The notes below the pieces were generated by a model. It worked only from the letters and a program-made list of their open reading frames with translations. It made no database searches and was not told the origin of the DNA. Below, in pieces: positions 1 through 28,022 of a stretch of 28,022 nt of DNA. Both the position numbers and the translations under genes were made by a program. The stretch lies in IMG/VR virus record IMGVR_UViG_3300032242_000323, positions 1-28,022 of that record, one strand, 5' to 3'. This DNA comes from a virus (Duplodnaviria; Caudoviricetes). The first letter of the stretch is position 1. Every line of letters starts with the position of its first letter.

Positions 1-51
1 ACAAGTGTTGTTGTAACAGTTTCTACTGGTTCTCGCTGGGTTATTGTGTAA
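1..51 (+). CDS. 3' end of a tail-fibre-like gene (partial)
   Basis: Frame 1 reads TSVVVTVSTGSRWVIV* with TAA at 49-51 overlapping the next ATG (TAATG). It matches the C-terminus of 1220..2272 (GIVVTIPSGSRWVIN*). Confidence 0.75.
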   Translation, partial: TSVVVTVSTGSRWVIV

Positions 52-1211
52 TGTTTGGCTTTTCAACTTTTTCACAAGCTCCATTTTCTAGCGTAGGAAC
101 CAATCCAGGAGTAGCTTATACAGCAGCCATATTGGAAGCCATATCTTCAACATTAGATTCTCCATCAGCCAGTCAAGGTTCATTTTTTTCTATAACAGAA
201 GCTATTTCTTCGGTACTTAGCGTACAAGATTCCCAAGTTGCGTTCCAAGGAGCGGTTACAGAACAAATTTTATCTGTCGCCGATTCTCCAGTAGCCTTAG
301 CTGCTTTCCAAAGCGCTATCGTAGAAGCCATTACATCCACCCTTGATGCGCAGACTGTTCAAGCCGCTTTCCAAGGCGTAGCTACAGAAATTATGACATC
401 GGCTGATTCAACAACGGTTCAAGCTGCGTTTTTGTCTGCTATTGTAGAAATAATGACCCTAGCGGATTCTGTTAATGGGGTTAGAACTGCTTATGCAGCG
501 ATTGTTGAACCTATTGTGGTTCCACCAGAAGTACCTTACACAGGATTCTTTAGCTCTATAGTTGAAGCTATTACGATTGCCGACACAACTAATGGCATTA
601 AAGGTTTTATAGACTCTATAGTAGAAACCCTAACATCAGCAGATACAGCACAAGCTAGTCAAGGAACTTTTAACTTTATCGTGGAAGCTATATCTTCCGT
701 TCTTTCCTTGCAGCCTTCTCAAGCCAATTTAGGGGTTTCTATTACCGAACCTATTACTTTGGCAAACTCCGATATTGTTGGTTTATTTGCCAGTATTGCA
801 GAACCTATTTCATCCATAATAGATTCTCCAGCGGCTCAGGCAGCTTTCCAAGGCGCTTTGGTAGAAGCTATTTCCGCTATAAATGATCCTACAACTGGGG
901 TTAATATCTTTTTTAGAAGTGTTACTGAGTCTGTTACGGCTGCTGATAATGCTGTGGCTACAGCTATATTCAATACCAGCGTATTAGAAGCAATTACTGT
1001 AGCTAATTTTGACTCTACCCAAGCCAATTACCATATGGGTATTGTTGAGAATTTTGCCATAATTGATACCATATTTGGGCGGGGCTGGTTTATAATCAAC
1101 GATAACCAAACAATTACTTGGACTGCGGTGGCAAATGGTCAGACAACTACATGGCAGAATATAGGGGATGACAATACCCCAAATTGGACAATAATTGACA
1201 ATGGGCAATAA
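51..1211 (+). CDS. Repetitive virion structural protein (putative tail/fibre component)
   Basis: 386-aa ORF, Ala/Ser/Thr/Ile-rich and almost Lys-free, built of ~19-21-aa repeats (e.g. AIVEAITSTLDAQTVQAAFQG), with Trp-containing C-terminal repeats. Lies between fibre genes. Confidence 0.6.
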   Translation: MFGFSTFSQAPFSSVGTNPGVAYTAAILEAISSTLDSPSASQGSFFSITEAISSVLSVQDSQVAFQGAVTEQILSVADSPVALAAFQSAIVEAITSTLDAQTVQAAFQGVATEIMTSADSTTVQAAFLSAIVEIMTLADSVNGVRTAYAAIVEPIVVPPEVPYTGFFSSIVEAITIADTTNGIKGFIDSIVETLTSADTAQASQGTFNFIVEAISSVLSLQPSQANLGVSITEPITLANSDIVGLFASIAEPISSIIDSPAAQAAFQGALVEAISAINDPTTGVNIFFRSVTESVTAADNAVATAIFNTSVLEAITVANFDSTQANYHMGIVENFAIIDTIFGRGWFIINDNQTITWTAVANGQTTTWQNIGDDNTPNWTIIDNGQ

Positions 1212-1219
1212 GGAATTCT

Positions 1220-2272
1220 ATGGCATCCACATATTCAACTAGCCTAAAGCTAGAACTTATAGGTACTGGTGATCAGTCTGGCACCTGGGGTGCTACGACT
1301 AATAATAACTTAGGAACCCTTCTAGAACAAGCTATTGTTGGACAAAGTACTATCACAATGGTCAATGCAGACTATACATTATCCAATGTAGACGGTGCTA
1401 CCGACCAAGCCAGAAATGCCGCAATTATCATTACAGGCACTCAAAGCGCTACATTTAGCGTAATCTGCCCAGCAGTTCAAAAGTTGTACATGATTACTAA
1501 CAATTTAGGATCTAGCGCTACGGCTTATTTTAAGCCCTCTGGCGGTACTGCAATAAGCATTGCAAACGGAAACACCATTCTTGCTTACTGTACAGGCACT
1601 ACTATGGTTCCTTTGAACTATGTGGATAAAGCGGGCGCAGCCAATATTTCTGGCGGTGCAGCAAGTCAAATCCCATATCAGACTGCAGCCAATACTACTA
1701 GCTTTATAGCTAACGGAACAAGCGGTCAAGTTCTTAAATCTAATGGTGCTTCAGTCCCAACTTGGGTGGATCAGTCAACTTTGGCTGCTGGTACTGCTGC
1801 ATTGGCTACAGCCTCCACTAACATTGCTGGCGGGATTGCTAGTCAAATTCCATACCAAACTGGGGCAAATGCTACTGGTTTTATTGCCAATGGTACAAGC
1901 GGGCAAGTATTACAGTCTAATGGCACTTCTGTTCCTTCTTGGTTATCCCAGTCTTCATTAAGCGTTGGAACAGCTACTAACATAGCTGGTGGCGCAGCAA
2001 ACCAAATACACTACCAAACAGGTTCTGGAGTAACTTCTTTTATTACAGCTCCAACGACTTTTGGTACAGCTTTAACATGGAATGGTTCAACATTTACTTG
2101 GGGAACTCCTACTGTTGCAGTGGCTAACGGGTGTGTATATGAAAATGGACAGACCATTACTTCTAACTATACAATGAGCACTGGAAGCAACGGCGAATGT
2201 GCAGGACCAATAACTGTGGCTACAGGGATAGTCGTAACCATTCCGTCTGGCAGTCGTTGGGTAATTAACTAA
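1220..2272 (+). CDS. Tail fibre protein
   Basis: SD AAGGA upstream. Gly/Thr/Ser-rich, with three internal NI(S/A)GG..SQIPYQT repeats and a C-terminal ENGQTITSNYT...GPITVATG.VVT.PSGSRWV motif typical of phage fibres. Confidence 0.75.
   Translation: MASTYSTSLKLELIGTGDQSGTWGATTNNNLGTLLEQAIVGQSTITMVNADYTLSNVDGATDQARNAAIIITGTQSATFSVICPAVQKLYMITNNLGSSATAYFKPSGGTAISIANGNTILAYCTGTTMVPLNYVDKAGAANISGGAASQIPYQTAANTTSFIANGTSGQVLKSNGASVPTWVDQSTLAAGTAALATASTNIAGGIASQIPYQTGANATGFIANGTSGQVLQSNGTSVPSWLSQSSLSVGTATNIAGGAANQIHYQTGSGVTSFITAPTTFGTALTWNGSTFTWGTPTVAVANGCVYENGQTITSNYTMSTGSNGECAGPITVATGIVVTIPSGSRWVIN
1643..2100 (+). repeat. Three diverged intragenic repeats in the tail fibre (units start at 1643, 1820, 1979)
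   Basis: NISGGAASQIPYQTAANTTSFIANGTSGQVLKSNG / NIAGGIASQIPYQTGANATGFIANGTSGQVLQSNG / NIAGGAANQIHYQTGSGVTSFI. Confidence 0.85.
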
Positions 2273-2281
2273 GGAAAAATT

Positions 2282-2653
2282 ATGGCTGGAACGCTAGTTG
2301 CAAACACAATTAATACTGATACAGGCTTATTTAGCACACAAAATGCTTATAACGGTGTTGCTAGAGCTTGGGCTACTTGGACAGGCTCTACAGGTGCAAT
2401 ACTAGGTTCATTTAATGTAAGTTCAATTACTAGAACTGCCGCAGGACAGTATACTGTTTCATTTACTACAGCTATGCCTAATGCAAATTATTCCTGCACA
2501 ACTGGTGGTGCTATGAATAGCGGTTCTAATTCTGCTTATGTTAGCACAGGCTCAGTTGGGACAAATACTGCAAGCACAGTTTATATTGGCTCTGTAAATT
2601 CTGGTGGTTATACGGATTTAGCATATATCGCTATAACTGTTCATAGTGCTTAA
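2282..2653 (+). CDS. Tail-fibre-associated small beta-rich protein (paralog 1)
   Basis: SD AAGGA. Motif ARAWATWTGSTGAILGSFNVSSITRTAAGQYTVSFTTAMPNANY; clear paralog of the next gene. Confidence 0.65.
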   Translation: MAGTLVANTINTDTGLFSTQNAYNGVARAWATWTGSTGAILGSFNVSSITRTAAGQYTVSFTTAMPNANYSCTTGGAMNSGSNSAYVSTGSVGTNTASTVYIGSVNSGGYTDLAYIAITVHSA

Positions 2654-2667
2654 TTAAAGGATAAATC

Positions 2668-3048
2668 ATGGCAGGAACAATAGTCGCTGATACTTTACAA
2701 AATGGTGCTGGAACTAGCACTTCAATGGATAATGCCATTAATGGTAGTGCAAAGGCTTGGGTAAGTTGGGTAGGTAGCACTGGTGCAGTTAGAGCTTCTT
2801 ATGGCGTAAGTTCTGTATCAAGAACTGGAACTGGAGCATTTACAATTACATTTACAAATGCTTTTTCTGACACAAATTATTGTTTTGCCTTAGGCGACCA
2901 AAGCGCATACAACAATAATTCAAACGGTGGAATACAAGTAAATCCTGCTGTAACAATAACTACAACTACAATCGGTGTAATGACAGGCACACCTAGTAAT
3001 GCTTCTTTAGGTGATTTTCCAATTAATTGCATAGCTTGTTGGCGATAA
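2668..3048 (+). CDS. Tail-fibre-associated small beta-rich protein (paralog 2)
   Basis: SD AAGGA. Motif AKAWVSWVGSTGAVRASYGVSSVSRTGTGAFTITFTNAFSDTNY; shares the MAGT(L/I)VA start with 2282..2653. Confidence 0.65.
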   Translation: MAGTIVADTLQNGAGTSTSMDNAINGSAKAWVSWVGSTGAVRASYGVSSVSRTGTGAFTITFTNAFSDTNYCFALGDQSAYNNNSNGGIQVNPAVTITTTTIGVMTGTPSNASLGDFPINCIACWR

Positions 3049-3073
3049 AAATATTTTTTAAAAAGGAAATAAA

Positions 3074-3463
3074 ATGCAAGTAATTATTCACGCAAACGAC
3101 AATGGTGGCGTATCTGTAACCGTACCGACTGGCGAAATTTCAGTTAAAGAAGTATTAGCAAAAGACTGCCCAGCAGGAGCAATCATTGTTGATGATTCAG
3201 TTCTTCCACAAGGTGCAGATGCTCAATTCTTTGATGCTTGGGAACTTAACGGTACAACTGTTACTGTTAATCTAGAAAAAGCCCGTGCATTTAAACTCAA
3301 GCAATACAACGCTGGTGCTGTTCAAGAAGCCCAGAAGCGACAACTCAACACCTTGGCTGGCATTGATAACGCAGTAAGCGATGCAGACTTTATGGCTAAG
3401 TTACAAGCTAACCGTGCCGCTATTGCTAGTGCAACAACTACTGCCGAATTAGCGGCTATTTAA
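3074..3463 (+). CDS. Putative tail fibre assembly/chaperone protein
   Basis: SD AAGGA. 129 aa directly after the fibre genes, with IVDDSVLP...FFDAW followed by a helical C-terminus (AAIASATTTAELAAI) as in fibre chaperones. Confidence 0.5.
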   Translation: MQVIIHANDNGGVSVTVPTGEISVKEVLAKDCPAGAIIVDDSVLPQGADAQFFDAWELNGTTVTVNLEKARAFKLKQYNAGAVQEAQKRQLNTLAGIDNAVSDADFMAKLQANRAAIASATTTAELAAI

Positions 3464-3472
3464 GGATATATT

Positions 3473-4006
3473 ATGGCTTTAGTTCTTGATGGGTCAAATG
3501 GAGTCACTTTTCCAAGTGGAGCTGTTTCTAATGGAATTGTTAGTGGTACTACAGTAGCCTCCACATCTGGCACTGCTATTACATTTAGTGTACCAACTAC
3601 AACCAAAAGAATTACTGTAATGTTAAGCGGAGTTTCTTGTAGTGGATCTGCTGAAGTTATTTTTAGACTTGGAACATCAGGTGGTATCCAATCAACTGGC
3701 TATTTAACTGCTAGCTGTGTTGTAGCTGGTGGCACTGCCGCTGCTAATGATACAACAGGATTTCGTCTTTATAATAATAGTGGAGCGGCTGCTGACGTAA
3801 GAAACGGAAGTATAATTTTTTCTCTTCTTGATTCTGCAACTGGAACTTGGACTGGGTCTGGTATATTTGGTCAGTCTGATTCAGCTAGGGTTGGTTCAAT
3901 TGGTGGTTCTAAAGCATTATCTGGAAATATAACTCAAGTACAAATAACTACAACAAACGGTACAGATACATTTACTGCTGGCAAAATTAACATTCTTTAC
4001 GAGTAA
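3473..4006 (+). CDS. Tail-associated structural protein
   Basis: SD AAGGA. 177-aa Gly/Ser/Thr-rich beta protein ending TFTAGKINILYE, within the fibre cluster. Confidence 0.55.
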   Translation: MALVLDGSNGVTFPSGAVSNGIVSGTTVASTSGTAITFSVPTTTKRITVMLSGVSCSGSAEVIFRLGTSGGIQSTGYLTASCVVAGGTAAANDTTGFRLYNNSGAAADVRNGSIIFSLLDSATGTWTGSGIFGQSDSARVGSIGGSKALSGNITQVQITTTNGTDTFTAGKINILYE

Positions 4007-4007
4007 T

Positions 4008-4199
4008 ATGATGCCTATGCACAAGTCGAAGACTATGTGGTTCTCTTTGGCTTTGGTCATTGTTGGGTCTTTGTACGACAATATATCTTATTTGCAAAGC
4101 ATTATTGACCCCAAGTATTACGGAATTATTCTTGTTGGCATTGGAATTGTTTGCGCTGTTCTGCGTTTTTATACCACCCAGCCTCTGGATGAAAAATGA
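4008..4199 (+). CDS. Holin (two TM segments)
   Basis: 63 aa with a basic N-terminus (HKSKT) and two hydrophobic helices; immediately upstream of spanin and endolysin. Confidence 0.7.
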   Translation: MMPMHKSKTMWFSLALVIVGSLYDNISYLQSIIDPKYYGIILVGIGIVCAVLRFYTTQPLDEK

Positions 4200-4594
4200 T
4201 CGATCATGTCAAAATTATCATTATTGCTGTTATTCTTTCTACTGTTTTTGGCAGTGGCTGGTGGTTGGGCAATTCACGATATGTTGAGTACAAGAAGTCG
4301 GTTGAAGCTGTCGCAAAAGCACAAGAAGAAAAAGTTAAATCCATTCGGTCACAGCAGGAACTCGTAACTAAAGGAATCAAAGATGAATATGATGCGAAAC
4401 TTAGTCTTTTGCGCCAGTATTATGCTAACGGGGTGCGCAAGTCCAGTAGCGGTTCAGTGCCCACCAATCCCCTATCCACCATCCCAACTGATGCTGTCTC
4501 CTCCTACAATGTTCTTGCTGGACAATGCGCAGAAACCACCCTCCAACTTGTAGAATTACAAAAGTGGTTAAATGAACAAATTGGTATCAAATGA
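4196..4594 (+). CDS. Rz: Rz-like inner-membrane spanin
   Basis: N-terminal TM (IIIIAVILSTVFGSGWWLG) followed by a coiled-coil; contains a lipoprotein gene in its +1 frame; ATGA overlaps at both ends. Confidence 0.85.
   Translation: MIDHVKIIIIAVILSTVFGSGWWLGNSRYVEYKKSVEAVAKAQEEKVKSIRSQQELVTKGIKDEYDAKLSLLRQYYANGVRKSSSGSVPTNPLSTIPTDAVSSYNVLAGQCAETTLQLVELQKWLNEQIGIK
4383..4553 (+). CDS. Rz1: Rz1-like outer-membrane spanin lipoprotein embedded in Rz (not in ORF track)
   Basis: Manual +1-frame translation: MNMMRNLVFCASIMLTGCASPVAVQCPPIPYPPSQLMLSPPTMFLLDNAQKPPSNL* (56 aa). Lipobox LTGC, Pro-rich mature part, SD AAGGA at 4371-4375. Confidence 0.88.
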   Translation: MNMMRNLVFCASIMLTGCASPVAVQCPPIPYPPSQLMLSPPTMFLLDNAQKPPSNL

Positions 4595-5178
4595 CATACG
4601 ACCAATTAGACAGGCTTGGTATTGACCATAAATGGCTTGCTCCGCTAGAGGCTGCTTTTGTTAAATATGATATTAGTACTACTGTGCGCCAAGCAGCGTT
4701 TATTGGTCAGTGTGCTCATGAATCTGGAAATTTCAAGATTCTTCAAGAAAATTTAAATTACAGCGCTGCTTCACTTATGCGTGTTTGGTCTAGCAGATTT
4801 CCCAGTATCGATGTGGCTGAACAATATGCAAACAATCCAGAAAAAATAGCAAATAAAGTTTACGCAGGACGCATGGGCAACACCGAAGAAGGTGATGGTT
4901 GGAAATACCACGGGCGTGGATTAATACAGCTTACTGGCAGGGAAAACTATGCAAACTGCGGATCTGGTTTGGGTGTGGATTTTATTGGGAATCCTGATTG
5001 GCTTCTTGATCCTAAATATGCGGCTCTAAGTGCTGCTTGGTTTTGGAACAAGAAGGGTTTAAACGCCTTGGCGGATGCCCAAGACTACGATACAATGACT
5101 AAACGCATTAATGGCGGTTTACTTGGGCTTGACGATAGAAAAGCTAAAATTGCCAAAGCAATCTCAGTACTAGGGTAA
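4591..5178 (+). CDS. Endolysin, glycoside hydrolase family 19
   Basis: GH19 motifs FIGQCAHESGNF..ENLNYS, YHGRGLIQLTGRENY, AAWFW, TKRINGG. Confidence 0.92.
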   Translation: MTYDQLDRLGIDHKWLAPLEAAFVKYDISTTVRQAAFIGQCAHESGNFKILQENLNYSAASLMRVWSSRFPSIDVAEQYANNPEKIANKVYAGRMGNTEEGDGWKYHGRGLIQLTGRENYANCGSGLGVDFIGNPDWLLDPKYAALSAAWFWNKKGLNALADAQDYDTMTKRINGGLLGLDDRKAKIAKAISVLG

Positions 5179-5184
5179 ACCAGC

Positions 5185-7065
5185 ATGACAATGCAAAAGT
5201 TACAATTTAAGCCTGGTGTTAATAGAGACCAGAGTAACTATACCAATGAAGGTGGTTGGTATGCTTGTGACCGTATTCGTTTTCGTTCTGGACAACCCCA
5301 AAAGATTGGTGGTTGGGTTAAGGCTACTGCACAAGTTCTGATTGGTGTTTGCCGTCAGATGTTTACTTGGATTAGTAGCTTTTCAGATAACCTAATGGCG
5401 GTTGGAACCAATGCAAAACTTTATATTGATGCTGGTAGTAATCTTTATGATATTACTCCCCTTCAGCATACTTCTACTACTTTAGGTGCAGCGGCTGGAC
5501 CGTTTACAGCATCAGCAGGATCTACCACGATCACTGTTTCTTACTCTACAGATACTACTTACAACCCAACTGTAGGTAACTATGTCACTTTTGCTGGCGC
5601 TACTGGGCTTGGTGGGGCTATTACTGCTGCCGTTCTTAACGCCAAATACGGGTACAAGATTACGGCTGTAAACACTACAGCTAAGACATATACCTTTACT
5701 GCCACAGTATCAGCAACCTCTGGCGATACCAACAAAGGTGGAGCAACTGTTACCGCTTACTATGACATTGATGTTGGTCCAGTAATAAATACCTATGGTT
5801 ATGGCTGGGGTACTGGTTCTTGGGGTAGTGGTGGCTGGGGAGTTGGCGGAGTAACACCAATCAAAATTTACCAGCGTGATTGGTTTATGGATAATTTTGA
5901 TAATGATCTAGTATGTAATATCCGCAATGGAACCCCTTATTACTGGGCATTAGATGCCACTTTTGGATCTAGAGCCATTCCTTTGGCTTCTGTAGCTGGA
6001 GCGTCCGATGTTCCTACAACTGTCATGCAGTTATTGGTTTCTCAAGGTGATAAGCACCTTTTAGCTTTTGGAGCCACAGCATATGCTGGCGTTACTTTTG
6101 ACCCATTATTAATTCGCTGGTCTAATCAAGATGAACCGCAAAACTTTACCCCATTGGTAACAAATTCCGCTGGTTTTGTTAGGGTTTCACGGGGAGACCG
6201 AATTATACGGGCTATCCCAACTCGCCAAGAGATATTGGTATTTACTAATGCTACCTTAAACTCATTGCAATTCTTGGGTACTACTGATGTATTTGGATTA
6301 CAAGAACTCTCAGATAATATTTCTATAGCTGGTCCTCGTGCCGTAACTACAGTAAGTAGCCAAGCATTCTGGATGGGAACAGATAAGTTTTATGTTTATT
6401 CTGGTCGTGTAGACACGCTTCCTTGCACCCTTAGAAACCATGTGTTTGAGAACATTAACTTTGACCAAATGGATCAAGTAGTTTGCGGAACCAATGAGCA
6501 ATGGAATGAGGTGTGGTGGGCTTACCCAACAAAAAATAGCAATACCAATGATGCCTATGTAATCTACAACCATTTTGACAGAATTTGGTACTACGGGTCT
6601 ATTAACCGCACAGCTTGGAATGACAGCCCATTACGTCCATATCCACAGGCTGCTGGTGGTGCAGATGGTTCTCAGTATATCTACAACCACGAAGAAGGTG
6701 TAGATGACGACTTATTGCCCATGTCTTCTTATATCCAGTCTTCAGACTTTGATATTGTGGATGGAGAACAGTTCTTATTAATTAAACGTATTATTCCCGA
6801 TATTGAATTTGAAGGATCTGATCTAGGGGAAAACCCTAATCCCGCTATTACTATGACGATGATGCCAAGAAACTTTCCAGGCGCAGCATATTCAACTTCG
6901 CCTTCTAAGAGCGTAATAGAAACACAAGTAAATCAATATACTAACCAAATTTACTTAAGGGCTAGAGCACGTCAAATGGGATTTATGATTAGTTCTGCTG
7001 ATATAGGTGTCCAATGGCAATTAGGTAGCCCTCGTTTAGACGGCAGACCAGATGGAAGACGTTAA
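5185..7065 (+). CDS. Tail tubular/DNA-stabilisation protein (P22 gp10 / T7 gp12-like)
   Basis: 626 aa, Trp/Asp/Gly-rich beta-propeller-like composition (IRWSNQDEP, EVWWAYP, WYYGSINRTAW); located just before the ejection genes. Confidence 0.65.
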   Translation: MTMQKLQFKPGVNRDQSNYTNEGGWYACDRIRFRSGQPQKIGGWVKATAQVLIGVCRQMFTWISSFSDNLMAVGTNAKLYIDAGSNLYDITPLQHTSTTLGAAAGPFTASAGSTTITVSYSTDTTYNPTVGNYVTFAGATGLGGAITAAVLNAKYGYKITAVNTTAKTYTFTATVSATSGDTNKGGATVTAYYDIDVGPVINTYGYGWGTGSWGSGGWGVGGVTPIKIYQRDWFMDNFDNDLVCNIRNGTPYYWALDATFGSRAIPLASVAGASDVPTTVMQLLVSQGDKHLLAFGATAYAGVTFDPLLIRWSNQDEPQNFTPLVTNSAGFVRVSRGDRIIRAIPTRQEILVFTNATLNSLQFLGTTDVFGLQELSDNISIAGPRAVTTVSSQAFWMGTDKFYVYSGRVDTLPCTLRNHVFENINFDQMDQVVCGTNEQWNEVWWAYPTKNSNTNDAYVIYNHFDRIWYYGSINRTAWNDSPLRPYPQAAGGADGSQYIYNHEEGVDDDLLPMSSYIQSSDFDIVDGEQFLLIKRIIPDIEFEGSDLGENPNPAITMTMMPRNFPGAAYSTSPSKSVIETQVNQYTNQIYLRARARQMGFMISSADIGVQWQLGSPRLDGRPDGRR

Positions 7066-7247
7066 TGGCAAACTATAAAGTACGCTCTCCAGCTCTTCCA
7101 ATACAGCCAAAAGAATATGATTTTAGTCAAATGGATCAATTTCAGAATGCACTTCGTCTGTACTTTAACCGCTTGGATCAATACAACATTAAAGCCTCTA
7201 CTGAACAAAACTCAGCTAATGTGCTTCTTTGGTTAGGGATCATGTAA
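7065..7247 (+). CDS. Small virion-associated hypothetical protein
   Basis: 60 aa, TAATG coupling at both ends; helical segment QFQNALRLYFNRLD. Confidence 0.6.
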   Translation: MANYKVRSPALPIQPKEYDFSQMDQFQNALRLYFNRLDQYNIKASTEQNSANVLLWLGIM

Positions 7248-7582
7248 TGGCTTTTTACGATATAACCCCAGTACTTTTAGGTCAGGCATCAATTACAGGC
7301 ACTATAGCAACGCTATATACGGCTCCTTTAAATGTTCGTACTTTTGTAAAAGACTTAAATATTTGTAATACTGGAGCAACACCAGTCACAGTAAATGTCC
7401 ATTTAGTACCCAATGGAAGCACTGCAACCACAGCAAACGCCATTTTGTATGGGTATTCAATTACAGGAAATACTACCTACCGCTGGACTGGAATACAAAT
7501 TATGAATGAATTTGGCACTATCCAAGTTAAGGGTTCTACCACTGGATTAACTATCACTGCTAGTGGCGCAGAAGCTATTTAA
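7247..7582 (+). CDS. Hypothetical structural protein (start revised to ATG 7247)
   Basis: ATG 7247 overlaps the upstream TAA (TAATG); 111-aa beta-rich protein starting MAFYDITP and containing TLYTAP. Confidence 0.6.
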   Translation: MAFYDITPVLLGQASITGTIATLYTAPLNVRTFVKDLNICNTGATPVTVNVHLVPNGSTATTANAILYGYSITGNTTYRWTGIQIMNEFGTIQVKGSTTGLTITASGAEAI

Positions 7583-7584
7583 CA

Positions 7585-7593
7585 TGATAAAAT
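7585..7593 (+). promoter_or_regulatory. Possible extended -10 promoter (TGaTAAAAT) upstream of the ejection-protein block
   Basis: TGnTAAAAT lies in the 39-bp gap 7583-7621; no recognisable -35. Confidence 0.3.
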
Positions 7594-7621
7594 TAACTCC
7601 AAATACCCTTAAGAGGCTTTT

Positions 7622-8011
7622 ATGTTCAATGTAGACCAAGAGCTACCTGCGTCCCAAATCATTATGAATGATGCCCATGCTAAAGCATTTGGGGCAGAAA
7701 AGGTCGTCCAAGGGATTAATAACTTAGTCCAGTCTGGTAAAGCTATTTTAGTACAACATAATAACTCTGTTATTGTTTTGATTAATCTTGGAGATGGTTC
7801 CTCTGAAATCCATCTTTATACAGTAGAACCTCCCCACAAATTGGCTTCTTCAATGAAATACTTCCACGATGAGCTTGTTAAATCTGGGATTCAAAAAGTA
7901 TATGGCACTGAAATGCCAGAAAAGAAGTTGATTAAACTTATGTTGGCGGTGGGCATCCCTGTCGATAAGTCAGATAAACCCGATTACTATTGGATGGCTC
8001 CAGTACAATGA
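7622..8011 (+). CDS. Hypothetical protein, possibly GNAT-fold (T7 gp13-like position)
   Basis: SD GAGG. 129 aa alpha/beta; syntenic position between tail protein and ejection proteins. The fold assignment is inference. Confidence 0.45.
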   Translation: MFNVDQELPASQIIMNDAHAKAFGAEKVVQGINNLVQSGKAILVQHNNSVIVLINLGDGSSEIHLYTVEPPHKLASSMKYFHDELVKSGIQKVYGTEMPEKKLIKLMLAVGIPVDKSDKPDYYWMAPVQ

Positions 8012-9627
8012 GATACAACCTAGACTCCACGCTCCCAATCAATGCGTTCTCCCCTCGTGGAGGACGTAGCCCGTTTAATCATGGTATGACTTTAGAGGGC
8101 GGCGGCGGCGGTGGCATTCTTAGTGGAATTGGTGATGCTGTTGGTAGCGTGTTTAAAGGCGTAGAAGAAGGCGTTAAAGGCATAGTTCAGCCTGTTTATG
8201 ATGCCACTTTAAAACAAATTCCTGGCGTTGATAATGCACTTGTAAATTTAGATAAATCTGTTGGTAAAGCAATTCCTGGTGGCTGGGGAACTATTGCTTC
8301 CACTGCTGCAGCGTTTATTCCTGGTATGCAACCCTTGGCAATGGCTGGTATTGGCGCTTTAAACGGCTCAGGCGTAATGCGTGGAGATCATAAGTTTAAT
8401 TTGCAAGGCGCTATTATGGGTGGTGCTTTGGCTTATGGTGCATCAAACTTAGCTCAAGGTTTAGAAGCTGCTGGTGGCGGTGGAACAGCAACAGACCAAT
8501 TAGTTGCTAAAAATATTGCATCTAATTTAGGTGTTGAAGGCGCTTCTTTTGCACCTGGTTCACAAGCAGCTATGTTGGCAGAACAAGCTAAAGGTTTTGG
8601 TGAGGCTGGTTTAAACAGCATTAAAGAAGGCGCAAACCAAGCAATACAATCTAACTTAGCAAGTGCTGGCGCAAATGCCGCAGCAACCGCTGGGACAAAT
8701 GCGGCTGGCGCTGATGTGTATTCTGGTCTCGCTGGGACTCAAGGGGCTATACCTCCAACAGCTATTCCACAACCAACAGGTTTGCAAAGTCTTGCCAATA
8801 GTGCGGGGGATTATGCCAAAGGTACGCTTTCAAACATGGAAGCTGCTGGCAGAGGAATTCAAAATCTTTCTGGTTTAGGAACTGGATCCGCAGAAGCGGC
8901 TAAAGCTTTTTCTGGCACAGGCGCTGGTTTAACCAACACAACTCTTCCCATCCTTATGGGAGGAACTGGTTTGGCTGCTGTAGACGCACAACAAAAATAT
9001 CAAGCAGAATCAAACGCAGCTAATGATAGTAGCAATGCTCAAATTGCAGCAGAAAACGCAAGAATTGAAGCAGAGGCTGAAAAAGCAAGAGAAATGGTTG
9101 CCGCTAACCCACTTCAAACAAGTGCTGATATTAGTAGTGTTTCTCCAAATTCAACGCTTTATGATAGAAATAATTCCAACGATACTTTGTACTCAAGAAA
9201 TAGTTCTGCTTCTAACCGTTTATACGCTATGGGCGGTTCAATCGTTAATCCTCCAGATGACCAAACTGGAATGCCAACTCAAACCCCAATGGAAAATTTT
9301 GAACAAGGCGGTCTAATGTCTATGATTGGACGTACAGCACCACAACAAATGTTTGCTGTTGGCGGGATAGCCGAACCTAGATTTTTATCTGGTGGTGGCG
9401 ATGGAATGAGCGACTCAATTCATGCAAGTATTGACGGAAACCAAGAGGCTCGTCTTGCTGATGGAGAGTTTGTAATTCCAGCGGATGTGGTTTCACATTT
9501 AGGTAATGGTTCGTCAAAAGCGGGCGCAAAACAATTGTATTCAATGATGGACAAAGTGCGTCAAGCCCGCACTGGTCGCAAGTCCCAAGGTAAACAGATT
9601 AACCCACGCAAATTTTTAAATGCGTAA
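8008..9627 (+). CDS. Internal virion/ejection protein 1 (start revised to ATG 8008)
   Basis: ATGA overlap with the upstream stop. Gly/Ala-rich with hydrophobic GxxxG segments; C-terminal GGGDGMSDSI...LADGEFVIPADVVS motif. Confidence 0.7.
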   Translation: MRYNLDSTLPINAFSPRGGRSPFNHGMTLEGGGGGGILSGIGDAVGSVFKGVEEGVKGIVQPVYDATLKQIPGVDNALVNLDKSVGKAIPGGWGTIASTAAAFIPGMQPLAMAGIGALNGSGVMRGDHKFNLQGAIMGGALAYGASNLAQGLEAAGGGGTATDQLVAKNIASNLGVEGASFAPGSQAAMLAEQAKGFGEAGLNSIKEGANQAIQSNLASAGANAAATAGTNAAGADVYSGLAGTQGAIPPTAIPQPTGLQSLANSAGDYAKGTLSNMEAAGRGIQNLSGLGTGSAEAAKAFSGTGAGLTNTTLPILMGGTGLAAVDAQQKYQAESNAANDSSNAQIAAENARIEAEAEKAREMVAANPLQTSADISSVSPNSTLYDRNNSNDTLYSRNSSASNRLYAMGGSIVNPPDDQTGMPTQTPMENFEQGGLMSMIGRTAPQQMFAVGGIAEPRFLSGGGDGMSDSIHASIDGNQEARLADGEFVIPADVVSHLGNGSSKAGAKQLYSMMDKVRQARTGRKSQGKQINPRKFLNA

Positions 9628-9637
9628 AGGATAGAAA

Positions 9638-10747
9638 ATGCCAACATCAACCTCGGTCTCGTCAGCCTTAACTGACGTACCAGCAATATTAAAACCATAC
9701 ATTACTGATGCTGGTGGAGTGCTTCCTACCGCCCAAAAACTTACTAGTCAAACCTATGACCAAATGTATGGCAACGCTTTAAACGCTGCTGGTTTAGCTG
9801 GTTCTGGTCGTGTTGCTGGCTTGTCTAATATGCAACAACAAGTTGGCACAAGTTTAACTGGAATGACAACTCCAGATCAGTTTGCTGCTGGTACAAGTGC
9901 TGCAAATCAAGGTTTAGCTTCCTTGGGTCAAGCAACCGATGCTTATGGAAACGTTGGCACTGTAGCCAATCAAGGTTTAACCAACTATCAGATGGCTGGT
10001 CCGCAAAGCTATACTGGCGATCAAGTAAGCCAATATATGTCTCCATATATGCAACAAGTTGTTGATGTGCAAAAACAAGCTGCTTTACGAGATGCTCAAA
10101 AACAATTAGTTGGTGCTAACTTAGCTTCTTCCCGCCAAGGCACTTATGGCGGCGCTCGTAATGCTTTAATGCAGTCTGAAGCGGATCGTAACTTGCAAAC
10201 TCAAATGGGAACTATTCAAGCTACTGGTAGTCAGAATGCTTTCCAAAATGCGCAACAACAATTTAATACGAGCCAACAACAACAACAAGCTGCAAACCAA
10301 GCTAATTTAAACGCTAACCTTAGCGTACAACAGTTAGGTTCAGCGCAAAGTATGGAAGCTCAAAAGGCAAACCAAGCTGCTGCTTTGGCAAAAGCTCAGG
10401 GTTATGGCAATCTTGGTCAAACATACAACCAATCAGCATCCACACTGGGCGCACTGGGTACAGCAGATCAAGCTGCAAAAATGGATATTCTCAAAGCTCA
10501 AGGTGCTTATGGAGATCTTGAGCGTAACGTTCAGCAAAACCAACTTGATGCTCAGTACAATGATTTGATGTCCCGTTTAAACCAACCATTGACTAACGTT
10601 GAAACAATGAACAACTTAGCTCGTGGTGTTCCGTTGACGCAAACTGGCACAACTACGACAAATACAACTCCACCTCCAAGCTTTGCAAGTCAACTTGCTG
10701 GTACAGGATTGACTGGTTTATCACTCTACAATATGTTTGGTAAATAA
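9638..10747 (+). CDS. Internal virion/DNA transfer (ejection) protein 2
   Basis: SD AAGGA. Gln/Ala-rich coiled-coil, YMSPYMQQVVD and GTYGGAR motifs, hydrophobic Gly-rich C-terminus. Confidence 0.7.
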   Translation: MPTSTSVSSALTDVPAILKPYITDAGGVLPTAQKLTSQTYDQMYGNALNAAGLAGSGRVAGLSNMQQQVGTSLTGMTTPDQFAAGTSAANQGLASLGQATDAYGNVGTVANQGLTNYQMAGPQSYTGDQVSQYMSPYMQQVVDVQKQAALRDAQKQLVGANLASSRQGTYGGARNALMQSEADRNLQTQMGTIQATGSQNAFQNAQQQFNTSQQQQQAANQANLNANLSVQQLGSAQSMEAQKANQAAALAKAQGYGNLGQTYNQSASTLGALGTADQAAKMDILKAQGAYGDLERNVQQNQLDAQYNDLMSRLNQPLTNVETMNNLARGVPLTQTGTTTTNTTPPPSFASQLAGTGLTGLSLYNMFGK

Positions 10748-10749
10748 TT

Positions 10750-12717
10750 ATGAGCATTCTTGACGCACTCAGGCAACACAATAGCTCAATTGATGACTTA
10801 GCAAAACTTCCTCAAGCCATGATTATGCAGATGGCTCAAAGGAAAGAAATCAGTGAGGATATGCTTGCTCCAATCCTTTCTCGCAAAGCCGAGATGATGG
10901 ATGCGGTTGCACGTACAAAGTCTTTACAGCCACAGTCTGCCCCTCCTACGGTGATGGAGCAGATGATGGCTAAGAATGCTCAAGCAGAACAACCACAAAC
11001 AGTGCAAATGGCTTTACAAGGTCAACAAGCACCACAAATGCCCCAGCAAATGGCGCAATTGCCAGAAGATGTTGGTATTGCTACTCAACCAACTCAACCA
11101 ATGCGTATGGCTGGTGGTGGAATCATTGCATTTAGCAAGGGAGATTTAGTTGACCTTGAAGATGACATGGACGAGGAAGACTTAATAGCTGAATATGCCG
11201 ATGCTATGAAAGCTGGTGAAATGGCTATGATGCGGGATCAAGCTGGTCATGGAAATGCTGGTGTTGGCATTAAGTTTCATGAACCAATGCCAAAAGGTGC
11301 ATCACAAGGTATGGTTAGCAATGAAGACCAAGCACGTAAACATAATGTAGGAAACTTACGTCCATCTGGCTTTAGTTACGAAGGTCAAGTAGGCACTAGC
11401 AAAGGCGGTTTTGCTATGTTTGATAGTCCAGAATCTGGTCTAAAAGCCTTGCAACATGACATTGGTATTAAGTTAAATCGTGGTTTAGACACTCCTACTA
11501 AGTTTATTTCTGTTTATGCTCCCGCTGGTGATAAGAATGATGTAGGTGCTTATTCTAATAATGTAGCTAAAATGCTGGGCATTGGCGCTAACGATAAGAT
11601 TCCAAATACACCAGAAGCTAAACAATTATTGGCTCAAGCAATTATTCGTCAAGAAGGTGCTCATAAAGCTACTGCCGCTTTTGCAAATGGCGGAGAAATA
11701 AAACATTTTGTCAATAATGGATATGTTAATTCTGATGATGATAGAAGTGCATTCCAACAAGATTTAGTTGACACTTTTGGGTATTCAAATGCGGCAGATA
11801 AATCCCCAGAAAAACCAGAATGGTTACAAAATACCATTGAGTATTTTACAAAACCTAAAAATCGTACTGGAAAAACAGCTTACATTCCAAATGCCGATGC
11901 AAACTTAGATAATCGTGATGTTGGAACAAAAGGTTCAATGAAACCACCAGCTCCAAGTTTAAATGCTCCAACTCCTCAAGGTGGTTTAACTAATGAAGAG
12001 ATGATGCGGGGTTCTACTCGTGCTGGAACTTGGGATGCCTTAAGCAACGATCAAACTACTGGTCGTGCTTTGCCACAAGCAGCTCCAAGTTATTGGGACA
12101 AAGTTGCCGCTCAGATGGAGCAAGATCGGGCTGATAATATCAAGCAAAAATCTGAAGATAGAAACATGGCTCTTCTTACTGCTGGCTTGGGAATGATTGG
12201 TGGTTCTTCACAACACGCTGGTGAAAACATTGGTAAAGGTGCATTAGCTGGTGTTCAGTATTTATCTGAGGCTAATAAACTTCGTGGTTCAGAAAAAGCC
12301 GCACTTGATAAGAACGCATTAATTGCCCAGCGTTATAAAGAATTAGGTGAAACCGCTAAAGGCAACCAAGCTGGTCTTATGGCTCTTCGCCAAGGTGAAT
12401 TAGCTGTAAGCCAAGGCAAGCTTACCGAAGCAGAACGTACCCATAACTTAAGTGCAATTGGTCAAATGGAGAAGAATTCATTGGCTAAAGCTATGGCGGC
12501 TTTGAAAGCACAAGGTTTGCTTGGGGAAGATATTAGCAACCCACAAACTCAAAGAGCGTTAAATGATTGGGTACAGAATGACTTAGCCAATAACAAAGCT
12601 TATAATAATATGTACCGAAATGTGTATGGCTTTGATTACGATGTAGGTCAAAATGCTGGGTCACCTACTGGTGGCAATACAATGAGGTTTGACAAAAACG
12701 GCAAATTGATCAAATAA
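10750..12717 (+). CDS. Internal virion/ejection protein 3 with a lysozyme-like domain (~11335-11660)
   Basis: RKHNVGNLR...GFAMFDSPESGLKAL...FISVYAP..DKNDVGAY..NVA...AIIRQEG resembles the RNNNPGNIR-type virion muralytic domain. Confidence 0.65.
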   Translation: MSILDALRQHNSSIDDLAKLPQAMIMQMAQRKEISEDMLAPILSRKAEMMDAVARTKSLQPQSAPPTVMEQMMAKNAQAEQPQTVQMALQGQQAPQMPQQMAQLPEDVGIATQPTQPMRMAGGGIIAFSKGDLVDLEDDMDEEDLIAEYADAMKAGEMAMMRDQAGHGNAGVGIKFHEPMPKGASQGMVSNEDQARKHNVGNLRPSGFSYEGQVGTSKGGFAMFDSPESGLKALQHDIGIKLNRGLDTPTKFISVYAPAGDKNDVGAYSNNVAKMLGIGANDKIPNTPEAKQLLAQAIIRQEGAHKATAAFANGGEIKHFVNNGYVNSDDDRSAFQQDLVDTFGYSNAADKSPEKPEWLQNTIEYFTKPKNRTGKTAYIPNADANLDNRDVGTKGSMKPPAPSLNAPTPQGGLTNEEMMRGSTRAGTWDALSNDQTTGRALPQAAPSYWDKVAAQMEQDRADNIKQKSEDRNMALLTAGLGMIGGSSQHAGENIGKGALAGVQYLSEANKLRGSEKAALDKNALIAQRYKELGETAKGNQAGLMALRQGELAVSQGKLTEAERTHNLSAIGQMEKNSLAKAMAALKAQGLLGEDISNPQTQRALNDWVQNDLANNKAYNNMYRNVYGFDYDVGQNAGSPTGGNTMRFDKNGKLIK

Positions 12718-12726
12718 AGGGTCAGC

Positions 12727-15700
12727 ATGGCAATTACCGCTCAATTATTTGACGGGACAACTTTAGAGTTTCCTGATGATACCGATAAGTCAATCATTCA
12801 AGACACTGTAAAAAGGTTAACTGAAGAAAAACAAGTTAAGCCTGACACTGGATTTACTGGTGCTTTTAAGTCTGGAACTGAACGCTTTAAAGGCGATGTA
12901 GCTGCAGTTCTTGGTCGTACTGGTATTATGAATACCGAAGCTGCAGAACAATATAAAGCTCACAAAGAACGTCTTGCAGAGAAGATGTTTACACCAACTC
13001 AAGAGGGTTGGTCAGAAGCTCCATTTACAAAGTTTAAAGAAACCCTTGGCGGTTCTCTTCCATATACTGCCGCTCCATTGGCTGTTGGTCTTGGCGCAGC
13101 AGCACTTCCAGCAATAGGAGTAGCAGCCCCAATAGCCACTGGCATTGGTATGGCTGGTGCTGGTCTTGCTTCTTTAGGTCAATTTACAGGTTCTAACCTT
13201 TCCCGCCAAATGCAGGAAAACCCTAATCTGCGTTTAAAAGACACAGACTTAATGGCTGCTGGTGCTGCCGCAGTTCCACAAGCAGCATTAGACGTAGTAT
13301 CTTTGCGCATGATTCCTGGCATTGGAAAGATATTTGGCGCTGCTGGAAAAGAAGTTACTCCAGAACTTGCTAAACGAATTGCGGAACAGGGAATTCTTAA
13401 AACTGCTGGATACTATGGCGTAGAAGGCGTTAAGCTTGCTGGCAAAGAAGGTGCTACCGAAGCTGGTCAACAGTTCTTTGAACGCTTACAAGCTGGTTTA
13501 AACATTGCTGATGAGCAAGCCCGCAGCGAATATTTTGACAACTTTATTGGCGGCGCAGTTCTTGGTGGCGCATTGTCTGTTCCTGGTGTCGCTATTGAGC
13601 GCCGTAATATTGTCAAGCAAGGCGCTCAGATGGAAGAAGAGCAAAAGCGCCAAGCCATTATTGATCGTCAAAAAGCTCAACGTGAAGCTTATTTAGCAGA
13701 GCAAGAACAACTTAAGCAGACCTCACAGAACCTTGGAGTACCAGAAACATTGGCTCTTCCAGCTCCAGAAGAGAAGCTTGAAGCTATGCCAGAAGAAGTT
13801 GATCCATTGATCAACCCATTGGGTCGCTTTAAATCTACAGACCTTAGCCCGAAAGAAGTGGCTGAAGTTAACAAGCGCAGAAAAGAAATGGGCAAACCCC
13901 GCATTGGTCATACATTTTCTATTGAGGATTTGGCTGATGTATTTACTATTCCCAAAAACCTTGATCCCACAGATCCAGAAGATCAAAAAACTATCCAACA
14001 AATTCAACAGAATAAAGATGGAATCCTTAACCGCTTGGTAGCTGCTCGTACTGGATACCAAGCTGGGCAAGACTTTGCACCACAAACGATTGAGTTATCG
14101 GCACAACAACGTGGTATAGATACTAGAACCCAAGGGTTTAAAGACTTTCTTACTAGGGTCGCTGGCGAAGAAGACCTTACTGCTATGTCTCCTCCTCAAC
14201 GTGTTGCAGTTGCACAAGCACTTCAAAACGTCAAACCTGGCGAAGAGTCTCGCATTCTTGAGGCTGGTATTAGTAACGCTAAACACTATACCGCAGAACA
14301 ATACAACGATACTATTGCTGGTCTTCATAAAGAATTTAAACAAATGGGCAATCAAGAGAACGGTAGAAGTAGCGTTCTTAAGCTTATTGAAAAATACAGC
14401 GGTCTTAAAAATGAACGTGATCAACAACGTATTTTGGATGAGGCGGTTAAGAATGGTGACTTTGAGCGCAACTTAAAAGTTAGCTCAACAGGTCATAACA
14501 TTGAAACGCTTAAACCAGCCGAAGCTATTACACCGTTGCCAGGCGGAATGGACATCCGTAAAGAAACGTTTAAACAGGGTGAAACTCCTGAAGCCTTTGT
14601 TGTACGTGCTGGAAGCAAGGTTTTAAGTTCAGTCGAGACTGCTGAAGAGGCTGACCGTGACCTGGCTGCGCATGAACAAAATCGTCAGGCTGCCGTTGTA
14701 AACACCCAAAAACAAATCCAAGGAATCCAAAACGGAATTAATGCTCGTAATGCCGAGTTGAACCAAATGCAATCTTTAGGTCAAGATCAGACCGATGAGT
14801 TCTTTACTAAGTCAGCCCAGTACTATGGTGCGGATCAACAAGCCAATGCCGCTATAAACGATTTGCGCCAGAAACAACAAGAATTTATGGAGCCTGTAAG
14901 GGTTATCCCTGTAGGAACCAAGCCTGTCGCTAAGGAAAGTTACACTTTTTACGAAAAAGATCAGCCACAGGTTAAGTTTGATACCGAAGAACAGGCAGAA
15001 CAATATGGCATTAGCCGCCTAGATGATGCTACTTTAGAGCAAATTATTAGATCTGCCCCCCATCAAAAGCAAACTGGGCGAGTAAAACGCTATGCAGACT
15101 TGGCTCAGAAGGAGCTAGATGAGCGCAATTCACTTGAATCAGAGCGTGGCATAGCCGTAACCACAACCCAAGGACTAAAAGGCTCTAAAGAGCGTTTAGA
15201 GAAGCTTGGCATCTATAACAAAGAAGTCCATGACAACCTTGAGAAACTGCGTCAAACCTTATTACCAGCACTAAAACGCTATGGCTTGGAGAAGGTAGCT
15301 TTACGTATTCTCAATAGCATTGAAGATGGCAAAGCTGATGGCTACTATATTGAGCAAGTTATGGCTATTGCGCTGGATGCTAAGAATCCTATGGGTACTT
15401 TGCGCCATGAATCTATCCATGCGCTTAAAGAATTGGGTGCGTTTACCCCACAAGAGTGGAAGATTCTTGAGAACAAAGCTAAGTCTGAATGGGTACAGAA
15501 GTACATCAAGGATGCCAATCTGTATGAGTCTTACAAACAACAGTACATTGCCGAGCATGGCAACCTAGTTGGGTTTGAACCATACATCCAAGAAGAAGCT
15601 ATTGCTGAGGCGTTTAAACACTTTAAGGTAGGAACCCTGCCAGCAGGTATGATCGGTAACATTTGGTCTCGTTTAAACAAAATGTTTGAAGCGCTGCGCA

Positions 15701-18700
15701 ATGCATTTAACAAACTTGGTTTCCAGACTAGCGAAGACATCTTTAACAAGATTGAACAAGGCGAGAAGAAGCCTAAAGAAGCTGGTCAAGCACAAGCTGG
15801 TAAATACGACTTAACCAAGCGTATTGATATGACGTTTAAAGACGTTACAAAGCGTGTACCGCAATTGGTTGCTGCTGCCAAAAAAGTTGCTTCTGGCGAG
15901 ATGACTGCCGCTCAATATGATAAGTTGGTTAATAAGTACAAACCTATCTTGCCTTATGATTTTATTCCAGAGCCAGCTACGGCAAAAGAAGCTATTGATG
16001 CTTTAACTTCAGACAAAAAGCCTTTTTATGGAAAGACCGATGAAATTCCAAATGGTCATCCAGTTGGCTTGCGTTTAGACATCCCAGCATATAAAGACCA
16101 CGGTGTTTGGGTCAACTCTATTCACAATGAAGGTGCAAAAGGCTCAATGCCAAATGCGGTTTATTCCAATGTGGCATCTATCAAGAATGCTAACTTTGAA
16201 ATAACAGAAAGAAATCAAGAAAGATTTTTAGATTTTGCCCAAGAAGCAGTCAGCGCAAAAGGCGAAAAACAAAACAAATTTACTGGCGCTCGCATCTATG
16301 GAAATTGGAATCCAATGAGCGAGAAAGAAACGGTTGCAACTGCCAAAAAAGTCTTAAACAATCCAGCATGGTCACAAGTTGGCATGGATCCAGAGCGTCA
16401 TAGTTATTTTTATGACAGAAAAACAACGCAACCAATTGTTTCTGCTGATGAAGTAATTCAAATTGGTCCGCTGGTGTTTGCTAAAAACCCAGTATATTCA
16501 TCCAAGAAAAACTTTAAGTACTCATTGCGTACTAATGCGTCAGAAGCCGACCTTAAGAACTCTTTAGCTGACAAGCGAGTGTCTCCACGTTTGCCAATCT
16601 CAGCAAAAAATACCGAAGATGTTTATGGCGTAGATCGTTTGCAACCAGACTTAAATACATTTAAAAAGGAAGCGGTTCCTTTTAATAAAAATATTGAAAT
16701 CCTGAGCAAGTATCCAAATTTTGAAGGATTGACTGGTAGTAATGAAGAAAAAGCTAACAGCATGGTTGATCAGATGGTTGATAACCTTATGTGGTTATTT
16801 AATCATTGGAAGCCAGAACTGCGTGAGCGCTCAAGATTGTGGTACGTTGGTGGTAACAGAATTTCTACACGTTGGTCTGAACGTTATGGTTTGCCAGCAG
16901 AAAACATTGCCGCAGTTATTGCCGCATTAAGCCCACAAAAAGATTGGTTCCAAAACGTTAGATTGGGCGAATCAATTTTAGATGCTATGGTGTTTAACAG
17001 CACTACACCTTGGGACGAATCCATGTCTGCCGTTCTAAATAATCGGGAATGGGGCAAAAAGTTTTCTAAAGAATTAAAGTATTCTCCTAGTCAACAAATC
17101 TCTCGCTTCCAAGGTAAAACTTTAAAAGATTTATATGACCCAAAAGATGATGCATCTTTATTGGATATGGCTGTATGGATTCGTGCGTGGGATGAAGCAA
17201 AGAATCCACAGGTCGCTAGAGTCATTACACCAGAGGGCAACTTCTCAAATGATGTGGATGTTGGTAAAACTGGCAAACCAGTAGCTTTAAGAGCGCAGGG
17301 CTTTAATGCCATGACTAAAGCGCTAAAAGCAATCCAAGCTAAAGGTGTTCAAGAAATTTCTGAACTGATTGGCGCAAACCACAAAGTTCGTTCCTTCTAC
17401 AACAATATTATTGCGCCGTTTGATAAAGACGATGTAACCATTGATACCCATGCGGTTGCCGCAGCATTACTCAGACCACTTGGATCTAGTGATGCTGAGG
17501 TTGGTCACAACTTTGGTTCATATGCTCCTAAGAGTGCAATAACAGGTTTAAACGGTACATACGCTTTATACGCCGAAGCGTATCGCAGGGCTGCTGAAAA
17601 AGCTGGTGTCTTACCTCGTGAGATGCAGTCCATTACTTGGGAAGCAGTACGTGGTTTATTTAGACCTGAACAAAAAACAGACACCAATAAAACCAAAGCT
17701 GATAACATATGGAAAGAATATGCAAATGGAAAAATCACCGCAAATGAAGCAAGAGAAAAAATCTCTGGAATGGTTCAGGGGATCAAAGACCCAGCTTGGG
17801 TTAGATCCACTGCTGGAAACAATGAAACAGAGACAGATTCCACTTACAAAGGAGAATTACCTCAAGTTAGCGTACCCAGCGGAAATGAAAATATCTCCAG
17901 AACAACTCCAAGAAGTGCCAAAAATTCTAGAGTAAAAGAGAAGTTTTCTTTACGTGCTCCTGAGACACCAGAATTCAAACAATTCTTTAAAGATACCAAG
18001 GTTGTAGACAATGATGGCAAGCCAATGCAAATGTATCACGGCACTGCTGAAGACTTGTTTACTGTATTTGATAAAGCAAAAATTCGTGCAAGCGATTACG
18101 ACACACCATTCAATGGCTTTTGGTTCTCTAATGACAAATTTACATCGCCAGCAATGCGTGATGCAAAGAATACAATTCCTGTTTATTTAAACATCAAGAA
18201 CCCAGCCCCAAGCGAAGCATGGAGAAAAGTTTCTAAAGATGTATACAGAGAGTCTGATGAAGGCAGCTTAGTTTTAAGCAAGGGTTCTCGTTCAGAAGGT
18301 GATGAAATTAGAAATCGTTTGCAAGCTATGGGATACGATGGTGTTCATTATGGTGGCACACCAGACATAAATAAAAACGAATTTGAAAAAAATGGTTACA
18401 CAAGCTTTAAAGATTTGTCTGGTAAATCGTACACAATTGCCAAGAATGATGAAAACGGCGGGGTGGATTTATACAGTGGAAAAGTAAATGAAAAGCCAAC
18501 CTATGAAACTGAAGAGCATATTACTGGGTATTTAGACCTTAATGACTTTTTAAATACATTTGAAAATGAAGTTTGGGTAGCATTTGAGCCTAATCAAATT
18601 AAATCTGTAACAAACGAAAAACCAACAGAATCAGAAGACATTCGTTATTCTTTGCGCAGCCAGCTATCTGATGATTTAAACGAGCGTATTGGTATCACTA

Positions 18701-21177
18701 CAACCAAGCGTCAAGAAAAGGGTTATGTTGACCGCATCATTGATGCAATCTCTCCAACTGCCATTACTCGTATCCGCCAAGGTTTAATTAATAAATATGA
18801 GTCTATCGAACAACTATCCCGCTTGCGTGGCGAAAAGATGGGCGGGGATCAATTGTTGGCAGAGAACTCAGCAATTGCGGCGGCATTGCAATCTGATCGT
18901 GCCGCTGGTATTGCCGCATCCTCTTTTAGAGATGGCGTTCCAGTACTGGACAAAGGCTATACATACGTTACTGATATGGATGGCAAGGTTAAAGGTCTGA
19001 TCCCGATTCTTGAGCCTTTGATGAAGTACAAAGACCCATACATCTTCCAAACATTCCAGTACTATGCTGGTACTCGTAGGGGTAGAAGGCTTGATGCCGA
19101 AGGTCGTGAGAAGACTTTCACCAAGGAAGACATCGCCTACGGCAAAGAATTAGAAATGCAGTTCCCTGAGTTTTCCGAAGTATTTAATGAATATCAAAAG
19201 TACAACCAAGGCTTGGTTAAGTACATGATGGACACTGGAGTTATCTCCGCACAAGAAGCCAAAACATGGACTGAGAATTGGGATTACATTCCGTTCTATC
19301 GTCAACTAGAGGGCGAGAAAACGGCAGGACCGAAGGTCTTTTCTCCAATTGCTGGTGTCGCTAAACCTAAGAAACTTAAGGGTTCTGAAGCTCCATTGGA
19401 TGACTTCATGGAAACAATCGTGCGTAATGCACGTGCGGCAATTGAAGCTGGCATGAAGAACGAAGCGGCTCGCAGAGTCATTCGTGATGTTACAGACTTT
19501 GGTTTAGGGGAAAGACTTCCTAGTTCACAGTCAGGATCTGATGTTGTTTCCGTAAAAGAAAACGGCATGACAGTCTACTATCGTGTAGCTGACCCACTTT
19601 TGGTTGAGTCTCTTAAGGGTTTAAACCTACCACAGCTACCGTTTATGGATTTCTTGTCAGCGCCAGCCAACTTGCTGCGTAATTTTGTTACCAAAGACCC
19701 AGGCTTTATTATTGCCAACTTAGGTCGTGACTCAATGCAAGCTTGGATTACCAGCGGAACCGACATGAAACCTCTGGTTGATACGTTTAAACAGTTTGGC
19801 AAAGAGCTTGCTGGTCAGTCTCCTGAAGCATATGCTTTGGCTAAAGCTGGTCTGACTGGCTATGATTTTGCTGGTGATGTTAAATCTACCGCCAAACAAG
19901 TTGAAAAAGAATTGCGTAAACGCAGTGGCGCTAGGACAAAAGGCGAGCAAGCACTACTTCCGTTAACATCATTCTGGGAAATGCTTGAGCATGGTTCTCA
20001 TGCATCCGACATGGCAACCCGTGCCGAGGTTTACAAGCGTACCCTTGAAAGAACAGGTTCAGAGGCTGAAGCTTTTTACCAAGCAATGGAGGTCATGAAC
20101 TTCTCACGCAAAGGTAACTCTGCCGTAATCCGCATTCTTTCTGCAATGATTCCTTTCTTTAATGCACGTGTCCAAGGTCTAGATGTTCTGTACCGCACAG
20201 GCTTTGGCAAGACTGCAATGGAAAATAAAGAGACAATTCAAAAAGCATTTATTTTCCGTTCAATGGTTCTATTGGGTACATCAGTTATGTACTGGGGTCT
20301 CATGCAAGACGATGATGACTATAAAAAGCTATCCAAAGAAGAAAAAGATAACTATTGGATTATTCCAGCGATCAAGATTGGCGATAAGCCATTCCGTTTT
20401 CCTATTCCGTTTGAATTGGGCGTACTCTTTAAGGTTCTTCCTGAAAGAGCGCTTGAGTATTCTTTTGGCACGGACACAGGAAAAGACTTGCGGGAATCAT
20501 TATTCCGTAATGCTATGAGCACTCTGTCGTTTAACCCTATACCTCAAGCAGCATTGCCATTGGTTGAAAACGCTACAAACCACTCGTTCTTTACTGGTGA
20601 ACCAATCATAGGCAAAGGTGTAGAGGGTCTTGCTCCACAATTCCAGTTTGGCGCTGGAACATCTGAATTTGCTAAGAAATTGGGCAAAGAGTTAGGGTAT
20701 TCCCCACAAAAGATAGATAACTTAATTCGTGGATATACGGGAACAATGGGTAGCTACGCAATGATGATGATGGATTCAGCCCTTACCCAAGAGGGAGACT
20801 CGGTCAAAGCTGCCAAGCGCATGGAACAATTGCCAGTCCTTAAGCGATTCTTTGCTGGTGATATGGGCAATATTTCAGCTTATTATGATTTAAAACAAGA
20901 GGTTGACACAGTTGTACAAACAGTTAATACTCTGCAACGTACTGGTAATTCCGATGATTTAAAAGAATATTTGGAAGAAAACAAGAAGTTGTACGCATTG
21001 AAGAGTTATATTGGTGTATTGGATAAAAACATGAAACAATTCAATAACATGGCTAAGATGATTAATGCATCTAAAACTATGACTGCTGATGAAAAACGAG
21101 AAGCTTTAGACAAGATTCATGAAGGTCAATTGAAACTTACTGAGCGTGTACGAATACTAAGAAAGCAACAAGAATAA
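12727..21177 (+). CDS. Large polyvalent virion/ejection protein: N-terminal membrane-interacting region, HExxH metallopeptidase, unknown domain, HhH-GPD glycosylase-like domain, ART-PolyVal-like ADP-ribosyltransferase, LPD38-like C-terminus
   Basis: 2816-aa uninterrupted ORF. Motifs: HESIH (15406-15420) plus EEAIAE; SPQKDW, KVRSFYNNI, VTIDTHA (17434-17454), MQSITW; FKQFF..KVVD..GKP..MYHGT, GFWFS, PVYLNIKNP, GYDG, VAFEPNQIKS; NFSRKG, PFFNA, PIPFELG, IDNLIRGYTG. Confidence 0.85.
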   Translation: MAITAQLFDGTTLEFPDDTDKSIIQDTVKRLTEEKQVKPDTGFTGAFKSGTERFKGDVAAVLGRTGIMNTEAAEQYKAHKERLAEKMFTPTQEGWSEAPFTKFKETLGGSLPYTAAPLAVGLGAAALPAIGVAAPIATGIGMAGAGLASLGQFTGSNLSRQMQENPNLRLKDTDLMAAGAAAVPQAALDVVSLRMIPGIGKIFGAAGKEVTPELAKRIAEQGILKTAGYYGVEGVKLAGKEGATEAGQQFFERLQAGLNIADEQARSEYFDNFIGGAVLGGALSVPGVAIERRNIVKQGAQMEEEQKRQAIIDRQKAQREAYLAEQEQLKQTSQNLGVPETLALPAPEEKLEAMPEEVDPLINPLGRFKSTDLSPKEVAEVNKRRKEMGKPRIGHTFSIEDLADVFTIPKNLDPTDPEDQKTIQQIQQNKDGILNRLVAARTGYQAGQDFAPQTIELSAQQRGIDTRTQGFKDFLTRVAGEEDLTAMSPPQRVAVAQALQNVKPGEESRILEAGISNAKHYTAEQYNDTIAGLHKEFKQMGNQENGRSSVLKLIEKYSGLKNERDQQRILDEAVKNGDFERNLKVSSTGHNIETLKPAEAITPLPGGMDIRKETFKQGETPEAFVVRAGSKVLSSVETAEEADRDLAAHEQNRQAAVVNTQKQIQGIQNGINARNAELNQMQSLGQDQTDEFFTKSAQYYGADQQANAAINDLRQKQQEFMEPVRVIPVGTKPVAKESYTFYEKDQPQVKFDTEEQAEQYGISRLDDATLEQIIRSAPHQKQTGRVKRYADLAQKELDERNSLESERGIAVTTTQGLKGSKERLEKLGIYNKEVHDNLEKLRQTLLPALKRYGLEKVALRILNSIEDGKADGYYIEQVMAIALDAKNPMGTLRHESIHALKELGAFTPQEWKILENKAKSEWVQKYIKDANLYESYKQQYIAEHGNLVGFEPYIQEEAIAEAFKHFKVGTLPAGMIGNIWSRLNKMFEALRNAFNKLGFQTSEDIFNKIEQGEKKPKEAGQAQAGKYDLTKRIDMTFKDVTKRVPQLVAAAKKVASGEMTAAQYDKLVNKYKPILPYDFIPEPATAKEAIDALTSDKKPFYGKTDEIPNGHPVGLRLDIPAYKDHGVWVNSIHNEGAKGSMPNAVYSNVASIKNANFEITERNQERFLDFAQEAVSAKGEKQNKFTGARIYGNWNPMSEKETVATAKKVLNNPAWSQVGMDPERHSYFYDRKTTQPIVSADEVIQIGPLVFAKNPVYSSKKNFKYSLRTNASEADLKNSLADKRVSPRLPISAKNTEDVYGVDRLQPDLNTFKKEAVPFNKNIEILSKYPNFEGLTGSNEEKANSMVDQMVDNLMWLFNHWKPELRERSRLWYVGGNRISTRWSERYGLPAENIAAVIAALSPQKDWFQNVRLGESILDAMVFNSTTPWDESMSAVLNNREWGKKFSKELKYSPSQQISRFQGKTLKDLYDPKDDASLLDMAVWIRAWDEAKNPQVARVITPEGNFSNDVDVGKTGKPVALRAQGFNAMTKALKAIQAKGVQEISELIGANHKVRSFYNNIIAPFDKDDVTIDTHAVAAALLRPLGSSDAEVGHNFGSYAPKSAITGLNGTYALYAEAYRRAAEKAGVLPREMQSITWEAVRGLFRPEQKTDTNKTKADNIWKEYANGKITANEAREKISGMVQGIKDPAWVRSTAGNNETETDSTYKGELPQVSVPSGNENISRTTPRSAKNSRVKEKFSLRAPETPEFKQFFKDTKVVDNDGKPMQMYHGTAEDLFTVFDKAKIRASDYDTPFNGFWFSNDKFTSPAMRDAKNTIPVYLNIKNPAPSEAWRKVSKDVYRESDEGSLVLSKGSRSEGDEIRNRLQAMGYDGVHYGGTPDINKNEFEKNGYTSFKDLSGKSYTIAKNDENGGVDLYSGKVNEKPTYETEEHITGYLDLNDFLNTFENEVWVAFEPNQIKSVTNEKPTESEDIRYSLRSQLSDDLNERIGITTTKRQEKGYVDRIIDAISPTAITRIRQGLINKYESIEQLSRLRGEKMGGDQLLAENSAIAAALQSDRAAGIAASSFRDGVPVLDKGYTYVTDMDGKVKGLIPILEPLMKYKDPYIFQTFQYYAGTRRGRRLDAEGREKTFTKEDIAYGKELEMQFPEFSEVFNEYQKYNQGLVKYMMDTGVISAQEAKTWTENWDYIPFYRQLEGEKTAGPKVFSPIAGVAKPKKLKGSEAPLDDFMETIVRNARAAIEAGMKNEAARRVIRDVTDFGLGERLPSSQSGSDVVSVKENGMTVYYRVADPLLVESLKGLNLPQLPFMDFLSAPANLLRNFVTKDPGFIIANLGRDSMQAWITSGTDMKPLVDTFKQFGKELAGQSPEAYALAKAGLTGYDFAGDVKSTAKQVEKELRKRSGARTKGEQALLPLTSFWEMLEHGSHASDMATRAEVYKRTLERTGSEAEAFYQAMEVMNFSRKGNSAVIRILSAMIPFFNARVQGLDVLYRTGFGKTAMENKETIQKAFIFRSMVLLGTSVMYWGLMQDDDDYKKLSKEEKDNYWIIPAIKIGDKPFRFPIPFELGVLFKVLPERALEYSFGTDTGKDLRESLFRNAMSTLSFNPIPQAALPLVENATNHSFFTGEPIIGKGVEGLAPQFQFGAGTSEFAKKLGKELGYSPQKIDNLIRGYTGTMGSYAMMMMDSALTQEGDSVKAAKRMEQLPVLKRFFAGDMGNISAYYDLKQEVDTVVQTVNTLQRTGNSDDLKEYLEENKKLYALKSYIGVLDKNMKQFNNMAKMINASKTMTADEKREALDKIHEGQLKLTERVRILRKQQE
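17720..17935 (+). CDS. Candidate overprinted small protein in the +1 frame of the giant gene
   Basis: MQMEKSPQMKQEKKSLEWFRGSKTQLGLDPLLETMKQRQIPLTKENYLKLAYPAEMKISPEQLQEVPKILE*. The host frame here is a low-complexity linker with atypical codons. Start uncertain (ATG 17720, 17726, 17744 or 17822). Confidence 0.55.
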   Translation: MQMEKSPQMKQEKKSLEWFRGSKTQLGLDPLLETMKQRQIPLTKENYLKLAYPAEMKISPEQLQEVPKILE

Positions 21178-21192
21178 TCCACGGAGGCTTTT

Positions 21193-22155
21193 TTGACGAA
21201 ATACTTTCTTACCGATGATCAATTTATAGAATCTTGGAAAAAAACAGGTAGCCCTCAAAAGTTTGCAGAAAAACATGGCATGGATGTCCGTTCTGTATAT
21301 AACAGAAGACGATCTATTGAGACTAGATTAAAAATTCAATTACCAAGTTTAGATGATACTAGATATTCTCCACTTAGAAAGTTAGAGCAAGTCATTGGGA
21401 ATGCTAGACGAGGTATCAAAATGGAAAAGGGCAGAGTGGTTGTTTTCTCCGATGCTCATTTCTGGCCCGATGACTACACAACCGCATACAAAGCTCTACT
21501 TCAAATCATTAAAGAGTTTAAACCTAAAGTCGTTGTGGCTAACGGCGATGTTTTTGATGGAAGTCAAAATAGCAGACATCCGAGAATCGGCTGGACTCAT
21601 AGCCCCTCAGTCCGAGAAGAGTTGGAAGCCTGTCAAGAGTTCATGGGAGGCATTGAAAGGGTCTCTAAAGGCTCTGAATTAATATGGACTATGGGTAACC
21701 ATGACGCACGATTTGAAACGTTCCTAGCCGCTCAAGTTCCACAATATGAGGGAGTATCAGGGTTTACCCTTAAAGACCATTTTCCTTTATGGAAACCATG
21801 TTGGTCTTATTGGATCAATGAAGATGTTTGCATTAAACACCGCTGGAAAGGCGGGTTTGGAGCTGGTAGGGCTAATAGTTTAAACGCTGGAGTGTCTATG
21901 ATAACGGGTCACACGCACAACCTCGCAGTTCAACCAGTCACTGACTATAATGGAACCAGATATGGGGTTCAAACTGGAACATTAGCCGATCCCAATGCAG
22001 AACAATTTGTCCATTACACAGAAGACGGACCAAAAGACTGGCGTTCTGGGTTTGCTTTGTTGTCGTTTGAACGGGGTAGACTTATGTTGCCAGAGCTAAT
22101 CCAAGTTTGTGGAGAAGACGAATATGAATTCCGTGGCGCTATTCACAAGGTTTAA
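21193..22155 (+). CDS. Calcineurin-like metallophosphoesterase with an N-terminal HTH-like region
   Basis: SD GGAGG at 21183-21187 before TTG. Motifs SDAH, NGDVFD, GNHD, KH, GHTH. Confidence 0.88.
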   Translation: MTKYFLTDDQFIESWKKTGSPQKFAEKHGMDVRSVYNRRRSIETRLKIQLPSLDDTRYSPLRKLEQVIGNARRGIKMEKGRVVVFSDAHFWPDDYTTAYKALLQIIKEFKPKVVVANGDVFDGSQNSRHPRIGWTHSPSVREELEACQEFMGGIERVSKGSELIWTMGNHDARFETFLAAQVPQYEGVSGFTLKDHFPLWKPCWSYWINEDVCIKHRWKGGFGAGRANSLNAGVSMITGHTHNLAVQPVTDYNGTRYGVQTGTLADPNAEQFVHYTEDGPKDWRSGFALLSFERGRLMLPELIQVCGEDEYEFRGAIHKV

Positions 22156-22157
22156 AC

Positions 22158-22505
22158 ATGAAGCTTACCCCAGCTATCCTTCGTAATTTATATTCTGCAA
22201 TCTATTGCATGAAGCCATTTGGTAATTGGGCTATGCCTTTGCCAGAGCAAATTGACTTTATAGTGGATCAAGATCCAGAGGTAATGGGTACTTATTTGTA
22301 TGATGATGGCGGAAAATTTGAACATACCATTACTATTTCAACCAAAAAGTGTGGTCATTTAGCAACAGTTATTAGGGTGCTATGCCATGAATGTGTGCAT
22401 ATGAGTCGTTGGAAGACCAATAAATGGTCACACCACGATGCTGAATTTCGTAGGCGCACCAAAGTTATATCAGACGAACTTGGATTTGACCCGCTCGAAT
22501 TGTAA
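22158..22505 (+). CDS. SprT-like zinc metalloprotease
   Basis: VLCHECVHM (HExxH) followed by HHDAEF, matching the SprT-type H-G/D-x-x-F motif. Confidence 0.75.
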   Translation: MKLTPAILRNLYSAIYCMKPFGNWAMPLPEQIDFIVDQDPEVMGTYLYDDGGKFEHTITISTKKCGHLATVIRVLCHECVHMSRWKTNKWSHHDAEFRRRTKVISDELGFDPLEL

Positions 22506-22628
22506 AGTTAAATGTGTATTTTATTACACATTTGTAAAGTTAATGGTTTATAAATAAGCCCATAAGTACACTAATGGTTTATTTATAAGTCATTTTTAAG
22601 CTTTTAACTTTATACTTATAGGTATAAA
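22500..22628. repeat. AT-rich cluster of inverted and direct repeats
   Basis: Inverted repeats: AAATGTGTA/TACACATTT (22510-22533), GGTTTAT/ATAAGCC (22545-22560, imperfect), TTTATAC/GTATAAA (22609-22628). Direct repeats: TTGTAAAGTTAA (22500, 22532) and TAATGGTTTAT (22541, 22572). Confidence 0.75.
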
Positions 22629-22651
22629 AAAGGTTGCAAAAAGCAACCTTT
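22626..22651 (-). terminator. Intrinsic terminator for the - strand genes (possibly bidirectional)
   Basis: Perfect inverted repeat AAAGGTTGC-AAAAA-GCAACCTTT (22629-22651). On the - strand the stem runs into a 6-T tract, 20 nt after the last - strand stop. Confidence 0.7.
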
Positions 22652-22670
22652 AGGTACTAATTGGAACTTT

Positions 22671-22799
22671 TTACTTCTTCTTTGGTTTAAAGAAATCTTC
22701 CCAAGTGGACAATAAGCAGTTGTACCAAAACTCATACGCTTGCTTAGTGCGTTCAGTTACTTCTTCAAACTTTTTGTATTGCTCATCAAATGTAAACAT
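22671..22799 (-). CDS. 42-aa amphipathic helical protein (not in ORF track)
   Basis: MFTFDEQYKKFEEVTERTKQAYEFWYNCLLSTWEDFFKPKKK*. Strong SD AGGAG (22806-22810), own promoter upstream and terminator downstream. Confidence 0.8.
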   Translation of the reverse strand: MFTFDEQYKKFEEVTERTKQAYEFWYNCLLSTWEDFFKPKKK

Positions 22800-22815
22800 G
22801 GATAACTCCTAAGTT

Positions 22816-22832
22816 ATGTTGCGATGCACCAT
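22816..22832. promoter_or_regulatory. PhaR-like operator palindrome ATGTTGC-GAT-GCACCAT
   Basis: 17-bp palindrome with one mismatch and a TGC-N3-GCA core, overlapping the -10/+1 region of the promoter for 22671..22799. Confidence 0.6.
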
Positions 22833-22859
22833 TTTACACTATTTAGCCATTACATACAA
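22831..22859 (-). promoter_or_regulatory. Sigma70-type promoter TTGTAT-N17-TAAAAT
   Basis: -35 at 22859-22854, exactly 17-nt spacer, -10 at 22836-22831. Confidence 0.65.
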
Positions 22860-22982
22860 CCCAACATTACCAAGAGCATATCCAAAATATGTGATAGCCA
22901 ATCCAACATTTCCTTTAAACCCTTGTTCTCCAGCAATATATGCATAAATTAGTCCTGTAACAATGATTAGCCAGCTACTCAT
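22839..22982 (-). CDS. 47-aa two-TM membrane protein (not in ORF track)
   Basis: MSSWLIIVTGLIYAYIAGEQGFKGNVGLAITYFGYALGNVGLYVMAK*; ATGA overlap with the upstream stop. Confidence 0.75.
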   Translation of the reverse strand: MSSWLIIVTGLIYAYIAGEQGFKGNVGLAITYFGYALGNVGLYVMAK

Positions 22983-23164
22983 TTCTTTTGTGCCTTTCTT
23001 AGGTACTCGGCAAGTCTTTCACCATAAGTCAATGAATGTATATCCATTTTTAACGCTTCAATTTCAGCTTGTTGCTGGCGTAGCATGGTGGCTATTTCTT
23101 CTCTAGTTACCAGCTTGTACCAACTATCTACTTCTAATAGGTCAGCTAGTTCATTTGCGTTCAT
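22979..23164 (-). CDS. MNANELAD-family small protein (copy 3; start revised to 23164)
   Basis: MNANELADLLEV...ATMLRQQQAEI...RKAQKK*; ATGA-coupled. Confidence 0.75.
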   Translation of the reverse strand: MNANELADLLEVDSWYKLVTREEIATMLRQQQAEIEALKMDIHSLTYGERLAEYLRKAQKK

Positions 23165-23412
23165 TTCTCTTGTGCCTTTTCCATAATTGTCTTTAAAAAT
23201 GGGCGCCATGTATCACGCCAGTCCTCTAAAAATGCCACCTGTTGTTTTAGGTCTTTGATTTCCTCTTGTTGCTGGCGTAGCATGGTGGCTGCTTGTTCTA
23301 ACTGGTCGGCAAGTCTATCGTTAGCGCCTTCTTGTACGCTCTTACGGCTTGTTGCCTTTCTGCGAATTGACGCACGGATTTCCATTGCATCCGCTAATTC
23401 ATTTGCGTTCAT
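23161..23412 (-). CDS. MNANELAD-family small protein (copy 2; start revised to 23412)
   Basis: MNANELADAMEI...ATMLRQQQEEI...EKAQEK*; ATGA-coupled. Confidence 0.75.
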   Translation of the reverse strand: MNANELADAMEIRASIRRKATSRKSVQEGANDRLADQLEQAATMLRQQQEEIKDLKQQVAFLEDWRDTWRPFLKTIMEKAQEK

Positions 23413-23615
23413 TTCTCTTGTGCCTTTCTTTGCCATTGTGTAGCCAATATGTACCAAGCCTCTTGTAGTATTTCCTCATCTGTTAGTGTCTTTGCTGGAT
23501 GGGTGTAGAGTGGAATAGGCGCTTTTGTTCCTTGGTATTTAAAAACAAAATCACTACTAAAGACTGTGCATCCCTCACCTTCAGGGTAAAAATGCGCTAC
23601 TGGTTCATTGTTCAT
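23409..23615 (-). CDS. Small hypothetical protein (EPVA...PLYTHP...LTDEEI type; start revised to 23615)
   Basis: MNNEPVAHF...IPLYTHPAKTLTDEEI...RKAQEK*. Confidence 0.7.
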   Translation of the reverse strand: MNNEPVAHFYPEGEGCTVFSSDFVFKYQGTKAPIPLYTHPAKTLTDEEILQEAWYILATQWQRKAQEK

Positions 23616-23766
23616 TTTGTGCCTTTTCTGTAGCAAGATAAACTTTAGCAACCAGACCCAGAATGTATGCAAGGTCGTTTAAACTTAGCTGTCCCATAAG
23701 CTGGATAATTTTTATTACCGCAATGTCATTATCTAAGGATTGTGCTTTAACTATAGGTTCAATCAT
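23605..23766 (-). CDS. 53-aa hypothetical protein (not in ORF track)
   Basis: MIEPIVKAQSLDNDIAVIKIIQLMGQLSLNDLAYILGLVAKVYLATEKAQNEQ*; fills the gap, with an ATGA overlap at its start. Confidence 0.65.
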   Translation of the reverse strand: MIEPIVKAQSLDNDIAVIKIIQLMGQLSLNDLAYILGLVAKVYLATEKAQNEQ

Positions 23767-23957
23767 TTGGTAGTGCTTCCGTAAACTTGTGCTTCAAGAT
23801 GTCTAATCTGATCGTTTAAAGACATGGATCGTTCAAACGCTCGCTTCCAATACTCTATTTCCTCCGCCTGTTTGCGTAACATATTGGCTATTGCTTGATG
23901 CGTTTTATCATCAGGCTTACTAATTTCTACAAAATCAGCTAGTTCATTTGCATTCAT
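23763..23957 (-). CDS. MNANELAD-family small protein (copy 1)
   Basis: MNANELADFVEI...IANMLRKQAEEI; ATGA-coupled. Confidence 0.75.
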   Translation of the reverse strand: MNANELADFVEISKPDDKTHQAIANMLRKQAEEIEYWKRAFERSMSLNDQIRHLEAQVYGSTTK

Positions 23958-24106
23958 TTCTCTTGTTCCTTTAACTGTTTGTTAAATTCAGCAACCTCTT
24001 TCCACCATGCATCTGTGTACTTTGCTGGCTTTTCAATCCTATCAGCGTTAACTGTTTTTAATATTTCTTTTAACAGCCTAATTACTTCATCCTCAAATTC
24101 AGTCAT
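23954..24106 (-). CDS. 50-aa hypothetical protein (not in ORF track)
   Basis: MTEFEDEVIRLLKEILKTVNADRIEKPAKYTDAWWKEVAEFNKQLKEQEK*; SD AAGGA upstream; ends in the junction repeat. Confidence 0.7.
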   Translation of the reverse strand: MTEFEDEVIRLLKEILKTVNADRIEKPAKYTDAWWKEVAEFNKQLKEQEK

Positions 24107-24115
24107 CTTCTTTCC

Positions 24116-24400
24116 TTATATACTTGGTGGCGGGAACTTGGCTGATACCATTTCCAAGAGTTCCTCTTCTGTCGTTTTAAAGGTGCGCTCAAACAATTTT
24201 CTACCCAATCCGTGAATACTGGAATTTCCTCGATGATGTTCGGGGCAGAGTGGAATGACGGGTGCTGTAGAGCGAGGGATATTACCTCTTCTAATGTGAT
24301 GGATTTCCGCTGGAGTCCCTTCGTAGCCAAGCTTGTAACATAACGCACAACCGAATTCTGCGAGTTTTCTAAAGTGTTCTTTTTCATCTTTAGTTGCCAC
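24116..24400 (-). CDS. Ref-like (recombination enhancement) HNH/Zn nuclease (start revised to GTG 24400)
   Basis: GCALC...AEIHHIR...VIPLCPEHHRG..SIH motif pattern. Confidence 0.75.
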   Translation of the reverse strand: MATKDEKEHFRKLAEFGCALCYKLGYEGTPAEIHHIRRGNIPRSTAPVIPLCPEHHRGNSSIHGLGRKLFERTFKTTEEELLEMVSAKFPPPSI

Positions 24401-24716
24401 TTTTCTTGCGCCTTTGGATCTCACGTGCCAAATACCATGCACTTTTTTCAAGGTCTTCTATTTCTTTTTCTTGGTATTTTTCGCCAGCTCTCCAAATGTA
24501 TTTAATTGCATTACCAAGGCAAAAGTTTAAATGCTCCACAATTTGGATGCATTCAACTCCTGATGGGTGGTTTGTATAGTGTTTTGGATGATTTACTGCA
24601 TCATTTAAAGCAAATGATGCTTCACCATCTTTAACGTTAATGGTTTTTGGAAAACAAAATGGACATTCATCTCCAGCATAGTTAACTTCATGTCCTTCAC
24701 AATATGCGTAAGTCAT
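24390..24716 (-). CDS. DUF3310 / SaV-like protein (T7 gp1.7 nucleotide kinase-related)
   Basis: DAVNHPKHY..GVECI...FCLGNAIKYIWRAGEK...EDLEKSAWYL signature. Confidence 0.85.
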   Translation of the reverse strand: MTYAYCEGHEVNYAGDECPFCFPKTINVKDGEASFALNDAVNHPKHYTNHPSGVECIQIVEHLNFCLGNAIKYIWRAGEKYQEKEIEDLEKSAWYLAREIQRRKKSGN

Positions 24717-24889
24717 TTTTTTTCCTTTCCCATTTTTATAAGCTCTGCGTTTAAACGATTTATCTCAACTTGCTGCGCATAAATTTGTTCACGCAGCATT
24801 TGTTCGGCATCTTCTTTGTCAACCCATCCAAAAAATGGAACAGGCTCTCTTTCAGCTTCTTTTCTATCGTCCGTAGTAAAGGTTGTCAT
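24713..24889 (-). CDS. Small coiled-coil hypothetical protein (start revised to 24889)
   Basis: MTTFTTDDR...MLREQIYAQQVEINRL; ATGA overlaps at both ends. Confidence 0.65.
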   Translation of the reverse strand: MTTFTTDDRKEAEREPVPFFGWVDKEDAEQMLREQIYAQQVEINRLNAELIKMGKEKK

Positions 24890-25107
24890 GCCCAACCTTT
24901 CAAAAGAACAATTAACAAAACAAAAATGCCAAAGTATTCTGCAATTCTAGTAGTCCAATATTGACGTTTAATTAACTCAGGATCACACAAAAAGTGTTTT
25001 TGAATAAGCAACATATCTTTGTCGTGTTCAACATATTTAGGTTTTAATGGATTCAAATAGTACGCAGATCCAATACTAACTTTGCCATTGTTATAAGGTA
25101 AATTCAT
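24886..25107 (-). CDS. Hypothetical protein with C-terminal TM segment
   Basis: 73 aa ending YFGIFVLLIVLLKGWA. Confidence 0.65.
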   Translation of the reverse strand: MNLPYNNGKVSIGSAYYLNPLKPKYVEHDKDMLLIQKHFLCDPELIKRQYWTTRIAEYFGIFVLLIVLLKGWA

Positions 25108-25536
25108 TTAAGCCTCCAGTTGTTTACCGCATTTAAAAAGTACATCTTTTGGAACCAAAAAAGCTTTTTTGCTTTTTGTGTCCCCCTCACCTACAAACTC
25201 TACATACTTCAGTTTTTGCTGAAAAATACAATTGACAATGCTCATTGGCTTCATCATTACAAAAACGTGGTCATCATGGAAAACCCAGTAATCCGCAGTC
25301 GTTGTAATAAGCGCAGATGCTTTGCCGTTCATTTCAATTTCAACAACAATATTTCCAGTCTCGTTACTCATCGGATCATACTTAACTTCGACAGACTTAT
25401 GTAACTCAGGAATCCAAATATCATAGCCCTTAAATGCGTTCACCAGCGTGGCGCATGAATACTTATTTTGAATCATGGCTAAAGCTTTTAACTCTACGTT
25501 AAGACCACGTTCAAGGTCGACTTGAAAAGTGTTCAC
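25108..25536 (-). CDS. PD-(D/E)XK nuclease-like protein
   Basis: YDIWI...VEVKYD...TGNIVVE...SAL..TTADYW pattern. Confidence 0.6.
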   Translation of the reverse strand: MNTFQVDLERGLNVELKALAMIQNKYSCATLVNAFKGYDIWIPELHKSVEVKYDPMSNETGNIVVEIEMNGKASALITTTADYWVFHDDHVFVMMKPMSIVNCIFQQKLKYVEFVGEGDTKSKKAFLVPKDVLFKCGKQLEA

Positions 25537-25751
25537 TTGTTCTCCTTAAAGGAGAGAACTGGTTTGATTAATGCTTCCATAGCCCATTCTAAATACTGTT
25601 TTATCTCTTGCGCATTTTCACCGCCCATTGTTGCAGTGCAGTGCCCTATTGGTTTGCCGATGTAATCGTAATAAACTTCTCGGACTTCTACGTACTCTTC
25701 ATCAGGAAACTCTTCAGACTCCATCTTCACTAGCCGTAGATTCCAAGTCAT
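25533..25751 (-). CDS. Hypothetical protein
   Basis: MTWNLRLV...EVYYD..GKP; coupled to both neighbours. Confidence 0.7.
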   Translation of the reverse strand: MTWNLRLVKMESEEFPDEEYVEVREVYYDYIGKPIGHCTATMGGENAQEIKQYLEWAMEALIKPVLSFKENK

Positions 25752-25999
25752 TTTTTGGTCACTTTCTTTTTGATTGTTTTTTTAATTGCTGGTTTAATTG
25801 TAGGTTTTCTTCCTCTAGCATTGCCAGTATTAGCTCTGTTAGCAATTTGGTCGGCAGTGGCATACTCATTAAGTCCTTCTTTAAGCATAGCGATAAACCC
25901 CCACTGAACAAGAATTTCGAGGTCTTCTTTCTCGAACCTGATGAGAGCGTCAGCCGAACCATCTTTATTCTCCTTTTGAATTGATACAGATATAGTCAT
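25748..25999 (-). CDS. Hypothetical protein with Lys-rich tail
   Basis: KENKDGSAD N-terminus and KPAIKKTIKKKVTKK tail; ATGA-coupled. Confidence 0.7.
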   Translation of the reverse strand: MTISVSIQKENKDGSADALIRFEKEDLEILVQWGFIAMLKEGLNEYATADQIANRANTGNARGRKPTIKPAIKKTIKKKVTKK

Positions 26000-26172
26000 T
26001 TTTCATCTTCCTTATCGGTAATTTCTACTACGTAAACACCTTCATCAACTTCTTCTATTACGGCTTTTTTCTTTTTTCCAAAAATTGCCTCAAAGTTTTT
26101 ATCAAATTGCTCTCTATTTGGTATTGGTCTTGGTTTGTCACCCTTGCCACCATCTCTATAGTTATGACTCAT
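25996..26172 (-). CDS. 58-aa hypothetical protein (not in ORF track)
   Basis: MSHNYRDGGKGDKPRPIPNREQFDKNFEAIFGKKKKAVIEEVDEGVYVVEITDKEDEK*; fills the gap and is ATGA-coupled to the next gene. Confidence 0.7.
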   Translation of the reverse strand: MSHNYRDGGKGDKPRPIPNREQFDKNFEAIFGKKKKAVIEEVDEGVYVVEITDKEDEK

Positions 26173-26407
26173 CTGTCTTTACCCTTCTCTTTAGTGCATG
26201 GTTTTCAATCATTAAACTATTAATAATTTGCAAGTGTTCTTTATGGCGATTCTCCATCACATTTGTCATTCTTTCAAGGTCATGTTGCCAGCTTTGCATT
26301 GTAGCTATTAGCTTCTTTGTGTGATACCAAACATAATCCTCTGTAATGCCCTCGACATTTATTTCTTCTTTAATTACAAACTTGTCTGCATTTTCTTGAT
26401 CGCTCAT
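26162..26407 (-). CDS. Hypothetical coiled-coil protein
   Basis: 81-aa ORF in the coupled array. Confidence 0.65.
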   Translation of the reverse strand: MSDQENADKFVIKEEINVEGITEDYVWYHTKKLIATMQSWQHDLERMTNVMENRHKEHLQIINSLMIENHALKRRVKTDES

Positions 26408-26655
26408 AGCTTTTCCTCTGGTTGTGTTAAGGCTTCAAAACAATGTTTTTCATATAACATTTTATCTATTTCAGCACTATAGGCATCACGCTCCATCCGT
26501 AACTTATCCATCGTTGCCCGATGACTGCTAGTAGATGCGTTCCATGCGGTTTGCCAAGAAAGCCATAGCCATTGAACTACGCTATCGTCTGTTTCTTTAT
26601 TGGTTTCATCTAATAATTTTTTTTTCTTCGCCCACAATAAAAACTCTTCTTTCAT
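26404..26655 (-). CDS. Hypothetical protein
   Basis: 83 aa with a W..WQTAW motif; ATGA-coupled. Confidence 0.65.
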   Translation of the reverse strand: MKEEFLLWAKKKKLLDETNKETDDSVVQWLWLSWQTAWNASTSSHRATMDKLRMERDAYSAEIDKMLYEKHCFEALTQPEEKL

Positions 26656-27581
26656 ATCAACTCCAATGATGGTTGTTTAAGTCTTTCTTTTTGCAACACT
26701 TTGTAATCTTCGTTTAGCTCGCAGCCTAAGTATGATCTGTTTAAACGTTGAGCAACTGCAGCGGTAGTTCCTGAACCCATAAAAGGATCAAGGACTATGT
26801 CACCAACTTTACTTCCCGCAATGATGCAAGGTTCAATTAACTCAGGTGGATACACGGCAAAGTGCGCACCCTTAAATGGTTTGGTGGTAACTGTCCACAC
26901 AGAACGTTTATTAGCCATATCGTAAGACTTTTCCAGCCCCGAATGAGGGCTAAGACCTGATCCCTCGTTGTGGTATTTGCCATCGCTTCTATCCCTTGTT
27001 CCCCAGTCTTCCTTGACAGGCTCTTTAATAGCCTCGTTATCAAAGTAATACTTAGGTTTTTTGGTCAATAGGAAGATGTACTCATGGTTCTTGGTGCAAC
27101 GATCCTTCATAGACTCAGGCATGGGGTTGGGTTTGTGCCAAATGATGTCTTGACGTAGATACCAGCCGTCAGCTTGCAGTGCAAAGGCAACCCTCCAAGG
27201 AATCCCAATAAGGTCTTTCTCTTTCAGCCCAGCCTGTTTGTTTCCACGTCTAGCACAAGACTGCGGTAAGTCTTGGTCTGTATTAGAGACTGTCTGTTTA
27301 ACAAGCGATTGACCTTTGCCTGGTCGGTAGTTGTAGTAGCTGTCCCCCAAATTCAACCACAGCGTCCCGTCATCCTGCAGTATTTTCCATACGTGTTTAA
27401 ACACATCAACAATAGCCGCCACATAGTCGTCAACAGTTTCTTCTAAGCCAATTTGTCCGTTATGACCATAATCTCGTAGCCCAAAGTAAGGTGGTGAAGT
27501 AACGCAAGTTTGCACCTTGACCCCCTCAGTTGCCCAACGTTTCATAATGTCTCGGCAATCACCGAACTCAATGGTATTCAT
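26652..27581 (-). CDS. DNA methyltransferase, N6_N4_Mtase family, beta class (SPPY, likely m4C)
   Basis: Catalytic VTSPPY near the N-terminus, IIWHKPNPMPES, and SAM-binding VLDPFMGSGTT near the C-terminus. Confidence 0.92.
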   Translation of the reverse strand: MNTIEFGDCRDIMKRWATEGVKVQTCVTSPPYFGLRDYGHNGQIGLEETVDDYVAAIVDVFKHVWKILQDDGTLWLNLGDSYYNYRPGKGQSLVKQTVSNTDQDLPQSCARRGNKQAGLKEKDLIGIPWRVAFALQADGWYLRQDIIWHKPNPMPESMKDRCTKNHEYIFLLTKKPKYYFDNEAIKEPVKEDWGTRDRSDGKYHNEGSGLSPHSGLEKSYDMANKRSVWTVTTKPFKGAHFAVYPPELIEPCIIAGSKVGDIVLDPFMGSGTTAAVAQRLNRSYLGCELNEDYKVLQKERLKQPSLELI

Positions 27582-27907
27582 CTTGCATAACCAATGCGGT
27601 CACCACTGGTATCAAATAAATTTGCCTCTCCCATGTTGCCACGAGTTTCATAAGCAATGATGTTGCCAGTGTTATCGTAGATCATATGGGTAGATTCCAT
27701 GTTGTATCGATTGTTTTCCCAAGCATATGAAGTATTTGAATGGTTGTACTGATTATTAGCGTAGTTGTATTCACTATTCTTAAAGTTGTATGGATTGTTT
27801 TCCCACACACTTTGCGCCTTAGCTGATCCAATCCTAATAGCCACACAAAAAACAATTAAAGTGAATACAGTGAGACCATAAACTACTCTTTCAAAAAATG
27901 CGTTCAT
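27578..27907 (-). CDS. Exported/membrane-anchored Asn/Tyr-repeat protein
   Basis: N-terminal hydrophobic segment ending SAKA|QS, then ~7-aa N-x-x-Y-N repeats. Confidence 0.65.
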   Translation of the reverse strand: MNAFFERVVYGLTVFTLIVFCVAIRIGSAKAQSVWENNPYNFKNSEYNYANNQYNHSNTSYAWENNRYNMESTHMIYDNTGNIIAYETRGNMGEANLFDTSGDRIGYAR

Positions 27908-28022
27908 TTTGCTTTTACCCTTCGTTTAATAGCCGTAATGCCAGCCTCTTTTGGTTTGCGAGCTTCTAACATAGAGTCTGCGTACTTATAAGCCAATGTT
28001 GCTGGCTCTTCTCCAACATCAT
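27904..28022 (-). CDS. 3' end of a hypothetical phage protein (partial)
   Basis: ...DVGEEPATLAYKYADSMLEARKPKEAGITAIKRRVKAK*; AY..AD.ML.AR motif common in small phage proteins; ATGA overlap. Confidence 0.65.
   Translation of the reverse strand, partial: DVGEEPATLAYKYADSMLEARKPKEAGITAIKRRVKAK

Follow-up and report, generated by a model that had tools for sequence, protein, structure and literature searches.

A conserved +1-frame gene at the tail of the DUF7178 cassette of phage polyvalent proteins and its putative effector-immunity role

Does the +1 frame that lies open beneath the tail of a glycosylase-like domain, deep inside a giant phage polyprotein gene, encode a protein of its own, and would such a protein serve as the antidote of the domain that precedes it, as was proposed from the letters of the DNA alone? 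The window, i.e. the whole stretch of DNA analysed, is a 28-kb virus record (28,022 nucleotides) with a 2816-aa ORF at 12727-21177 in a block of structural genes, and the features needed below are the following.

12727..21177, + strand: giant polyvalent protein gene, 2816 aa, with DUF7178, ART-PolyVal and LPD38 domains
16564..17808, + strand: long DUF7178 domain, aa 1280-1694 (Pfam PF23802, 100.5 bits), the putative effector
17383..17385, + strand: Lys1553 (G-x-x-H-K), putative catalytic lysine, invariant in all compared rows
17443..17445, + strand: Asp1573 (TIDTH), putative catalytic aspartate, invariant in all compared rows
17744..17935, + strand: nested +1-frame gene, 63 aa, likely coding for a DUF7178 inhibitor; probable start; basis, HMM and selection
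17809..17940, + strand: host-frame S/T/N/R/G linker, read through the small gene, with mostly non-synonymous change
18007..18627, + strand: ART-PolyVal domain of the next cassette; relatives have other domains at the same position
20311..20841, + strand: LPD38 domain, 145 bits

The polyprotein gene is found two genes after a match to the PHROG 'DNA ejection protein' (9638-10747, E 9e-6), and from this gene context its product is likely packaged and ejected with the virion. Cassette-like K/R-Y/F-SLR boundaries occur at aa 1264, 1739 and 1973, and several shuffled conflict domains are combined with LPD38 and ART-PolyVal, so that by its domains the protein fits the phage polyvalent proteins of PMC5512222. 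The first cassette (15802-16516) carries the motif RLDIPAY...GVWVNSIH without a Pfam match, metallophosphoesterase and SprT-like genes (21193-22505) are located directly 3' of the polyprotein gene, and a DNA methyltransferase of PHROG 67 lies on the minus strand at 26652-27581; the latter might matter for how the glycosylase-like domain tells self from non-self.

The +1 frame is open from stop to stop over 17552-17935, the peptide quoted for it was reproduced, and its TAA does end 5 nt short of the KFSLR codons (17941). The length of the frame was dropped as evidence because synonymous shuffles of the host gene reach it by chance: a +1 stretch of at least 127 codons appeared in 340 of 500 shuffles, and 17744-17932 stayed open in 364 of 500. 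What speaks for the nested gene is its conservation and the selection on it, and not its length. For five further long +1 stretches of the host gene, and for one in +2, no homolog with a conserved open frame turned up in the relatives' loci, where coverage of the flanks may be incomplete.

The candidate starts in the window are GTG 17606 and ATG 17720, 17726, 17744 and 17822. Frequent +1 stops in homologs, named beforehand as an argument against the gene, are seen in the 5' part of the frame (17552-17743), which is not conserved and carries stops in 11 of 20 tblastn hits; the open frame of the small gene is conserved. The modal start in homologs lies 32 codons before the core Pro, i.e. at ATG 17744 in the window, which is the likely start of a 63-aa product, with ATG 17720 and 17726 as alternatives; the 71-aa product suggested earlier, from 17720, probably begins about 8 codons too early. 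With a start scored as led by a Shine-Dalgarno sequence (SD) at -5 kcal/mol or stronger, such starts were found in 43/46 nested and 17/18 free lineages, as against 12/64 in the +1 frame of the enzyme core and 31/64 in the +2 frame of the same search interval. All three candidate ATGs of the window have a weak SD, as had been remarked, at -3.3 kcal/mol, as against -2.8 to -6.2 kcal/mol for 14 of the window's ordinary ORFs.

A programmed +1 frameshift, giving a truncated polyprotein with the small domain at its C-terminus, would agree with the +1 frame of nearly all nested cases and with a frame open well upstream in the window. It is very improbable, since 13 of the 46 nested lineages have a +1 stop within one codon of the ATG, the SD-led starts are conserved, and free, +2, inverted and orphan forms of the gene exist.

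Profiles were needed to recover the family of the small protein because a single-sequence search gave just one relative, besides a spurious locus, L001. A profile from the first homologs matched 171 proteins, and the full profile search reached 2285 clusters at 50% identity (788 at E 1e-10 or better), of which the best 150 are nearly all short proteins. What had been described as an overprint is an old and widespread family rather than a new one. Its consensus, D-x(2)-L-x(2)-M-x(4)-IP[LV]TRENYL-x-LAY-x(4)-P-x(3)-AE-x-E-x(2)-LP, carries the IPLTxENYL motif whose conservation had been put forward for checking, and the peptide of the window scores 52.9 bits against an HMM built without its own sequence, from a homolog set first gathered with an alignment containing the window sequence. 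The small protein has no Pfam match in the window, none of 91 members matches a PHROG, an Atlas search gave only a 0.75 lead, and tblastn with the family member P0035 had no match among isolate phages; the profile detects a weak nested copy in the phage record OP947163. Its model consists of a few short helices (pLDDT 67.6), and among solved folds none was matched at Z 5 or more (best Z 2.9), which is not proof of a new fold. The family core is acidic, with a median net charge of -5 (n = 94), and that of the window is only about -1 by our own count. Within the set P0121, P0122, P0125, P0216 and P0229, the small domain is part of one 315-aa protein whose N-terminus is hydrophobic, and in four proteins the profile matches twice, as tandem copies.

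Selection in the overlap was assessed in 28 independent nested pairs, ungapped, with a core identity from 0.75 to below 1 and an overlap identity of at least 0.7. The differences by host codon position were 93/30/418 in the enzyme core and 233/93/37 in the overlap, where the synonymous/non-synonymous counts were 28/257 for the host frame, 193/92 for +1 and 32/244 for +2. The window against its four closest relatives (core 28/5/79, overlap 37/27/20) shifts in the same direction, less sharply than the 28 pairs. The changes sit at the wobble position of the +1 frame, which is under purifying selection, and the proposed comparison of frames 0 and +1 thus gave the small gene as the constrained frame and the linker as read-through. 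The linker in the host frame over the small gene, noticed in the sequence-only reading, is real; its role there has to be reversed, as it is the linker, and not the small gene, that is the passive, unconstrained frame. The codon skew reported for 17797-17940 also holds (AGA for 4/4 Arg and GGA for 3/3 Gly, as compared with 29/143 and 37/207 in the whole polyprotein gene), and it is explained by the small gene, because all seven AGA/GGA codons overlie +1 Asp or Glu codons. A selection test on orphan pairs (83 synonymous and 100 non-synonymous changes, third positions changing most) was set aside because these pairs are too divergent.

That the ORF is a mere by-product of the host frame, open by chance, has a negligible probability. 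Its length is expected by chance and the SD in the window is weak, but a family of 2285 clusters, stand-alone copies, the +1 selection signal and the lack of a conserved open homolog for the other long +1/+2 stretches speak against it, and this reading was rejected on family size, +1 selection and the linkage described below. The hidden gene claimed at the outset is real, to judge by its conserved +1 frame, the selection in its own frame and the stand-alone copies in homologs; annotation pipelines would miss it because it lies within a 2-8 kb ORF. None of the sequencing runs listed is an RNA run.

The domain upstream had been called glycosylase-like, and the predicted structure bears this out. 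DUF7178 scores 100.5 bits in the window against a gathering threshold of 27 and belongs to a long subfamily of about 415 aa, the Pfam model having 193 positions. The AF2 model of the 415 aa (mean pLDDT 94.9) has an HhH glycosylase fold by a moderate match, the best being to the T. maritima Ogg (Z 9.4, rmsd 3.9, 188 aligned), followed by DUF2419 (Z 8.9) and AGOG (Z 7.3), with the first unrelated row at 4.4; the top 22 rows of the wide structural search were glycosylases or the DUF2419 queuine-salvage enzyme. Foldseek matched AGOG at an E of 0.1 only, and the domain has no sequence match to the PDB. Accordingly, DUF7178 is predicted, from this model, to be an HhH DNA glycosylase/lyase. K1553 and D1573 stand 20 residues apart and are invariant in all compared rows, the conservation of the lysine being partly biased because it falls within one viral search pattern. 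Their spacing presumably matches that of the Lys/Asp pair of HhH bifunctional glycosylase/lyases, and by this analogy the two residues would be the catalytic ones. Some alignment columns, among them Y1615, A1616, R1620 and N1654, differ between partner-bearing and partner-less domains, a difference confounded by kinship and search patterns and retained as a lead only.

How strictly the small gene follows DUF7178 was assessed from both sides. Starting from the domain, 94 rows were compiled (13 + 80 loci and the window, some redundant, the spurious L001 excluded), and the small gene was scored as present at 20 bits or more. It was found in 89 of the 94 viral rows, a count biased towards close relatives because the best 80 of 582 confirmed stretches were used; the copies divide into 75 nested in +1, 12 overlapping the host stop and 2 free ones. 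With the rows clustered at 80% DNA identity, 44 of 48 DUF7178 clusters carry the gene, and elsewhere in the 610 kb of these loci it had no match. Starting from the small gene, 77 of 80 viral loci adjoin DUF7178, which is upstream in 75 (44 nested) and convergent in 2, the remaining 3 being at a contig edge. The matches sit at the tail of the domain or overlap it, the point that had been proposed for checking, and the gene lies directly downstream of the effector domain in the layout of toxin-immunity systems. In genome contigs with DUF7178 the gene was found in 19/34; the other 15 comprise 4 short DUF fragments, 3 divergent +1 ORFs (by eye) and 8 that lack it. The three named phage records comprise one with a weak nested copy and two without the gene.

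The nested copies are nearly always in +1, and the gene occurs also free and in frames 0 and +2. In L064 and L099, whose DUF7178 domains are near-identical, a domain inserted in L064 displaces the small gene, which there has an AAGGAG SD of its own. Inverted copies are present in L148 (2941-5612) and L190, convergent with the DUF7178 gene and on the strand opposite to the structural genes, which implies a promoter of their own that may work at times other than late infection. An unrooted FastTree tree of 95 domains has 13 switches between nested and non-nested states and 8 that involve absence, the absences including false negatives; being unrooted, it gives no direction between free and nested. 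The 38 segments downstream of the cassette fall into 31 families, and Pfam names few of 37 of them (ART-PolyVal 3, GGDEF 1, GNAT 1, MuF_C 1), so that the domain and the small gene travel together across shuffling, as had been supposed.

Copies of the small gene without the enzyme were found among metagenome loci. In the best 80 of 160 such loci, DUF7178 is upstream in 37, the contig edge intervenes in 5, and 38 lack the domain; 30 of these 38 are flanked by at least 250 nt on either side and form 28 clusters, and an SD is present in 29 of the 38. Orphan copies, which are typical of the partner in toxin-immunity systems, thus occur in this family. Their neighbours (47 ORFs chosen from 89 listed, covering 33/38 loci) include an integrase or resolvase at 7 loci, and also a primase-polymerase, LacI, a LuxR-family regulator, a kinase and an ADP-ribosylglycohydrolase; the contigs that carry orphans are mostly short. 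A relic of the DUF7178 tail in the -1 frame was recognised by eye in five lineages (L213, L219, L226/227/229, L233 and L265). In the long Acidobacteria contigs L203 and L207 the small gene stands beside a DUF fragment only, and in L203 it sits in an element with integrase- and AlpA-like ORFs (by eye). This integrated element (L203:620-6754) also has replication-like ORFs and a DUF relic that shares the frame of the small gene; nearby is an ORF similar, by eye, to a Cas3 HD domain. In L226/L229 (2160-3165) the ADP-ribosylglycohydrolase directly follows the orphan; it is a possible antidote to ART domains, and the pair suggests an immunity cluster. Cellular orphans are rare, as 0 of 400 sampled genomes of the same phylum, besides the seed genome, matched.

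Conversely, eleven DUF7178 loci retain the Lys and the Asp with no detectable partner nearby, and for 8 of them, including the phages zth2-2 and CRP-738, a search of the whole record or genome revealed none, the MAGs being possibly incomplete. In L078, L184, L186, L188, L191 and L210 the partner-less domain is closely followed by a shared domain, with 'EVAPDPN' at its beginning, in place of the linker, which may replace the small partner. In L014, L193, L195, L200 and L071 open, protein-like, divergent +1 frames below the HMM threshold follow DUF7178 and are possibly distant or alternative partners.

The small protein might be a positive partner of DUF7178, i.e. a folding chaperone, an activating subunit or a capsid-loading adaptor, since strict two-way linkage in phage cassettes fits any obligate partner. 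We regard this as unlikely: intact, SD-led orphans exist with the enzyme deleted or reduced to a relic, enzyme copies with both Lys and Asp persist without the small protein, and no in-frame fusion with DUF7178 was found either among the best 150 profile matches, all of 315 aa or shorter, or in a search of longer proteins, where the single match makes the evidence weak. Still less probable is an anti-defence factor against host HhH glycosylases (Dag-like) or another host DNA-binding protein, with DUF7178 repairing or protecting the phage DNA. Anti-phage HhH glycosylases do exist, and phage inhibitors are proposed in the passages of 10.1101/2025.10.29.685425 on this subject; the acidic family core and the orphans on mobile elements would also fit. 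However, a general factor would not stay at the tail of one domain amid 31 downstream families in 38 segments, and a late structural operon would be poorly timed for blocking defence at entry. In short, a role against host glycosylases explains the orphans but not the fixed position, while a positive cofactor explains the linkage but not the orphans.

The reading we favour, and consider probable by analogy with immunity genes, is that the small protein is a binding inhibitor of its cognate DUF7178 domain, shielding the producer cell during virion assembly; it is preferred because a small acidic gene that stays at the tail of a single DNA-acting domain, whatever its frame or orientation, and outlasts the loss of the enzyme behaves as immunity genes do. 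The effector-immunity pair first suggested stands in so far as the linkage and the free, inverted and orphan copies fit the pattern of immunity genes, and it is qualified by the DUF7178 lineages without a partner. The main point against it is the eleven partner-less domains that keep Lys and Asp; furthermore, the fold match is moderate and a repair enzyme would need no antidote, and in the window the SD (-3.3 kcal/mol) and the core charge (about -1) are weak. According to the proposed scheme, in which catalysis, injection, binding, inhibition and timing are all inferred, the conserved product of about 60 aa would have its own start of translation inside the polyprotein mRNA, bind and inhibit the adjacent DUF7178 domain and hold the enzyme inactive during virion assembly; in the next cell the enzyme, likely injected together with the phage DNA, would act without its inhibitor. 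As the enzyme lies inside the polyprotein, a downstream immunity gene could be retained by reading through it as a flexible linker, so that domain and antidote would form one in-frame cassette, and the small gene by itself is likely taken up by other mobile elements for protection. The broader generalisation, to which we give a slightly less than even chance, is that polyvalent ejection proteins hide antidotes in other frames, weapon and antidote making one swappable cassette, and that satellites, integrative elements and bacteria steal the antidote.

A testable function is thereby offered for a widespread uncharacterised phage domain, a large unannotated family of small proteins is named, and an internal effector domain is seen to keep its cognate partner through shuffling, which makes hidden frames in other polyvalent cassettes worth screening. 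Should rescue by the small protein be shown, a toxic virion glycosylase could be cloned with the help of the antidote, and the orphans would amount to an anti-phage immunity of a new kind; if antidote theft is true, it would be a previously unrecognised defence against injected virion effectors. Within the literature covered, in which few subscription journals are represented, no paper on DUF7178 was found, nor any description of DUF7178, the small family or a nested immunity gene of polyvalent proteins.

Among known systems, the domain resembles the HhH-GPD glycosylases (Ogg2/AGOG, EndoIII) and the anti-phage Dag in its predicted fold and in the Lys and Asp 20 residues apart, and differs from them by its 415 aa (about twice Ogg2), its 7-14% identity and its phage-borne position within a polyprotein. 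Ugi and p56 are small acidic phage inhibitors of the DNA-mimic type that block the host uracil glycosylase, of another fold, and the small protein would be like them a small acidic glycosylase inhibitor, putative here, its model (pLDDT 67.6) reaching a best Z of 2.9. The Rz/Rz1 genes of phages are likewise nested in +1; they encode lysis proteins, unlike the pair described here. Phage-borne effector-immunity pairs are known from MuF polymorphic toxins with IapK-type immunity, which, in the passages of PMC12226406 that deal with them, share with the present locus a multidomain protein of the virion that includes an enzyme domain, with an immunity gene behind it, and in which the immunity protein inhibits by direct binding. 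In those passages, however, the MuF toxin is C-terminal and the immunity gene plainly downstream, whereas here the domain often lies inside the protein, its partner occupies the +1 frame of the same gene, the families are other ones and inhibition is putative. With the polyvalent proteins of Iyer et al. 2017 (PMC5512222, as far as its relevant passages go) the protein shares LPD38, ART-PolyVal, shuffled cassettes and a proposed injection with DNA; the words 'glycosylase' and 'overlapping' are absent from the main text of that paper, and the passages covered mention no cognate nested partner, as the matched places of PMC7824862 mention neither the DUF7178 domain nor such a partner. Orphan immunity genes are known from interbacterial toxin systems (PMC12483513), and the partner gene here is like them intact without the enzyme, sometimes with a relic, the putative effector being a phage virion domain and not a secreted bacterial toxin. 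In classical polymorphic toxin-immunity systems the effector is C-terminal, whereas here it lies within the protein, both in the window and in 75 of the 89 rows that have the partner; the small gene and DUF7178 may thus work like a polymorphic toxin-immunity pair and are not filed as a classical one. On this comparison the locus holds a real and widespread hidden gene and represents a new variant of effector-immunity organisation, with the effector-immunity role putative.
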